Of a stretch of 64,000 bases of DNA, positions 1-64,000 are shown one piece after another. The first letter of the stretch is position 1. Each line of letters begins with the position of its first letter. Both the position numbers and the translations under genes were made by a program. The DNA is from Kiritimatiellia bacterium (GTDB lineage: Bacteria; Verrucomicrobiota; Kiritimatiellia; JAKQHR01), in NCBI GenBank assembly GCA_050178035.1, contig JBFXGK010000004.1, positions 3,009 to 67,008 of the forward strand. The letters run 5' to 3'. The notes under the pieces were generated by a model. That model did no database searches, was not told the origin of the DNA, and was given only the letters and a program-made list of their open reading frames with translations.

Positions 1-1571
1 CGTCCACCCTCCCGCTCAACGTCATCCTGTCCATCGCCGCGCTGCTCCCTCTCTGCACAGTTTTCATGGGCATCGGGAATTTTTTCAGCAAGTATCTCGT
101 GGAATGGGTCGGAAACCGCGTCGTGATGGATCTGCGCACGCAGACCTTCGCGCACATCCACGACCTTAGCCTGCTTTATTTTACGCGCAGCCGAACCGGA
201 GAGCTGATTTCGCGTACCGCCAACGACAGCGCCCTTGTGGAACGCGCAGTATCCACCGTGCTGGGCGATCTGGTCCGCGAACCCTTTGTGCTGGCCTCCG
301 CGGTCGGCTATCTCTTCTGGCTCGACTGGCATCTTTGCCTCGTCAGCCTTCTGGTTTTCCCCCTCTGCATAATACCCGTGGCCATCTTCGGGCGCCGCGT
401 CCGCAAGTCCTCGCGCGAAGGCCAGGAAAAACTGGCGGACATCGTTTCCATCCTTCAGGAAACCATCACCGGCGTTCGCGTGGTGAAGGCCTTCGGCATG
501 GAGGACTATGAGAAGGCCCGTTTCAACCAGCGAAGCCGCTCCGTCTTCTCCCGCCTGATGCGCGTCACCAAGGCCAAGGCTTCGGTCGAGCCCATGATCG
601 TGGTCATCTCCTCGGTGGGCCTTTCCGCCGTGCTGGTCTATGCCAAGCTCGTGAACATGCCCATGGAGGAGTTCTTCACTTTTGCGGCGGCGCTGATGAT
701 GATGTATCAGCCGGTCAAGAATTTGAGCAAGATCCACCTGAACATCCAGCACAGCAGCGCCGCCGCCGACCGCATCTTTGAGGTGCTGGACACAAAGGTC
801 TCCGTTGTTGAAGCCCCCGATGCCGTCCCCTTCAAGGGACGCATCGAAACCGTCCAGTTCGATCATGTGAGCTTCAACTATGATGAACCAACCCCGATAC
901 TGTCCGACATCAGCTTCTCGGTGAAAGCCGGCGAGTGCGTGGCATTTGTCGGCAGCTCCGGTTCGGGCAAAACCACGCTGGTGAGCCTGCTCCCGCGCTT
1001 TTTCGATCCCACCGGCGGACAGATTCTTTTCAACGGTGAACCTGCGCAGAAATACACGCTGGCCTCGCTCCGCGCGCAGATGGGCATCGTGACGCAGGAA
1101 ACGATCCTCTTCAACGACACCGTGGCCAACAACATTGCCTACGGCGACCGCAACGCCCCGCGCGAAGCCATCGAGCAGGCCGCCCGCAAGGCGCACGCCC
1201 ACGATTTCATCATGGAAATGCCCGAAGGCTACGAGACCATGATTGGCGAGCGCGGCGTGCGGCTTTCCGGCGGACAGTGCCAGCGGCTCGCCATTGCGCG
1301 GGCGATGCTGCGCAATCCCCCCGTGCTGATACTGGACGAGGCCACCAGCGCGCTGGACACGGAGTCCGAGCGGCAGGTGCAGGCCGCGCTGGATGAGCTC
1401 ATGGCTCATCGCACAGTGTTCGCCATCGCCCACCGGCTCTCAACCATCGCGCACGCCGACCGCATCATCGTCCTCGACAAGGGCCGGATTGCCGAACAGG
1501 GAACGCACCAGGAACTTATCGCCCGCGGCGGAGTCTACAAATACCTCTACGATCTGCAGTTTTCCAAGTAG
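1..1571 (+). CDS. ABC transporter permease/ATP-binding protein, MsbA-like lipid exporter (5' end cut by window edge)
   Basis: Frame is open from nt 3, so the M at 66 is internal. TM-rich N-half, then Walker A GSSGSGKTT, ABC signature LSGGQCQR, Walker B ILILDEATS, H-loop AHRLST. Confidence 0.9.
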   Translation, partial: STLPLNVILSIAALLPLCTVFMGIGNFFSKYLVEWVGNRVVMDLRTQTFAHIHDLSLLYFTRSRTGELISRTANDSALVERAVSTVLGDLVREPFVLASAVGYLFWLDWHLCLVSLLVFPLCIIPVAIFGRRVRKSSREGQEKLADIVSILQETITGVRVVKAFGMEDYEKARFNQRSRSVFSRLMRVTKAKASVEPMIVVISSVGLSAVLVYAKLVNMPMEEFFTFAAALMMMYQPVKNLSKIHLNIQHSSAAADRIFEVLDTKVSVVEAPDAVPFKGRIETVQFDHVSFNYDEPTPILSDISFSVKAGECVAFVGSSGSGKTTLVSLLPRFFDPTGGQILFNGEPAQKYTLASLRAQMGIVTQETILFNDTVANNIAYGDRNAPREAIEQAARKAHAHDFIMEMPEGYETMIGERGVRLSGGQCQRLAIARAMLRNPPVLILDEATSALDTESERQVQAALDELMAHRTVFAIAHRLSTIAHADRIIVLDKGRIAEQGTHQELIARGGVYKYLYDLQFSK

Positions 1572-1574
1572 AAA

Positions 1575-2126
1575 TCATATCCCGCCGCGGTAGCGCGCAA
1601 GGATGTCGCGCACATAACGCTGGGTGCCGGGATAGGTGATGTTGTTCCAGAACTCCCGCGAGGTTTCGTGCGGCACGGCCGCCCACCGCTTTACGTTGGA
1701 ATAACCCGCATTGTAATGAGCCAGCGCATAAGGCCAAGGATCGCTGTAACGCGACCAGGTCTTGATGGCCTTTGCAAAATACCAGGTGCCCGCCCGGATG
1801 TTGAGCTCCGGATTGAAGAGCTCATGCCGCGAATATTTTTTGTCTCCGGTGGCGGATTCCCACTCGCGATGCGCCGCCTCGCGCACCTGCATCAGCCCGA
1901 TTTCCCCGTCCTGCCCCGTGCGCACGGGATCAAAATGGCTTTCCTTCCAGATAATCGCCGCAATCAGCCGGGGATCCACGTTCTGCTCGCGCCCGATTTG
2001 CACAATGAGCGAATCATAGGAATGCATCTGCCTGAGGGAAAGTGTCAGCCCAAGGCAAACTATTGTTGTGGCAAACACCACATTCCAATAGAGTACTGAC
2101 CAAGCTGTTTTGCGCGATAGCGTCAT
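1575..2126 (-). CDS. membrane-anchored lytic transglycosylase (SLT domain)
   Basis: N-terminal hydrophobic anchor. SLT motifs WKESHF, EIGLMQV, AHYNAGYSNV. Confidence 0.85.
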   Translation of the reverse strand: MTLSRKTAWSVLYWNVVFATTIVCLGLTLSLRQMHSYDSLIVQIGREQNVDPRLIAAIIWKESHFDPVRTGQDGEIGLMQVREAAHREWESATGDKKYSRHELFNPELNIRAGTWYFAKAIKTWSRYSDPWPYALAHYNAGYSNVKRWAAVPHETSREFWNNITYPGTQRYVRDILARYRGGI

Positions 2127-2166
2127 GCATAAAAGCTAATGGCTTTCGGCGGCGTTGTCCAGCCGG

Positions 2167-2826
2167 ATGGTGGTTATGGCAAATGATATTCTGAAAATAG
2201 CGGAAATTTTTTACAGCCTGCAGGGCGAATCCACCTTTGCGGGCCTGCCCTGCATTTTTGTCCGGCTCTCCGGATGCAACCTGCAGTGCGCCTGGTGCGA
2301 CACCGCCTATGCAAACGACAATCCGGCGGAAATGTCCACTGACGAAGTCATGGAGCAAATCTCCCACTGGCCCTGCAGGCTGGTCGAAATCACCGGCGGC
2401 GAGCCCCTGCTCCAGCCCGCCGTCCACGGGCTGCTGGCCGGCCTCTGCGGTCGCGGATATGAAGTTCTGCTTGAAACCTCCGGCGCAGAGGACATTTCAA
2501 ATGTTGATCCCCGCGTGCACCGGATCATGGACATCAAGTGCCCCGGATCCGGCATGAGCGCGCACAACCGCTGGAGCAACCTTCAGCATCTCACCGCGCG
2601 CGACGAGGTCAAGATGATCATCGCCGGGCGCGCAGACTATGAATGGGCCCGCGACCTGATCCGCAAGGAAAAACTGGAACAGCGCTGCCCGGTGCTGATG
2701 GCGCCCGCGTATGGACTGGTTTCCAATCCGGACCTCGCGCAATGGATTCTTGATGACCGACTGCCCGTCCGCTATCAATTGCAGCTTCACAAGTACATCT
2801 GGCCGGCCGACTGGAAAGGGGTTTGA
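2167..2826 (+). CDS. queE: 7-carboxy-7-deazaguanine synthase (radical SAM)
   Basis: EIFYSLQGES N-terminus and cluster motif CNLQCAWCDT. Start is ambiguous (TTG 2155, ATG 2167 or 2176). Followed directly by queD and queC. Confidence 0.85.
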   Translation: MVVMANDILKIAEIFYSLQGESTFAGLPCIFVRLSGCNLQCAWCDTAYANDNPAEMSTDEVMEQISHWPCRLVEITGGEPLLQPAVHGLLAGLCGRGYEVLLETSGAEDISNVDPRVHRIMDIKCPGSGMSAHNRWSNLQHLTARDEVKMIIAGRADYEWARDLIRKEKLEQRCPVLMAPAYGLVSNPDLAQWILDDRLPVRYQLQLHKYIWPADWKGV

Positions 2827-2831
2827 ACCGC

Positions 2832-3254
2832 ATGAAAATCAGCAGAGAGTTTAACTGGGAAATGGCGCACCGCCTGATGGAGCATTCCGGCGGATGCCAG
2901 AACGTGCACGGGCATTCCTACCGCATGACCGTGGACATCACCGGCGATCCCGACCCCGCGACCGGCATGGTGCTCGACTTCGCCGATGTGGCCGAACTGC
3001 TCAAGCCGCTGATTGACGAACTGGACCACGCCTTTCTGTGCGAGGCGCGCGACGCCTCGCTGATTGATTTCCTGAAAAAGGAGAACATGAAGCACAAGAT
3101 CGTGCCGTTCCGCACCACTGTGGAAAATCTCTGCATGTATGTGGCTGAAGCGCTGAAGCCGTCGCTTTCGGCCCGCACGCGCCTCACAGAATTTTCTGTA
3201 ACCATCCATGAAACCGCCCGCAACGCGGGCACCGTCACCGTGAAACTCAAATGA
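2832..3254 (+). CDS. queD: 6-carboxy-5,6,7,8-tetrahydropterin synthase (PTPS fold)
   Basis: C-x3-HGH motif CQNVHGHSY and about 140 aa size. ATG 2832 preferred over the TTG at 2823 used by the track. Context is queE-queD-queC. Confidence 0.85.
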
Positions 3255-3946
3255 AAAAAGATTCAGCAAAACCCATCGCCGTCGTGGCCATGAGCGGAGG
3301 GCTCGACAGCTGCGTCACCGCGGCCATCGCGGCCAGGGATTACGAACTGGCCCTGCTTCATGTGAACTACGGCCAGCGCACCGAGGCGCGCGAGCTCAAG
3401 GCTTTCAACGACATCGCCGATTTCTACGGCGTGAAAAGGCGGCTGGTTATCTCGCTCGACGCCCTGAAAGCCATCGGGCATTCGAGCCTGACCGATTTTC
3501 AGATGCCGGTGTCCGAAGCCAATCTGGAAAGCACGGAAGTTCCGGCCTCCTACGTCCCCTTCCGCAACGCGCACATGCTGGCCACCGCCGCAAGCTGGGG
3601 CGAAGTGCTGGGGGCGACCGCCATCTTCATCGGAGCGGTCGAGGAAGACTCTTCCGGCTATCCCGACTGCCGCGCATCCTTCTACCGCGCCTTTGAGGCG
3701 GCCATTGAAGAAGGCACAAAGCCGGAAACGCACATGCGCATCATCACGCCGGTCATCAACCTGAATAAAGCCGCCATCGTGAAAGAGGGCCTCAAGCTTG
3801 GCGCTCCGCTGCATCTTTCATGGTCGTGCTACCAGAGCGAGGACAAGGCCTGCGGCGTATGCGACAGCTGCGCGCTGCGCCTGCGCGGCTTCCGTCAGGC
3901 CGGCGTCGAAGACCCCATCCCCTACGCCACCCGGCCGGAATATTGA
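3251..3946 (+). CDS. queC: 7-cyano-7-deazaguanine (preQ0) synthase
   Basis: PP-loop SGGLDS. C-terminal Zn cysteine cluster [22 protein letters not shown] overlap with the queD stop. Confidence 0.9.
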
Positions 3947-3963
3947 AATCTGCAAAGTCTTTC

Positions 3964-4050
3964 AAAAGTTCCAATCCCTGGAACTTTTCTCTGAAAAACT
4001 TCCAATGATTGGAACTTTTCGGCGCAGATTTTCCAATGGTTGGAACTTTT
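3964..4050. repeat. three tandem 31-bp palindromic units (A-run / TTCCAAT-n-ATTGGAA-type stem / T-run) filling the queC-queF convergent spacer
   Basis: Cores start at 3969, 4000 and 4031, an exact 31-bp period. Unit 1 is a perfect 10-bp stem AAAAGTTCCA-ATCCC-TGGAACTTTT. The same element recurs at 60229-60314. Confidence 0.9.
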
Positions 4051-4466
4051 CACTTGGGTTCCGGATGCTCGGCAATCACGCGCATGGTGATGCCGCCGCG
4101 CGCGGTGAAGTCGGTGGTGACTTTCAGTTTTTTCGGACGGCAGGCCTTCAGGATGTCGTCGCGGATCCGGTTGGTGATGGACTCGGCAAAAGATCCGTGG
4201 TTGCGGAAGGATGCGAGGTATAATTTGAGACTCTTGCTTTCGATGCATTTGCGGCCGGGAATGTACTCGATGGTGACGGTTCCGAAATCCGGCTGGCCGG
4301 TGATCGGGCAGAGCGATGTGAATTCGGACGTCTGGAAGCGAATCCAGTAATTGCTTTTGGGATAGCGGTTGTCGAAAGTCTCCAGCCGCGCCTCGTCCGG
4401 CGACTGAGGCTGCCTCGATTTGGTTCCCAGCTGCGTCAGACCCTTGATCTTTTCATTCTTTGCCAT
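4050..4466 (-). CDS. queF: NADPH-dependent 7-cyano-7-deazaguanine reductase, unimodular type
   Basis: Catalytic-Cys region SLCPITGQPDF and QueF motif ESKSLKLYL. 138 aa. Confidence 0.9.
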   Translation of the reverse strand: MAKNEKIKGLTQLGTKSRQPQSPDEARLETFDNRYPKSNYWIRFQTSEFTSLCPITGQPDFGTVTIEYIPGRKCIESKSLKLYLASFRNHGSFAESITNRIRDDILKACRPKKLKVTTDFTARGGITMRVIAEHPEPK

Positions 4467-4678
4467 TTGCCTGTCCTTTTTGTTGCGGCAGAAACTTTGA
4501 ACACTTGCCGTAAAAAGTCAACGTTGCACATCAACATCCTGCGGATGTTGAGGCTGAAGGGGTTTAGGCTGAAGGCTGTAGGGACATATCAGTCTTGTCG
4601 TCCCGATGGGATGACTATGACTATTGCACCGGGCGCATTTGCGCGTTAGAGTGCGGAAAGAATTTACCGGAGGACATT

Positions 4679-5095
4679 ATGAAGTCATACCGCAAGGAAC
4701 TGTGGTTCAGCACGACGAAGCGCCGGCAGCTGATCAACATCACGCCGGAGGTCAGGGAATGCCTCGCTGAAAGCGGAATCCGGGAAGGCCTTGCGCTGGT
4801 GAATGCGATGCATATCACCGCCAGCGTTTTCATCAATGATGACGAAGGCGGGCTTCATCAGGATTACGAAACATGGCTCGAAAAGCTGGCCCCCGAAAAA
4901 CCCTATTCCCAGTACAAGCACAACGGCTTTGAGGACAACGCCGACGCTCACCTCAAGCGCACGATCATGGGTCGCGAGGTGGTGGTGGCCGTCACTGACG
5001 GAACCCTCGATTTCGGCCCGTGGGAGCAGATATTCTATGGCGAATTCGACGGCAAGCGCCGCAAGCGCGTGCTGGTCAAGATCATCGGTGAATAA
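4679..5095 (+). CDS. YjbQ/UPF0047 family protein (secondary thiamine-phosphate synthase-like)
   Basis: 138 aa from ATG 4679 with GGAGGA Shine-Dalgarno at 4669-4674. Sequence style matches the YjbQ family ([19 protein letters not shown]). The track ORF start at 4595 is probably too far upstream. Confidence 0.75.
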
Positions 5096-5150
5096 TTTCT
5101 GCAATAATTCCAATTCCCGCCCGTTATACGGGCAAATGAAAGGCAAGTGA

Positions 5151-5720
5151 GTGAAGGAACAGCCGGAACTGGAGTGGCTGGAGCAGTATCGTCAGGGCGA
5201 TGTGCAAGCCCTCGGTCTGCTTGTCGAGCACTACCGCCGGCCGCTTTTCGGGTTCATTCTCAGGATGACCGAGGGACGGGGCGATCCCGAGGAGGTTTTT
5301 CAGGAAGTCTGGTTCCGGGTGATCCGGAATTTCGGAAAATACAAACCGAAAAGCTTCCTGAGCTGGCTTTTCAGGATCGCGCACAATCTGATCATTGACA
5401 GAGTGAGAAGCGCCAAGCCGATGCGAAGCCTGCAGGATGCCGATGATGACGAGATGCCGCTGGAAGAACGGCTGGCCGGGAGCGGGCACGATCCCGCAAA
5501 GCTGGCCGGAGCGTCGGATTTGGGCAAACGCATCGCCAAAGCGGTGAGCAGTTTGCCGGAGGAGCAGCGCGAGGTGTTCCTGATGAGGACGGAGGGCGAC
5601 CTGCCGTTCAAGGAGATCGCGAAGATACAGAACATCTCGATCAACACCGCGCTCGCGCGCATGCAGTATGCGCTGGCCAAACTGCGGGAAGAACTGAAGG
5701 ACGAATATAACGGGAGCTGA
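5151..5720 (+). CDS. ECF-type RNA polymerase sigma-70 family factor
   Basis: Region 2 (FQEVWFRVIRNF, WLFRIAHNLIIDRVR) and region 4 (REVFLMRTEGDLPFKEIAKIQNISINTALARM). GTG start. Confidence 0.9.
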   Translation: MKEQPELEWLEQYRQGDVQALGLLVEHYRRPLFGFILRMTEGRGDPEEVFQEVWFRVIRNFGKYKPKSFLSWLFRIAHNLIIDRVRSAKPMRSLQDADDDEMPLEERLAGSGHDPAKLAGASDLGKRIAKAVSSLPEEQREVFLMRTEGDLPFKEIAKIQNISINTALARMQYALAKLREELKDEYNGS

Positions 5721-5723
5721 GCC

Positions 5724-6224
5724 ATGAAATGCGATAAAGCCAAAAACTGGATTCTGCTGATGCAGTCGGGAGAACTGGGCGGACGGGAAACCGGCCTGCT
5801 TCGGGATCATCTCGCCGGCTGCGCTTCGTGCCGTCAGTTTCAGGGCGATTCAGCAAAGCTCTGCGCCGTAAAGGCGACCGCTTCCCCCACTCCGGATTAC
5901 ATTCTGCACGCCATCCGCCATGCGGCGGTTCAAAAGCAGTCCCTTGAAAAAGAAGAACGCGGCATTCTCATCTTCTGGCGGCCTATGGCCGCGGCCGCTG
6001 CAGCGGTGCTGCTGGCCGTGCTTTCGTGGTCGGTCATCAGCGGGCGCGGAGGGGCTCCCGTGCAACTGGCCGAACATTGGGAGAACGGCATTGATGAAAA
6101 GCTGGAAAGTCTTGAAATGCAGATCACCAGCGCTTCTTACGAACTGGAAGAATCCGGCGAATGGTACGAAGAGGACGCCGACGAACTTGCCGCCCAGCTT
6201 TTAGCGATGGAGGAATCAACATGA
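5724..6224 (+). CDS. putative zinc-finger (zf-HC2) anti-sigma factor, single TM
   Basis: N-terminal HLAGCASCRQF motif. Central TM AAAAAVLLAVLSWSVI. Lies immediately after the ECF sigma gene. Confidence 0.7.
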   Translation: MKCDKAKNWILLMQSGELGGRETGLLRDHLAGCASCRQFQGDSAKLCAVKATASPTPDYILHAIRHAAVQKQSLEKEERGILIFWRPMAAAAAAVLLAVLSWSVISGRGGAPVQLAEHWENGIDEKLESLEMQITSASYELEESGEWYEEDADELAAQLLAMEEST

Positions 6225-6916
6225 AAACGCGAATGCTTGCATTGGTGCTTCTGGCCGCGCTTTGCGGAACCGTGACAGCCCAGCCGCCCGGGCCGGGGCC
6301 CGGCATGGATTCAAATGATGCCGGCGGCCTGCCGCCGGCGGAGCGATGGATGGAGCGCATGCGACAGCATCATCCGGAAGAGTACGAACAGATGAATCAG
6401 TTGCGCAGGGGAAATCCGGCGGCCTTCCGCGGAGAACTCCGCCGCAAGGTGGATGTGAAACGTTTTGAATCCGTGATGCGGCAGTACCCCCCCATGAACC
6501 AGGCCTATCAGTCCCTGCCGCCCGACAAGCGAGCCAGTCTTGTCGAGAAACTGTACGAGCGACCCGCGCCCCCTCACGAGGGTCCCGGCTTTGACCGTGC
6601 GACGGGGCCCGAAAGCCGCCGGGGGCCCGGCACTGAGGAAGAATCCGAGATTCAGAAACTCGATGCCGAAATCATGAAACTGGGCGAACAATATAAGAAG
6701 GAAAGAGATCCCGGGCAGAAGGAGGCCATCAAAATCCGGCTGGCAGGAAAACTTGAGGAAATGGCCGACACAATGGATCATTACCGCCTGGAACGGATCG
6801 GACGCATGGAAAAGCGGCTGGAAGAACTGAATCAGAGTCTTGCGGAACGCCAGAAAAACCGTGATGAAATCTTGTCGCAGCACCTTGAACATTTGACGGG
6901 TGAAGACCTGGAATAG
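6221..6916 (+). CDS. secreted charged/coiled-coil hypothetical protein
   Basis: ATG 6221 overlaps the anti-sigma stop (ATGA). Signal peptide MKTRMLALVLLAALCGTVTAQ. The rest is Glu/Arg/Lys-rich and helical in style. Confidence 0.65.
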   Translation: MKTRMLALVLLAALCGTVTAQPPGPGPGMDSNDAGGLPPAERWMERMRQHHPEEYEQMNQLRRGNPAAFRGELRRKVDVKRFESVMRQYPPMNQAYQSLPPDKRASLVEKLYERPAPPHEGPGFDRATGPESRRGPGTEEESEIQKLDAEIMKLGEQYKKERDPGQKEAIKIRLAGKLEEMADTMDHYRLERIGRMEKRLEELNQSLAERQKNRDEILSQHLEHLTGEDLE

Positions 6917-6941
6917 CCGTTTTTTTGTCATTTTTTTGGGG
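6914..6941 (+). repeat. short two-unit T-tract repeat (TAGCCG-T7-GTCA-T7-GGGG)
   Basis: Near-identical to 8981-9006 (TAGCCG-T6-GGCAC-T4-GGGCC). Sits at the left edge of the AT-richer islet. Confidence 0.7.
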
Positions 6942-7163
6942 TTCCCGAGGGATCTCGACATTGCACATTTGATCTCGGAAATTTGCGGCGGGTGACTTCT
7001 TTATCTCGCACTTGGCTGACGACGAGGAACAAAGAGGAGACAAATGAGCAACCGCCCGATCAAATACTCAGGCCCATATGTTTAATGTTTAGACCCTCTG
7101 ACCCCTTCTCGTGCCATAGAAAATCCTGCTACAGACGTTTTTTGCCCTTGTCACGCGCCAGGC

Positions 7164-7898
7164 TTAATGGTGGTTGGAAGCGTCAGTTTGGTTGTTCTGA
7201 GGGGTGAGTATGTTTCCATCTTGGTCAAAGATCGTATTGCAGTGTCCACAGAACCAGCGCAGCCTGTCTTGCTCATCGTGACTCTGCATGAGTTCGGAGA
7301 GCTGCGCATCACCAATATCTGCAGCCAGACATCTGCTGCAATATGGCCCGAGTTTCTCCATGTTGCTATCAGAAGGGGTGAACCATGCAAAGTGACCGTC
7401 GAGGTTGGGCCTGTAGTGCACTTCAGTCATCTTGTTGACGTTCCCGCTTCGGATCGTGAGATAGATCTCGTATTGGTATCGGGCTGAGAACCCCATATGT
7501 TGATACGAGATTACTTCCCCGTAGCCGGCGCGGAGTGTTCCATCAACCCACTCGGCATGGACCTTTCCGCCAATGAACCTTGTCTGAAACAGTTCCTGAA
7601 GATTGGCGGGTTCGCCGTTCACGACACCCTTTATGCCCGTCAAGTAGAGACGACCATCTTGGATTGTCCAAACGCCTATATACCCTCGCCAGTTTCCGGA
7701 GCTTTTGAGGCCGGGCGCCAGCTCAAACAACGGGCGGGCCGACTTGTTTGTTTCATAGAGGGATTCGAGAGGTTCATCGAGCAGATAGTATGTCTTGCCG
7801 TCAAGAAGAAGGATCTCCGGTTCCTGTTCAGTTGCATTGGCAGGTGAGCAGAGCATCAAGGCGGCAAGAATCAGAACCAATGTGAGTGTTGTCTTCAT
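7164..7898 (-). CDS. secreted hypothetical protein with C-terminal CxxC...CxxC motif
   Basis: Signal peptide MKTTLTLVLILAALMLCSPANA. C-terminal CSRC-(27 aa)-CGHC. No family recognised. Visibly lower GC than the flanks. Confidence 0.6.
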   Translation of the reverse strand: MKTTLTLVLILAALMLCSPANATEQEPEILLLDGKTYYLLDEPLESLYETNKSARPLFELAPGLKSSGNWRGYIGVWTIQDGRLYLTGIKGVVNGEPANLQELFQTRFIGGKVHAEWVDGTLRAGYGEVISYQHMGFSARYQYEIYLTIRSGNVNKMTEVHYRPNLDGHFAWFTPSDSNMEKLGPYCSRCLAADIGDAQLSELMQSHDEQDRLRWFCGHCNTIFDQDGNILTPQNNQTDASNHH

Positions 7899-7924
7899 GA
7901 TCCTCTGCTTCCAACGTTAGGGGT

Positions 7925-7967
7925 GAGTCTCCAGTGTCCCCGCCGCAGGCGGGGCACTGGTAGACTC
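7925..7967. repeat. long GC-rich hairpin (about 20-bp arms, 3-nt loop)
   Basis: GAGTCTCCAGTGTCCCCGCC-GCA-GGCGGGGCACTGGTAGACTC, with two single-nt bulges. Lies between two minus-strand genes. No U-tract on either side. Confidence 0.8.
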
Positions 7968-7990
7968 CAGCCCGTGGTTCGATTTATATT

Positions 7991-8632
7991 TCATACGAGT
8001 TCCGTAAAAATTAGAAGGTTATATAGAATGTGGCAAGCGATTGGTCCCCACAGGCTTCTCTTCTTCATGAACCACCATGTTAGAGGGATGGCTAAAATGA
8101 AGGCTTCGAGCAGTTTTGCCGGACCTCGACCCCAGTGACATCCTGCAAAGATGAGACAACTCAAGAGGAGCACGGTCGCATGAGAATGAATGTGTTTTTC
8201 TAATTGTGTGGTGACGACTCCGCGATAGACGATTTCTTCAAGTATACCAGCCGTAAGAGCGGCATATATTATCGTAATTCCCCGCAATGGCTGCTCATGG
8301 GGAAAAGGATATCCAGCAAATAGTTGCCATGGGAAAGTTTGGCGCAACCATGGTCTCAGGTTCCACTCCATAAGGACGATGAATACAACGCATAATCCAA
8401 ATGCGGCCCACAGTTGCCTCCATCGCGGTTTTTCTACAAGCCCGAAGTCGGAAAGAGAAAACACCTTCTTCCGATGCAGAATCAACAAGGTGACTGACGG
8501 AATGACAAAGTAGAAGACCAGATCAAGCGTCCAAAGAAGACCGAGTTGTGAATTGTCCAGAACAGCCAGATAGAAATCATTTAGGTATAGAGGCCAAACG
8601 AGTAGAGCTATGATGGCTAAGGACTTCTTCAT
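7991..8632 (-). CDS. CPBP (CAAX/Abi) family intramembrane glutamic protease
   Basis: Polytopic. Motif 1 ILEEIVYRG and later FAGCHW and HILYN motifs characteristic of the CPBP family. Low GC. Confidence 0.8.
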   Translation of the reverse strand: MKKSLAIIALLVWPLYLNDFYLAVLDNSQLGLLWTLDLVFYFVIPSVTLLILHRKKVFSLSDFGLVEKPRWRQLWAAFGLCVVFIVLMEWNLRPWLRQTFPWQLFAGYPFPHEQPLRGITIIYAALTAGILEEIVYRGVVTTQLEKHIHSHATVLLLSCLIFAGCHWGRGPAKLLEAFILAIPLTWWFMKKRSLWGPIACHILYNLLIFTELV

Positions 8633-8920
8633 TTATCTAATCGAACATTAAATAGGCCACGCGTTGCATTTGCTGGTGCTGGTGTTTTTCATTTGCTTGG
8701 GCTGATTTTTGCTCTTTTGCGGGCGGCGGGCAAGGATGAATTCCGTATATTTCCAAGCCGTGATGATTTTCGGGTTTGACGGAACCAGATGATGGGCATT
8801 TCAGAGAGAATTCAGCAACCAGCAGTCAGAGTTCAGAATTCCGGGGAATGGTGAAAGTATGGAAGCCGCGGTCACTGCTCGCGGCAGCAGTTTATGAAAT
8901 TGCTCCAAATTTGCGTCTGG

Positions 8921-9006
8921 GGCTGTTTTCAGGCGTTTTTTGGCACTTTTAGGCCATTTTTGGCCGTTTTTGAGCATTTTTAGCCGTTTTTTGGCACTTT
9001 TGGGCC
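8921..9006 (+). repeat. phased T-tract array, 8 units of GGCNN-T4-6, about 10.3-bp period
   Basis: T-tract starts at 8926, 8936, 8947, 8957, 8967, 8977, 8987, 8998. Shares the exact 25-mer TTTTTGGCCGTTTTTGAGCATTTTT (8957-8981) with 40752-40776. Confidence 0.9.
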
Positions 9007-9077
9007 TCTGGAGAAGGTTTGCGGATTCCGCTTTTTTGAATGCAAGTTTCTCCGCAGGTGGTATAAACAACGCATTC

Positions 9078-9758
9078 ATGAATAATGTTATTCAAATTGC
9101 CGGCGTTATGGATCGGGCCGAGGCCGCGATGCTGATTGACTGCGGGGTGACCTATCTCGGGTTTCCGCTGCGGCTGGCTTATCATAAGGAGGACCTTCCA
9201 GAGGCGGAGGCCGGGGAGATCATCCGCTCCCTGCCCGCCGGCTGCGCGGGGGTGCTCATCACCTATCTGGACAAGGCTAAGGAGATTAACCAGTTCTGCC
9301 ACGATCTCGGGGCGCGGCATGTGCAGCTTCACGGCGAGATTGCAGTCGCCGAACTGAAAAAGTTGCGCAAGCTTAATCCGGATTTGATGGTGTTCAAAAG
9401 CCTTGTCGTTGCGCAGGACAACCTGGACGATCTGAAGAAGACCGTGAAGGATCTTTCGCCGCTGGTGGATGCATTCATCACAGACACGTTTGATCCCGCG
9501 ACCGGCGCGCGCGGCGCGACCGGCAAGACACACGACTGGAAGATCAGCCGCATGCTGGTGGAACTGTCGCCGAAGCCGGTGATTCTCGCCGGCGGGCTGA
9601 ACGCGGAGAATGTCAAGGAAGCCATCCTTGCCGTGCGGCCGGCGGGCGTGGACAGCCATACCGGGGTTGAAGGCCCGGACGGTCGCAAGGACCGCGGCAA
9701 GGTGGAGCAATTTGTGCAGGAAGCCCGCGAGGCATTTGATTTCATAGAGGAAGACTGA
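9078..9758 (+). CDS. phosphoribosylanthranilate isomerase (TrpF/PRAI) family protein
   Basis: PRAI landmarks [53 protein letters not shown] 9078 chosen because the track N-terminal extension only translates the T-tract repeat. Confidence 0.8.
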
Positions 9759-10315
9759 TGGATAAGCTTATACGTGAATTTCTGGTTGGCCTCGGGGAAG
9801 ATCCCGATCGCGAAGGTTTGAAGCGCACGCCCGAGCGCGTGGTGGACGCTTTCAAGTTCCTCACCCACGGCTATGCGCTGGACCCGGCGGAAGTGGTCAA
9901 AGACGCCATTTTTACAGTGGAGGCGAACCACATGGTGATTGTGAAGGACATCGAGATCTACAGCCTTTGCGAGCACCATCTGCTTCCGTTCACCGGACGC
10001 TGCCACATCGGCTACATTCCGAACGGCCGGGTGCTGGGCGTCAGCAAGCTGGCGCGGCTGGCGGACATTTTCGCGCGGCGCCTGCAGCTCCAGGAGAGAC
10101 TGACCAACCAGATCGCCGCCGCCATCATGGAGGCTATCGAACCCGAGGGCGTCGCCGTCGTAATCGAGGCGCAGCACCTCTGCATGATGATGCGCGGCGT
10201 CGAGAAACAAAACTCAAGCATGATCACCTCGGCAATGCTCGGGGTATTCAACACGAACACCACGCGGAATGAATTTCTGCAGTTGATCAAGGGACATTTG
10301 ACGGCAAACCGCTGA
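9758..10315 (+). CDS. folE: GTP cyclohydrolase I (type 1)
   Basis: [25 protein letters not shown] overlaps the trpF-like stop by 1 nt (TGATG). Confidence 0.92.
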
Positions 10316-10320
10316 ACGCG

Positions 10321-11835
10321 ATGAAACTGAACTCCATACTCCTATTGACGGCCATCCTGCTGCTGCCGGGATTCCTCCGGGCCGCAGACGCCCCGACCGG
10401 GCCGGCCGTGGAGGTCATCGGCGATCGCTTCATCATCCCGGTGCCTGATCTTCAGATGACCACTCAGATGGGAAAACCTTTGCGCCTTTATCAGGAACTC
10501 ACAAACGCCTACGTCACCAAGGTTGAAAGACCCGACGGCGAATTTGCGCTGTGTGCATTCCCGAAGTTCGACAAGAAGGGCAAGGCCACCGCCTGGATCA
10601 CCAAGGACAAGTCCGTGTTTTTCGGGATGACGGTTCCGTCCATGCCGGCGGAATTAACCCTGGAAAACGGCGAATATCTGCCGGTCGTCGGACAGACTTC
10701 ACGCGACTGGCTGGTTGCACTGGAACGCTATGGCGACAGGCTCACGATCAAGCTGCCCAGGAACCATCCGGACCTGCTTTATAAAAAACCTGTTGTTGTA
10801 GCGAAGAAGAAAGAGCCGACCCAGCAGGAAAAGCTCGAGGAAGAGCTGAAGAGATACAGGACTCCGGATGCCACGCAGGATGTGGCGCAGGCCGAGGAAG
10901 GGTCGCGGAGATCTTTCCTCGACCGGTTCAAGAAGAAAGACGCATCCAAGTCCGGCAAGGGTCGCAAGATTGTCATCGCGAAGGGTGAAGGCAATGAACT
11001 GACCGCAGAAATTGACGGCGAAAAGCTCGACACAAAAGCCCGAAAAGAGATGGAAGAGAAGCCGGCAGACGAGCCAGTCGCCGACATACCCGAAATTGTT
11101 CCGGCAGAAACCTCTGTGACAGAAAATGTGACGGATGAGGCAGAAGAGGCCAAGCCCGAGGATCCGGCAGCCGGGAAAGCCGGTTTGGCGGACCATATCC
11201 AGTGGATCGCGATCGCGGGGCTTGGAACACTTCTGCTGGTTGTCGTCGGCGTAAAGATTGTGCAGAAAAAGAAGGCCAGCGGATTCAAGATGCCGGAGAT
11301 CAAAATCAAGAAGGGCAAGGCCGCCAAACCCGCCGAAGAGAAAGTGAAAGAAAAGGAGAAGGCGCCCGAACCCCCGCCCCCCCCGCCGCCGGCGAAGAAG
11401 GAGCCGGCACCGGCCCCCGCCACCGCCAGCGACTATTTCAAGGGGCTGGCAACCAAGGTGGACTTTTCCGGTTCGCTGGAGTCGTTCTCTCTGCTGGATT
11501 TGATTCAGTTTCTGAATTCCACAAAAGAAACCGGCGATCTTCACATTCTGGATGATGCCGGGGAGAAGAGCGCTGAGCTGTTCTTTTCCAAGGGCGAAAT
11601 CATTGATGCCGTCCAGGGCAAGGCCCGCGGGGTTGCCGCCATATTCAGCCTGGTCAAGAACGCCAAGGGCAGCTTTGCGCTCTACCGCAAGAAAGAAAGC
11701 GGGGCCAAGCGCACGATCGAAATGCCCACCATGACGCTGCTGCTGGAAGCCTCCAAGAACATGGACGAGGTGCCCGCAGCCCCGGCCCCGAAACCCGAGC
11801 CCCGGCCCAAGCCGCTGTCACTCAAGAAAAAGTGA
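10321..11835 (+). CDS. single-pass membrane protein with cytoplasmic DUF4388 (PATAN-like) domain
   Basis: Signal peptide, about 270-aa exported part, TM IAIAGLGTLLLVVVGVKIV, Lys/Pro-rich linker (PEPPPPPPPAKK). C-terminal GSLESFSLLDLIQFLNSTKETGDLHI is typical of DUF4388. Confidence 0.7.
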   Translation: MKLNSILLLTAILLLPGFLRAADAPTGPAVEVIGDRFIIPVPDLQMTTQMGKPLRLYQELTNAYVTKVERPDGEFALCAFPKFDKKGKATAWITKDKSVFFGMTVPSMPAELTLENGEYLPVVGQTSRDWLVALERYGDRLTIKLPRNHPDLLYKKPVVVAKKKEPTQQEKLEEELKRYRTPDATQDVAQAEEGSRRSFLDRFKKKDASKSGKGRKIVIAKGEGNELTAEIDGEKLDTKARKEMEEKPADEPVADIPEIVPAETSVTENVTDEAEEAKPEDPAAGKAGLADHIQWIAIAGLGTLLLVVVGVKIVQKKKASGFKMPEIKIKKGKAAKPAEEKVKEKEKAPEPPPPPPPAKKEPAPAPATASDYFKGLATKVDFSGSLESFSLLDLIQFLNSTKETGDLHILDDAGEKSAELFFSKGEIIDAVQGKARGVAAIFSLVKNAKGSFALYRKKESGAKRTIEMPTMTLLLEASKNMDEVPAAPAPKPEPRPKPLSLKKK

Positions 11836-11843
11836 TCCCCGCC

Positions 11844-12194
11844 CTACCGGCTCCGGCGAATGCAGACAGAAACCCCGCTTGCTCCCGGAATGGCCTCGGG
11901 CTTGGTCACGGTGACTGCTGCTGCTGAAACCCGCTGATAATCCAGGCATTTCTCCGCGAGCTGCGCAGCCAGCGTTTCAATGAGCCAGAAGCGGCTGGAG
12001 GTGGCGAACGAGGCAACCTCCTCGCAGACGGCCTGGTAGTTGAGCGTGTCAATAATGTTGTCATTCTCGATCCCGGGCATCAGGTCGGCATCCAGTTCGA
12101 GGGTGATCAGCAGCCGCTGATAGCGCGTGCGCTCTTCCGGATGAACTCCAATGATGCACTGAACCGCAATATCCCTGATGATGATTTTATCCAT
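11844..12194 (-). CDS. folB: dihydroneopterin aldolase
   Basis: MDKIIIRDIAVQCIIGVHPEER start and 117 aa size typical of FolB. Start 12194 (internal M of the track ORF) overlaps the upstream gene stop. Confidence 0.8.
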   Translation of the reverse strand: MDKIIIRDIAVQCIIGVHPEERTRYQRLLITLELDADLMPGIENDNIIDTLNYQAVCEEVASFATSSRFWLIETLAAQLAEKCLDYQRVSAAAVTVTKPEAIPGASGVSVCIRRSR

Positions 12195-12897
12195 GGCTTT
12201 CCTCCAGCATTTTCCCAAATACAACCGCCATCGGCACACTTCCGTCTTTATCCTTGAACGGCACAATCCGCAAATTCATCTGGTGCGCTACTTCCTGTCC
12301 GGGAAATTGAATCGTCATATTCCCCACCCATGGGGATTTCTCCTGCTTCACCACCCATGCCAGAATATCCGCAAGCGCTTTGCCGTTCTCGTCGCGCTGC
12401 AATTCGGATAAAGGGACACTGCGAGGCCGCGAACCGGGAACCCCCTGAATGGCCGCGTTGCATTCAAGCGCGTCCTTCGTCACATCATAAAACATCATCG
12501 GCTCGGCTGCATGCTCAACCGCCAGCTGCAATGTCATCCGCAACTGACGAATCCTGCGCGTGCGCAGTTCGTCATAGGTGCGCACAAGATCCGCAAGCCG
12601 GTTGACCAGGCCCCCGACCGCCGACACTTCATCCCCGCGGCCAGCGGCGCCCGGCAGACCCACATCAAAATCCCCGGTAACCATGTGGCGCAGCAAATGA
12701 ACAAGCCGGGCGCGGAAAAGAAGCACGCGCCATGCGATGAACAGCATCAGCAGCGGATGCAGCGCAAAAAGTGCATATGACCAGGGATTTCCCGGATTCC
12801 GAACATGCAGCGGCACCGCGGCGGCCAGGGCGCAGAAGGCCAGCACAAACAGCAGCGTGAGCGTGCGCCCGCGCACAATGACATTCAGCATTCTCAT
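12187..12897 (-). CDS. membrane protein with HAMP-like linker and a C-terminal sensor-like domain, no output domain
   Basis: Two N-terminal TM helices. HAMP-like VTGDFDVGLPGAAGRGDEVSAVGGLVNRLADLV. About 130 aa of uncharacterised C-terminus. 4-nt overlap with trkA and 8-nt overlap with folB. Confidence 0.6.
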   Translation of the reverse strand: MRMLNVIVRGRTLTLLFVLAFCALAAAVPLHVRNPGNPWSYALFALHPLLMLFIAWRVLLFRARLVHLLRHMVTGDFDVGLPGAAGRGDEVSAVGGLVNRLADLVRTYDELRTRRIRQLRMTLQLAVEHAAEPMMFYDVTKDALECNAAIQGVPGSRPRSVPLSELQRDENGKALADILAWVVKQEKSPWVGNMTIQFPGQEVAHQMNLRIVPFKDKDGSVPMAVVFGKMLEESHG

Positions 12898-13580
12898 TGC
12901 CGTCCGAATTTCGCGATGTCTTCATCCCTGCCGACGAGGACAAGAATGTCCTTCTCTGCCAGTCGGGCATCCGGAGAGGGCACGTTGTCGGTGACCTCCT
13001 CGAACATCCGCTCGCCATCCCTGCCAATCTGCGGCACGCGCTTCTTGAGCGCCACCACATTCAGGTTGTAATCCTGCCGGATTCCGCTCTGACGCAGGGT
13101 CTTCCCGGCCAGAGCCTCCGACACCTCAATTTCGGCCACGCTGAAGCCCGGGCTCAAATACACATGCTTGACCACGTTTTCGATCATCAGGCTGCGGGCC
13201 ACCATACGGCCCATTTCGTCCTCGATGCTGATAATCGAATCCACTTCGAGGGCCTTCAGGATCTCCCGCTGCAGCGCGCTGATGGCGCGCGCCCAGATCT
13301 TTTTCACGCCGATTTTTCTGAGCAGGACGGTGATGAGCAGATTGGCCTCCACATTGTCACCAATGCAAACCACGGCGGCATCCACCTCATGCACGGCGGC
13401 CGAACGGAGGGCCGCCTCATCGCCGGCCTCAAGAGCAACGGAGACGGTCACCTTTTCCTTGAGAGCTTCGACACGCTCTTCGTCGCGATCCACGGCAATC
13501 ACCTGTGCGCCCTGCTCCATCAGTTCCAGCGCGACGGCGTGGCCGAAATTCCCGAGTCCAATAACTGCAAACTGTTTCAT
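12894..13580 (-). CDS. trkA: Trk/Ktr potassium uptake system NAD-binding subunit (RCK domains)
   Basis: Rossmann N-terminus MKQFAVIGLGNFGHAVALEL followed by an RCK_C-like half. 228 aa. Confidence 0.85.
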   Translation of the reverse strand: MKQFAVIGLGNFGHAVALELMEQGAQVIAVDRDEERVEALKEKVTVSVALEAGDEAALRSAAVHEVDAAVVCIGDNVEANLLITVLLRKIGVKKIWARAISALQREILKALEVDSIISIEDEMGRMVARSLMIENVVKHVYLSPGFSVAEIEVSEALAGKTLRQSGIRQDYNLNVVALKKRVPQIGRDGERMFEEVTDNVPSPDARLAEKDILVLVGRDEDIAKFGRQ

Positions 13581-13596
13581 GAACGCTTCTCCATTT

Positions 13597-15285
13597 CTAT
13601 CCGATCATCATCCGTTCTTCCGCGTATTTATACCGCACCGGCGCTCTTGCAGGCAACATGGCATAGGCAATCGTCAGAGGGCCCAGACGGCCAATGAACA
13701 TCAACAGGACAATGAGCAGGCGCCCTGCCCGCGAAAGGTGCGGAGTCAGGCCGGTGGAAAGCCCAACGGTGCCGAATGCGCTGACGGTTTCGAACAGCAC
13801 ATCGGTGAACGGCGCATCCTCGGTGCAAAGCAGGGCGCACGCAAACGCCGTCACCAGCAGGAGTGAAATGCAAAGCACCGCCAGCGCGCGATAAACCGTC
13901 GCAGACTGCAGTGTTCGGCGGTACAGCTCCACATGCGGACGATTCCGCAGACTGGCGGCGATGGCGGCCCACAGTGCAGCAACGGTCGTCGTCTTGATCC
14001 CGCCGCCGGTGGATCCCGGTGAAGCGCCGATGAACATCAGCGCAATAATCACCAGCAGCACTGCGGGTGAAAAACTCCCGATGTCCACCGTGTTAAATCC
14101 GGCCGTCCGGGCCGTGACGGACTGAAATACCGAAGCCATGATCGCATCGGCCGTGCTCATGTCCCCAAGCAATCCGGTGCGTTCCTTCAGATAAATCAGG
14201 GCGGCGCCGCCCAGGATGAGGGTGACCGACACGGTCAGCACCGTTTTGGTCTGCACCCGAAGTCTGGCTTTCCGGTTTCCTTCGGCAGAATGCCTGAGCC
14301 GGCACTGGAAATCCCGGATGACCGGAAAGCCAAGGCCGCCGGAAACAATGAGTGCGGCAATCACCGCGTTGACGGCCGGGCTGTCGCGGAACCCGGATAT
14401 GCTGTCTGAAAACGTGGAGAATCCGGCATTGCAGAAGGCAGACACCGAATGAAACAGTGAATGCCAGACAGCCGATGGCAGGGACTCCAAACGGCCATGC
14501 CAGGAAACAAAGAGGAGCAGCGCGCCGGCGACTTCGAACCACAGCGTCATCAGCACAATAAAACGGACCATCCCGCGCACACCGGAAACGGTATCGTGAT
14601 CCAGCGCGCCCTGCATCATCACGCGCTGCCGCAAATCCATGCGCTTGCGGAGCAGCGCGACCAGTGCAACCGAAAAAGTCATGATCCCAAGGCCGCCGAC
14701 CTGAATCAGGGCCAGCACAACCGCCTGGCCGAATGCGCTGAAATAGGTGGCGGTGTCCTGCACGATCAACCCTGTGACACAAACTGCGGAAGTGGCTGTG
14801 AACAGCGCATCCACCAGCGGCATGCGGGCTCCGCTGACAGTGGCCGCAGGAAGCATCAGCAGCACGGTTCCGACTCCGATTGCCCCGGAAAACCCCATCA
14901 GCATAAGCTGCGCCGGTTTTAGTGCCAGCAGGCTCAGCAGCCCCCTGATCCGGCTGATACGCGAAAGGAGCATGGCGACAATGACAATCTGCCGTGTGAT
15001 GGTATAGAGGCTGCCATGCTCGGCACCCACGAAATACTGAATCACCGGGACGAAAACAATCGCCTCATACCAATGCCCCCGCAGGTGAACGGTCTTATCA
15101 GGAGCTGAACGGAAGCACCAAAGCACATCAACAATATAGATCGTCCACACTGCAAGATTCGCAACACGGAACGCGGATGCCCACCGGAGACCGAAAATCG
15201 TGTTTTCGAACAACAGCAGCACAAACGCCGCGACAGAAATGATCCCGATGAATAAAACGGACCGTTTTTTGGAGTCAGCCTTCAT
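13597..15285 (-). CDS. trkH: TrkH/KtrB family cation transporter with about 110-aa N-terminal 4-TM extension
   Basis: Repeated M1-P-M2 units with selectivity-filter-like GLGIMT, NAGFST, TAGFNT, GSTGGGIKT and TVGLSTG. 562 aa versus about 445-485 for typical family members. Confidence 0.85.
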   Translation of the reverse strand: MKADSKKRSVLFIGIISVAAFVLLLFENTIFGLRWASAFRVANLAVWTIYIVDVLWCFRSAPDKTVHLRGHWYEAIVFVPVIQYFVGAEHGSLYTITRQIVIVAMLLSRISRIRGLLSLLALKPAQLMLMGFSGAIGVGTVLLMLPAATVSGARMPLVDALFTATSAVCVTGLIVQDTATYFSAFGQAVVLALIQVGGLGIMTFSVALVALLRKRMDLRQRVMMQGALDHDTVSGVRGMVRFIVLMTLWFEVAGALLLFVSWHGRLESLPSAVWHSLFHSVSAFCNAGFSTFSDSISGFRDSPAVNAVIAALIVSGGLGFPVIRDFQCRLRHSAEGNRKARLRVQTKTVLTVSVTLILGGAALIYLKERTGLLGDMSTADAIMASVFQSVTARTAGFNTVDIGSFSPAVLLVIIALMFIGASPGSTGGGIKTTTVAALWAAIAASLRNRPHVELYRRTLQSATVYRALAVLCISLLLVTAFACALLCTEDAPFTDVLFETVSAFGTVGLSTGLTPHLSRAGRLLIVLLMFIGRLGPLTIAYAMLPARAPVRYKYAEERMMIG

Positions 15286-16204
15286 TTGCCTTTCGGGTCT
15301 TCAATCGGGGCGTCAGCACCCGTGCCGAGGGAACAAATTCCGAGGCCGGACCGGCATGGGCATGCTGATCGTCAAAGAATATGTGGGGATTGAACTGCTT
15401 CAGGATCTGGTCCTTCGACACTCCGCCCATGAAGAACATTTCGTCGATGCGTATGCCCCACGCGCGCAGCGTGAGGATCACACGCTTGTGGGCGGGACTG
15501 CTGCGGGCCGTCACCAGCGCTGTGCGGATCGGAGCCTCTCCGCCCTGCCTGCGGCATTCCTTCTGGATTTCCGCGATGGCGCGCAGGAAAGAAGCGAACG
15601 GGCCTGCGGCCATCGGATTTTCCGCGTTGGCCTTTTCGTGCCGGTAAAATGCGTCTATCCCCTGCTCCTGGAATATCTGCTCAGAGTCATCGGAGAAAAT
15701 CACGGCATCGCCGTCAAACGCAATGCGAAGCTGTTTCAGGTCGTCTTCCGCCGCCTGCACCGGCGGATCATAAAGGAGTCCGGCGGCCACACCGCAGTCC
15801 AGCGCCTCCTGGACATCCTTCTCGCTGCGCGAGAGAAACAGTTTCACATTATAGGCATCCAGGTACTTGGCCACCGGCTCTCCGCCGATGAAGGCCGAGC
15901 GCGTGATATCAAGCTTGTGATGCTCGACGGAATTCATGACGCGCACACCGACCTCGGGCTCCATGTTGGAGAGGATGACGACCTCCACCAGCCTGCGGCC
16001 CGGAACCAGCTCGTTCAGCCGCAGCAGCGCGCGGATCAGGGGCATCGCGGCGCCCGCCTTGAAAGGCTCGTTTTCATGGCTGATCTGATGATCAATATAG
16101 TCGTCGAGCGATTTCTTCAGATAGACATCGTGTTCCTTGCGGTTCTCAAAAAGCGCGGTGGAGGATATGGCCACCACCAGCAAATTAGTCAGATCGTATG
16201 ACAT
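15275..16204 (-). CDS. 5'-nucleotidase family protein (PF06189-like, from memory of the family N-terminus)
   Basis: MSYDLTNLLVVAISSTALFE N-terminus and overall composition. Start 16204 chosen (MSYDL). 11-nt overlap with the trkH start. Confidence 0.6.
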   Translation of the reverse strand: MSYDLTNLLVVAISSTALFENRKEHDVYLKKSLDDYIDHQISHENEPFKAGAAMPLIRALLRLNELVPGRRLVEVVILSNMEPEVGVRVMNSVEHHKLDITRSAFIGGEPVAKYLDAYNVKLFLSRSEKDVQEALDCGVAAGLLYDPPVQAAEDDLKQLRIAFDGDAVIFSDDSEQIFQEQGIDAFYRHEKANAENPMAAGPFASFLRAIAEIQKECRRQGGEAPIRTALVTARSSPAHKRVILTLRAWGIRIDEMFFMGGVSKDQILKQFNPHIFFDDQHAHAGPASEFVPSARVLTPRLKTRKANEG

Positions 16205-16238
16205 GTCCCGACTCCTGCCTGAAAACCCAGCCGATCCT

Positions 16239-16955
16239 TCAGGGGGCATCCACGGGGATCAGCCCCAGATGCTGGCCTGAATCCACAAAAAGCGTCTGAC
16301 CGGTGACCGCCGGGGCGGACATCAGATACACCACCGCGGCGGCGACATCCTCCACCGTGGGGCTGTGATCAAGCATCATCTCGCCCGCCTTCTCCCTGAC
16401 ATGCACAGGCGGGAGCACCGGGCCGGGGGCCACGGCATTGACCGTGATTCCGGGGGCCAGGTCGCACGCAGCCTGCAGCGTGGCCTCATAAAGCATTTTT
16501 TTGCTGAGCGTGTAGGAAAAATAGCGGCTGTCGGGGCGGCGAATATTGCGGTCAAGAATATTCACAATGGCGCCGGATTTGCACTGTTCCGCGAAGAGCT
16601 TCATCAGCAGGATCGGCGAGATCGCATTGATCTGGAGCTGGCGGTGAGACTCCTCGGGGTCGAAGTCCTTGAGGGTGTCCGGCAGGTACAGAGCCGCATT
16701 GTTGACCAGTCCGTCCAGCGGGCCGGCCTCGCTGATCAGGCGCTCGCATTCGTCCGGATAAGACAGATCGGCCTTGATTTCGACCGCCTCGTGCCCCCGC
16801 TCCCGGATCAGGGCGCGCAATTCGTCCGCCGAGGCGCAGGACTGGTGGTATTGAAGGACGGGAACGGCACCCGCATCCGCAAGTGCAAGCGCAATGGCGC
16901 GGCCCACGCGCACCGCTCCGCCGGTGACTAATATTCTGCGATTTTTCAAGTTCAT
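16239..16955 (-). CDS. short-chain dehydrogenase, pteridine reductase / FolM-like
   Basis: Cofactor motif TGGAVRVGRAIA has Arg where classical SDRs have Gly, as in PTR1 and FolM. Catalytic YTLSK. Start 16955 (MNLKNRRILV). Confidence 0.7.
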   Translation of the reverse strand: MNLKNRRILVTGGAVRVGRAIALALADAGAVPVLQYHQSCASADELRALIRERGHEAVEIKADLSYPDECERLISEAGPLDGLVNNAALYLPDTLKDFDPEESHRQLQINAISPILLMKLFAEQCKSGAIVNILDRNIRRPDSRYFSYTLSKKMLYEATLQAACDLAPGITVNAVAPGPVLPPVHVREKAGEMMLDHSPTVEDVAAAVVYLMSAPAVTGQTLFVDSGQHLGLIPVDAP

Positions 16956-17033
16956 GATTATTAACTGTTGCGAATGCATCATATCCGGTATAAAGGGCAT
17001 CAGCAAATGAATAATCACCGGACGGGGACAGTC

Positions 17034-18446
17034 ATGAAAAAGTTCTGCATTCTGTTGGTGCTGGGCGCAGTCGCCGCATCTGCGCCCCATCCCGCCATTG
17101 CATCGGAAAAAGCCGTGGACAAAAGGCCGGTATATGTGATCCCAGTTGAGGGCATGATCGAGTCCGCCCTGCTCTATGTAATCCGCCGGGGCGTCGCCGA
17201 AGCCGAGCAGGCCGGGGCCGGCGCACTGATCCTGCGGATGGAAACTCCCGGAGGCACCATTGACGCGGCCGAGGAGATCGTTCGCACGCTGGAGAATCTT
17301 TCGGTTCCCACCTACACCCTCGTCGACAAAAACGCCATTTCAGCCGGGGCCATCATCGCGCTGGCGACCGACCACATCTACATGACTCCAGGGAGCAAGA
17401 TCGGAGACGCCATGCCGATCATGATGACGCCTTTTGGAGGCGTTCAGGAAATGCCGGAAGGCACCGAGGAAAAGATGCTCTCTTATGTCGCGGGCCTGAT
17501 CCGGGCAACCGCCCAGAACAAGGGGCACGATGACAAGCTCGCCGAGGCAATGGTCCGGAGAGAGATCGAATACAAAATCGGCAATGAGGTGATTTCACCC
17601 GAGGGACAGCTTCTCACGCTGACCAATGTGGAAGCTGAAAGAAAATACGGCAAGGATCAAAAGCCGCTGCTGTCTTCCGGCACAGTGGAGTCGCTGGAAG
17701 ATCTCCTGAAGGCCATCGGCATGGACGGCGCGGAAATTCGGGAAATGAGCATCACCTCGGCGGAACGCATAGCGCGTTTCATCGCCGCACTGGGCCCGAT
17801 TTTTCTGATCATCGGACTGCTCGGCATTTATATCGAGGTTAAAACCCCCGGCTTCGGACTGCCGGGAATGACCGGCATCGTCGCGCTGGCCATATTCTTC
17901 TGGGGGCATCATATCGCGGGCCTCGCGGGCATGGAGGACATGCTTATCTTCCTGCTGGGCATCCTGCTGCTCCTGCTGGAGATATTCGTGTTCCCCGGCT
18001 TCGGCGTGGCCGGCATGCTGGGGGTGCTGTGCGTCGGATGGGCTCTGCTGAACGCCATGGTTCAGCACTATCCCGGAACCCCGTGGTATCCGGATCCCGA
18101 TCTGCTCTACAAGCCCTTCCTGAAGCTGACCTTCTCCCTGATCGGCACCGTTCTTCTGGCCATGCTTCTTGGACGCTGGATTTCGCGCCATCCCGCGACC
18201 AGCAAACTGGTGCTCGCCGAGGAAGCCGCCCATGACAAGGGCTTTGTCAGCTCCGCCAACCGGCCCGAGGATCTGGTCGGGCTTCAGGGAAAAGCCCTCA
18301 CCGATCTCAGACCGGGCGGCACCGGAATGTTCGGCGAAAGGAAACTGGATATTGTCAGCCGCGGAAATTATATTGAATCCGGCACGACTGTGCGCATTGT
18401 TGAATCGCACGGAATGCAGGTGATTGTGGAACCTTTGGAGTCCTGA
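17034..18446 (+). CDS. NfeD-type membrane-bound ClpP-class serine protease (long form)
   Basis: Signal peptide. ClpP-like domain (VIPVEGMIE, METPGGTIDAAEEI, AISAGAIIALA). Four or five TM helices. C-terminal OB-fold-like NfeD domain. Confidence 0.8.
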   Translation: MKKFCILLVLGAVAASAPHPAIASEKAVDKRPVYVIPVEGMIESALLYVIRRGVAEAEQAGAGALILRMETPGGTIDAAEEIVRTLENLSVPTYTLVDKNAISAGAIIALATDHIYMTPGSKIGDAMPIMMTPFGGVQEMPEGTEEKMLSYVAGLIRATAQNKGHDDKLAEAMVRREIEYKIGNEVISPEGQLLTLTNVEAERKYGKDQKPLLSSGTVESLEDLLKAIGMDGAEIREMSITSAERIARFIAALGPIFLIIGLLGIYIEVKTPGFGLPGMTGIVALAIFFWGHHIAGLAGMEDMLIFLLGILLLLLEIFVFPGFGVAGMLGVLCVGWALLNAMVQHYPGTPWYPDPDLLYKPFLKLTFSLIGTVLLAMLLGRWISRHPATSKLVLAEEAAHDKGFVSSANRPEDLVGLQGKALTDLRPGGTGMFGERKLDIVSRGNYIESGTTVRIVESHGMQVIVEPLES

Positions 18447-18448
18447 TT

Positions 18449-18925
18449 ATGATGCTATTTCTTACGCTGCTGTTTTGCGGTTTTCTGCTGCTGGCTGTTG
18501 AGATATTTGTCCCGGGCGGCGTGCTGGGCACACTGGGCGGAGCGGCCCTCTTCGGCGCAATGATCGCCGCCTTCGCGGTGTTCGGCGTGGAAACGGGATT
18601 CATGGTCGCACTGGGAATGCTTATTCTAATGGCTGTTGGCCTTCTTCTATGGATAAAGATTTTTCCGAACACCCCGATCGGAAGAGCGCTGACCCTCTCC
18701 AAGGACGGCCAGTCCTTCAAGCTGGATAAAGGTGAAAATGAAACCCTCGTGGGCAAGCAAGGATCCGCACAGTCGGATTTGCGGCCTTCCGGCATCGCGC
18801 TGATAGACGGGAAACGGATGGATGTCGTCGCGGACGGAGAATGGATTTCTTCAGGAGAGGCCGTCAAGGTCATCGCAGCCCGGGGAAACCACATCACTGT
18901 GCGGCGGGCCGGAGAAAAAGGATGA
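18449..18925 (+). CDS. NfeD family protein (short form: TM helices plus OB-fold)
   Basis: N-terminal TM bundle. C-terminal GKQGSAQSDLRPSGIALIDGKRMDVVADGEWISSGEAVKV is typical of the NfeD C-domain. Confidence 0.75.
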   Translation: MMLFLTLLFCGFLLLAVEIFVPGGVLGTLGGAALFGAMIAAFAVFGVETGFMVALGMLILMAVGLLLWIKIFPNTPIGRALTLSKDGQSFKLDKGENETLVGKQGSAQSDLRPSGIALIDGKRMDVVADGEWISSGEAVKVIAARGNHITVRRAGEKG

Positions 18926-20124
18926 GGCTGGCGTGCTTCATCATTCTGGCCGGCCTGCCCGCGGCATTCAGCGCCGGCGCCGGCATTGATTTCCACAGCA
19001 CCAATTCATTCAGCCTTCCAGCGGGAGAAGTTATGGACCGCCAGCTCTGGCTGGCGGCGGTCACAGCGGAAGTGAGCGGCGCGGTCTCGGATGATTTCCA
19101 CGCGCTGGTGCAGACCGCCAAACTGAACGGTGATTTCAGTGGAAGCATCTGGTGCGCCGCCGACCTGATCGAGTTCGGCGGACAGGCTCAGCAGCACGCA
19201 AGGCTGGCGGCGGCACAGGATGTCATTGTGAAGGGCCAGATCACACGCTCCTTCATGGGCGCCTCGGGCGGTTCGATCCATATCGCTCCGGAGAGTTCTG
19301 TAGCGGGCGATGCGGCGATGGCCTCCAAGAGAATTGTCATCGAAGGCCGTATTGGCGGAGGGGCGTGGCTGGTTGGCGATGAAGTAACCGTCGCAGGCGC
19401 CATTCAGGGCCCGCTCCGGATCATAGGCAACGACATTGTGATCATGCCCACAGCCGTGCTGCACGGCGATCTCATCTACAGTTCCGCGAAGGAACTGTTT
19501 CTGGACCCCCGGGTGAAACACGATGGACGCCTCATCCGCAGAGCGTTAACTCAGCCGGATGAACCGTCTTCGAAAGCCTCGCAGGCTTTGCGGCTGCAGT
19601 TGCGGCTGGTGCAGTTCATGGGGGCCTTTCTGGTGGGGTTGATCTGGCTCAGGCTGTCCCCCCTGACCCTCAGCCGGGCCGTGCACCAGTTGTCTGCGGC
19701 CCCCTGGAGGTGCTTCTTCACAGGCATTGCCGCCTGTTTCCTGGTGCTGCCCATGGCGCTTCTCCTGGCCATCAGCATCATTGGCATCCCGCTCGCGCTG
19801 GTAAGCGCGGGAATCTTCGCGGTCCTGCTCTATGTTGCGCGCATCGTGACAGCTATTCTGCTGGGCCGCATCATCCTGCGCATCAGAAAAAGTCCCGCCG
19901 CGGTCTCTCCCCTGCTGATTATGATTGCCGGCCTGCTTTCCCTTTACATCCTGACGCTCATCCCTATGATAAGCGGAGGTATCTGGATCGTGGCGGTATG
20001 CGCGGGATTGGGCGCGCTGGTTCTGAACATCGCGGCGGGATCTGTCATCTATGTGCAGCCCCCTCATGCGAAACCGCCCGAGGAGATTTCCAAACCGGAA
20101 ACCGATGTCGAAAAACAAGAATAA
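18922..20124 (+). CDS. membrane protein with bactofilin-like (beta-helix repeat) exported/N-terminal domain and polytopic C-terminal half
   Basis: ATGA overlap with the upstream NfeD. N-terminus MRLACFIILAGLPAAFSAGAG. Repetitive segments (IVIEGRIGGGAWLVGDEVTVAGAIQGPLRIIGNDIVI). About 5 TM helices in the C-half. Confidence 0.55.
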   Translation: MRLACFIILAGLPAAFSAGAGIDFHSTNSFSLPAGEVMDRQLWLAAVTAEVSGAVSDDFHALVQTAKLNGDFSGSIWCAADLIEFGGQAQQHARLAAAQDVIVKGQITRSFMGASGGSIHIAPESSVAGDAAMASKRIVIEGRIGGGAWLVGDEVTVAGAIQGPLRIIGNDIVIMPTAVLHGDLIYSSAKELFLDPRVKHDGRLIRRALTQPDEPSSKASQALRLQLRLVQFMGAFLVGLIWLRLSPLTLSRAVHQLSAAPWRCFFTGIAACFLVLPMALLLAISIIGIPLALVSAGIFAVLLYVARIVTAILLGRIILRIRKSPAAVSPLLIMIAGLLSLYILTLIPMISGGIWIVAVCAGLGALVLNIAAGSVIYVQPPHAKPPEEISKPETDVEKQE

Positions 20125-20136
20125 AGGAGAACTCAA

Positions 20137-21162
20137 ATGCCTATATTAGCAGCCGTAATGGTAGTCCTTGCCCTGATCATTATTTTCACCTTCATCTATT
20201 TCCTGAAGGTCTGGATTCGCGCCCTGATGTCGGGTGCGCGCGTCAGCATCTTCAATCTCGTCGGCATGAAGCTCCGCGGAGTGAATCCCACGCTTATCGT
20301 GGATGCCCGCATTCGCGCCGTCAAGGCGGGGCTGCCGCTCACCAGCGATCAGCTCGAGGCGCACTTCCTCGCCGGAGGAAACGTTATTCCGGTTGTGCAG
20401 GCGCTCATCGCTGCCGACAAGGCAAACATCGAACTTGCCTTCCAGCGGGCGGCCGCCATTGATCTGGCAGGACGCGATGTTTATGACGCCGTGCGCACAA
20501 GCGTCAATCCGAAGGTCATAGACTGTCCCGATCCCGCGAAGGGCGCCACCATGCTGGATGCTGTTGCCAAAGACGGCATCCGCCTGCTGGTCAAGGCCCG
20601 TGTGACGGTGCGCGCGAATCTCGACCGGCTCGTCGGCGGCGCCACCGAAGACACCATCATTGCGCGCGTCGGCCAGGGCATCGTCAGCGCGATCGGGTCT
20701 TCCGCCAGCTACAAGGATGTGCTGGAGAATCCTGACAACATCAGCCGCAAGGTGCTGAACAGCGGACTGGATGCCCAAACCGCCTTTGAAATCGTCTCGA
20801 TTGACATCGCTGACGTGAGCGTGGCCGGCGTGAGCGGCGCGCGCGAGGTCGCCAACGTGGGCGCCCTGCTCGAGACCGAGCGCGCCGAGGCCGACAAAAA
20901 GCTGCGCCAGGCCGAAGCCGAAGGCCGCCGGGCCATGGCCATTGCCTCCGAGCAGGAACAGCGCGCGCGCGTCCAGGAAATGCAGGCCAAGGTCATTGAG
21001 GCACAGGCCCAGGTTCCGCTGGCCATCGCCAAGGCCTTTGAGAAAGGCAATCTCGGTGTGATGGATTTCTACCGCATGCAGAACGTGCTGGCCGACACCT
21101 CCATGAGGGAGAGTCTCGGACAGGGCGGCGAGGCAGGCGGCAATCAGCCGAAACATCAGTAA
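20137..21162 (+). CDS. floA: flotillin-like protein FloA (UPF0365/YqfA family)
   Basis: N-terminal hairpin [50 protein letters not shown]-terminal Ala/Glu-rich coiled coil. NfeD neighbours. Confidence 0.85.
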
Positions 21163-21170
21163 AGCGTGAA

Positions 21171-21205
21171 CTCTCCCGGCGGAGGGTGTTCCCTCCGCCG
21201 GGAGA
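21171..21205 (+). terminator. perfect 15-bp GC-rich hairpin downstream of floA (no U-tract)
   Basis: TCTCCCGGCGGAGGG-TGTT-CCCTCCGCCGGGAGA, 9 nt after the floA stop. Confidence 0.4.
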
Positions 21206-21217
21206 CAAGGACTGCGA

Positions 21218-21781
21218 ATGATGAATCAGTTTTTGAGAGCCGGCGGCGAAGGTGAAGGGATTTTCTGGATGATTTTCATCATCATCTGGATCATCGGCAA
21301 GATTTCATCGGCGAACCGGAAGACGCAGAGGAAATCGAACGCTTCCCGTCGGCCTCCGGCCCGGCCGGCGACGCTAAAACCAAAACTTGCCCCGGATGAA
21401 CTGCAGGCTTTCCTTGACAGCCTCACTGGCGGGCGCGTGCAGCCGAAAACGGTGCCCGCTGCGCCCATGCATCGCCAGATTGTCAAAAGGCATAAACCGG
21501 CGGCATCGGAAACCGCGACCGAAATCCGTGAACCAGCGCCTTCCGCTCAGTCTGCGGCAGCGGTGCAGATCACCCGGCAAATGTCCCTGCTGAATACTTC
21601 CGTGCGGGATCTGATCACGGATATTCCGAGCGCGCGGATGCCGAATCTGAACATTGGATATTTCACACCGCAAGCCGGAACGCCGCCGATTGACAAACCC
21701 GATCTGCGGGATCGTGCTCAATTGAGGAAGGCCATGCTGGGCCATCTCATTCTCAGCCGGCCGCCATCAGCGGGATGGTAA
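21218..21781 (+). CDS. hypothetical single-TM protein with disordered Pro/Ala/Arg-rich tail
   Basis: TM IFWMIFIIIWIIG and no recognisable domain. Coding call rests on ORF length and the absence of a better competitor. Confidence 0.45.
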   Translation: MMNQFLRAGGEGEGIFWMIFIIIWIIGKISSANRKTQRKSNASRRPPARPATLKPKLAPDELQAFLDSLTGGRVQPKTVPAAPMHRQIVKRHKPAASETATEIREPAPSAQSAAAVQITRQMSLLNTSVRDLITDIPSARMPNLNIGYFTPQAGTPPIDKPDLRDRAQLRKAMLGHLILSRPPSAGW

Positions 21782-21793
21782 AACACAGCGCGC

Positions 21794-22642
21794 TTACGGC
21801 TTTCGTTCGTTGATTCTAGCCAGCAGAGGCTCCAAAAGGCTGTCCGGGACATTCAACGAGCCAAATCCGTAGCCGATGCGAAGCATGGGCGTTAGCGCCC
21901 CGTGGAAATCCGTGCCGCCGGTAACCAGCAGGCCATACTCTTCCGCCATGCTCAAATAAAGAGCCTGCATGTCCGGCTTGTGTTCCGCGTAAAAAGCCTC
22001 GATGCCCTCGAGGCCGGCGCGGCTCAATTCCAGCAGGAGTGCCCGCAGTCCGGTGCTGGTCAGGTTCAGCGTGAACGGATGCGCCAGCACGGCAACGCCG
22101 CCCGACTTGCGGATGATGCGGATGCCGGCCTCGGGATCCAGCCTGCGGCGGTCGGCATAAGCGGGTTTGCCATGGCCCAGCCAGTTGTCAAAGGCCTCGG
22201 TCTTGTCCTTCACATAGCCTTTGTCTATCATCGTCTGGCAGAAATGCGGACGGCCCACAACATCTTCACCTGCGCGCGCGACGACTTCTTCCCAGGTCAT
22301 GACAAATCCCAGACGGTTGAGCTTTTCCAGAATTTCCATGTTGCGCGCTTCGCGCCCCGCACGGATCCAGTCGAGGCTTTCCTGCAGTTCCTTGTTGGCA
22401 ATATCCATGCCGTAACCGAGGATGTGCATGCCGCGGCCTTTGTAATCGGTGCTGATCTCAACCCCGGGGATCACCCGCAGATTATTCAGGCGGCCGGCCT
22501 CCAGGAAACGGGGAACTCCGGCCATGGTGTCATGATCCGTCAGCGAAATGGCCGTAACCCCGGCCTCAACGGCCTTGGCCACCAGCTCCTCGGGCGGGAA
22601 ACTGCCGTCCGAGAATGTCGAATGCATATGAAGATCTAACAT
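21794..22642 (-). CDS. PHP-domain phosphoesterase (TrpH/YciV-like)
   Basis: MLDLHMHSTFSDGS N-terminus, ISLTDHDT, LAHP motifs. Confidence 0.85.
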   Translation of the reverse strand: MLDLHMHSTFSDGSFPPEELVAKAVEAGVTAISLTDHDTMAGVPRFLEAGRLNNLRVIPGVEISTDYKGRGMHILGYGMDIANKELQESLDWIRAGREARNMEILEKLNRLGFVMTWEEVVARAGEDVVGRPHFCQTMIDKGYVKDKTEAFDNWLGHGKPAYADRRRLDPEAGIRIIRKSGGVAVLAHPFTLNLTSTGLRALLLELSRAGLEGIEAFYAEHKPDMQALYLSMAEEYGLLVTGGTDFHGALTPMLRIGYGFGSLNVPDSLLEPLLARINERKP

Positions 22643-22799
22643 TTATGCCTCTCCGGAAAATTTGATTTGTCGCAGGATAACCTCTCAAAGGGACGGGCGC
22701 CAGTCATTTCCTGTGCATATCGTTCATTCTGTTTTAATGTCATTGAACGGGCCTGCGTTTTTCTGTAGAGTGCATCCCAAAAAATACTTGGAGATTATC

Positions 22800-24779
22800 A
22801 TGAACACACAACTTGCAGCAGACACCATTCGCGGGCTGGCCATGGACATTGTACAAAAGGCCAACTCGGGGCATCCCGGGGCGCCCATGGGCATGGCCGA
22901 CATCGCCAGCGTCCTTTTCCTCAAGCACCTCAAATACAATCCCGAGGATCCGCGCTGGCCGGATCGCGACCGGTTCGTGCTGTCCAACGGGCATGCATCC
23001 GCCCTGCTCTACAGCCTGCTGCACCTGGCCGGATATGCCGTCAGCATGGATGACCTGAAGTCCTTTCGGCAGTGGGACAGCATCACCCCCGGCCATCCCG
23101 AAAACGATCTCACCCCCGGCGTTGAAACCACCACCGGGCCGCTCGGACAAGGCGGCGGCAACGGCACCGGCATGGCCCTGGCCGAAGCCATGCTGGCCGC
23201 AAGGTTCGGGAAAGAAATCGTGAACCACTTCACCTATGTCTTTGCAGGCGACGGCTGCATGATGGAAGGGCTCACGCACGAGGTCTTCTCAATGGCCGGA
23301 CACCTCAAGCTGAACAAGCTGATCGTTGTTTATGACGACAACCGCATCACCATCGAAGGCGAAACCAGCCTGGCCTACAGTGACGATGTCAGGAAGCGCT
23401 TCGAAGGATATCACTGGAACGTGCTGAGCATTGACGGCCACAGCCACAAGGAAATTGACGAGGCGTTTGCCGCGGCGCGAAAAGAAACAGAACGGCCGAC
23501 CATCATCATCGCGCGCACTCATATTGCAAAAGGCAGTCCGAACAAGCAGGACACCAGCCACAGCCACGGTTCACCGCTGGGCGATCCCGAAATCGCCGCA
23601 ACCAAGAAAGTACTGGGCCTGCCTGAGGACAAAACATTTTTCATACCCAAGGAAGTCTACGCCATGTTTGCGGCCCGCAAGCAGGAACTGTCATCCGATT
23701 ATATTCAGTGGCATAAGCGCTGCGCTGAATTCCGGAAGGCCAAGTCCGCGCTGGCGGAGCAATGGGATCTCGCGCAGGAATGCCGGATTCCCGTAGACAT
23801 TGAGAAGGTGCTGCCCAAATTCTCACCGGACAAAGCCATGGCTTCGCGACAGGCTTCAGGCACAACGCTGCAGGAACTGGCCAAAGCCATCCCGTTCCTG
23901 GTCGGCGGATCGGCCGACCTTGCGCCCAGCACAAATACAGACCTGAAAGGCCTCGGATCTGTTCAGGCAGGCAATATGTCGGGACGCAATCTTCATTTCG
24001 GCGTCCGAGAACACGGAATGGCGTCTGTCATGAACGGCATGGCGCTTCACGGCGGATTCGTTGTCTATGGCGCGACTTTCCTGGTGTTCTCCGATTACTG
24101 CCGCCCCGCGGTGCGTCTGAGCGCACTAATGCACCTCCCGGTCATCTATGTCTTCACGCACGACAGCATCTTCCTTGGAGAAGACGGCCCCACTCATCAG
24201 GCGGTTGAACATCTGGCCGCGCTGCGGGCCATTCCCGGCCTGACCGTCATCCGCCCGGGCGATGCAGCGGAGACCGCCTCCGCATGGGCGGCCGCGCTGC
24301 TAAACCGGCATGGTCCGACCGCTCTTATTCTTTCACGTCAGAGCATCCCGACGCTGGACCGTTCCGTCTGCGCCCCATCCTCCGGGTTGAAACAGGGCGC
24401 CTACACGTTATGGCAGAACCGCGAGGGAACACCAGAGGTGATTATCCTGGCTTCCGGATCGGAAGTGGGCGTCGCGCTCAAGGCTGCCCAATCCATGGAG
24501 AAAGACAAGGCCACAGTCCGTGTGGTCAGCTTCCCCTCATGGGAGCTTTTTGATGCGCAGCCCGCCTCCGTGAAGGAGGACGTTCTGCCGGCAGCCTGCA
24601 AGAAACGCGTGGTGGTTGAGGCCGGAGTCTCTCTCGGATGGCAAAAGTATGCGGGATTCGGTTCGGAAATGATCTGCCTTGACCGTTTCGGGGCTTCGGC
24701 GCCCGCGGAAATACTGGCGGTGAAATTCGGCTTCACCCCGGAGAATATCGCGAAAGCGGCCCGCAAGCTGCTGGGCTGA
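22800..24779 (+). CDS. tkt: transketolase
   Basis: ANSGHPGAPMGMADIA TPP motif, GDGCMMEG. About 660 aa from ATG 22800. The track start at 22662 is an upstream extension. Confidence 0.92.
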   Translation: MNTQLAADTIRGLAMDIVQKANSGHPGAPMGMADIASVLFLKHLKYNPEDPRWPDRDRFVLSNGHASALLYSLLHLAGYAVSMDDLKSFRQWDSITPGHPENDLTPGVETTTGPLGQGGGNGTGMALAEAMLAARFGKEIVNHFTYVFAGDGCMMEGLTHEVFSMAGHLKLNKLIVVYDDNRITIEGETSLAYSDDVRKRFEGYHWNVLSIDGHSHKEIDEAFAAARKETERPTIIIARTHIAKGSPNKQDTSHSHGSPLGDPEIAATKKVLGLPEDKTFFIPKEVYAMFAARKQELSSDYIQWHKRCAEFRKAKSALAEQWDLAQECRIPVDIEKVLPKFSPDKAMASRQASGTTLQELAKAIPFLVGGSADLAPSTNTDLKGLGSVQAGNMSGRNLHFGVREHGMASVMNGMALHGGFVVYGATFLVFSDYCRPAVRLSALMHLPVIYVFTHDSIFLGEDGPTHQAVEHLAALRAIPGLTVIRPGDAAETASAWAAALLNRHGPTALILSRQSIPTLDRSVCAPSSGLKQGAYTLWQNREGTPEVIILASGSEVGVALKAAQSMEKDKATVRVVSFPSWELFDAQPASVKEDVLPAACKKRVVVEAGVSLGWQKYAGFGSEMICLDRFGASAPAEILAVKFGFTPENIAKAARKLLG

Positions 24780-24782
24780 GCA

Positions 24783-25625
24783 GTGACAACAAGGTTTGTC
24801 CAGTTCGCAGCGGTTTGCCTGCTTTTCGGATGCGGGGCCAATCCACCGACGGCTCTGTCCACGCCCGCCGCCCCTGAATACAAAGCGGTGATCGTCAACA
24901 CATTCCCGCACGATGCGCGCGCTTTCACGCAGGGGCTGATTTACCATGACGGCGCACTTTACGAAAGCACAGGCATCTACGGTAAGTCATCACTCCGCAA
25001 GGCCGTGCCGGAAACCGGTGAAATCGTTAAAAAAATCCTGCTCCCGCGGAGCGTGTTTGCCGAAGGACTTGCACTGGTCAGCAACCGGCTGATCCAAATC
25101 ACATGGCATTCGGAGTTGGGATATGTCTATGACGCCGGAACGTTTGACCTGCTGAAGACATTCTCCTACAAGGGTGAAGGCTGGGGAATCTGTTATGACG
25201 GGAGCCGGCTGATCATGAGCGACGGGTCAGCCAGCCTCCGTTTTTTTGATCCGGTGACATTCGAACAGCAAGGCGTGCTTGAAGTCACGGACGGCGGCAA
25301 ACCCGTCATTCATCTCAATGAACTGGAATATGTCGAAGGCCTGATTTATGCGAACGTGTGGCAGTCCTTCCGCATTGCCTGCATCCATCCGGAGACCGGC
25401 GCGGTGGTCCGGTGGATCAACTGCGAAAGTCTGCGTCCGCGTTCCCCGATGATGACGGAAGATGTGCTGAACGGGATCGCATGGGATGCGGAGAGGAAAA
25501 GGCTCTTCGTGACCGGCAAACTCTGGAATATCCTCTATGAAATCACATCAGAGAACTGTTCAGGGACAGAATCGGCGTCAGCACCGCCAGCGCCAGCAGA
25601 AGAACCAGTGCCCCCACAAAAATAA
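24783..25625 (+). CDS. glutaminyl-peptide cyclotransferase (bacterial/plant beta-propeller type), lipoprotein-like N-terminus
   Basis: FTQGLIYHDGALYESTGIYGKSSLR, NELEYVEGLIYANVW, LNGIAWD. GTG start with LFGCGAN lipobox-like motif. Confidence 0.8.
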   Translation: MTTRFVQFAAVCLLFGCGANPPTALSTPAAPEYKAVIVNTFPHDARAFTQGLIYHDGALYESTGIYGKSSLRKAVPETGEIVKKILLPRSVFAEGLALVSNRLIQITWHSELGYVYDAGTFDLLKTFSYKGEGWGICYDGSRLIMSDGSASLRFFDPVTFEQQGVLEVTDGGKPVIHLNELEYVEGLIYANVWQSFRIACIHPETGAVVRWINCESLRPRSPMMTEDVLNGIAWDAERKRLFVTGKLWNILYEITSENCSGTESASAPPAPAEEPVPPQK

Positions 25626-26757
25626 TCAGGACGGGTTCCAGAACCTCCAGCGAACGCCCGATCATGCGCTGCCAGCGCATCTGATAACGCATGCCTGCCT
25701 TTGCAAGCAGATCCGGCAAGGCGCCGCTGGCCTCGCCCGCCTGAATCCAGCCAGGCAAAACATCGTCGAGGGGCTCAATCCTGCGAACGGCGTCAGAAAG
25801 ACTGCTCCCGTGGCGTGACAGCGATTCCGCTTCTATGCCCGTTCTGTCAGCCACCCACGGGCTGCCGGTGGCCTGGCCCGCAAGAGGAAACGCTTCAACC
25901 ATCGGGACGCCGCCCTCCAGCAGAAGGGACAGCGTTTGCGCGAAACGGAAGTTCACCAGAGCCGCATAACCCCGCCCCCAAAGAGGGATTCTGTATTTAA
26001 TTCGGTCCGCGCGGATACGATATTGCAAGTCCTTCGATTTCAATGCAAAGAATGCGGCAAGCGCCACAATCGCAACGATCAACGCGGTCAGGACATACTT
26101 CAACACCCGGCCGGCAGCAAGAATCCATACGGTGATTGCCGGAAGCTTGATCTGCGACTCCTCAAACAGCACAGCGAACCGCGGGATCATAACGCCGAAC
26201 ATCAGCATGGCAATGAGAAGCGCCATGCCGAGAATTATGGAGGGATAGATCAGAGCCGTCTGCACGCGCTCCTGCACGGCGTTTTGATCCTCAAGAAAGG
26301 ATGCAAGACGCTCCAGAACCGCATCAAGGTTCCCTGCCCGCTCTCCGGCGCGAACGGCCGCCAGTTCCATGGCATGGGTCCCGCCCCCGGTTTCGGACAG
26401 AGCCTGAGCCATGGACGCACCCTCCTGCACGCGGTCGCGCAAGCCGGCAAGAAGCAGCTTTGTTCCGGGCGACTCCCCCGTGGCTTCAATCAGCAGTTGA
26501 AGCGACTGGGTCAGGGTGAGCCCGGCCTTCATCATGGAAGATAGTTCGCGATAAACTGAAGATCTGGTCTCGGCATTGAAACCCCGTTCCAAGCGAAAAA
26601 AGATTCTGCGGCGGCGAACCGCTGCCGGAGAGATAGTCTCCACCAGAATACCGCCTGACGCCAGCCGCTCGCGGGCGTCCTTCAATCCGGAGGCCTCAAT
26701 CAGACCCCTTGCGGCATGTCCTGAAGCCTGAAACCCCTTGTATTCATAGGTTTTCAT
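25543..26757 (-). CDS. gspF: type II secretion system inner-membrane platform protein GspF (PilC-type alternative not excluded)
   Basis: Two T2SSF repeats, 3 TM helices, 404 aa. Follows gspE. Confidence 0.85.
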   Translation of the reverse strand: MKTYEYKGFQASGHAARGLIEASGLKDARERLASGGILVETISPAAVRRRRIFFRLERGFNAETRSSVYRELSSMMKAGLTLTQSLQLLIEATGESPGTKLLLAGLRDRVQEGASMAQALSETGGGTHAMELAAVRAGERAGNLDAVLERLASFLEDQNAVQERVQTALIYPSIILGMALLIAMLMFGVMIPRFAVLFEESQIKLPAITVWILAAGRVLKYVLTALIVAIVALAAFFALKSKDLQYRIRADRIKYRIPLWGRGYAALVNFRFAQTLSLLLEGGVPMVEAFPLAGQATGSPWVADRTGIEAESLSRHGSSLSDAVRRIEPLDDVLPGWIQAGEASGALPDLLAKAGMRYQMRWQRMIGRSLEVLEPVLIIFVGALVLLLALAVLTPILSLNSSLM

Positions 26758-26770
26758 GGCGTCGTCAAGG

Positions 26771-28459
26771 TCATGAGAATTTTCCGAGAACCCTCAGCGT
26801 TTCGGACGGCGAGGTAACTCCCTGCCGGATTTTTTCGACAGCATCCTCCGCCAGCGGGGAGAATCCCCTGCCCGTCACGGCCCGGCTCAATGCCGTCAGG
26901 TCTGCCTCGTGCCGGATCGCATCGCGGATGGCATCGTCCATCAGCAGGAGTTCATAAATCCCCGTCCGGCCTGAATAGCCCCCCATGCAGGAGGCGCACC
27001 CGTTGGCTTCAAACACCTTTTGACCTTTCAGCCGCTGCGCATAGACCCCCAGGGCGGCGATATCGTCCGCAGACAGTTCCGCCGGCTTTTTGCACTGGCG
27101 GCACAAAGACCTGACCAGCCGCTGCGCCACCACGCCGCTGGTGGCGGCCGATACCAGATAGCGGGGAATGCCCATGTCCACCAGGCGAATTACGGCTCCG
27201 ATGGCGTCATTTGTGTGAAGCGTGCTGAACACCAGATGCCCCGTGAGCGAAGAACGCACAGCGATTTCGGCGGTTTCCAGGTCGCGCGTTTCACCAACAA
27301 GGATAATGTCCGGATCCTGGCGCAGAATATGGCGCAAGCCCTGCGCAAAGGTCAGGCCGATTTTCGGCTTCACGGATATCTGGCCAATGTGCGGGAGCTG
27401 GTATTCCACCGGATCCTCGATCGTAAGGATGTTCAGATGTTCGCTGTCGAGTTCCTGCAGCGCCGCGTAGAGCGTGGTGGTTTTTCCACTTCCGGTCGGG
27501 CCCGTCACCCATATGGCGCCGTGATTCAGTTTCAGGAGTTCTGAAAACGACCGGTTCAGGCGCTCCGGCATGCCGAGATCACAGAGTGAAAGCAGCGTGG
27601 ATTCACGGTTCAGCAGGCGAAGCACCAGCCGTTCACCCTCGGCCACGGGAACGGTCGAGATGCGGATATCTATGTCGCGCTCACCAACGGATACCCTGGC
27701 CATACCGTCCTGCGGGAGACGCTTCTCGGCTATGTCGAGATGCCCCATGACCTTCAGTCGCGAAATGAGGGCCGCCTCGAAATGCTTCGGGGGAGGAGGC
27801 TGCTCGTACAACATGCCGTCAATCCGATAGCGCACGCGCAGGGTTTCCTCCAGCGGTTCAATGTGAATGTCGGATGCGCGGCGTCGCACAGCCTCAAGCA
27901 GAATCAAGTTGACCAGCCGTGTCACCGGGGCATCGGCCGCCACGGTCAGCAAATCATTGGAACCGGTCGAGACGGTCGGGGCGGACTTTTCCGGTTCCGG
28001 CAGTCCCGCCATCACCTCCGAGGCTGTTTCGCGGCGCATGAAATAGCAGCTTTCGATAACCTCCCGGATTTTTTCGGGCAGCGCCAGCAGAGGCATCAGG
28101 GGGCATCCGGTCAGCAGCGCCAAATCATCCTGCTCATTGATGCGTGTGGGATCCGCTGTCAGAACCGCAGGTTTTCCGTTGTATCGAACCGGAAGCATTT
28201 GATGCGAACGCGCCCATTCCACGGGAAGATTTTTAACTAGTTCCGAGTCCAGCATTCCGGGCAGCACGGCATCCAGCATGTCACAATGATACTGAACGCC
28301 CAATGCCCGGAGCACGTCGGCGGACGATGCATGCCCCTGCTCCACGAGGATTTCTCCGACCCGGCGGCCGGGATTCGACTGCTGGAGCGCGAGGGCCTCT
28401 TCCAGCTGCGCGGGACTGACTGTGCCGCGCTCAATGAGTATCTGGCCCAGCAGTCTCAC
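26771..28459 (-). CDS. gspE: type II secretion ATPase GspE (PilB/MshE-like N-terminal domain)
   Basis: Walker A GPTGSGKTT, Asp/His boxes, tetracysteine CRQC...CASC. N-terminal LGQILIERGTVSPAQLEEAL T2SSE_N-type domain. Confidence 0.88.
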   Translation of the reverse strand: MRLLGQILIERGTVSPAQLEEALALQQSNPGRRVGEILVEQGHASSADVLRALGVQYHCDMLDAVLPGMLDSELVKNLPVEWARSHQMLPVRYNGKPAVLTADPTRINEQDDLALLTGCPLMPLLALPEKIREVIESCYFMRRETASEVMAGLPEPEKSAPTVSTGSNDLLTVAADAPVTRLVNLILLEAVRRRASDIHIEPLEETLRVRYRIDGMLYEQPPPPKHFEAALISRLKVMGHLDIAEKRLPQDGMARVSVGERDIDIRISTVPVAEGERLVLRLLNRESTLLSLCDLGMPERLNRSFSELLKLNHGAIWVTGPTGSGKTTTLYAALQELDSEHLNILTIEDPVEYQLPHIGQISVKPKIGLTFAQGLRHILRQDPDIILVGETRDLETAEIAVRSSLTGHLVFSTLHTNDAIGAVIRLVDMGIPRYLVSAATSGVVAQRLVRSLCRQCKKPAELSADDIAALGVYAQRLKGQKVFEANGCASCMGGYSGRTGIYELLLMDDAIRDAIRHEADLTALSRAVTGRGFSPLAEDAVEKIRQGVTSPSETLRVLGKFS

Positions 28460-28460
28460 C

Positions 28461-30395
28461 CTACTCCCTCAGTTGAATGGCAGACATATAGTTGGTGGCC
28501 AGGGTTCCGGCTTCGGACCGGTTTTCCCAGGACTTGCGCTCGGCCAGGGCTGCATCGGATTCGGTCACAATGTGCGGAGTTACAAAAATCAGCAGATTTG
28601 TGCGCTCCGATCGCTTTGACGTGCTGCGGAACAGGTGTCCCAGGATCGGAATATCACCCAGCAGGGGGATCTTGTAAACCGTGTTGATCTGGTCGTCGCG
28701 AATCAGGCCGGATATCGCAATGGTGGTCTTGTCCTTGACGGTAACCGTCGTGGAGACCTCCCGCTTGGTGATCGTCGGGGTATAGGCCAGTTCCCCCGCC
28801 GATGAATCAATGACGGCCTCTATGCAGGGATTCAGCTCAATGGTCACTTCCTTGTCCGGATTCACATGCGGCGTCAGCTTCAGCTTGATGCCCACGTCGA
28901 GACGGTCAATGTTCTGGATGGTGTCACGCGCCGTCCCCGAGCCGCCCTCGATGGTGGATTTCAGAATCGGAATGTTCTCCACCACGCTCACGCTGGCCTC
29001 GGTATTGTTCTGAGCCCAGAGGGGAATGTTGGAAAGAACTTTTATATCCCGGTCTTGAGCCAGCGCGCGCAGCAGAACCGGGATGCTGGGCTGCACATTG
29101 CCGGATGCATCGGTGTAAGTTCCCTTGGCTACGCCAACAGCAAGGCCCTGCGGAAGAATCCCTTCGGTGATGTAATCCATGAGCGTGTCCGTCTCTCCCG
29201 GACGGCTGCGGCCCAGCACCGTTGTCCTGCCGTCCTCCGCCATGTCAATGGTGGACCATTCGACGCCCAGATCCAGATTCTTGTCTGCGGAAACTTCAAC
29301 AATCAGGATTTCAACCAGAACCTGCTGCGGCATTTGATCCAGCTTGGCCACAAGCTCCTGAACCCACTCGCAGTCGCGCGGGCTGCCGTGTACAAGCAAA
29401 GCGTTGTTGGCAATGTCCGGCTCGATGGCGATGCGGCGCTTCTGATCCTTTTCTGTCGTCTTTTCCAGCAGCGCATTCAAACTCTTGGCCGCATCTTCCG
29501 CCTGCAGATATTTCAGGAAAATGGCGTTGAGGGGCCCGCGGTTCGCGATGCCCTCGGTGTCCAGCTTGTCCAGCATCCGCTTCATTTCATTTATGTTGGC
29601 GGGGGTTCCAACCAGCAGCAGGCTGTTGGCATGAATTACGGGAACCACAATCATGTCCGTCGGCACGGCGGCGCGGCCCTCCGCCACCTGCTGTAAATGC
29701 CGGCTGACCCTGCGGCCAGAGGTTTCGCTGCCCTCGATGGCCATCATGAGCTGCGCGGCCACATCCTCTGCAGATGCGTTCTTCAGCGGCACCACTTCTG
29801 CGATCCGGTTGGAGCCTTCCTTGTCCATTTCCGCAATGATCTTCTCCAGGCGCGCAATATTCTCGGCCGTATCGGTGATCAGCAGATGGTTCGTGGGCCC
29901 GAACGCGCTGAGGCTGCCGGTTTTCCCGCCGCTCACCATGGGCAAAAGCATGGCGCGCAATTCAAGCGCGTCAATAAACTTGAGCTTGATAACCTTCGTG
30001 ATGATGCCGGCTTCGCCGGATGTATCGCCCGTCATCACCGGCGCGGAAGGGACTTCCCGGGCGGCCAGCGGAACAATGTGCGACAGGGTATCCTTTTTGA
30101 TTATAGAATAGCCCGACGATTCCAGAATGGAGACAAAAAGCGGATAAACCTCATCCGCGGGAATCTGGGACGGGGTCACGACCGTAACCTCGGCCTTGAC
30201 ATCCTCGTCCACCACAAACTGCATGCCGGTGATCTCGCCCACCAGCTTGATGAGCAGACGGATATCCACGCGGTCGAAATTGAAATTGACGTATTGCCGG
30301 CTGCCGTTCTGCTGCGCGGGCAAATGACCCGGCAGCAGCGCACAGAAAAACAGCAGGCCTGTCAGCAGCACAATAGAGCGGCGTCCGCCAGTCAT
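28461..30395 (-). CDS. gspD: type II secretion system secretin GspD
   Basis: Signal peptide, N0-like NFNFDRVDIRLLIKLVGEITGMQFVVDEDVKAEVTV. C-terminal secretin signature IPLLGDIPILGHLFRSTSKRSERTNLLIFVTPHIV. Confidence 0.88.
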   Translation of the reverse strand: MTGGRRSIVLLTGLLFFCALLPGHLPAQQNGSRQYVNFNFDRVDIRLLIKLVGEITGMQFVVDEDVKAEVTVVTPSQIPADEVYPLFVSILESSGYSIIKKDTLSHIVPLAAREVPSAPVMTGDTSGEAGIITKVIKLKFIDALELRAMLLPMVSGGKTGSLSAFGPTNHLLITDTAENIARLEKIIAEMDKEGSNRIAEVVPLKNASAEDVAAQLMMAIEGSETSGRRVSRHLQQVAEGRAAVPTDMIVVPVIHANSLLLVGTPANINEMKRMLDKLDTEGIANRGPLNAIFLKYLQAEDAAKSLNALLEKTTEKDQKRRIAIEPDIANNALLVHGSPRDCEWVQELVAKLDQMPQQVLVEILIVEVSADKNLDLGVEWSTIDMAEDGRTTVLGRSRPGETDTLMDYITEGILPQGLAVGVAKGTYTDASGNVQPSIPVLLRALAQDRDIKVLSNIPLWAQNNTEASVSVVENIPILKSTIEGGSGTARDTIQNIDRLDVGIKLKLTPHVNPDKEVTIELNPCIEAVIDSSAGELAYTPTITKREVSTTVTVKDKTTIAISGLIRDDQINTVYKIPLLGDIPILGHLFRSTSKRSERTNLLIFVTPHIVTESDAALAERKSWENRSEAGTLATNYMSAIQLRE

Positions 30396-31165
30396 TTTAC
30401 AATCCCCCTGTCTGAAGCCTTCACAAACTCAATGAGATGCTCAAGCTCCGGGGTTTTATCCGGCCACGCCTGCAATTGTTCCACAGCCTGCGAGGTCAGG
30501 ACATCCTGCCGGTAGATGAGCTTGAACGCATCCTTGAGCTGCTTGCGGGACGCGGCCGATATGCCCTTGCGCTTCAGGCCGACGCTGTTGAGCCCGTGAA
30601 CACTGATCGGATGGCCGTCGGCCATCATGTACGGCGGGATGTCCTGGGTAACCTTTGAACAACCGCCAATGATGGCAAGTTTTCCGATGCGCACAAACTG
30701 GTGAATACCGCTCAATCCACCGACAATCACCTGATCTTCCACAATCACGTGTCCGGCAAGAGTGCCGCAGTTCGCGACGATGACCGAATTTCCGACCTGG
30801 CAGTCATGGGCCACATGGGAATAGGCCATCAGAAGGCATCCGTCTCCGATGCGCGTCGTGTCACCCTCACTGGTGGCCAGGTTCACGGTGACATATTCGC
30901 GAATGGTTGTTCGGTTCCCGATAACCACATAGGATACTTTGCCATCGTATTTCAGATCCTGCGTCTGCTGGCCGATGCTCGCAAAGGGGAAAATCCGGCA
31001 CTGGTTTCCGATGGTCGTGTGTCCCCCGACCACCACATGCGACAGCAGCACCGTGTCATCGCCGATTTTCACGTCGGGGCCGATCACGCAATAGGGGCCG
31101 ATCGAAACGCGTTCACCAATTCGGGCCGCAGGATCCACGATGGCTGTTTGATGAATATCGGGCAT
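30392..31165 (-). CDS. lpxA: acyl-ACP--UDP-N-acetylglucosamine O-acyltransferase
   Basis: Hexapeptide-repeat left-handed beta-helix (IHQTAIVDPAARIGERVSIGPYCVIG) plus C-terminal helical domain. 257 aa, preceded by fabZ. Confidence 0.9.
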   Translation of the reverse strand: MPDIHQTAIVDPAARIGERVSIGPYCVIGPDVKIGDDTVLLSHVVVGGHTTIGNQCRIFPFASIGQQTQDLKYDGKVSYVVIGNRTTIREYVTVNLATSEGDTTRIGDGCLLMAYSHVAHDCQVGNSVIVANCGTLAGHVIVEDQVIVGGLSGIHQFVRIGKLAIIGGCSKVTQDIPPYMMADGHPISVHGLNSVGLKRKGISAASRKQLKDAFKLIYRQDVLTSQAVEQLQAWPDKTPELEHLIEFVKASDRGIVK

Positions 31166-31174
31166 ATCTATCCT

Positions 31175-31606
31175 CTATTCAGCGCGAAAGAAGGTCATGT
31201 CGGCTTCGACCGCCAGCTTGCCGTCCACGAAGGCCTTTCCATGCATGACACAGACGGTTTTCCGCATTTTAACGATCTCGCACTCCATGCGCATCTGGTC
31301 GCCGGGCTTGATCATCTGCCGGAACTTGGCATTGTCAATGGCCATGAAATAGGCCACCGACTTCTCAGCCTTGGCGATCTTGTTGATCAGAATCCCGCCC
31401 ACCTGGGCCATAGCCTCAATTTGAAGCACGCCCGGCATTACCGGATGGCCCGGGAAATGCCCCTGGAAGAATATTTCGTTGAACGTCAGGTTCTTGATGC
31501 CGACAATGCGCTTCTCAAAATCGCATTCAATGACCCTGTCCACCAGCAGCATCGGATACCGGTGAGGCAGAATCTGCAGGATGTCTTCCAATTCCATAAC
31601 CGCCAT
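31175..31606 (-). CDS. fabZ: 3-hydroxyacyl-ACP dehydratase
   Basis: LPHRYPMLLVDRV and HFPGHPVMPGVLQIEAMAQ. AAGGAG Shine-Dalgarno 8-9 nt upstream of ATG 31606. Confidence 0.9.
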   Translation of the reverse strand: MAVMELEDILQILPHRYPMLLVDRVIECDFEKRIVGIKNLTFNEIFFQGHFPGHPVMPGVLQIEAMAQVGGILINKIAKAEKSVAYFMAIDNAKFRQMIKPGDQMRMECEIVKMRKTVCVMHGKAFVDGKLAVEADMTFFRAE

Positions 31607-31697
31607 AATATCTGCTCCTTCTTCAATAAACCGCATGTGATGATGCCTTAATTTCTGCCGCATGACAAACCATAAAAAGGAACCGGAAACCGGAGAA

Positions 31698-31997
31698 TCA
31701 GGCGGGGCGGCAGGGACAGCAGCCCCAGCGCGCCGGGAAATCGCGGCACTGCGCCGGGCGTGCCGGATAAATGCGGCAGCGGTTTCCTTCCAGAAAGACG
31801 CAATCGTCGCCTTTCCCCGGCGCCAGACAAAGCTGATTCCGGTTCGGAGCCAAAACGGTAAAATCGCGGATAAAATCTTCTTCGCTTGCTCTTAGAAAAA
31901 GAGCGGCTTGATGGATATCCCCTTCATCCACGTAAACAAAACCGGACCACCGGCAGCATTCGCCGCACTGTCTGCATTCGGGGGAGATATCCGGCAT
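31698..31997 (-). CDS. YkgJ family cysteine-cluster protein
   Basis: CRQCGECCR N-terminal CxxCxxCC plus CVFLEGNRCRIYPARPAQCRDFP. Start 31997 (MPDISPE). Confidence 0.75.
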   Translation of the reverse strand: MPDISPECRQCGECCRWSGFVYVDEGDIHQAALFLRASEEDFIRDFTVLAPNRNQLCLAPGKGDDCVFLEGNRCRIYPARPAQCRDFPARWGCCPCRPA

Positions 31998-32014
31998 GGC
32001 CAATTTGGAACAGC

Positions 32015-32674
32015 CTACTGCGCGAGCGACGCTTCTCCGCCCAGACCCAGTTTGATGGGATCGGTCACATCCAGAAGCTCGTAGGAACATTCAATACCGT
32101 TCATCCAGGCAAATCCGCGGGCCTTTTTGAAAATGGCATAACTGTCATCACGGACAAGGAATGTGATCATGTCTTCCTCCTTGTTCACTTCGCTTAACAG
32201 CTTCTCATACCAGCCGCCGGTTTGGACGGTCTTCATCAGAAGCGTGTCAACAGTTACATCATCCAGACTGAGACCTTTTGCATCCGGCTTTGGAATCAGC
32301 AGATTCTGGCCCGCCAGCGCAAAAGAAAGGTCCAGCTTGTAATTGTCGGTATCCAGCACAGCGCTGCTCATCATCTGGAGCATTTTATCCCTGTCGCCAG
32401 CCGCCTCTTTCTCAATCCGGGCCAGTTCGTCATCCAGGGCCTTCCGGATCTGGGCAATATCAACGAAATAAAGAAGATTTCCCCGGCACTCCACAAAAAC
32501 AGGGCGCTTGGTGCTGAGGTGGGCCATAGGCGTGGGAACAATCATCTTGATTTGCGAGGCGTCAATGCTCGTCAGAATGATGATGAGCACCAGCACGCCC
32601 AGCAGACAGGTCATGATATCCAGAAACGAGTCCAGATTGACCTTGGCTTTCTTCCCTTTTTTCTTTTTTGGCAT
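32015..32674 (-). CDS. ExbD/TolR-like protein, long form (Asp retained in TM)
   Basis: VNLDSFLDIMTCLLGVLVLII aligns with E. coli ExbD INVTPFIDVMLVLLIIF. C-terminal ITFLVRDDSYAIFKKARGFAWMNGIE resembles the ExbD periplasmic fold. 219 aa versus about 135-140 typical. Confidence 0.65.
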   Translation of the reverse strand: MPKKKKGKKAKVNLDSFLDIMTCLLGVLVLIIILTSIDASQIKMIVPTPMAHLSTKRPVFVECRGNLLYFVDIAQIRKALDDELARIEKEAAGDRDKMLQMMSSAVLDTDNYKLDLSFALAGQNLLIPKPDAKGLSLDDVTVDTLLMKTVQTGGWYEKLLSEVNKEEDMITFLVRDDSYAIFKKARGFAWMNGIECSYELLDVTDPIKLGLGGEASLAQ

Positions 32675-32689
32675 TCTGCAAATCCTCTG

Positions 32690-33319
32690 CTACTGGGCCG
32701 CTTCCACCGGAGGGGCGGCCGCAGGTTCGGCGGGAGCTTCAGCCGCCGCCGGTTCCGCATTGGTCGCCGCGGCCGGCGCTGCGTCCGGTACTGCTGCCAT
32801 GCCGAGGGCCGCCCTGACCGCTGCCACATCAGGGGCCTTCAACTCCGGAATCTTCCGGCCCGCCTCATACAGTTCATGCCCGACATCTATGCCGCGGTCG
32901 TGCAGGGCCCGGCGGAGCTGCTTGGCCACCCGGGAAGATTTCGGGCGCAGGACAAGAATGACATAAATCCTGCTTTTCAGCGGCTCGATCAGATCAAGGA
33001 GCTGTTCAAAGGCATTCCCCTTAATCTCCAGTTCGCTCAGCGCAAGCTCCCGGATTTCCGGGTACAGGATCACCCGGTCCGCATGGACATCAATATAAAA
33101 AGGTTCTTTCGTCTTGTTCGCATAGATCGGCTGGCCGACATACGCTCCCTGCTCCTCGCCGTACTCTTCATAGGCGCCCCGGACGAGGGACATGATTTCA
33201 ACATTCTCCGGATTGCTGACAATGATAACCATGTTCACCACGAGAATAACCACCATACATCCAATGGCCATGATGATGATATTCATGAAGGCAGACAGAT
33301 CCATTTCTACTTTACTCAT
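32690..33319 (-). CDS. ExbD/TolR-like protein, long form (Asn at the conserved TM Asp position), Ala/Pro-rich tail
   Basis: MDLSAFMNIIIMAIGCMVVIL aligns with the ExbD TM. IYVILVLRPKSSRVAKQLRRALHDRGIDVG is ExbD-like. C-terminal PAAATNAEPAAAEAPAEPAAAPP tail. ATGA overlap with the upstream gene. Confidence 0.6.
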   Translation of the reverse strand: MSKVEMDLSAFMNIIIMAIGCMVVILVVNMVIIVSNPENVEIMSLVRGAYEEYGEEQGAYVGQPIYANKTKEPFYIDVHADRVILYPEIRELALSELEIKGNAFEQLLDLIEPLKSRIYVILVLRPKSSRVAKQLRRALHDRGIDVGHELYEAGRKIPELKAPDVAAVRAALGMAAVPDAAPAAATNAEPAAAEAPAEPAAAPPVEAAQ

Positions 33320-35316
33320 GGCTTCTGTCCCTCTGCAGCGGAAGCTTCGGCCGGGGCCGCGCCCTCTGCCTGAGGCGCGGCATTCGTCACAGAGGCCGGA
33401 GTTATTCCTTCAGCGGCGCCTTTATTCTCCGTTACCGGTGCAACATCTTCAGCCGTCACAGCCGGCCGGCTGGCTTCCATTTCGCGGTCCTTCTTCTGAA
33501 CCATCGCAGTAACCTTGTGATCCATGCTGCGGAACTCATGCATCTCGGTCATGCCGACGCCCACCGCGACGTTCACCGGGCTTTTCCCTATATTCAACCA
33601 CCCCATGCTGCCGGCATCTCTGTCCGGATCCATGGCCACCGCCATCAGCTCCCCCTGATCCGAGCTTTCCGCGCTGCTCATGGCCGTTGCCACATCCGTA
33701 AAGGCGGCGAGATAAATCTCCTTCGTCCCGTCCGGGGCTTCCACCACAATCTCGCCGGTGTTCTGCTGGCCGGAATTCAAACGCAGATAATAATCGCTGA
33801 AGATTCCAAGGCCCAGAAAAGCGAGATTGAGGTTCACTCCGTTTTCATTCTTCTCAAGTCCGACTGAAGAAACCGGGAGCAGGATGCGTCCGGAGTTCCC
33901 GCCGTCCTCCCAGACGTCGCCGGACTTGCGCTGGGCGATGTTCAGTCCCGTGAACAGTTCGCGCGTCTGCTCGACCTTCCCGCTTTTCCGCGTCGCGGAG
34001 AAATACGCAAGGCTGGGAGTGGCCATATCTCCGCTGTCTATGGATTTTCCGGGGAAGAAGATCACAAAATCAAGCCGTGTCAAAGGGTCTTCGCTGACGC
34101 TTCCTTCAGCATCCTCGGGCGAATTGGCAACGATCCTCCCCGCCAGCAGGGCGATCTTGTCAATGGATTCCTGCATGGAAAGCGACATGGCCAGCCGGTC
34201 GGTCGCCACAGTCTGCCCGCTTGTATTCAAAACCTTATCCAGGAACTTCTTCGCCTGGCGCGGCTTGAATCCTTCATTGTCCTCTATGTCGCCGACGGTC
34301 CGCTGCAGCATATATCCCCCAACGGCAGGCACAGCGGCCTCAACAATGACCCCCTTGCCTTCATCGGCAATATAAAGGCTGTTCGAAACCTGAAGCAGTC
34401 CGCCCACCCGGTCAAGACCGCCAACCAGAATCTTCGGATCGCCGTTCATGGGAACTTCCAGCACCCGCGCCCCGCCTGCCGCAACGTTCTGACCCGAAAC
34501 AAAGGCCCCGTTGGGCAGAAGAGTCAGGGCATCGGCGGACATGTTCGCGCCGCTTTCCTCGCGGGTGCCCATGGGTATGCGCCGGATGCAGTCCCACCAC
34601 GCCAGCCCGCCGCGGTCGCGTTCCGCGATGACCGCAATATCCTCGCCGCGCGAAAGACAGACGCCGCTGTAATTCATGAAAGGACCGAAATCCAGCACCC
34701 ACCAGTCGCCCTTTGCGTCCCGCATGAGCACGGATCCGAAATGCAGAACATCAGCATCCGCCACAGAACCGGCCAGAAACAGGCGGCCGTCGCTTGCCAG
34801 CTTGACATCAGTCCAGGTGAAGGGGCGGTCAATCCACGGGACAGGAATGATTTGGCCATTGGTATAGGCGCCCGCGGCGTCCGGCACGAACTCGATCAGA
34901 CGCCCCCCCGGAACACTTTCGCAGACGTAGATCGTTCCGTTGGTCGCAACGGCCACGCCGCCCGGTGTGTTCAGAGCGGTCCGGGAAAGCGCCTCCTTGG
35001 TGAGCTCACGGTTCATCATCCAAAGAGGAATCTGCGTCTTGTCCATCCCCCAGTTTGTGGTGATGACCGGAGACGCTGAACCGCCCTTGATCAGAGATAT
35101 CCGGCCGGCTTTTTTCTCGGCCACATAAATATCGCCGGTGTCGGCGCGGACTGCCATGCCTGCGGGGCCCTGCAGCCCGCTGACCAGCACCTTGGAAGAC
35201 AAGCTTCCGTCATAGGCGCGCACCGAAGAAACCATGAGGCACGGCAAGAACGCCAGAACAACAGCGGCGGGCAGGGCCCGCAAAGCCATTCCGCTGTTAT
35301 TTCCTGTCATGCCCAT
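33316..35316 (-). CDS. exported 666-aa protein: NHL/SMP-30-like beta-propeller N-half, unknown C-half, Ala/Pro-rich tail
   Basis: Signal/anchor ALPAAVVLAFLPCLMVSSVRA. Repeated blades GPAGMAVRADTGDIYVAE, PGGVAVATNGTIYVCE, ASDGRLFLAG, SNSLYIADEG. GGGAG Shine-Dalgarno upstream. Confidence 0.65.
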   Translation of the reverse strand: MGMTGNNSGMALRALPAAVVLAFLPCLMVSSVRAYDGSLSSKVLVSGLQGPAGMAVRADTGDIYVAEKKAGRISLIKGGSASPVITTNWGMDKTQIPLWMMNRELTKEALSRTALNTPGGVAVATNGTIYVCESVPGGRLIEFVPDAAGAYTNGQIIPVPWIDRPFTWTDVKLASDGRLFLAGSVADADVLHFGSVLMRDAKGDWWVLDFGPFMNYSGVCLSRGEDIAVIAERDRGGLAWWDCIRRIPMGTREESGANMSADALTLLPNGAFVSGQNVAAGGARVLEVPMNGDPKILVGGLDRVGGLLQVSNSLYIADEGKGVIVEAAVPAVGGYMLQRTVGDIEDNEGFKPRQAKKFLDKVLNTSGQTVATDRLAMSLSMQESIDKIALLAGRIVANSPEDAEGSVSEDPLTRLDFVIFFPGKSIDSGDMATPSLAYFSATRKSGKVEQTRELFTGLNIAQRKSGDVWEDGGNSGRILLPVSSVGLEKNENGVNLNLAFLGLGIFSDYYLRLNSGQQNTGEIVVEAPDGTKEIYLAAFTDVATAMSSAESSDQGELMAVAMDPDRDAGSMGWLNIGKSPVNVAVGVGMTEMHEFRSMDHKVTAMVQKKDREMEASRPAVTAEDVAPVTENKGAAEGITPASVTNAAPQAEGAAPAEASAAEGQKP

Positions 35317-35339
35317 GGCCGAAATGCTCCCAGCTGGAA

Positions 35340-36689
35340 TCAGGCAACCGGTTCTTCCTTGAAAGTAATCACCCGCGGCTTGCTCAACTGTTTGCAGAAC
35401 TGATCTGTGACCGTCAGATGCTCGCGGATATTGCCGAGCGTCTTCTGGAACTCATCGGCGGCGGAAATCCCCTTGAGGCCCTGCTCAATGGACGCCTGCA
35501 GCTTGAGCATGTCCTGAATTCCAGAGGCCAGTTTGCCGACTTCGGCCATCTTGGCGGTCAGCTGCAGCGCAGCTTCGGTGGACTTCTGCGAGGACTTGTC
35601 AATGTTCTCCACAACGCCTGAGATGGCGCCCTTCAACGCATCGCCGGCGCCGGCCACACTGTTTTGCAGGCGATCCGCCAGCGCATTCAGCGTGCCTTCA
35701 TAATTCTTAGCCAGGCCGGAGAAGCGGCCCTCGACCATGTTGGCCGCTTTGTCTATCGAACGGGTGAACACCTCATCGTAGCGGTCGGGATCGGGAATAT
35801 AGCGGCGGAAGGCGGCTTCGATGGAGTCTTCCAGGTTCTCAATGACGATCGGCTGCTGGCCCTGCGACGGGAAGCGCGAAAGCAGCATGTCATCAATGTA
35901 GTTGTCAATCTCGCCGAAGAAGTCGGACTCCTTGCGCTGAATGGAGGCCAGCGGGAACATCAGGAAGGACACGAGAATCAGGGCCAGCAGCGTGGTGTCG
36001 AACGCCATGCCCAGACCGGCGGTCACGTTTCCAATGGCCGTCTTAATGGATCCCAGGTCACCGGCGCCCGAAAGAAAGTCGGCGAAACCGGACACGGCAA
36101 AACCGAGGCCCTGCACCGTCCCGATGAAACCCATGATCGGAATAGCCCACACCAGCACGTTCACAATCGAATAGGTGCTCTCCGCTCCGCCCTGATCGTT
36201 TCCGGATTCGGTGCTGTTCCAGCTTGAAACACGGCTGATGTCCTTGGACCCCAGCCAGAGCATGAGAATCCGGTTGATGCGGCTCAAAAGAATGCTCATG
36301 CTGAACTTCGGATGGCTGGAAACTTCGTTCCGAAGTTCCTGAACCTGGTCGTCATCCGTCAGATCAATGGATGGGTTGACAGGGCTCGAAGAAATTACCT
36401 TCGACTGCGCCCGGACGATACGGGATTTCAAGATAAGAAACGTGGCCACCATGAAAAACATGTACAGTTCAAGAAACTGCACCGGGCCACGTTCCCAGAT
36501 GATGGCGTATGTGTAATCCAGCATGCCCGGCTTCCCCTTCAAAGGGAGAACGCCGTAAGACACAGCGGCTGTTCCAACCACGCCCACCAGCAACTGCAGA
36601 AACAAGTTGCAATCCATGTTCGGACGACCTGCCCGAACAGCCACCAGCTCTTCTTTCACCTCAAGCTCAGTAATTTCGTTTTCAGCCAT
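35340..36689 (-). CDS. MotA/TolQ/ExbB proton-channel family protein with about 190-aa C-terminal cytoplasmic tail
   Basis: Channel motifs IPIMGFIGTVQGLGF and GLGMAFDTTLLALILVSFLMFP. 4 predicted TM helices. 449 aa versus about 230-290 typical. GAGAGGA Shine-Dalgarno upstream. Confidence 0.75.
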   Translation of the reverse strand: MAENEITELEVKEELVAVRAGRPNMDCNLFLQLLVGVVGTAAVSYGVLPLKGKPGMLDYTYAIIWERGPVQFLELYMFFMVATFLILKSRIVRAQSKVISSSPVNPSIDLTDDDQVQELRNEVSSHPKFSMSILLSRINRILMLWLGSKDISRVSSWNSTESGNDQGGAESTYSIVNVLVWAIPIMGFIGTVQGLGFAVSGFADFLSGAGDLGSIKTAIGNVTAGLGMAFDTTLLALILVSFLMFPLASIQRKESDFFGEIDNYIDDMLLSRFPSQGQQPIVIENLEDSIEAAFRRYIPDPDRYDEVFTRSIDKAANMVEGRFSGLAKNYEGTLNALADRLQNSVAGAGDALKGAISGVVENIDKSSQKSTEAALQLTAKMAEVGKLASGIQDMLKLQASIEQGLKGISAADEFQKTLGNIREHLTVTDQFCKQLSKPRVITFKEEPVA

Positions 36690-36862
36690 AATGTCCTCTC
36701 CATCTTGTTTCGCATCATTCCTGATGTGAAATCAGGCTTTTTTTTATTGCTTGGGAGAATGTACAAAAAGACAAAAAAGAATAAAAGGGCTTTCTGCTGA
36801 AAAGTTTTGATTATTTTTCCCCCGCGTGCCAATTTCTGTTCCGATTCACGGATGGGCAGCCA

Positions 36863-37840
36863 ATGAATAAATCTTTATCGGTATTCTTTTACGAGGCATT
36901 TCAAGAGGAAGAGCATGCGCTCCGGGCCTGCCTGCCGCCGGAAATCAGTGCCGGCTTCACCTGGAAAAGCATTCAGGAGGCCGGTCACGCGGAACCTCCG
37001 GCACCCATCATCAGCATTCGCACCCAATCATCCATACCCGACGCATGGGCGCGCAGCCTGAAAGGCATCCTCACCCGCAGCGCCGGCTATGACCACGTGG
37101 CCGCGTGGCAAGAAGCCAACCCTGCGGACGTGAAGGCCGGCTATCTGCCGGAATATTGCGTGCGCGCCGTGGCCGAGCAAGCCGCCCTGCTCTGGATGGC
37201 CCTGCTTCGCAAACTTCCGCAGCAGCAGCGGCAGTTTCCCGTTTTCCACCGCGACGGCATCACCGGCCGCGAGTGCGCGGGGAAAAACCTGCTCGTGGCC
37301 GGCGTCGGGCACATCGGCCGCGAAATTGTCAGGCTGGGCCAGTCGCTCAACATGCGGGTCGCCGGCGTGGATATCGTCCAGAAGCACAATGATGTCAGTT
37401 ACACGGACATCGTCTCTGGCCTCAGAACTGCGGATGTCGTGGTCTGCGCCATGAATCTCACGGCCGACAATGCAGCATATTTCAATTATAAGAGGTTCGC
37501 GGATTGCAGGCCGGGCCTGATTTTCGTCAATGTCGCCCGCGGCGAAATGTCTCCGCCGGCCGATTTGCTGCGCCTGCTCGACGAAGGCATTCTCGGAGGC
37601 GTCGGACTGGACGTTTATCCCGACGAGCCCCGAACCGCCATGCTCCTCCGTTCCGGCGAACCGGCCAATGATCCCGTGGTGAATGATCTTCGCGAGCTTT
37701 CCGGCCGTCCGAACGCAATCCTGACGCCCCACAATGCCTTCAACACCGAAGAATCCGTTGAACGAAAATCCGCCCAGAGCGTCCAACAGATTGCGCATTT
37801 TATGGAAACAGGCGGTTTTTTGTGGCCGCTTCCCGGTTGA
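36863..37840 (+). CDS. D-isomer-specific 2-hydroxyacid dehydrogenase family protein
   Basis: NAD motif LLVAGVGHIGREI, NVARG, ILTPHNAF catalytic-His region. Confidence 0.8.
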   Translation: MNKSLSVFFYEAFQEEEHALRACLPPEISAGFTWKSIQEAGHAEPPAPIISIRTQSSIPDAWARSLKGILTRSAGYDHVAAWQEANPADVKAGYLPEYCVRAVAEQAALLWMALLRKLPQQQRQFPVFHRDGITGRECAGKNLLVAGVGHIGREIVRLGQSLNMRVAGVDIVQKHNDVSYTDIVSGLRTADVVVCAMNLTADNAAYFNYKRFADCRPGLIFVNVARGEMSPPADLLRLLDEGILGGVGLDVYPDEPRTAMLLRSGEPANDPVVNDLRELSGRPNAILTPHNAFNTEESVERKSAQSVQQIAHFMETGGFLWPLPG

Positions 37841-37935
37841 GAAGTGTTGACCGCGGCGGCAAAAAACCCCAGTATCCGCGACTTGCTGAAAAAACAAGGC
37901 CTGCCGTGCAGGCCAGGGAATAAGGAAAGGTAAAT

Positions 37936-39102
37936 ATGAACCGTAAATGCAATATTGTTCTGGTCATGGCCCTCTGCGCCGCCGTGATGGCGACCGGGTG
38001 CTCCAAAAAAGAAGAAGCCCCCGCGATTGAAAAATCGCTGACGGCTGACGCCAATCTGTTCGCTCCGCCCGCCATGGGCAGCACGGATCCCAACGCCGTG
38101 GCCGTCACGGTCAACGGCAAGGAAATCAAGCAGGGCGAAGTGGACATGGAAGTCAGCAAGCTGATGATGCGCGCCCAGGGCCGCGTCCCGCCCGAGCGCA
38201 TGATGCAGATGCGCGGCCAGATGGTTGAGGACGTCACCGAGGCGCTGGTGGTCAAGGAACTCCTGGAGAAAGCCATTGACGACGAAGGCATCACCGCCAC
38301 GGACGAGGAAATCGCCGAAGGCCGCGAAAAAGTGGCAGGCATGCTGGAACCCGGCGTAACGCTGGAACAGCAGCTGGCCCAGGTGAACATGTCCGAGGAG
38401 GATTTCAAGAAGTCCCTCATGCTGGACATCCGCATCAACAAGCTCCTGAAGTCCAAGGCCGGCGAAGTTGAAGTCTCCGACGAGAAGGTCAAAGAGTTCT
38501 ACGGGGAAAACGCCGAGCGCTTTGAAGTGCCCGAGAGTGTCACCGCCAGCCACATCCTGCTGATGACCAAGGAAGACGACGATGACGCCGCCAAGGCCGA
38601 GAAGAAGAAAAAGATCGAGGAGCTGCGCCAGCAGATCATTGACGGCGCCGATTTCGCCGAGCTGGCGAAGGAAAATTCCGACTGCCCGAGCAAGGCCCGC
38701 GGCGGCGATCTGGGCACCTTTGGCCGCGGCCAGATGGTCCCCGCCTTTGAGGAAGCCGCCTTCACGCAGGAACTTGGCAAGGTCGGCGATGTCGTCGAGA
38801 CCCAGTTTGGCTATCACCTCATCCTCGTCCAGAAACGCGAACCTGCCCGCACCCTCCCGCTGGAGGAAGTCAGCGAGCGCATCAAGGACGGCCTCAAGAT
38901 GCAGACCCAGCAGGAAGCTGTGAAGGAATACATCGAAAAGCTGAAGGCTGATGCCGATGTCGTCTATGCCGAAGGCAGCGAGCCGGTGGAAATGCCGGTT
39001 CTGGAAGAGCCGATGATCGAGGAAGCCCCGGTCGCCGAAGAGACTGCCCCCGCAGTCGAAGAAGCTGCACCGGCGGTTGAAGAACCCGCCGCAGCGGAAT
39101 AA
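37936..39102 (+). CDS. parvulin-type peptidyl-prolyl isomerase (SurA/PrsA-like), lipoprotein-like
   Basis: Signal plus Cys (MATGCSKK). Chaperone-like N-half. PpiC domain ASHILL...DLGTFGRGQMVPAFEEAAF...FGYHLILV. Confidence 0.85.
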   Translation: MNRKCNIVLVMALCAAVMATGCSKKEEAPAIEKSLTADANLFAPPAMGSTDPNAVAVTVNGKEIKQGEVDMEVSKLMMRAQGRVPPERMMQMRGQMVEDVTEALVVKELLEKAIDDEGITATDEEIAEGREKVAGMLEPGVTLEQQLAQVNMSEEDFKKSLMLDIRINKLLKSKAGEVEVSDEKVKEFYGENAERFEVPESVTASHILLMTKEDDDDAAKAEKKKKIEELRQQIIDGADFAELAKENSDCPSKARGGDLGTFGRGQMVPAFEEAAFTQELGKVGDVVETQFGYHLILVQKREPARTLPLEEVSERIKDGLKMQTQQEAVKEYIEKLKADADVVYAEGSEPVEMPVLEEPMIEEAPVAEETAPAVEEAAPAVEEPAAAE

Positions 39103-39116
39103 GTTTTCGCGAATTC

Positions 39117-39152
39117 AAAGGGGGCGTCCTCACGGACGCCCCCTTTTCTTTT
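39117..39152 (+). terminator. rho-independent terminator after the PPIase gene
   Basis: AAA-GGGGGCGTCC-TCAC-GGACGCCCCC-TTTTCTTTT. 10-bp GC stem plus U-tract, 15 nt after the stop. Confidence 0.8.
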
Positions 39153-39196
39153 GCCCCGCTTGACCCGACCTCCCCTTTCCCGTACTCTCCTTTCCC

Positions 39197-40054
39197 ATGA
39201 GCGCCAACGATTACGAACTGCTGGACAGCGGCAACGGACAGAAGCTCGAACGCTTCGGGCGGATCATCCTTGAACGTCCCTGCGCTCAGGCCGTCTGGGC
39301 CCCGCAAAAGCCGGAACTCTGGAAATCCGCCACCGCCTCCTTCAACCGCAGCGGCGGGATGAAATGGACCGGCCGGGAGGATCTGCCGAAATCATGGGAG
39401 GTCGAGATCAGCGGCATCCGGATGAAACTCTCCTCCACCGACTTCGGTCACCTCGGCGTATTTCCGGAAACCCGGGCCCTCTGGGACTGGATTGAGCAAA
39501 CCATCCGCAAATCATCGGTAGAAAAAAAACGCCAGCTTCAATTTCTGAATCTCTTCGCCTACTCTGGCGGGGCCACGCTGGCCGCGGCGCGGGCCGGCGC
39601 AGCCTGCTGCCATCTCGATGCCTCAAAAGGCATGGTGGACTGGGCGCGCGAAAACGCCGCCCTCAACAATTTGCAGCATGCCCCCGTCCGCTGGATCGTG
39701 GACGACGTGAATAAATTCCTCGGACGCGAAGTCAAACGGGAGCGCCGGTACGATGCGGTGCTCCTCGATCCGCCGTCCTTCGGGCACGGACTCAAGGGCG
39801 AGCTCTATAAAATTGAAAAGGACCTGCTCGACACGCTGGAAAATGTCAGGAGCGTCCTCAGCAGGGATCCCGCGTTCGTCCTGCTCACCTCGCACACGCC
39901 CGGATTCTCTCCGATTGTCCTGCAGAACCTGCTGTCGCAGATTTTCGGACCGGGCTTCCTGCAGTGCGGAGAAATGCTCCTGACCGGCAGGAAGGACATC
40001 TTTGCGGTGCCCAACGGGAACTGGGCGCGCTGGATGCCCGGAAAGCCCGGCTGA
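39197..40054 (+). CDS. class I SAM-dependent methyltransferase (RlmI/RlmK-like, probable RNA methyltransferase)
   Basis: [17 protein letters not shown]-terminus, [18 protein letters not shown] motif I, LLDPPSFG motif IV. Confidence 0.7.
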
Positions 40055-40055
40055 C

Positions 40056-40715
40056 ATGCTCGCGAAAGACCAGATTCTGTTCAGCGACAATCATCTGCTC
40101 GCCGTCAGCAAGCCCGGCGGACTGCTCACCCAGCCCAGCGGCACGGAGCAGGACAGCATCGAGGCGCAGGCCAAGGAATGGATCAAAGCGGAATTCAAAA
40201 AACCCGGCGCGGTATTTCTTGAAGCGGTGCACCGCATAGACCGCGAAGTCAGCGGCGTTGTGCTTTTCGCCCGAACCAGCAAGGCGCTGTCGCGGATGAA
40301 CGAACAGATGCGCGAGAAAAAAGTCCGCAAGATTTATCACGCGCTCATTGAACAGCCGCTGCCGAAAAATTCGGGCACGCTCACGCACTGGCTGATTCAC
40401 GGGGATCATCGCGCGCTGGTCGGCTGCGAAACCGATCAGGACGCTAAAGAAGCAATCCTTCATTACCGGGTTCTGGGAACCGCGCGAAAACTGTGGCTGG
40501 TCGAAATACAGCTTGAAACCGGCCGCTATCATCAGATCCGCGCGCAGCTCGCGGCCGAAGGCTGTCCAATCGCAGGCGACTCAAAATACGGCGCAAGCAG
40601 GGATTTTGCTGAAAACTCCATTGCCCTGCATCACCGGCAGCTTGAAGTCATTCATCCGGTTCAAAAAACGCCTTTGACCCTCATTGCGCCCTACCCGCCC
40701 GCCTGGCCGCTGTGA
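40056..40715 (+). CDS. RluA-family pseudouridine synthase
   Basis: HRIDREVSGVVLFART catalytic Asp motif, RYHQIRAQLA. ATG 40056 lies 1 nt after the upstream stop. Confidence 0.85.
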   Translation: MLAKDQILFSDNHLLAVSKPGGLLTQPSGTEQDSIEAQAKEWIKAEFKKPGAVFLEAVHRIDREVSGVVLFARTSKALSRMNEQMREKKVRKIYHALIEQPLPKNSGTLTHWLIHGDHRALVGCETDQDAKEAILHYRVLGTARKLWLVEIQLETGRYHQIRAQLAAEGCPIAGDSKYGASRDFAENSIALHHRQLEVIHPVQKTPLTLIAPYPPAWPL

Positions 40716-40736
40716 GGCCGGAATATCGCGAAAAAT

Positions 40737-40830
40737 GGCGTTTTTTGATGATTTTTGGCCGTTTTTGAGCATTTTTTGGCCAATTATGGCCATTTTTTAC
40801 GATTTTTGGCCGTTTTTTGACGTTTTTCAG
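40737..40830 (+). repeat. phased T-tract array, about 9 units, about 10.3-bp period, filling the convergent spacer
   Basis: T-tract starts at 40741, 40752, 40762, 40772, (40784), 40793, 40803, 40813, 40823. 25-mer identical to 8957-8981. The last unit overlaps the AKR stop codon. Confidence 0.9.
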
Positions 40831-41927
40831 GCCTGCGGAGCCGGAATCCGGCTGACCGCCCTGAGCCGTTCAATGATGGGCAGATGCTGTGTGCAGCGGC
40901 TTTCGCAGAGTCCGCAGGCCGTGCAGGCCCCGGCATCCTTCGCCTGGATGTCCCAATGCCATTTGAGCCGGTCAAGCACGGCGGCATCGGTTCCGGACAG
41001 CATTTTCATATTATAGGAGTCCATGTATTTCGGGATCGGCACGCCCGCCGGGCACGGCAGGCAGTACTGGCAACCGGTGCAGAGCTGATCGAAGGAGTCC
41101 TCGATTTTCCGCTTGAGCTCCTCCATCTCCGCCGCGCTGCAGGGTTTGAAATTCTCAACGGCCGCGACGGCCGCATCCACTTCGGATTCCTCTGCGAAGC
41201 CCACCAGCGCAGCGGTGACGGGTTTTTGGGACAGCAGAAAGCGCAGCGCGGCAGAAACCACATCGCGGTCGTCTTCACGGCGGATGAAATCGAACCGCTT
41301 CGCATGCGCCGGGATCAGTCCGCCCGCCAGCGGATTCATGCAGACGACTCCGATGTTCGCCTCGCCGGCGGCGGCAATGCCCTCCTGCCGGTACGGGAAA
41401 TTGAGCGCGTTGAAGCCGATGGTCATGCCCTCGAAAATATCTTCGCGGATGACGGCGGCCGTCTCCGCGCCGGTCAGGTGCGTGGAGAACACCACATGCT
41501 CCACCAGGCCTTCTTTCTGCGCCTTCAGCGCCGCGGCCACCGCGCCCTTTTCCTTCCGTTCGGCCCAGTCCGCGGGATTCATGAGGCACCAGACGTGGAA
41601 AAAGTGGATGCAGTCCACGCCCAGCCGCTTCAGGGAATTTTCAAGCTGCGCGCGCAGTTCCGCGCCGTCGGGTTTCCCGGATTTCGTGGACAGATAAAAA
41701 GTGCCGGGCTTCATGTCGCGGATGGCGCGGGCAGTGATGTCTTCGCTGCGGTCGCCGCAGTAATACGGCGCGGTGTCGAAATAATTCACGCCCTTTTCAT
41801 AGGCATGCAGCAGAACGCGGGCGGAGCGGCGGACATCATCGTCATTCGCGGGGGTCTTAAACCGCATGGTGCCGGCGCTGATGGCAGAAATGCTTTTGCC
41901 TGTATTCCCGTAAGACCTGAATATCAT
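40827..41927 (-). CDS. aldo/keto reductase with C-terminal 4Fe-4S-binding extension
   Basis: AKR N-terminus (GVNYFDTAPYYCGDRSE). C-terminal CTGCQYCLPCP and CTACGLCESRC ferredoxin-type motifs. Confidence 0.8.
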   Translation of the reverse strand: MIFRSYGNTGKSISAISAGTMRFKTPANDDDVRRSARVLLHAYEKGVNYFDTAPYYCGDRSEDITARAIRDMKPGTFYLSTKSGKPDGAELRAQLENSLKRLGVDCIHFFHVWCLMNPADWAERKEKGAVAAALKAQKEGLVEHVVFSTHLTGAETAAVIREDIFEGMTIGFNALNFPYRQEGIAAAGEANIGVVCMNPLAGGLIPAHAKRFDFIRREDDRDVVSAALRFLLSQKPVTAALVGFAEESEVDAAVAAVENFKPCSAAEMEELKRKIEDSFDQLCTGCQYCLPCPAGVPIPKYMDSYNMKMLSGTDAAVLDRLKWHWDIQAKDAGACTACGLCESRCTQHLPIIERLRAVSRIPAPQA

Positions 41928-42928
41928 TTCACAACTCCCATCACGGTGATTTCCCGGCGGTCATGATACAGCTGCTTGATTTTGAATTCAACATGGCGCT
42001 GAGCGTTCAGAAAATCCTCGAGCGGCTTCACAGCGGCATAGGGATTCTGCTGCGGAATCTTGATGTTGCAGACAAAATATTTCATGCGGCGGACGCCGAT
42101 CCAGCGGCGCAGAAGCCCCAGCACAACGCCGGGCGCGACCAGCATGTCGCTCACCAGCCAGTCCACAGGGCACAGGCCGGGCGGCGGCTCGAAGGTGATG
42201 CCGTTGGCCTTGATGTGGCGCACCTTCCCCCATCCCGGCTCGGAGGGCGGGAGTTTCATCGGGCCGTGATCCACGGCGGTCACGGTGCATCCGCGGCGAA
42301 TCAGCGCATAGGTCCATCCGCCGGGCGCGGCGCCGAGATCAACCGCCGCCTCTTTTTTCTGCGGCTGGCGGCCCATCAAATGGAAGGCCTCCTCGAGCTT
42401 GAGATATGAGCGGGAAGGCGCGCGCGGATCCTGCTGCATGCGCAGCGGCGCTCCCGACTGAGGGACGGGCGCGGCGCACGAATAATAAAGCCCTTTGGGC
42501 GTCAGGCAAAGCTGAAGCACAAGGTCCCTCGACTGGTCATCCATTCGTTCAAAGGCTTCGAGGTGATGTTCACGCGCGACGCGCAGAATCGCTTTTTCGA
42601 TGCCCTTCATGCGCGGGCCGAGGTTTCCGCCCTCCCCGCCGCCTTCTGTGAAAGACTGCACGCTCCACTTCAGACCGGAGCTGATCGCCGGCCCAAGCAT
42701 CCGGCTCACCAGTTCCGCGGTGATGGGCTTCAGGCTGTCATCGGGGACAAATCCCGCCTCCGGCATGCGCCTCCGCTCGAAGATGAATTCCGGAGGAAGA
42801 CGGTTCGCAGACTGCACACCGACCAGGCCGGGCGCAGGACGGGAAAGTTCAACTTCCCCGCGCGCCTTGCGCCTGACTTCGTCGCACAGGGCCTCTTCAA
42901 AGCCCTGCCGGCAGATCAGCAGGTCCAT
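41924..42928 (-). CDS. rlmM: 23S rRNA (cytidine2498-2'-O)-methyltransferase
   Basis: DLGAAPGGWTYALIRRGCTVTAVDHGPM and C-terminal KQLYHDRREITV closely parallel E. coli RlmM. The ATG overlaps the glgP stop (ATGA). Confidence 0.8.
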   Translation of the reverse strand: MDLLICRQGFEEALCDEVRRKARGEVELSRPAPGLVGVQSANRLPPEFIFERRRMPEAGFVPDDSLKPITAELVSRMLGPAISSGLKWSVQSFTEGGGEGGNLGPRMKGIEKAILRVAREHHLEAFERMDDQSRDLVLQLCLTPKGLYYSCAAPVPQSGAPLRMQQDPRAPSRSYLKLEEAFHLMGRQPQKKEAAVDLGAAPGGWTYALIRRGCTVTAVDHGPMKLPPSEPGWGKVRHIKANGITFEPPPGLCPVDWLVSDMLVAPGVVLGLLRRWIGVRRMKYFVCNIKIPQQNPYAAVKPLEDFLNAQRHVEFKIKQLYHDRREITVMGVVK

Positions 42929-45081
42929 CAGGCCTGCCGCGCCGCCGTCGGCATGTAAGCGTCGCGTGTATAGTCCTGAAGCATGCGGGCGGCGCTGAAT
43001 CCCGGGATGATCGTCGCCATGGATTCCTTCATCCACTGCACCCACTCGCACGGGCATCCCGCCTTGCGGTTGCCGTAGTAAAGCGGAATGATCTGGTTCT
43101 GAAGGATTTCGTACAGCGAGGTTGAATCACGGTAATCCTGCTCGTCCTCGTTGTCCGTCTGGTAGCCGCCCCCGATGATCCAGCCGTTCTTTTCATTGAA
43201 GGCTTCCGGCCACCAGCCGTCGGAGATGCTGAAATTAAGGGCGCCGTTGATGGCGGCCTTCATTCCGCTGGTGCCGCTGGCCTCGCGCGGGCGGCGCGGG
43301 GTGTTCATCCAGATGTCCACGCCCTGCACCAGGTGCCGGGCGATGCGGATGTCATAATCCTCCACGAAGAAGATGTAGCCCTTGAGGTCGGAATAGATCG
43401 CCTTGGTGACGATGTCGCGCACGAGGCCCTGCCCCGGCTCGTCGGCCGGATGCGCCTTCCCGGAGAAAATGATCTGCACCGGATGCTCGGCGTTGGTGAT
43501 GATGCGCCGCAGGCGGTCGTAGTCGCGGAAGATCAGCCCGGCGCGCTTGTAGGTCGCGAAGCGGCGCGCGAAACCGATCGTCAGGACGTTGGGATCCAGC
43601 ATGCGGTTCATCTCGCGGATGCTGTCCGGGCCCTTGCCGTGGCGCGCGAACTGCTCGACCAGCCGGTGACGGACCAGGCGTATCATGCGATCCTTCTGGC
43701 TCTGATGCGCCGCCCACAGATCCTTGTCCTTGATCTTGAAAATGCCCTTCCAGAATTCGGGGTCGGCCTCATATCCATGCCAGCCCGAGCCGAGAACTTC
43801 CTCGATGATCGTGCGGATGTCATGGCCCAGCCACGTGGCGATGTGAACGCCGTTGGTGACCGCCTTGATATTCTGGTCTGTCGGCTTTGCCCCGGGATAC
43901 AGATGATGCCACATGTGGTTGGCCACTTCGCCGTGAAGCTTGCTGACGCCGTTGTTGTAGTGGCTGAAGCGCAGGCCGACGGCCGTCAGGTTGAACGGCT
44001 GGGCGCCGCCCTCGGGATAGGACTTCCCGAGATCCAGCATCTGCTGGACTTCCACGCCCATTTTCTCGGTGTGAACCCGCAGGTATTTCTCCACCAGCGA
44101 AGGCTCGAAGGCCTCGTTGCCGGCAGGCACAGGCGTGTGCGTCGTAAACAGCGTGTTGCCGCGAATGGTCGCGCAGGCATCTTTCCACGTCATTCCTTCG
44201 GCCATATGGGCACGGATGCGCTCGACCACCTGGAAGGCCGAGTGCCCCTCGTTCATGTGCCAGACGGAAGGCGTGATCTTCAGCTCGCGCAGGGCGCGCA
44301 CCCCGCCGATGCCCAGCATCAATTCCTGGCACAGGCGCATTTCGCGGCCGCGCACATAGAGCTGCGCGGTCATGGGCCGGTCGCCCGGATCGTTTTCCAT
44401 GATGTCGGTGTCCAGCAGATAGAGCTGAACACGGCCGACCGTGAGCTGCCACACGCGGGCATAAACCTGGCGGTCCGGGTAATCCACCGTCACGACAAGA
44501 TCCCGCCCGGCGGCATTGTGCATCGGCCGGAGAGGCAGACGGTAGAAGTCGAAATTGTTGTAGATGTGATGCTGACGGCCGTCGAGGTCAATGTTCTGGT
44601 GGAAATATCCTTTCCTGTACAAAACGCCGACGCCCACAAAGGGAATACCCAGGTCGCTGGCGGCCTTGGCGTGGTCGCCGGAAAGAACGCCGAGACCTCC
44701 GCAATAGATCCCGATGCTTTCATGCAGACCGAATTCGGTGCTGAAATAGGCGATCTTGCCGCCCTTGTAGTCGGGATAGTGCTGCTGGAACCAGGTGGGG
44801 TCGTCGGGATTCATGTAGTTGTCAAAATCCCGGATCACCTTCCGGTACTGCGACACAAAATTGCCGCCGCTGTTGAGCAGCCGTTCCCAGTGGTGCGGCT
44901 CAATGTTGATCAGGAGTTCCACCGGATTGCGGTAGCGGCTCCAGAGATAGGTGTCGATGTTCGAGAAAAGCAGGCGGGCCTCCGGGGTCCACGACCACCA
45001 GAGATTGTAGGCGAGATCGCGCAGGCGCGAAAACTCCTGGGGCACCTGAATGTCTGCAACTGGAATCGGTTCAATAGCCAT
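42928..45081 (-). CDS. glgP: alpha-glucan phosphorylase (GT35, with DUF3417-type N-terminus)
   Basis: LAYNLWWSWTPEARLLF N-terminus, EASGTSGMKAAINGALN PLP-lysine region. 717 aa. Confidence 0.9.
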   Translation of the reverse strand: MAIEPIPVADIQVPQEFSRLRDLAYNLWWSWTPEARLLFSNIDTYLWSRYRNPVELLINIEPHHWERLLNSGGNFVSQYRKVIRDFDNYMNPDDPTWFQQHYPDYKGGKIAYFSTEFGLHESIGIYCGGLGVLSGDHAKAASDLGIPFVGVGVLYRKGYFHQNIDLDGRQHHIYNNFDFYRLPLRPMHNAAGRDLVVTVDYPDRQVYARVWQLTVGRVQLYLLDTDIMENDPGDRPMTAQLYVRGREMRLCQELMLGIGGVRALRELKITPSVWHMNEGHSAFQVVERIRAHMAEGMTWKDACATIRGNTLFTTHTPVPAGNEAFEPSLVEKYLRVHTEKMGVEVQQMLDLGKSYPEGGAQPFNLTAVGLRFSHYNNGVSKLHGEVANHMWHHLYPGAKPTDQNIKAVTNGVHIATWLGHDIRTIIEEVLGSGWHGYEADPEFWKGIFKIKDKDLWAAHQSQKDRMIRLVRHRLVEQFARHGKGPDSIREMNRMLDPNVLTIGFARRFATYKRAGLIFRDYDRLRRIITNAEHPVQIIFSGKAHPADEPGQGLVRDIVTKAIYSDLKGYIFFVEDYDIRIARHLVQGVDIWMNTPRRPREASGTSGMKAAINGALNFSISDGWWPEAFNEKNGWIIGGGYQTDNEDEQDYRDSTSLYEILQNQIIPLYYGNRKAGCPCEWVQWMKESMATIIPGFSAARMLQDYTRDAYMPTAARQA

Positions 45082-45279
45082 ATGTCTGTGCTCCTTAACG
45101 GTTCATTAATAAATTGAGGCGTACAGGTAAAACGGTTGACGCATTCTTTTCAAGAATAAAACACCATTTATTTAGCTTAACATCGCATCCGGCCGGATAT
45201 AGTATAGTTCGCTTTCAGAGTCACGGATCCGCAATGACGGGCGGTCTGGAGAAAAGCTGGCATACAAGGAAGCTGAAGA

Positions 45280-47349
45280 ATGGGCGAAGTTCAACTGCGA
45301 ATAGATACAGAGGAGGCCCCGTCCGTTCCGGTGCCGCCGCAGCCGTCGGCGCCGCAGCCTCCAAAGAAGGAAGAAGCGCCGGGCCACCGGCACATGCGCT
45401 TCGCCCACAAGATCACTTTGCTGGCCGTTTGCATGATCTGCCTGACAGGACTGAGCATCACGTTCCTGACCGTCACGCAGTTCAAGCGGGAAATGTACAA
45501 GCGCGAGCGCAGCGCGGCCTATATGGCCTACAGCGCAGTCGTAAACTACCTTACGGCCCACCATCATTCGCACCGCGGGAACTTCAGCCCCAAGGCGATG
45601 GACTACGTCATCCGCAACAAGATGCTCCGCCTGAAGGATCCGCTGAACGACCAGATCACACACCGGCCGGAGCGGATGGCGGTCTTTGACGAGCAGGGAC
45701 TGCCGATCTATGAGTTCATTCGCACAGAGGAATTCGGCCCGCCCAAGGTCAAGCCCCTTCCCTCCGACCGCCTGCGGGACGATGTCCGGCTGGATTACGA
45801 CCGGCGCAAGGGCATGGTGCATCTGCAGGGCCCGATTGCGGCGCAGGATGATGACATTCCCGGATATGTGGAAATATCCTTCAACTCCAGCATCTGGCAG
45901 AAAGTGAACATCCTCTTCACGCAGGCGTTCCTGATCATGTGCGGAGTGATCCTCATCGCCATTGTCGTCACGCTCATGCTGGACCAGAAGGTGCTGGCGC
46001 CCATCGCCGCGCTCACAGCCGCCGCCCAGCGCATTCGCAAAGGCGACCTCAGCCAGCAGGTGTCCGTCGAATCCGACGATGAGATCGGCACGCTGGCATC
46101 AACGTTCAACAACATGATCAGCTCGCTCAAAACGCGCATCACGCTCCTGCATTCCATTCAGGACTGGACCGTAAAGATCGGGAAGGAACTGGAAAGCGAG
46201 CGGCTCTACGGAACTCTGGTGTCCATGTTTTCCGTTGTGTCCACTTCGCGCGCCTGCCGGATATACACCTATGACAAGAGCAGAAAGGAACTCATCACGC
46301 GCCTCGAACGCGGCGCCGCCCATCTGCCGGAGCCGCAGAACGACAAGCTGACCCTCCGCGCGCTTCACCAGCGCTGGACAGAATATCTCAAAGCCGACGG
46401 CAAGATCGTCAGCGATCCCACCGGCGCCGTCGAACTGGCCATCCCGCTCATTTCCGGCGAGAAACCGATCGGGGCCATCCGCATCGGACGCAAGCAGAAC
46501 AATACGGTTTTCAGCGACGAGGAAATCACCATCCTGCAGACACTGGCCCAGCACGCCTCCGTGTCGCTGGACAACGCCCATCTCTATGAGGAGCTCTCCG
46601 AGAAGGAAAGGATCGAGCAGGAGATGATCTGGGCCCGCAGGATACAGCAGGAGCTGCTGCCCCATTGCGCGCCGGAAATCCCGGGGTACGAGGTCTTCGG
46701 CGGAAGCATTCCCGCGCTGGAAGTCGCGGGGGATTATTTCGACTATATCACCATTGACGGGAACCGGTGGTATCTGGTCATCGCAGATGTTTCCGGCAAG
46801 GGTGTGCCCGCCGCGCTGATCATGAGCGTGACCCGGTCCCTGCTGCAGGCCTATGTGGACTATGAATCCTCGCCGCTGGATGTCCTCTGCAAGGTGAACC
46901 GCCGCATCAGCCAGACCATCGATTCGGAGATGTTCGTAACCATCGCGGTGATGTGCCTCGATGCCCGGGAAAACCGGATTTCAATCGCGCGCGCGGGGCA
47001 CGAGCCGGTCTTCATGTTCAACGGAAGCGATCAGATCGAGAAAATCGCGCCCGCCGGGGCGGCCATGGGACTGCTCGATCCGGTAACCTTCCGGCAGTCT
47101 CTCCGGCCCTTTGAGGGCATGATATCCAGCGGCAATGTCATCCTGCTTTATACTGACGGGATCACCGAGGCCCAGAACAAAGACGGCGAGGAGTTCGGTT
47201 ATCAGCGGATCGAGCAGCTGCTGCTCAAACACGCCTCGGAATCCGCCCAGAACATCTACAACATCATCATCAATGCCGTGGAAGAATTCGCGGCCAACCA
47301 GGCCCAGCACGACGACATCACCATGCTGATCCTCAAGAAAACGGAATAA
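45280..47349 (+). CDS. membrane HAMP-GAF-PP2C (SpoIIE/RsbU-type) serine phosphatase
   Basis: TM, periplasmic-like segment, TM. HAMP (AAAQRIRKGDLSQQVSVESDDEIGTLASTFNNMISSL). GAF-like middle. PP2C motifs VAGDYFDY, ADVSGKGVPAALIM, YTDGITEA, HDDITMLI. Confidence 0.85.
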   Translation: MGEVQLRIDTEEAPSVPVPPQPSAPQPPKKEEAPGHRHMRFAHKITLLAVCMICLTGLSITFLTVTQFKREMYKRERSAAYMAYSAVVNYLTAHHHSHRGNFSPKAMDYVIRNKMLRLKDPLNDQITHRPERMAVFDEQGLPIYEFIRTEEFGPPKVKPLPSDRLRDDVRLDYDRRKGMVHLQGPIAAQDDDIPGYVEISFNSSIWQKVNILFTQAFLIMCGVILIAIVVTLMLDQKVLAPIAALTAAAQRIRKGDLSQQVSVESDDEIGTLASTFNNMISSLKTRITLLHSIQDWTVKIGKELESERLYGTLVSMFSVVSTSRACRIYTYDKSRKELITRLERGAAHLPEPQNDKLTLRALHQRWTEYLKADGKIVSDPTGAVELAIPLISGEKPIGAIRIGRKQNNTVFSDEEITILQTLAQHASVSLDNAHLYEELSEKERIEQEMIWARRIQQELLPHCAPEIPGYEVFGGSIPALEVAGDYFDYITIDGNRWYLVIADVSGKGVPAALIMSVTRSLLQAYVDYESSPLDVLCKVNRRISQTIDSEMFVTIAVMCLDARENRISIARAGHEPVFMFNGSDQIEKIAPAGAAMGLLDPVTFRQSLRPFEGMISSGNVILLYTDGITEAQNKDGEEFGYQRIEQLLLKHASESAQNIYNIIINAVEEFAANQAQHDDITMLILKKTE

Positions 47350-48211
47350 TCCCGTGCCGGACGGTTTCCCGCACGACCGCGTCAAACGGTGTGAACTGCT
47401 CAAATCCCAGCCGGCGGATTTTGTCGCTTGAAAGCTGTGAATTCAACGGGCGTGCCGCTTTGCGCTGAACAATATCCATCGAAGGGCGGAGATGATCCGC
47501 CGGCAGCTCCATCAGCGCGGCCATCCGCTGCGTCCAATTCCATCGGGTTCCCCCGCTTTCTCCGCTGACGTGGAATATTCCCGCAGCCTTTTTCTCCGTC
47601 AGGAATTCAATGGCCGCCGACACATCCGGGCCAAAGACGGGAAAACGCACCAGCACATCGTCAACTTCCGCGGGGCGGCCGGATCGTATGGCATCGGCCA
47701 TTTGCGCGATGAATCCCCGCTGGCCCTCCAGTTCCTGCCCGATCAGCAGAGGACACCGGATGACCAGCGAATTTCCGCGAGCCAGCGCAATCTCCTCGGC
47801 CCTCACCTTTGTCCACCCGTACACATTTACAGGCGAGACCGGATCAAGCTCGGCATACGGCGGCCTGGTCCCGTCAAAAACATAGTCCGTGCTGATCAGC
47901 ATAAAAACCGCCGGGGAAGGAAGCGCCTCGCAAATATAGCGGACGACATCGGTGTTGATGCGCGCGGCCGCCTCCGGAAATTCCTCGCACCGGTCGGGAT
48001 CCCGCCACGCCGCGCAGTGGATAACCAGTTCCGGCCTGATTCCGGCCAGCAGTTCCTTCACGGCGCCCCGGTCAGTCAGGTCACACGGCATCAGCCCCGG
48101 CGCGGGATGCCCGTGCGCAATCCCAACTGCGGCGCGATGCCCCGACAGACTCCGCAGGACAACCCCGCCGAGATAACCGCTTGCCCCCGTAACTATGCAT
48201 GCTGCAGACAT
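47333..48211 (-). CDS. RmlD-type sugar-nucleotide reductase (dTDP-4-dehydrorhamnose reductase family)
   Basis: VTGASGYLGG Rossmann motif and ISTDYVFDG motif. Start 48211 (MSAACIV). The 3' end overlaps the PP2C gene by 17 nt. Confidence 0.75.
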   Translation of the reverse strand: MSAACIVTGASGYLGGVVLRSLSGHRAAVGIAHGHPAPGLMPCDLTDRGAVKELLAGIRPELVIHCAAWRDPDRCEEFPEAAARINTDVVRYICEALPSPAVFMLISTDYVFDGTRPPYAELDPVSPVNVYGWTKVRAEEIALARGNSLVIRCPLLIGQELEGQRGFIAQMADAIRSGRPAEVDDVLVRFPVFGPDVSAAIEFLTEKKAAGIFHVSGESGGTRWNWTQRMAALMELPADHLRPSMDIVQRKAARPLNSQLSSDKIRRLGFEQFTPFDAVVRETVRHGIIPFS

Positions 48212-48344
48212 GACGAGTTTATACACTGCTTTCCTGCCGCCGAGGCAAGCCCCAAAAAACACGAGGAGCGCAAGTTAAGCAGTTGCAATATCGGAAACGG
48301 ACAGATAACATGCGTTCCTTGTTTTTCTGCATGAGGAGAATCAC

Positions 48345-49649
48345 ATGAAAATTACTGTAGTTGGAACAGGTTATGTCGGACTGGTGACCGGCGCGTGCTT
48401 TGCCGAAGTTGGACACGACGTGCTGTGCGTGGACAATGACGAGTCAAAAATCGCCATGCTGAAGCGCCTCGAGATGCCAATTTATGAAATAGGCCTGCAG
48501 GAACTGGTCGAGCGGAACGTGGCCGAAAAACGGCTGCACTTCACCACCTCCATCGAGGAAGGCACCGATTTCGCGGAGGTTATTTTCATCGCCGTGGGCA
48601 CTCCGCCGGGCTACCGCGGAGAGGCCAATCTTTCCTATGTTGAACAGGTCGGGCGGACCGTGGCCGAGCACATGACCTCCTATCGCCTGCTGGTCGAGAA
48701 GAGCACGGTGCCCGTGAACACCGGCATGCAGCTCAAGCGAACCATCACCAAGTATCTCAAGGGGGGGCTCGATTTTGACGTGGCCTCCAACCCCGAATTC
48801 CTCCGCGAAGGAACCGCCATCGAGGACGCCTTCCAGCCGGACCGCATCGTGGTCGGAGTGGAAAGCGACCGCGCATCCAAGCTTCTGCGCGAAGTCTACG
48901 AGCCCATCGTCAAGAAATCCGGCTGCGAGTTCCTCGTGATGAACATTGCCAGCGCGGAGCTCACCAAGCACGCCTCCAACTCGTTCCTCGCCATGAAAAT
49001 CTCCTACATCAACGCCGTCAGCCGCGTTTGCGAACTGGCCGGGGCGGATGTGGAGCAGGTTGCGCACGGCATGGGGCTGGATTCGCGCATTGGCAGGAAA
49101 TTCCTGAATGCCGGCGTCGGCTACGGCGGATCCTGCTTCCCCAAGGATGTGGATGCGTTCATCCATCTTTCCGACCAGCTTGGCTATGACTTCCAGCTCC
49201 TGAAGGAAGTCCAGCGCGTCAACCAGACCCAGCGCGAACATCTGATGCAGAAGATCAAGCACGAGCTGTGGGTCATGCAGGACAAGACCATCGCGGTGCT
49301 CGGCCTGGCTTTCAAGCCGGGCACGGACGATCTCCGCCAGTCGCCGTCGCTGTACTTTGTTCCGCAGCTCATCGAGGCGCGGGCGAAGCTGAAACTGTGG
49401 GATCCGATTGCCTCGGACAATTTCAAGAAACTGTACCCGGACCTGACCTATTGCACCGATATCATGGACTGTGCGAAAGATGCGGACCTGGTGCTGATTC
49501 TCACCGACTGGCCGGAGGTGAAGCAGCTCGACCTCAAGAAGCTCAAAAAGGTCATGGCTGTCCCGGTCGTCATGGACGGACGCAATGTTTTCGACCCGGC
49601 CGCCATGAAAAACCTGGGGTTCATCTATCATTCCATGGGGCGTCCGTAA
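48345..49649 (+). CDS. ugd: UDP-glucose 6-dehydrogenase
   Basis: MKITVVGTGYVGLVTGACFA, GGSCFPKD catalytic Cys. 434 aa. GAGGAG Shine-Dalgarno. Confidence 0.92.
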   Translation: MKITVVGTGYVGLVTGACFAEVGHDVLCVDNDESKIAMLKRLEMPIYEIGLQELVERNVAEKRLHFTTSIEEGTDFAEVIFIAVGTPPGYRGEANLSYVEQVGRTVAEHMTSYRLLVEKSTVPVNTGMQLKRTITKYLKGGLDFDVASNPEFLREGTAIEDAFQPDRIVVGVESDRASKLLREVYEPIVKKSGCEFLVMNIASAELTKHASNSFLAMKISYINAVSRVCELAGADVEQVAHGMGLDSRIGRKFLNAGVGYGGSCFPKDVDAFIHLSDQLGYDFQLLKEVQRVNQTQREHLMQKIKHELWVMQDKTIAVLGLAFKPGTDDLRQSPSLYFVPQLIEARAKLKLWDPIASDNFKKLYPDLTYCTDIMDCAKDADLVLILTDWPEVKQLDLKKLKKVMAVPVVMDGRNVFDPAAMKNLGFIYHSMGRP

Positions 49650-49671
49650 TCGAAATTTCCGATGCTTCAAA

Positions 49672-49700
49672 TTGACATCCCGCGCGGATTTCAATACGTT
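49672..49700 (+). promoter_or_regulatory. candidate sigma70-type promoter for rpsU
   Basis: TTGACA (49672-49677), 17 nt spacer, TACGTT (49695-49700), about 38 nt upstream of the rpsU GTG. Motif match only. Confidence 0.3.
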
Positions 49701-49737
49701 CTGTGCTTCATTGATTGAGAAGGGAGTGAGTTAACAC

Positions 49738-49917
49738 GTGGCTGAAGTAAAAATCAAAAAGGGCGAAACCGTAGAAAAAGCTCTCCGCCGGCTGAAGAAG
49801 AAGCTGGATAAGGAAGGCACGATGCGCGAAATCCGCGCGCACCGGCACTATGAGAAGCCCAGCGAGCGCAAGCGCCGCAAGGCCGCCCGCGCGCGCACCC
49901 GCATCAATCGTTATTAA
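49738..49917 (+). CDS. rpsU: 30S ribosomal protein S21
   Basis: My own translation gives VAEVKIKKGETVEKALRRLKKKLDKEGTMREIRAHRHYEKPSERKRRKAARARTRINRY (59 aa, below the track cutoff). GTG start with GAGAAGGGAG Shine-Dalgarno. Classic S21 sequence. Confidence 0.88.
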   Translation: MAEVKIKKGETVEKALRRLKKKLDKEGTMREIRAHRHYEKPSERKRRKAARARTRINRY

Positions 49918-49924
49918 GATCCAC

Positions 49925-49956
49925 CGGCCGGCCGCAAGGCCGGCCGCCTTCTTTCC
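49925..49956 (+). terminator. rho-independent terminator after rpsU
   Basis: CGGCCGGCC-GCAA-GGCCGGCCG followed by CCTTCTTTCC. Begins 8 nt after the stop. Confidence 0.6.
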
Positions 49957-49986
49957 GCTGCCGCCTTCGCTTCCCGGAGCTTCGCG

Positions 49987-50901
49987 ATGCTTTTTGCCCT
50001 GACAACCCGCTGGAACGCCGGCCGCCACGTTTCCGGCGAGGAAATGATCGAGGAAATCCTCGCTCTTGGCTTCCCCGCCGTGGAGCTGGGCTACAACCTG
50101 CGCATGGATCTTGTACCCGGTGTGCAGAAAATGGTTCAGCAGAAGGCCGTTGTGGTCACTTCGGTTCATAATTTCTGCCCGGTGCCGGTCGGGGCGCCTG
50201 CAGGGCACCCGGAGCTGTTCACGCTCGCTGACCCCGATCCCCGCGTGCGCCAGCTTGCCGTTCAGCACACTTCCCGCACCATCCGGTTTGCGGCCGAAAC
50301 CGGCGCGCGCGCGGTTGTCCTCCATGCCGGCAACGTGGACATGAAGCGGTTGACAGACCAGCTGCTCACACTTTACGAGCATGGACAGCAGTTCTCGCCC
50401 AAATACGAGAAGATCAAGCTGAAGCTGCTGACCCTGCGCGAAAAGAAAGCACGGCGGCAGATTGAATATCTTTATCAGGGGATCGAAGCGCTTCTCCCCG
50501 TGCTGGACGAATGCGGCATCCGGCTGGGCATCGAGAACCTCCCAAACTGGGAAACCATCCCGACAGAGACGGAAGTTGAAATCCTGCTGAAGCATTTTAA
50601 TTCGCCGCGTCTTGGCTGCTGGCACGACATTGGCCACGCCGCTGTCCGGCGGTTTCTTGGATTCATCAGCGTGGAGCGCTGGATGGAGCGGCTGCAGGAT
50701 TATCTGGTCGGAATGCACATCCATGATGCGCGACCGCCCGCCATGGATCATTTGATCCCGCCCCGGGGAGAAATTGACTTTTCGCAATACAAACGCTACG
50801 CCGCGATGAACATCTGCCGGGTCTTCGAGCCGGGACCGACGGCCACGGCGGAAGAAATCAAGGCTGGCCTTGATTGCATCAAGACGCTATGGTCTGATTG
50901 A
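49987..50901 (+). CDS. sugar phosphate isomerase/epimerase (xylose-isomerase-like TIM barrel)
   Basis: VVLHAGN, LGIENL, CWHDIGHA metal-ligand style motifs. Confidence 0.7.
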   Translation: MLFALTTRWNAGRHVSGEEMIEEILALGFPAVELGYNLRMDLVPGVQKMVQQKAVVVTSVHNFCPVPVGAPAGHPELFTLADPDPRVRQLAVQHTSRTIRFAAETGARAVVLHAGNVDMKRLTDQLLTLYEHGQQFSPKYEKIKLKLLTLREKKARRQIEYLYQGIEALLPVLDECGIRLGIENLPNWETIPTETEVEILLKHFNSPRLGCWHDIGHAAVRRFLGFISVERWMERLQDYLVGMHIHDARPPAMDHLIPPRGEIDFSQYKRYAAMNICRVFEPGPTATAEEIKAGLDCIKTLWSD

Positions 50902-50931
50902 TTTTTCTCAGGACAAACAACAGGTGATTGA

Positions 50932-51900
<969 letters not shown>

Positions 51901-51903
51901 CTC

Positions 51904-52818
51904 ATGCGCGTCCTTGTTACCGGAGCCGCCGGCTTTGTGGGCCGCCATCTGGCGGTTGAACTGAAGAACGCCGGGCACGAGACGATCCTGTCAGACGTGC
52001 AGGCCAATTATCCTGAAATCCGGTCGGCCGACCTCCGCGACCCCGATGCGCTCTGCAATCTGGTGCGCGAATCCAAACCGGATGCCTGCGTCCATCTTGG
52101 CGGCATTGCCTTTGTCCCTGTGGGATGGGAAAATCCAGAGCTGGTGATGAATGTGAACCTGATCGGCACCGTGCATCTGCTGGAAGCCTTTCGTTTGCTT
52201 GCGCCCGCCGCACGCCTGCTTGTCGTGACATCCTCGGAGGTCTATGGACGAAAGCCCGCAGACACCCCGCTGACAGAGGATGCGCCCTTTGCGCCCTCGA
52301 ACCCCTACGGCGTAGCCAAAGCCGGCGCCGACCTGACAACCCTGCTCTACGCAAAAAGATACGGAATGCCCGTCATGACCGCCCGGCCCGACAATCATAC
52401 CGGGCCCGGACAATCCCCGCAGTTCGTCGCTACGGCATTCGCTCAGCAACTGTTGGACATCAGGAAGGGAAAAGCCGCCTCATGCATAAAAGTCGGCAAC
52501 CTTGACAGCATCCGGAATTTTACAGACGCAAGGGATGTTGCACGGGCCTACCGGCTCATCATTGAAAAAGGCCATGCCGGATGCGCCTACAACATTGCAT
52601 CCGGGAACATGGCAAAAATCCGCTCCATTCTGGAAATGCTGTGCGAGATTGCAGAAGTTCAGCCCGATATCATTGTGGATCCTGACCGGTTCAGGCCCGC
52701 CGATGCCCTGCCCGCGCTGGACACCGCACGACTGCGCGAACACACCGGATGGTCGCCGAAAATCCCGCTGCGCACCACCCTTTCGGACATCTTCAATCAT
52801 CTCCAGGACGGCGGATGA
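51904..52818 (+). CDS. rmd: GDP-4-dehydro-6-deoxy-D-mannose reductase-like (Rmd-type) NAD-dependent epimerase/dehydratase
   Basis: VLVTGAAGFVGRHL, YGVAKAGAD, RNFTDARDVARAY. Immediately follows gmd. The Rmd assignment rests on similarity style plus context. Confidence 0.65.
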   Translation: MRVLVTGAAGFVGRHLAVELKNAGHETILSDVQANYPEIRSADLRDPDALCNLVRESKPDACVHLGGIAFVPVGWENPELVMNVNLIGTVHLLEAFRLLAPAARLLVVTSSEVYGRKPADTPLTEDAPFAPSNPYGVAKAGADLTTLLYAKRYGMPVMTARPDNHTGPGQSPQFVATAFAQQLLDIRKGKAASCIKVGNLDSIRNFTDARDVARAYRLIIEKGHAGCAYNIASGNMAKIRSILEMLCEIAEVQPDIIVDPDRFRPADALPALDTARLREHTGWSPKIPLRTTLSDIFNHLQDGG

Positions 52819-53798
52819 CAGGGAGGAAACATCAGGGGCGAATTTTGCGCCTGGCACTGGGCCTGCTGGTGCTCTTTATTGTTTTCCGGCGAATTCCCAT
52901 GGGCGACTTGTCGGCCGTCATGTCTCACAGCCTGCATGCATGGCCCTGGTGGATCGCAGGTATTGCCGCCACTTTTCTGGGTCTTCTTGCAGGGGCTCTG
53001 CGCTGGCACCGCATACTGCGTGATCAGGGTTTCGCGCCCGTCTTTAAGGACAGCTTCAACCACTTCTTCATCGGCCAGTTTTTTAATGCGTTCTTTCCCG
53101 GCGCCTGCGGGGGAGACGCTGTGCGCGCATTTTATGTGATCCGCAGGAAAGCCGGCAGCAAAACCGCCGCCATCATGACCGTGCTGATGGACCGCGCCAT
53201 CGGACTATTTGTCTTCGTCATCTTCGGGTGCACAATGATTGCACTGCGCCACAGGCTGTTCATTTACAGCCGGGGGACGCGTCTGACCGCCGTGTTCATG
53301 GGAGCATTTCTGCTGGCCTCGGTTGCAGGGCTTACAGTCCTGTTCCAAAGGCACCTGTTTGAGCACTGGCCGCTTTTTAAGAAGTTTGAAGAGAAAACAC
53401 GAACCGGCGCACTGGTGCGCAAGGCCTATGACGTCCTTATGCTCTATCGGGGGAAACCCCATCTGCTCATCGCGTCCATATCCCTCTCGCTGTGCAATCT
53501 CGCGGCCTTGACTTTCGCCTGCCTTTTCTTTGGACGCAGCCTTGGCATAGATGCCTCATGGCTCGACTACTTCACCTTCTTCCCCGTGATCACCGTCTTC
53601 ACGGCCATCCCGGTCACTCCCGGCGCGCTGGGCATCCGTGAAGCCCTCTTTGCCGGCATGTTTCACACGGTGGCCGTCAGCACCACCCAGGCGGTGCCGC
53701 TGTCCCTGCTGATGTATGCCGGGGGGCTTGTCTGGAGTCTGTTCGGCGGACTGATCTTTCTCCTGCAGCCGGTTGACAGGGAAGCGCTTTCAGCCTGA
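52815..53798 (+). CDS. flippase-like / lysylphosphatidylglycerol-synthase TM-region (UPF0104) family membrane protein
   Basis: ATGA overlap with the rmd stop. About 8 TM helices. N-terminal RILRLALGLLVLFIVF and LRWHRIL motifs typical of the family. Confidence 0.65.
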   Translation: MTGRKHQGRILRLALGLLVLFIVFRRIPMGDLSAVMSHSLHAWPWWIAGIAATFLGLLAGALRWHRILRDQGFAPVFKDSFNHFFIGQFFNAFFPGACGGDAVRAFYVIRRKAGSKTAAIMTVLMDRAIGLFVFVIFGCTMIALRHRLFIYSRGTRLTAVFMGAFLLASVAGLTVLFQRHLFEHWPLFKKFEEKTRTGALVRKAYDVLMLYRGKPHLLIASISLSLCNLAALTFACLFFGRSLGIDASWLDYFTFFPVITVFTAIPVTPGALGIREALFAGMFHTVAVSTTQAVPLSLLMYAGGLVWSLFGGLIFLLQPVDREALSA

Positions 53799-53833
53799 TG
53801 GCCGATCGCATACCCTAGAACATATTATTAATC

Positions 53834-53977
53834 CGGCCAATTAAAAGAAACACTTAAGGTAGGGCGGCCACCCTGTCAGGCCGAAGCATTGGCGAAGGCT
53901 GATCCGTGACCGCCGCGGCGCGCACGGAGTGCGCGCCCTACCCATCAATGCAAACGGTTACTATTTAATTGATCGGG
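53834..53977. repeat. nested inverted-repeat element (AT-rich outer arms, GC-rich 85-nt core)
   Basis: Outer arms CCGGCCAATTAAA (53834-46) and TTTAATTGATCGG (53965-77). Inner perfect 9-bp arms GGTAGGGCG (53859-67) and CGCCCTACC (53935-43). Internal hairpin GCGCGCAC-GGA-GTGCGCGC (53919-37). Confidence 0.75.
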
Positions 53978-54088
53978 TAATAACATTTTATGAAGCCCGC
54001 GAAATAAACACCGGAACGTATTTTTGCAGGCCCAGTCCCCTGACCGGGCAAATTCCGCCGGGACCCGCCTTCAGTTCAAAGACCTTAA

Positions 54089-55204
54089 TTACTCTGCCGC
54101 ACTCATAATACGAATGATTGAGTGGCGGACGAGATTCAAACGGCCCGGGGTTGAAGCATGTATGATCACACGCACTTCGCCGGTGTAAAAAGGATTTAGC
54201 GGAATACTTCCTGTGTAAATCCCGGATTCCTGTCTCTCCAGGCTGATTTGTTTTACGGCTCCGCGACCGCCCGGGCCGAATCCTTTTTGTACCAGTTGAG
54301 CGGTTACCTTTGTTCGGGAATCATTTTCATCAAGATCAACATCCTGAACCGATACGTAAAAAGTCTCATCATTGTAAAATTCCGTTACATCCTGATCCCC
54401 TTGAGGATCATTCGAGAAGCCGATTAAACAAATATAGGGAGAGCCTTCTGCGGCACCAGAAGGTTGATTCGCATAAAGAGCCGCAATCTCCTGCGCCGTC
54501 AAAATCCGATTATAGATCCGGACCTCATCCAGCATTCCGTCATAGGTATCAATCAGGCCATTTCTGCCCCCAAGAACCAGTGAGGCCAACGGATCATCAA
54601 CCGCAATATGTGTCCCAACACGGTCTGCACCCGCATAGACCATCCCCGCACTGCTTCCGTCTATGTAAATCCTTGTGCTCATCGAACTCGGTGATATGTC
54701 GTAGGTCGCACAGAGAGAATGCCACATACCGTCGTTTAACTGCACTGCATCATCCGTATAAGCCTCCACCTGTTCTGAGGGCCAATTGGCATATACGCTG
54801 CTGACAAGCCTCCCGGGGTCCGTCAAGGTATCTATCTTCCATCCACGATCTGATGTCGTATGCGGAATTTTCGCTATCAGATAAGTGTTGGGTACCGCGG
54901 AGGTCGATATGTTGAACCAAAGCGAAACAGTCATCTGCGTCAGCACGCCCGTCAGTCCCAACACATTTCCAACAGTAATATAAGTGTTCCTGTTGAAGGC
55001 GAATGCATTCCCGTCAATCCCATTGGTCGTGATGACACTGCCGAATACAACGCCCGTATATGCGTTTGCACTCTCATCATAAACATTCGACCCGGAAATT
55101 GAATCAAATGTGTAGTGAAGCTGGAGACCATCAGACAGATCGGCACGGACCGAAACGAGGCTGGCGAAAACCAGGCAAAAGACAATGCAAGAAATGCTTT
55201 TCAT
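54089..55204 (-). CDS. secreted LamG (concanavalin-A-like lectin/glucanase) domain protein with C-terminal beta-rich domain
   Basis: Signal peptide MKSISCIVFCLVFASLVSVRA. LamG_3-style LQLHYTFD...NAFAFN...SLWFN...DGMWHSL...LDEVRIYNRILT. AAAGAGGAG Shine-Dalgarno. Low GC. Confidence 0.75.
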   Translation of the reverse strand: MKSISCIVFCLVFASLVSVRADLSDGLQLHYTFDSISGSNVYDESANAYTGVVFGSVITTNGIDGNAFAFNRNTYITVGNVLGLTGVLTQMTVSLWFNISTSAVPNTYLIAKIPHTTSDRGWKIDTLTDPGRLVSSVYANWPSEQVEAYTDDAVQLNDGMWHSLCATYDISPSSMSTRIYIDGSSAGMVYAGADRVGTHIAVDDPLASLVLGGRNGLIDTYDGMLDEVRIYNRILTAQEIAALYANQPSGAAEGSPYICLIGFSNDPQGDQDVTEFYNDETFYVSVQDVDLDENDSRTKVTAQLVQKGFGPGGRGAVKQISLERQESGIYTGSIPLNPFYTGEVRVIIHASTPGRLNLVRHSIIRIMSAAE

Positions 55205-55414
55205 AATATGCTCCTCTTTTGAAGAAATTTGATCAAATATAGTCATATATGTAAAGCTATTTATGTCAAAATATCTTCCAGATGATCCTCGTTCACGCCT
55301 CTGTCACAGCTGGCGTTGACACTGCGCAGGCTAACAGGTACTTTATGTCCCTATGAGCACAACAAAAAAGCGCATTCTGGTCACAGACAGGGCTGATTCT
55401 ATCTGACCACGCCA

Positions 55415-56368
55415 ATGAATGAGACTACGTTCAGGAGAATCCTTGTAACCGGGGCAACAGGTTTTCTCGGGCACCATATTGTCCCTGTTCTTCAGCAGGC
55501 CTTCGATGCCAACTTCTTTACGGTGGGCAGCAAAGACTATGATTTGCTGAAACCCGGCATCCCGGAAATAATGATGAAGGAAACAAACCCCGACTGCGTG
55601 GTTCACCTCGCGGCTAAATCGGGGGGCATCATTGACAACAAGGCCAGACCCGCTGATTACTTTTTCCAGAATCTGGCCATGAATCTGCATACGTTCGAGG
55701 CCGCCTTCCGGCATGGGGTGAAGAAATATTTGACGCTCATGGGCGGCTGCTCCTATCCCTCAAACGCCACATCCCCCATTGATGAGGGACAAATGTGGAA
55801 CGGGCTTCCTCAGATCGAAAGTGCCGGATATTCGATTGCCAAGAAAATGAACCTCACGCAGTCATGGGCTTACCGCGTACAACACGGATTCAACTCCGTC
55901 GTTCTAATCCCGGGCAATGTCTATGGTGAGTGGGACAATTTCAATCTGACCCAGTCGCATGTCATTCCAGCGCTGATCCGGAAATACCTCGAAGCAGAAG
56001 AACGCGGAGACCCGGAGATCGTTGCCTTGGGGACAGGAAAACCCACCCGCGATTTCGTTTATGCCGGCGATGTGGCCGCCACCATCCCCTGGTTTTTGAA
56101 AAATTACAACAGCAGCGATCCGGTCAACATATCCGCCGGACGCCGCATTTCCATTAGGGAACTGGCGGAGACCATCAAGAAGGTCACGGCCTTCCGCGGT
56201 AAAATTGTATGGGACTCCTCAAAACCGGACGGGCAGATGGACAAAATCTTTGATGTGGATCGATTGCACAGCCTCGGCCTGTCCTGCGACACATCTCTTG
56301 AGGACGGCCTCTGCCGCACAACGAAATGGTTTATCAAAGCCCGTAAAGAAGGAACGGTGCGCCTCTAA
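55415..56368 (+). CDS. fcl: GDP-L-fucose synthase (GDP-4-keto-6-deoxymannose 3,5-epimerase/4-reductase)
   Basis: ILVTGATGFLG, YSIAKKM, IPGNVYGEWDNFNLTQSHVIPALIRK, GTGKPTRDFVYAGDVA. Confidence 0.8.
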   Translation: MNETTFRRILVTGATGFLGHHIVPVLQQAFDANFFTVGSKDYDLLKPGIPEIMMKETNPDCVVHLAAKSGGIIDNKARPADYFFQNLAMNLHTFEAAFRHGVKKYLTLMGGCSYPSNATSPIDEGQMWNGLPQIESAGYSIAKKMNLTQSWAYRVQHGFNSVVLIPGNVYGEWDNFNLTQSHVIPALIRKYLEAEERGDPEIVALGTGKPTRDFVYAGDVAATIPWFLKNYNSSDPVNISAGRRISIRELAETIKKVTAFRGKIVWDSSKPDGQMDKIFDVDRLHSLGLSCDTSLEDGLCRTTKWFIKARKEGTVRL

Positions 56369-56910
56369 TGAAATCTAAAGCTGAAGTCATACGAGATGAG
56401 CTCACAGGACTGCATGTTCTTGATATTGGAGGCAGTGGTTTTGGAGAAGACAATGCCTATGAACGGCAACTTCGAGATGCCTGGAAAGTTACAGCATCTC
56501 GCACAACCGTTGACCAATCAGATCGGGCCGATATCCGCACAGATTTGAACAAAGGATTGCCAGATCTAGGCAATCGCAAGTGGGACATTACAACTGCGTT
56601 TGATATTCTGGAGCACTTGGAAAATCCTTGTTCCCTGCTGCGAACTCTGCCAACCAATCGCCTGCTGGTCAGTCTCCCCAACGTTTTGTCTCCGTTTTGT
56701 CGCAGAATCGAACGCAAAGACATGCTTCATTTGTATAGTTTTACCGACTACACAGCCTCCACTTTGCTGAAAAGCGCCGGGTGGGAAATTGAACAGCTAT
56801 ACTACACATTCGGGAAATGGTCTCTTGTTAGCCGTTGCATAAACCTGATCGGTTCAATGATCCCCGTTTATACAGGAACAGGCATCATGATTCACTGCAC
56901 CCGCAAATGA
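56368..56910 (+). CDS. class I SAM-dependent methyltransferase
   Basis: VLDIGGSGFG motif I, AFDILEHLENP. Low GC. 1-nt overlap with the fcl stop. Confidence 0.7.
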   Translation: MKSKAEVIRDELTGLHVLDIGGSGFGEDNAYERQLRDAWKVTASRTTVDQSDRADIRTDLNKGLPDLGNRKWDITTAFDILEHLENPCSLLRTLPTNRLLVSLPNVLSPFCRRIERKDMLHLYSFTDYTASTLLKSAGWEIEQLYYTFGKWSLVSRCINLIGSMIPVYTGTGIMIHCTRK

Positions 56911-57704
56911 AAACCTGTCTGGTCACAGGCGCTAAAGGCTTCATCGGTTCGGCCATTGTTGCAGAGGCCGAACGCATGGGAGTTGAAGTCATTGCCGTTG
57001 ATCTCGACAACTATGAACAGGTCCGCGGCGCAAAGGCGGATATCCTGATCAATGCCGCAGGCAATTCGCGCAAGTTTATAGATGAACAGGACCCGACGCG
57101 CGGCTTCGAGCTTTCGGTCGCCTCCGTCATGCGCATTATGCTTGATTTCAAGTTCGGCCTTTTTGTGCATCTTTCGAGCGGCGCGATATATTCCAATGAA
57201 GGGAACCCGGCACTGAATACTGAGGTCACCGAACTCATGCCCTTGCAAATGACCCGTTACGGATTTCACAAGTGGCTTGCCGAGCAGATCGTCAGGCATT
57301 ATGCCCCGAAGCATCTCATCATACGCATGGGCGGATTTGTGGGCCCCGGCCTCAAAAAGAATGCCGTCTTTGACATTTTGACTGGAGGGCAGCTTTTTGT
57401 TCACCCCGATTCCGAGTTCCAATATATGGACACGCGCGATCTTGCAAGGCTTGTATTTGAACTGGCCGGGGGAGCAGCCGGAAACGAAACGATGTTCAAT
57501 CTCTCAGCCACGGGCACCGTCTCCGTTCGCAGGATTGCCGAATGGGCCGGATACAAGCTTGGACGCGATCCTCTGGGCTGCCCGACCGTCCGGGCGGAAC
57601 TGAATGTTGAAAAGGCCGGCCGTGTAGTTTCCCTCCCTGAAACCGGCGAGACTGTCCGTAAATTCATTGAGGAAGTCCAAAGCGGAAAGGTGAAACTGAA
57701 ATGA
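56907..57704 (+). CDS. NAD-dependent epimerase/dehydratase family protein
   Basis: MKTCLVTGAKGFIGSAI, YGFHKWLAE (YxxxK). ATGA overlap with the upstream gene. Confidence 0.75.
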   Translation: MKTCLVTGAKGFIGSAIVAEAERMGVEVIAVDLDNYEQVRGAKADILINAAGNSRKFIDEQDPTRGFELSVASVMRIMLDFKFGLFVHLSSGAIYSNEGNPALNTEVTELMPLQMTRYGFHKWLAEQIVRHYAPKHLIIRMGGFVGPGLKKNAVFDILTGGQLFVHPDSEFQYMDTRDLARLVFELAGGAAGNETMFNLSATGTVSVRRIAEWAGYKLGRDPLGCPTVRAELNVEKAGRVVSLPETGETVRKFIEEVQSGKVKLK

Positions 57705-58687
57705 TCATCTCGCGCACCCCTTTCAGAATCAGCTTCTTCGGCGGCGGAACGGACTTCCCGGGCTATTTCGCTCAGCACGGCGGGGCCGTTATTTCGGTCA
57801 GCATTGACAAGTATTGCTATCTCTCGGTTCACCATCTGACCAAATTCTTCAAGCATAACTATCGCGCCAGCTACTCCAAAACCGAATCCGTCATGAAGCC
57901 GGAGGAATTCGAGCATCCCCTGATCCGCGAAACACTTCTGCACCTCGGGATCAAAGAGGGGGTTGAAATTTCGCATGTGGCCGACCTGCCCGGACAGACC
58001 GGCCTGGGTTCATCGTCCTCGTTCACGGTCGGTCTGTTAAATTCACTCTGCGCCTTCACAAAAAAGCGCATTACACCCGAATGGCTGGCGCGTGCGGCCA
58101 TTGAAATCGAACGCGATCGCGTGAAGGATGCCGGAGGCTGGCAGGACCAGTATGCCGCGGCCTACGGTGGTTTCAACCGCATCAATTTCCACAAAGACCG
58201 CGAGGTGACGGTCCAGACTATCGGCATAGCGCCTGAAGCGCTGTTCCGACTGGAATCCTCGCTGATGCTCTTCTATTTCGGTTCAGAATGCTCCGCGGAA
58301 AAGATCCTTCGCGAGCAGATATCCCGGACAGCAGACAACACGGACCGGCTTTCAAAAATGCGCCAGATCGTGGATCACGCGGAGGACATCCTGCAGAACG
58401 GGAAGCATCTGGACGAATTCGGAAAACTTCTGCACGATACTTGGCTCCAGAAAAAGGAACTCTCATCAGGCATCAGCAATCCGGATATTGACCAGGCCTA
58501 TGAGTCCGCGCGCAAGGCCGGCGCCATTGGCGGGAAACTGCTGGGGGCCGGCGGACGCGGATTCCTTTGTTTGTATGCTCCATCGGAAAAACATGCCGCC
58601 ATCCGCGAGAAACTGAAGACTCTCAAAGAGGTTACATTCCATTTCAGCGAGGTCGGCAGCCAGATCATCTTCAACAGCGATGAGTAA
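57701..58687 (+). CDS. GHMP-family sugar kinase (HddA-like D-glycero-D-manno-heptose-7-phosphate kinase, or a fucokinase-like alternative)
   Basis: MIISRTPFRISFFGGGTD N-terminus, GHMP motif PGQTGLGSSSSFTVGL, C-terminal GGKLLGAGGRGFL. Confidence 0.75.
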   Translation: MIISRTPFRISFFGGGTDFPGYFAQHGGAVISVSIDKYCYLSVHHLTKFFKHNYRASYSKTESVMKPEEFEHPLIRETLLHLGIKEGVEISHVADLPGQTGLGSSSSFTVGLLNSLCAFTKKRITPEWLARAAIEIERDRVKDAGGWQDQYAAAYGGFNRINFHKDREVTVQTIGIAPEALFRLESSLMLFYFGSECSAEKILREQISRTADNTDRLSKMRQIVDHAEDILQNGKHLDEFGKLLHDTWLQKKELSSGISNPDIDQAYESARKAGAIGGKLLGAGGRGFLCLYAPSEKHAAIREKLKTLKEVTFHFSEVGSQIIFNSDE

Positions 58688-59876
58688 CAAAAGGCCCAGC
58701 ATTGCACTCTGGTTCAGGTACGGAGCCGCTGAACACAGCGAACTGTTCCATGCCCTGCCCGGCTGCATCCGCGAACTGTCAAAGCACTGCGAAGTGCATT
58801 ATTTCGGTCTTAAAACCCGGAAAACGATCCCGAACGAAATCCGGGAACATGCAATCATCCACGAGATGCCCTTTCGTGTGAACCGAGGCAGCAGCAGTGA
58901 CAAGATGGTGAAAACTATTTTGTGGATTTTATGCCTGCCGTTTGTCGGTATTTACTGCCGCGCCAAAGGAATGCGCGCTGTTTACATTGATGAAACGATC
59001 CCCTTCACCGCGCTCATCGCCCGCATCTTCGCCGGCCCCAATGTCGCGCTGACCGTGGCTGACTTTTTCGTGGATATCTATTTCACAGGTCCAGCGGACT
59101 TCATCGGCAAGGCCATCCGCAGACTCGACCTATGGTCATGGAAATTCGCCAGGCTCATTTTCACCCGCGCAAAAAGCACCAAGACATATCTTGCTTCGAA
59201 AGGCATTCGCCCGGAACACATCGTCCCTGTTTATGATCCCTGCGACATGAATGTCTATCGCCGGCTGAACCGGAACGAATGCAAGGCCGCCATGGGGTAC
59301 AAACCGGATGATATCGTGCTCGTGCATCACGGCATTCTTCATCCGAACAAGGGCAACGCCGCCATCATTCAGGCCATTTCTGAAATGCGAATCCGATATC
59401 CTTCGCTGCGTTATCTTCTAATTGGCGATGGACCCGAAATGAAGAATCTTACAACGCAGGTTGAGGAAATGAATGTGAAGGACATCTGCCGCCTTGCCGG
59501 ATGGCTCCCCTCGCCCGCGGATGTCAACCGTGCGCTGAATGCGGGGGACATTGGCCTCGTCATGCGGACAGGTGCGCAGTCTGATGATTTCCACATGACC
59601 GGCGCCCTCGTCCACAACATGGCTTGCGGTTTGCCAATCCTTGCGGCCCGATTGGGCGGCGTTTCGGAAGTGGTCGAGGAAAACCGGAACGGACTTCTTT
59701 TTGATCCCCGCAATATGGATGAATTCAAGCAGAAGCTGGCAAAATTTATTGAGGACGCGGAACTTCGCAACCATTGCGGACTTGAGGCGGAGAAGGATGC
59801 CCGCATACACTTTGATATGGACAGCGTAATCCGGCAGACCGTGGAACCGCTCGCAAAACTTGCGGGAGCAATATGA
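58680..59876 (+). CDS. glycosyltransferase family 4 (GT-B)
   Basis: C-terminal donor-binding region ACGLPILAARLGGVSEVVEENRNGLLFDP. 398 aa. Confidence 0.8.
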   Translation: MSNKRPSIALWFRYGAAEHSELFHALPGCIRELSKHCEVHYFGLKTRKTIPNEIREHAIIHEMPFRVNRGSSSDKMVKTILWILCLPFVGIYCRAKGMRAVYIDETIPFTALIARIFAGPNVALTVADFFVDIYFTGPADFIGKAIRRLDLWSWKFARLIFTRAKSTKTYLASKGIRPEHIVPVYDPCDMNVYRRLNRNECKAAMGYKPDDIVLVHHGILHPNKGNAAIIQAISEMRIRYPSLRYLLIGDGPEMKNLTTQVEEMNVKDICRLAGWLPSPADVNRALNAGDIGLVMRTGAQSDDFHMTGALVHNMACGLPILAARLGGVSEVVEENRNGLLFDPRNMDEFKQKLAKFIEDAELRNHCGLEAEKDARIHFDMDSVIRQTVEPLAKLAGAI

Positions 59877-60634
59877 GCAAAGGCATTCAGGCCATTCTGC
59901 TGGTCGGCGGCACAGGAACGCGGATACAGGCCGTGCATTCCGACCGGCCCAAGGGGCTGGTTCCCGTGGCGGGAAAACCGTTTCTTCAGTGGCAGGTGGA
60001 ATGGCTGACCTCACAGGGCATTTGCGATATTCACCTCGCAGCCGGACATCTCGGCGAACAACTTGTGCAGTGGGGCACAGATTACAGCACGTCACATCCG
60101 GGCATCCGGATCACCGCAAGCGTCGAACCGGAACGGCTGGGCACCGGCGGCGGCTTGAAATACATCGAGAACCAAATCCGTTCCGATCCGTTTCTGGTTT
60201 TGAACGGCGACAGCCTTGCGCCGAACCTGAAGTTCCAATCATTGGAAGTTTTTCACAAAAAAGTTCCAACCATTGGAAGTTTTTCGCCGAAAAGTTCCAA
60301 TCATTGGAAGTTTTCGATCGCGGTCACGCAGATCGAGGAATCTGGCCGCTACGGAACGGTTGAGTTCAACAAGGACGGGCTTGTCACAGCCTTCCGCGAA
60401 AAGGCGCAGCGCAATGCCGGCTGGATCAACGCCGGCGTTTATATGGTGGACCGCGGCATTCTCAGCCTTCTGGAACCTGGCCGCACATGCTCTTTGGAAA
60501 CCGAACTGTTTCCAAATCTTTGCGCAGACGGCAAACTGGCGGCATTCCCCTGCCCGGCCCCGCTGTTGGACATGGGTACACCAAACGGATTGAAAGTCAT
60601 GGAGGCTTTTCTCCATGGGCCCAAAACAATCTAG
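59873..60634 (+). CDS. sugar-1-phosphate nucleotidyltransferase (HddC-like guanylyltransferase) carrying an in-frame repeat insertion
   Basis: AILLVGGTGTRIQ, KGLVPVAGKPFL, EPERLGTGGGL, LVLNGDS, ESGRYGTVEF, INAGVYM. Residues KFQSLEVFHKKVPTIGSFSPKSSNHWKFS are encoded by the 3 x 31 bp repeat. Confidence 0.8.
   Translation: MSKGIQAILLVGGTGTRIQAVHSDRPKGLVPVAGKPFLQWQVEWLTSQGICDIHLAAGHLGEQLVQWGTDYSTSHPGIRITASVEPERLGTGGGLKYIENQIRSDPFLVLNGDSLAPNLKFQSLEVFHKKVPTIGSFSPKSSNHWKFSIAVTQIEESGRYGTVEFNKDGLVTAFREKAQRNAGWINAGVYMVDRGILSLLEPGRTCSLETELFPNLCADGKLAAFPCPAPLLDMGTPNGLKVMEAFLHGPKTI
60229..60314. repeat. three tandem 31-bp palindromic units (same family as 3964-4050) inside a CDS
   Basis: Cores TTCCAATCATTGGAA, TTCCAACCATTGGAA and TTCCAATCATTGGAA start at 60233, 60264 and 60295 (31-bp period), each flanked by an A-run and a T-run. 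Confidence 0.9.
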
Positions 60635-60688
60635 GCTTGCCCGCGCGTTCTGTCATCTATACTGTGCCTTTTTCGCTGGAGAGTGTTT

Positions 60689-62668
60689 ATGAAAATTTTG
60701 ATATTTGGCGGCTTTGGATACATTGGACAAGGTCTTGCGGCACGGCTGGAAGCCCGCGGGCATGAGGTCTTCCAGTTCAAGCGCGGAGAGCCCGGTCGCG
60801 ACGGCCATACGATTTACGGCGATGCAGAAAAGTTGCTGGAGAATCCGCACTTCCCGGAAAGGGTGGATATCGTTATCAATCTGGCGGTCTTGCGCGAGGC
60901 GTCAGTCGAACGCAACATGGAGTTCTGCCGGAACATAATGGCTCTGTGCCGGAGACTTCAGGCATCCACCCTCGTCCACACATCTTCTTGCAGTGTTCTG
61001 GCTTTTTCTGAACGTGTAATTTCCGAATCCAGCGCTGTTTTGCATGACTGGCAGAACCGGCCTGATTATGCGGCAGTGAAAATCGCCACTGACGACCTGC
61101 TGCGGGACATGCCAGAAGGCGAACGAGGCGGCGTGAAGGTAGTCTTTGTACGGCCCGGTTTCGTGCTCGCTCCCGGAGCGGTCAATGTGCTGGTCGGACT
61201 CGCTTCGCGCCTGCCCGGAGGAATGGCGCTGGTCCTGGGAAATCCAAAGCAGGATCTCTATCTGATTACCCGCGACAAGGTTCAGGAGGTGCTTGCAGGT
61301 GTTCTGGACCAGAATGATCTCCATCACGGCAACACATTCCTCGCCGTCGCGGCCAACTGCCCGAAGCGGGGCGACTACATCAAGCACTGCTGCCGCAGTT
61401 TGGGCCAGGCGCGCTGGTGCCTGCGCATGGGAGCCTGGTTCTGGTATCCCGTGGCGGGACTCGCCGAAGGCCTTTCGCGCCTGCTGGGCAAGGGTTCGCC
61501 ACGAATATTCCAGCGCGTATCGCTGACCTTCCGCAAAATCCGGTACGATGTCTCCGAAACATCCAGAAAGCTTGGGGTGGATCTGAACATTGACTGGCAG
61601 AAGGCCGTGCGCAAAGCCTATGACCAGCAGACCCCCAACTACACCTTGCCCGTCTACAAGACAGAAGGATCGCTTGCCGGTATTTCCCGCATCCTGTTTA
61701 TCGGCTTCGGGGGAATTGTGCGCCAGAAGCACATACCCGCTCTTGAACAGCTGGGTTTCAAGGGAACAGTGGATGTCTTCGACCCCTATTTGAAGGAGAT
61801 GCCCAAGACCAGGTTGAACTGCCAGCGCATTGAAGATCCCAAAGTCAGCGAGGCCGATCTGGTGGTCGTCACCACGCCCGGCCCTCTTCATACGCAGGCC
61901 ATCGGACAGATTCCGCCGAAGGCGCGGATGGTGATGGTTGAAAAGCCCTTGGTTACCCGGCAGGAAGACTGGTCCGCGTGGGCCGATTTTGAGAAGTCCC
62001 GCGGATGTCCTGTTCTGGTTATGCACAATTACCGGCTGAAGAAAAATCTGCTCCGGTTCTGCAATCTGCTGCGCAAATACAACGGGGGCGAACTGCTGAG
62101 CTGCCGGGTGGTGTTTGACACCGGTGCCATTCGCGGCGACTCACTTCGCTGGCACCGGAATGAACGAGCATCGCGGACGCTGCTCTACGATTTTGGCCTT
62201 CATTCTCTTGACGCGGCGTGCATGCTGGGACAGGACTACCAGGGCTTGGAAAACATCCGGTCGAAAACCAACCAGTTGGGCGAAACCAGTGAAATCGCCG
62301 GCCAGTTTAAATTCTCAAACTATCCGGTCACATTTCATCTTCGGCAGACGCATGGGATCGTTCGGCGCCATGTCTACTTCGAGTTTGTAAATTTCACAAT
62401 CCGGGTCACATTTTATCCAGACTCAGTAACCCTCCTGGCGGGTGACGACATGATTTTGAACCGGTTTTACGAGTTCTGGGGCGAGACCATGAACACGCTC
62501 GGAGTAGTGTTCAGCAAATTGCGGGGAAAAGAACACGACCCGTCCCATGTCCGCATGTATCAGGAAGCGGCGCTGGCCTTGAGAAACCAGACTGCTTCCC
62601 CCTTCTCTATGCAGGCTCTGGAGTCAACATATCGGGTTTTGGGAGACATCGCGGCGGCGGTCTATTAA
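60689..62668 (+). CDS. fusion protein: extended-SDR epimerase/dehydratase N-half plus Gfo/Idh/MocA oxidoreductase C-half
   Basis: MKILIFGGFGYIGQGL Rossmann motif at the N-terminus. Second Rossmann ILFIGFGGIVRQKHIPAL plus VMVEKPL at about aa 335-430. GGAGAG Shine-Dalgarno before ATG 60689. Confidence 0.7.
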   Translation: MKILIFGGFGYIGQGLAARLEARGHEVFQFKRGEPGRDGHTIYGDAEKLLENPHFPERVDIVINLAVLREASVERNMEFCRNIMALCRRLQASTLVHTSSCSVLAFSERVISESSAVLHDWQNRPDYAAVKIATDDLLRDMPEGERGGVKVVFVRPGFVLAPGAVNVLVGLASRLPGGMALVLGNPKQDLYLITRDKVQEVLAGVLDQNDLHHGNTFLAVAANCPKRGDYIKHCCRSLGQARWCLRMGAWFWYPVAGLAEGLSRLLGKGSPRIFQRVSLTFRKIRYDVSETSRKLGVDLNIDWQKAVRKAYDQQTPNYTLPVYKTEGSLAGISRILFIGFGGIVRQKHIPALEQLGFKGTVDVFDPYLKEMPKTRLNCQRIEDPKVSEADLVVVTTPGPLHTQAIGQIPPKARMVMVEKPLVTRQEDWSAWADFEKSRGCPVLVMHNYRLKKNLLRFCNLLRKYNGGELLSCRVVFDTGAIRGDSLRWHRNERASRTLLYDFGLHSLDAACMLGQDYQGLENIRSKTNQLGETSEIAGQFKFSNYPVTFHLRQTHGIVRRHVYFEFVNFTIRVTFYPDSVTLLAGDDMILNRFYEFWGETMNTLGVVFSKLRGKEHDPSHVRMYQEAALALRNQTASPFSMQALESTYRVLGDIAAAVY

Positions 62669-62687
62669 AGCGGTTCGCAGCAATATT

Positions 62688-64000
62688 CTAGAACAGCAGT
62701 TTCTTGTCGCCGAAAAAGCGGTCCTTGTGAAGGAGCACCCACTTGATCACGTGATATTCCAGCGGGAACACAAAGCAAACCGTTGAAATGCGGAAGCGAC
62801 TCAGCCAGTACATAGCACGCTCCGCCAGCAATCCCAGCCACAGCAGTTTCTTCGGGACAACGGCTTTGACCACAGTCCTGGCGTACCCACCCAAAAACAT
62901 GAAATAGATTGAGGCCGCATCCGTATATTGCGCATATTTCTTTGGAATCCATGGGGTAGTGTGCGCGTGGAACTCATATCGCGTCCAATCCTCGAGAGTT
63001 TTGGGCATGACGTATCCAAGCGCCTGAGCTTCCGGAAGAAATCTGGTGCCCGGCAAAGGGGTATAGACAAACAGATGGAATTTCGACACCCATCCGGTCT
63101 TCCGAAGCTTGTTGATGAACCGCATGGTGGACTTGAAGTCTTTTTTGACATCAACTCCCGGAACTCCAATAATAAAGGAGCATAGCACATGGATGCCGTA
63201 TTTCGCCAAGCGAGGGATGACCTCCAGTGAATCCTGGACAAAACATCCCTTGTCCATCAGATCCAATACCTCGTCAGACCCTGATTCAACACCCAGAAAT
63301 ATTTCATGCAGGCCGGATTTCTTCATAAGCGCAAATGTTTCATCACTGAAATGCTTAAGCCGGTCCGGACGTCCTGAAGTGCCACCCCAGGTGAGGCCCA
63401 AATCCATCATCATGTTGCAGAATTCCACCACCCTCTTCTCGTGCACATAAAAATTCGAGTCCGCGATGGCGACGCCATCAAATTCATATTTATCTTTAAG
63501 CCACCTGAGTTCTCTGACCATGCGTTCCGGCTTCAGCCCTATCCATCTTCTGTGATAAAGAGATTCTTCGGCGCAGAATTTGCATTTGCCGGGACACCCC
63601 TCGGAGGAGAGATAATACATCGTTTTTTTAGCAAAGCTGGTTTGCACGAGGTAATTCTCAAATCCCTCCAGAAGATGATACGGAAGCATAGGAAAATTGT
63701 TGATGTCTTCAAGCGGGCGTTCCTCGGTTAGAACCTTTACTCCATCGTGTTTGAATCCAATGCCTTTCACGGAATCCAATGGCCGGCCGGATTCCATGAC
63801 ATCCACCAGTTCCGCGAATGTGCGCTGCCCCTGCCCGATAACCACGATGTCAATCAAATCACTGTCCAGTGTTTGGTCGGGCATCAGCGTTGGATGACAG
63901 CCGCCGCAAACAATCTTAATGTTCGGATTAGCTTCACGCGCTATTCTCGCCGCTTTAAGCATCTCTCCAATCTGATAGCCAGTGAGACTGGTAATTCCGC
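62688..64000 (-). CDS. B12-binding-domain radical SAM protein (N-terminus beyond window edge)
   Basis: Frame is open to nt 64000. B12-domain IKIVCGGCHPT. Radical SAM cluster motif CPGKCKFC. Low GC. Confidence 0.8.
   Translation of the reverse strand, partial: GITSLTGYQIGEMLKAARIAREANPNIKIVCGGCHPTLMPDQTLDSDLIDIVVIGQGQRTFAELVDVMESGRPLDSVKGIGFKHDGVKVLTEERPLEDINNFPMLPYHLLEGFENYLVQTSFAKKTMYYLSSEGCPGKCKFCAEESLYHRRWIGLKPERMVRELRWLKDKYEFDGVAIADSNFYVHEKRVVEFCNMMMDLGLTWGGTSGRPDRLKHFSDETFALMKKSGLHEIFLGVESGSDEVLDLMDKGCFVQDSLEVIPRLAKYGIHVLCSFIIGVPGVDVKKDFKSTMRFINKLRKTGWVSKFHLFVYTPLPGTRFLPEAQALGYVMPKTLEDWTRYEFHAHTTPWIPKKYAQYTDAASIYFMFLGGYARTVVKAVVPKKLLWLGLLAERAMYWLSRFRISTVCFVFPLEYHVIKWVLLHKDRFFGDKKLLF

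Follow-up and report, generated by a model that had tools for sequence, protein, structure and literature searches.

In the 64-kb stretch of Kiritimatiellia DNA analyzed here (the window), three units of a palindromic repeat lie in frame within a gene predicted to encode a sugar-1-phosphate nucleotidyltransferase (Table 1), and the question raised by this locus is whether they represent a mobile element tolerated by the protein, the mark of a recently disrupted enzyme, or a DNA signal maintained inside a coding sequence. The first two readings were those of the original prediction. The cores (TTCCAAYCATTGGAA) start 31 and 31 bp apart, they show 0, 1, and 0 mismatches, respectively, to TTCCAATNATTGGAA, and every one of them carries A4-5-G at its left and G-T4-5 at its right; Tandem Repeats Finder assigned to the array a period of 31, 2.7 copies, and 90% matches. 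When the core was searched with up to 2 mismatches, 7 sites were found in the window versus 0.28 expected, including those of an intergenic array, and the consensus core common to both arrays bears out the proposal that they belong to the same repeat family. As anticipated, the in-gene array was located between the strands NGDS and IAVTQIE, with each unit read in a phase of its own (FQSLE, VPTIGS, and SNHWK), and the units are also free of stop codons in further frames, i.e. all three of the plus strand and one of the minus strand.

Table 1. Coordinates in the window of the palindrome arrays, the host gene, and its neighbors.
Feature	Position	Strand	Remarks
Three-unit palindrome array, 31-bp-phased, in frame	60230..60314	+	Codons K120 to about F147
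Core 1, TTCCAATCATTGGAA	60233..60247	+	Phase 0, F121-Q-S-L-E125, over native helix 121-130
Core 2, TTCCAACCATTGGAA	60264..60278	+	Phase 2, (V)PTIG(S), within the extra loop
Core 3, TTCCAATCATTGGAA	60295..60309	+	Phase 1, SNHWK, end of the extra loop, ahead of strand 147-154
Intergenic three-unit array of the same family	3964..4050		Convergent genes on either side
Sugar-1-phosphate nucleotidyltransferase gene, GDP-mannose pyrophosphorylase/HddC-like	59873..60634	+	253 aa, array host
GHMP-family sugar kinase, HddA-like	57701..58687	+	Pfam PF00288/PF08544; upstream operon partner
GT1 glycosyltransferase	58680..59876	+	4-nt overlap with the start of the nucleotidyltransferase gene
Epimerase/GFO-IDH-MocA fusion gene	60683..62668	+	Pfam; downstream flank, not conserved in close relatives

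The product of the host gene matches Pfam PF00483 (NTP_transferase) over residues 7-240 (E 7e-23) with 81.9 bits, well above the gathering cut-off of 21.2, and it has the G-G-x-G-T-R, K, and GD/NGD motifs of this family, with G12, G13, G15, T16, R17, K27, N111, G112, and D113 invariant in the orthologue alignment. The best NCBIfam matches, man1P guanylyltransferase and HddC, were both under their equivalog cut-offs, and the score with the HddC equivalog NF049965 (D-glycero-D-manno-heptose 1-phosphate guanosyltransferase), 110.1 bits versus a cut-off of 300, is so low that a family-level assignment alone is justified for the enzyme. The closest PDB folds were VTC1 (7x8j), GMPPB (7d72), and HddC (6jq8), and the protein resembles the GDP-mannose pyrophosphorylase/HddC enzymes (7d72, 7x8j, 6jq8, 5xhw) in its fold and catalytic motifs and in the adjoining HddA-like GHMP kinase gene, whose product reached 137 bits with NCBIfam HddA, under the 600-bit cut-off; it differs from them, however, in a helix-to-strand linker about 12 residues longer, which is due to units 2 and 3. 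The gene order with the upstream kinase is kept in the L084 and L085 loci, the downstream neighbors in L084 and L083 differ from those of the window, and a blastn search downstream of the host gene gave no match in L001, L083, or L084. All 84 orthologous loci (84/84) are intact and in frame, and the dN/dS ratio of the gene outside the array was 0.12-0.18 versus four relatives. These values, together with the invariant catalytic motifs, disposed of the suggestion of a recently disrupted enzyme, and a pseudogene was rejected on the same frames and ratios; the host gene is, from its sequence conservation, an intact gene under purifying selection for a functional enzyme whose activity is predicted.

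The AF2 model of the host protein (mean pLDDT 87) places unit 1 on a helix (residues 121-130) and the remaining units on a coil (residues 131-146). The mean pLDDT was 94 at residues 111-120 and 92 at residues 121-130, and the pLDDT fell below 50 at residues 133-143, so that units 2 and 3 form a low-confidence loop in an otherwise confident fold, in agreement with the surface loop that had been proposed. The helix under unit 1 aligns with FQAMVQFH of human GMPPB (FPFQAMVQFH). The NGDS...GRYGT segment has 52 aa here versus 40 aa in orthologues lacking units, and the length gain relative to the latter is therefore 36 nt, whereas the array measures 93 nt. Thus, of the 31-codon insertion originally predicted, the three 31-bp units in frame were retained, but the net gain is only 12 codons because unit 1 occupies native helix codons and units 2 and 3 replace the native linker.

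The same three-unit array was found in five independent assemblies (the window, a GenBank MAG, Logan, JGI, and ENA) separated by dS values of about 0.8-1.0. Among these five relatives, 12 of 90 sites varied in the array compared with 235 of 660 outside it (p 1.2e-5), and the difference was seen even at third codon positions (6/30 versus 148/220; p 1.1e-6). The identity of the window to its relatives was 0.93-0.97 in the array and 0.78-0.85 in the adjoining 75-200 nt, although L084, L001, and L085 form a mosaic over about 370 bp that include the array, which may reflect recombination or a strain-chimeric assembly, and lineage exchange could thus inflate the apparent conservation in some pairs. 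In the same way, pS ranged from 0.00 to 0.31 inside the array and from 0.26 to 0.56 outside it, and GC3 was 0.40 versus 0.68, the array being written with the rare codons CAA, TCA, TTG, CCA, GGA, and AGT. In close relatives the cores are fixed, and the spacers differ by point changes; L084 and L085 each have two identical spacers, yet the two loci differ from one another, which points to intra-array conversion and to homogenization as a contributor to the perfection of the cores. Judged from these comparisons, the array is constrained as DNA well beyond the needs of the protein and against its codon preference, and because relatives hold their own version at the same spot, the DNA motif seems to be kept for its own sake.

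The wider set of orthologues supports the same distinction between DNA and peptide. About 32 of the 84 loci have no units at the site and are of native length, two others (L012 and L022) hold a single unit at native length, and the occupied ones carry 1-7 units in 30 configurations. The rule that unit numbers within genes should be divisible by three was contradicted by these counts and by two RCC1-like genes of the same genome, each with 5 units in frame. The core spacings within the gene were 22 (24 times), 30 (7 times), 31 (52 times), 32 (13 times), and 127 bp (once), i.e. about whole helical turns. In nearly all occupied orthologues the first core starts 30-33 nt past the N codon of NGDS, with a register that varies by clade (offsets 30, 31, and 32-33), so that indels or re-creation are required and point mutation alone is not enough. 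Homologous peptides are found in orthologues at 40-60% identity and at the same site, an outcome that the original prediction had set against a mobile insertion or a recent disruption; since these peptides translate one palindrome in three phases, it is the DNA element, and not a protein motif, that has been conserved.

Typing for the presence of the family and for its AA or AC form covered about 130 genomes. The palindrome type in the gene was that of the rest of the genome in 18 of 18 genomes in which both were typed. The genomes of all TTCCAA..TTGGAA orthologues (10/10) have 45-326 cores of that type and 0-3 of the alternative, and those of all TTCCAC..GTGGAA orthologues (8/8) have 60-190 cores of their own type and 0-1 of the first. 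Half-site changes between lineages are symmetric, and the inner palindrome positions covary between clades (AAT/ATT versus ACG/CGT), with G-T combinations on one strand. When the family was present in the genome, 42 loci were occupied and 9 were empty, and when it was absent, none was occupied and 19 were empty (raw p 1e-10). This table is not independent evidence, since it yields only 3 phylogenetically independent contrasts with good support, and a test would need more. The sole empty member of the AC-type clade, L043, has a GC-rich segment with no relic at the site and comes from a genome with 27 cores.

The family to which the array belongs is defined by the core TTCCA-N5-TGGAA, which in the host genome (G000) takes the form TTCCAAT-S-ATTGGAA flanked by A tracts and T tracts. 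The unit consensus AAAA-S-TTCCAAT-S-ATTGGAA-S-TTTT is common to the in-gene array and the other ~65 arrays, and the former shows both traits of the family, a dyad core with A/T tracts and a spacing of whole helical turns (31 bp). Of the about 65-67 multi-unit arrays in this genome, 48/67 consist of three units at 31 bp, the commonest form genome-wide. Most copies are non-coding, and the intergenic arrays are found in convergent (10), tandem (40), and divergent (15) contexts, counts that are approximate since genes were called with a home-made codon log-odds score. In a congeneric genome, 20 of 28 array flanks abut an array of the host genome. Among 41 genomes, all of them, as every genome analyzed here, metagenome-assembled, the family reached 35-1815 copies in 13 (the host genome and 12 relatives), and a reversed control pattern gave 0-8. 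Its copy number is patchy even inside genera (7 versus 229 and 206 versus 13). Arrays were also observed at synteny breakpoints in L091. The TTCCA-N5-TGGAA motif strings were not found in the literature searched, and none of the best-listed literature matches joins Kiritimatiellia with palindromic repeats.

We therefore consider, with moderate confidence, that the in-gene array is a vertically inherited copy, constrained at the DNA level, of a phased palindrome family that extends throughout Kiritimatiellia and is here laid over a functional enzyme. Unit 1 coincides with codons of the native helix (FQSLEvFH) located after the catalytic NGDS strand, and units 2 and 3 lengthen an otherwise short linker to give a surface loop, predicted to be disordered, with 12 additional residues. 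The array may have started from site-like helix codons (F-Q-x-L) and then grown rightward into the loop by unit duplication. Its length shifts in steps that preserve both the reading frame and the whole-turn spacing. In genomes without the family the array is missing or has eroded, and where present it tracks the palindrome variant of the genome. The constraint would come from a putative dimeric, sequence-specific DNA-binding protein that occupies one helix face in and between genes.

Helically phased operators of oligomerizing DNA-binding proteins are exemplified by Lrp/AsnC box clusters and NrdR box pairs. The arrays resemble them, here from sequence alone, in having dyad sites at whole-turn spacing (21-22 and 31-32 bp), a spacing at which dimers would sit on one DNA face, and the in-gene array is probably a docking array for such a putative dimeric protein. 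In contrast to the sites of a small regulon, however, the family is genome-wide (65 to >1000 sites) and is found in every intergenic context as well as in genes. Because the array lies at the border between the conserved and the variable parts of the glycan gene cluster, within the mosaic patch, it could also serve as a putative boundary, or as a junction at which cassettes are exchanged by recombination.

The strongest alternative is a selfish or mobile palindromic element (REP/RPE/MITE-like) that was inserted, perhaps repeatedly, at a hot spot into a tolerated loop and owes its uniformity to gene conversion with the other copies in the genome. The high copy number and patchy distribution speak for it, as do the unlike first-core registers of different clades, the intra-array conversion, the location of the L091 arrays, and two PF01797 matches to Y1-transposase-like genes in the host genome, but the length change is 36 nt instead of 93, unit 1 is native-helix sequence, and single units are found at native length. 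Moreover, no terminal repeats or target duplications were detected at the array, and array positions are kept between species at dS ~1, with cores fixed while spacers diverge. The 4-6-nt spacers are unshared between arrays past a weak excess (70 pairs with at least 8 of 12 matches versus 35 expected for 46 three-unit arrays), which indicates that no single 93-bp element was recently copied to give the arrays; copy-paste of such an element was rejected on this excess and on the lack of near-identical copies among the 46 arrays. The nearest array to a Y1_Tnp (PF01797) gene in the host genome is 1.3 kb away, with no flanking pair; Y1_Tnp homologues were found in 8 of 13 motif-rich and 15 of 28 motif-poor genomes but not in G001 or G010, and they are absent from the genome with 1815 cores. 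RAYT/IS200-like mobilization was consequently discarded as the driver, the Y1_Tnp genes being neither array-flanked nor co-distributed with the motif. Without target-site duplication, shared spacers, or a linked transposase, and with positions conserved in the genus, the mobile insertion first suggested for this site now appears rather unlikely.

Comparison with known translated or dispersed palindromes leads in the same direction. RPEs are palindromic repeats placed in frame within protein-coding genes (PMC10969869), and the array is like them, as far as that account describes them, in being palindromic DNA of ~100 bp that is also intergenic and occurs in frame in unrelated metabolic genes, with an added peptide compatible with the fold of a gene product that is still functional (PMC10969869); in the host genome, in-frame copies lie in three genes on loop/linker regions, an RPE-like trait that favors mobility. 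The site is also permissive, with its stop-free frame, its location over the coil, and the low dN/dS ratio of the gene. The signs of a block insertion of the RPE or in-frame MITE kind were absent, as judged from the 36-nt gain for a 93-nt array and the lack of a duplicated flank. RPEs, as described, are discrete insertions of ~150 bp with a whole-length consensus, whereas the array consists of 15-bp cores with unshared spacers, lies partly over a native helix, varies from 1 to 7 units, is helically phased and conserved at synonymous sites, and co-varies in type with the genome-wide motif across a bacterial class. REPs/BIMEs likewise consist of hundreds of short, imperfect palindromes that are clustered at regular spacing, mostly extragenic, and sometimes located at rearrangement points. 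A GTAG or CGTC tetranucleotide 5' at the foot of the hairpin is the tag described for REPs (PMC3733652), and no tag of this type was present in the unit consensus. The arrays also differ from REPs/BIMEs in that Y1_Tnp (RAYT) genes are neither flanked by units nor co-occur with them across genomes, in not being depleted from divergent (promoter) regions, and in their conserved positions between species. PARCELs (palindromic amphipathic repeat coding elements) are, by their description, palindromic DNA repeats translated as part of proteins, as are the units studied here, but they are presented as intragenic tandem repeats that give surface phenotypes (PMC2996958), and the array is instead a copy of a mostly intergenic family of phased 15-bp palindromes.

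An RNA-level element, in which mRNA hairpins affect translation speed, mRNA stability, or intragenic termination, is improbable. The sense strand of 60215-60330 folds at -39.4 kcal/mol (z -4.9; 0/200 shuffles as good), T runs follow the units, and the palindromy, the covariation of inner positions between clades, and this stable predicted mRNA fold would fit a single-strand or RNA role equally well. Nevertheless, the arrays occur alike in convergent, tandem, and divergent contexts, so that for many of them no single transcript orientation is defined, the clustering of spacings at whole helical turns (22, 31, and 127 bp) is a property of duplex DNA, and A runs rather than U runs follow the cores in many orthologues. 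A simple terminator scan of the in-gene array gave no site, and a consensus scan found neither an intrinsic terminator nor a promoter there, so that both were discarded.

A selected peptide, e.g. a regulatory or interaction loop made of FQSLE/PTIGS/SNHWK, is very improbable: its recurrence at one site in many orthologues is countered by the reading of one DNA word in three phases, the freely varying number and order of units, the conservation of synonymous sites, the predominance of non-coding copies in the genome, the predicted disorder of the loop, and the ~32/84 loci that do without units at native length. An assembly artefact or a decaying pseudogene is scarcely credible, since short repeats can mislead metagenome assemblers but an identical three-unit architecture was recovered in five assemblies of different sources, with an open frame, a dN/dS ratio of purifying selection, and intact catalytic motifs.

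The usual view of in-frame palindromic repeats in genes, modeled on RPEs, is that of selfish DNA which is tolerated, and one orthologous site followed across ~80 genomes constitutes a natural experiment on this matter. The in-gene palindromes are conserved above the encoded protein, switch type with the genome family, and do not occur in genomes that lack this family, which, on comparative grounds, is among the clearest evidence for the Kiritimatiellia arrays being functional DNA signals as opposed to junk. This site would then be a concrete case of two codes, one for a protein and one for a DNA site, in a single stretch of sequence, and a gene with a permissive loop and variants of 0-7 units offers a test bed for it. 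For annotators, peptides such as FQSLE/PIIGK/SNHWK or FSTLWK/FHAVEK/FPRCGK in proteins of the PVC group are to be read as translated DNA motifs. It is possible, although we propose it only tentatively, that a putative class-wide docking-array system is imposed on coding DNA and that the in-gene array co-evolved with the change from AA-type to AC-type specificity. If the docking-array reading is true, the system would have overridden codon usage and dictated 12-46 extra residues of an enzyme in dozens of lineages.

As the original prediction had proposed, the palindrome array lies in frame within a nucleotidyltransferase gene, which was confirmed by the sequence, by a 31-bp period at 60230-60314 (90% matches, Tandem Repeats Finder) and by the Pfam match of the ORF. 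The stretch 60230-60314 reads AAG-TTCCAATCATTGGAA-GTTTTT-CACA-AAAAAG-TTCCAACCATTGGAA-GTTTTT-CGCCG-AAAAG-TTCCAATCATTGGAA-GTTTT, with core starts exactly 31 bp apart, and because 31 is 3 x 10 + 1, each of the three cores falls in its own reading phase. No stop codon interrupts the units in any of the three plus-strand frames or in one minus-strand frame. The window contains seven cores at two or fewer mismatches, including the array at 3964-4050, versus 0.28 expected.

Coordinates of the array, its host gene and other features (window positions unless a contig of G000, the genome of the window, is given)
Feature	Position	Strand	Description
Nucleotidyltransferase hosting the array	59873-60634	+	253 aa; full-length Pfam NTP_transferase match, E 7e-23
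Core 1, TTCCAATCATTGGAA	start 60233	+	15 bp; read F121-QSLE
Core 2, TTCCAACCATTGGAA	start 60264	+	15 bp; read (V)PTIG(S)
Core 3, TTCCAATCATTGGAA	start 60295	+	15 bp; read SNHWK
Epimerase/GFO fusion	60683-62668		661 aa; N-terminal NAD-dependent epimerase/dehydratase and GFO/IDH/MocA oxidoreductase domain
Second, unrelated repeat	8921-9005 and 40739-40827		runs of TTTTTGGCCN-like decamers
RCC1-repeat protein arrays (L101, L102)	G000 C1:450556-450704, C2:220464-220612		five units each, in frame; outside the window
Y1 (IS200/RAYT-like) transposase-domain ORF	G000 C6:31473-32507	-	both Y1 ORFs ~345-374 aa stop-to-stop, long C-terminal extensions
Y1 (IS200/RAYT-like) transposase-domain ORF	G000 C15:53181-54302	+

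The orthologue set comprised 80 loci with 40-83% identity, drawn from species-representative genomes (Kiritimatiellia, and MAGs with a Verrucomicrobiota, Lentisphaerae or Spartobacteria label), plus three closer metagenomic contigs; 84 loci were analysed, and every genome compared was a MAG or metagenomic contig. The N- and C-terminal halves lay in a single open frame at 84/84 loci, and dN/dS outside the array was 0.12-0.18 among five close relatives with the same three-unit array in independent assemblies, namely the window, a GenBank MAG (L001) and loci from Logan (L083), JGI (L084) and ENA (L085). These values spoke against the suggestion of a recently disrupted enzyme; the host gene is intact and encodes a working enzyme. 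Its closest sequence and fold matches were human GMPPB (7d72), Arabidopsis VTC1 (7x8j) and Yersinia HddC (6jq8, 5xhw), and it is left without a substrate assignment because its scores stayed under the NCBIfam equivalog cut-offs (110 bits versus 300 for HddC). Upstream lie the genes of a GHMP kinase resembling HddA and of a GT1 glycosyltransferase.

The AlphaFold2 model of the window enzyme (mean pLDDT 87, pTM 0.88, from an alignment of only 26 sequences, many with units) placed unit 1 (residues 121-130, FQSLEVFHKK) in a confident helix and units 2-3 (residues 131-146) in coil, with pLDDT <50 at 133-143, followed by the next strand (residues 147-154, FSIAVTQI). The unit-1 helix corresponds to FPFQAMVQFH in human GMPPB and to LDFxxLxxAHRxx in orthologues without units, and the NGDS...GRYGT segment measures 52 aa in the window versus 40 aa in about 30 empty orthologues, i.e. 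those without units in this segment. Therefore, the codons of unit 1 coincide with those of the native helix, and units 2-3 add 12 residues to the native linker, so that the insertion originally predicted holds for units 2-3 but not for unit 1.

About 50 of the 84 loci carried one to seven units at this site, in 30 configurations. AA-type units (TTCCAA-N3-TTGGAA) translate to FQ(S/R)LE, P(I/T/M)IGK and SN(H/D)WK, and AC-type units (TTCCAC-N3-GTGGAA), which occur in a well-supported clade (SH-aLRT 100), to FSTLWK, FHAVEK and FP(R/Q/H)CGK. One or two units were present at native segment length in L012 and L022 (40 aa), L060 (38 aa) and L070 (41 aa), where the palindrome substitutes for native sequence rather than adding to it. 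In nearly all orthologues with units, the first core was located 30-33 nt past the N codon of NGDS; the exceptions were L034, L070 and two loci with a second-position unit only. Array growth is rightward, into the linker. Core-to-core spacings within the gene were 22 (24 times), 30 (7), 31 (52), 32 (13) and 127 bp (once), all of them about 1 bp or less from whole helical turns.

At the DNA level, dS outside the array was near saturation among the five relatives (0.6-1.0; 0.31 for the nearly identical L001-L084 pair). Only 12 of the array's 90 nt were variable versus 235/660 outside (p 1.2e-5), and the same held for third codon positions (6/30 versus 148/220, p 1.1e-6). When the window was aligned with each relative, identity reached 0.93-0.97 in the array, compared with 0.80-0.85 in the adjoining left flank and 0.78-0.83 in the right one, the differences within the array being confined to the spacers and to core position 7 (T/C), which is degenerate genome-wide too. 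The array uses disfavoured codons (share of the synonymous set: CAA 0.12, TCA 0.08, TTG 0.07, CCA 0.11, GGA 0.18, AGT 0.07), and its GC3 is 0.40 versus 0.68 in the remainder of the gene. Kept despite such codons and with few variable sites, the array is therefore not neutral filler within the loop. The constraint would come from a putative DNA-binding protein, dimeric and sequence-specific, docking on the phased sites along one face of the duplex.

The G000 assembly (2.96 Mb, 33 contigs, 57.5% GC) contains 232 cores in 105 clusters, with the unit consensus AAAA-S-TTCCAAT-S-ATTGGAA-S-TTTT followed by 4-6 GC-rich bases without conservation. Because 48 of these clusters consist of exactly three units at 31 + 31 bp (two units, 14; four, 3; five, 2), the three-unit array is the standard form of the family and not an adaptation to coding. 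When coding potential was scored by codon log-odds trained on long ORFs, with heuristic gene calls in the census, only three in-frame intragenic multi-unit arrays were found in G000, that of the nucleotidyltransferase and one five-unit array in each of two secreted-looking paralogues with RCC1 repeats (2149 and 1836 aa), located at residues ~160-212 before the RCC1 domain and encoding VPMVG..SNDWN..FQSLEK..VPTIGK..SNHWK. The number of units within genes is therefore not limited to multiples of three. The other arrays fill short intergenic gaps (approximately 40 tandem, 15 divergent and 10 convergent).

Among 150 perfect AA-type cores in G000, the flanking S was identical (G..G or C..C) in 77 and complementary in 35, and with identical flanks the centre base was usually their complement (59 versus 18). 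The units are thus not perfectly symmetric and have a polarity superfluous for a simple dyad site. The unrelated TTTTTGGCCN-like repeat shows a 10-11-bp period with phased T tracts, and a loose two-unit pattern (<=3 mismatches) gave 242 one-strand genome matches, often clustered, as a raw count.

The family (TTCCA-N5-TGGAA cores) is patchy across the class, with 35-1815 copies in 13/41 genomes (G000 and 12 relatives) versus 0-8 for the reversed control. Genomes whose gene carries AA-type units contained 45-326 AA-type and 0-3 AC-type cores (10/10), and those whose gene carries AC-type units contained 60-190 AC-type and 0-1 AA-type cores (8/8). Among 70 typed genomes on the tree, and taking at least 35 cores as presence, the gene was occupied in 42 and empty in 9 family-present genomes, and occupied in none and empty in 19 family-absent ones. 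The raw Fisher p was 1e-10, but as there are only three well-supported phylogenetically independent contrasts, this association is given as a pattern rather than a formal test. Of the nine family-present, empty genomes, most belong to one deep clade whose helix is without F-Q. The sole empty member of the AC clade, L043, comes from a genome with just 27 cores, and no unit relics were found in its GC-rich segment.

The alternative of a mobile element insertion found no favour. No terminal repeats or target duplications were observed, spacers were not common to different G000 arrays beyond a weak excess, and neither of the two Y1-transposase-like genes of G000 was flanked by arrays. Y1 homologues are multi-copy in many relatives with a distribution unrelated to the family; those of the better Y1 gene are equally common in motif-poor and motif-rich genomes and absent from the 1815-core genome. 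When 14 arrays of the congeneric genome G041, which holds L001, were compared with G000, 20/28 flanks adjoined a G000 array and 7 or 8 arrays were conserved on both sides, mostly with the same unit number. The main rival to a DNA-binding protein is a purely selfish element whose uniformity is kept by conversion. Concerted evolution was observed within arrays, two spacers being identical in L084 and likewise in L085, yet different between them.

The G041 array L091 has its left neighbour as at one G000 array and its right neighbour as at another (C20:37394-37470, C9:8787-8863); either the genome was rearranged at arrays or the assembly is chimeric. On either side of a ~370-bp patch around the array (nt ~150-520 of the gene, the array being at nt 354-444), L001 and L084 share 97-99% identity; inside the patch they share only 78%, and L084 there matches L085 (95-98%). 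At gene nt 200-500, L084 equals L085 at 41 sites and L001 at none. The patch stems either from recombination or conversion across the array or from a strain-chimeric assembly whose switch point was the shared repeat. Many cores lie at contig ends in several relatives, and arrays may coincide with breakpoints of synteny or give rise to chimeric joins when MAGs are assembled. The 3' third of the gene is its most diverged part (67-75% identity). L001, L083 and L084 are syntenic with the window upstream of the gene (77-85% nt identity), but homology is undetectable downstream (60635-62668), where the epimerase/GFO fusion of the window is replaced by DegT and radical SAM genes in L084 and by a convergent GT2 gene in L083. 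Therefore, the gene and its array lie on the border of a variable glycan-cassette region.

Among described phenomena, the Rickettsia palindromic element, which lies in frame and encodes a fold-compatible peptide, comes closest (PMC10969869). The in-frame, fold-compatible peptide is common to both; in contrast, the window array is not a discrete inserted element, and it is in addition conserved at synonymous sites, helically phased and co-variant across the class. REP/BIME membership was rejected on both the RAYT and the tag features, and the motif strings of the family were not found in the literature searched.

Taken as a whole, the comparisons show an intact gene under purifying selection, with an old, nucleotide-constrained array that belongs to the genome-wide family, is coupled to it in type and presence, and keeps both reading frame and helical phasing. 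The array may instead act as an RNA or single-strand element, since its sense RNA has a fold of -39.4 kcal/mol (z -4.9), but spacing by whole turns and the absence of any preferred orientation or context point to duplex recognition. The F-Q-x-L codons of the helix (TTC CAA nnn TTG) would have offered a near-site that then became a full site, and later units may have arisen by duplication into the permissive linker.
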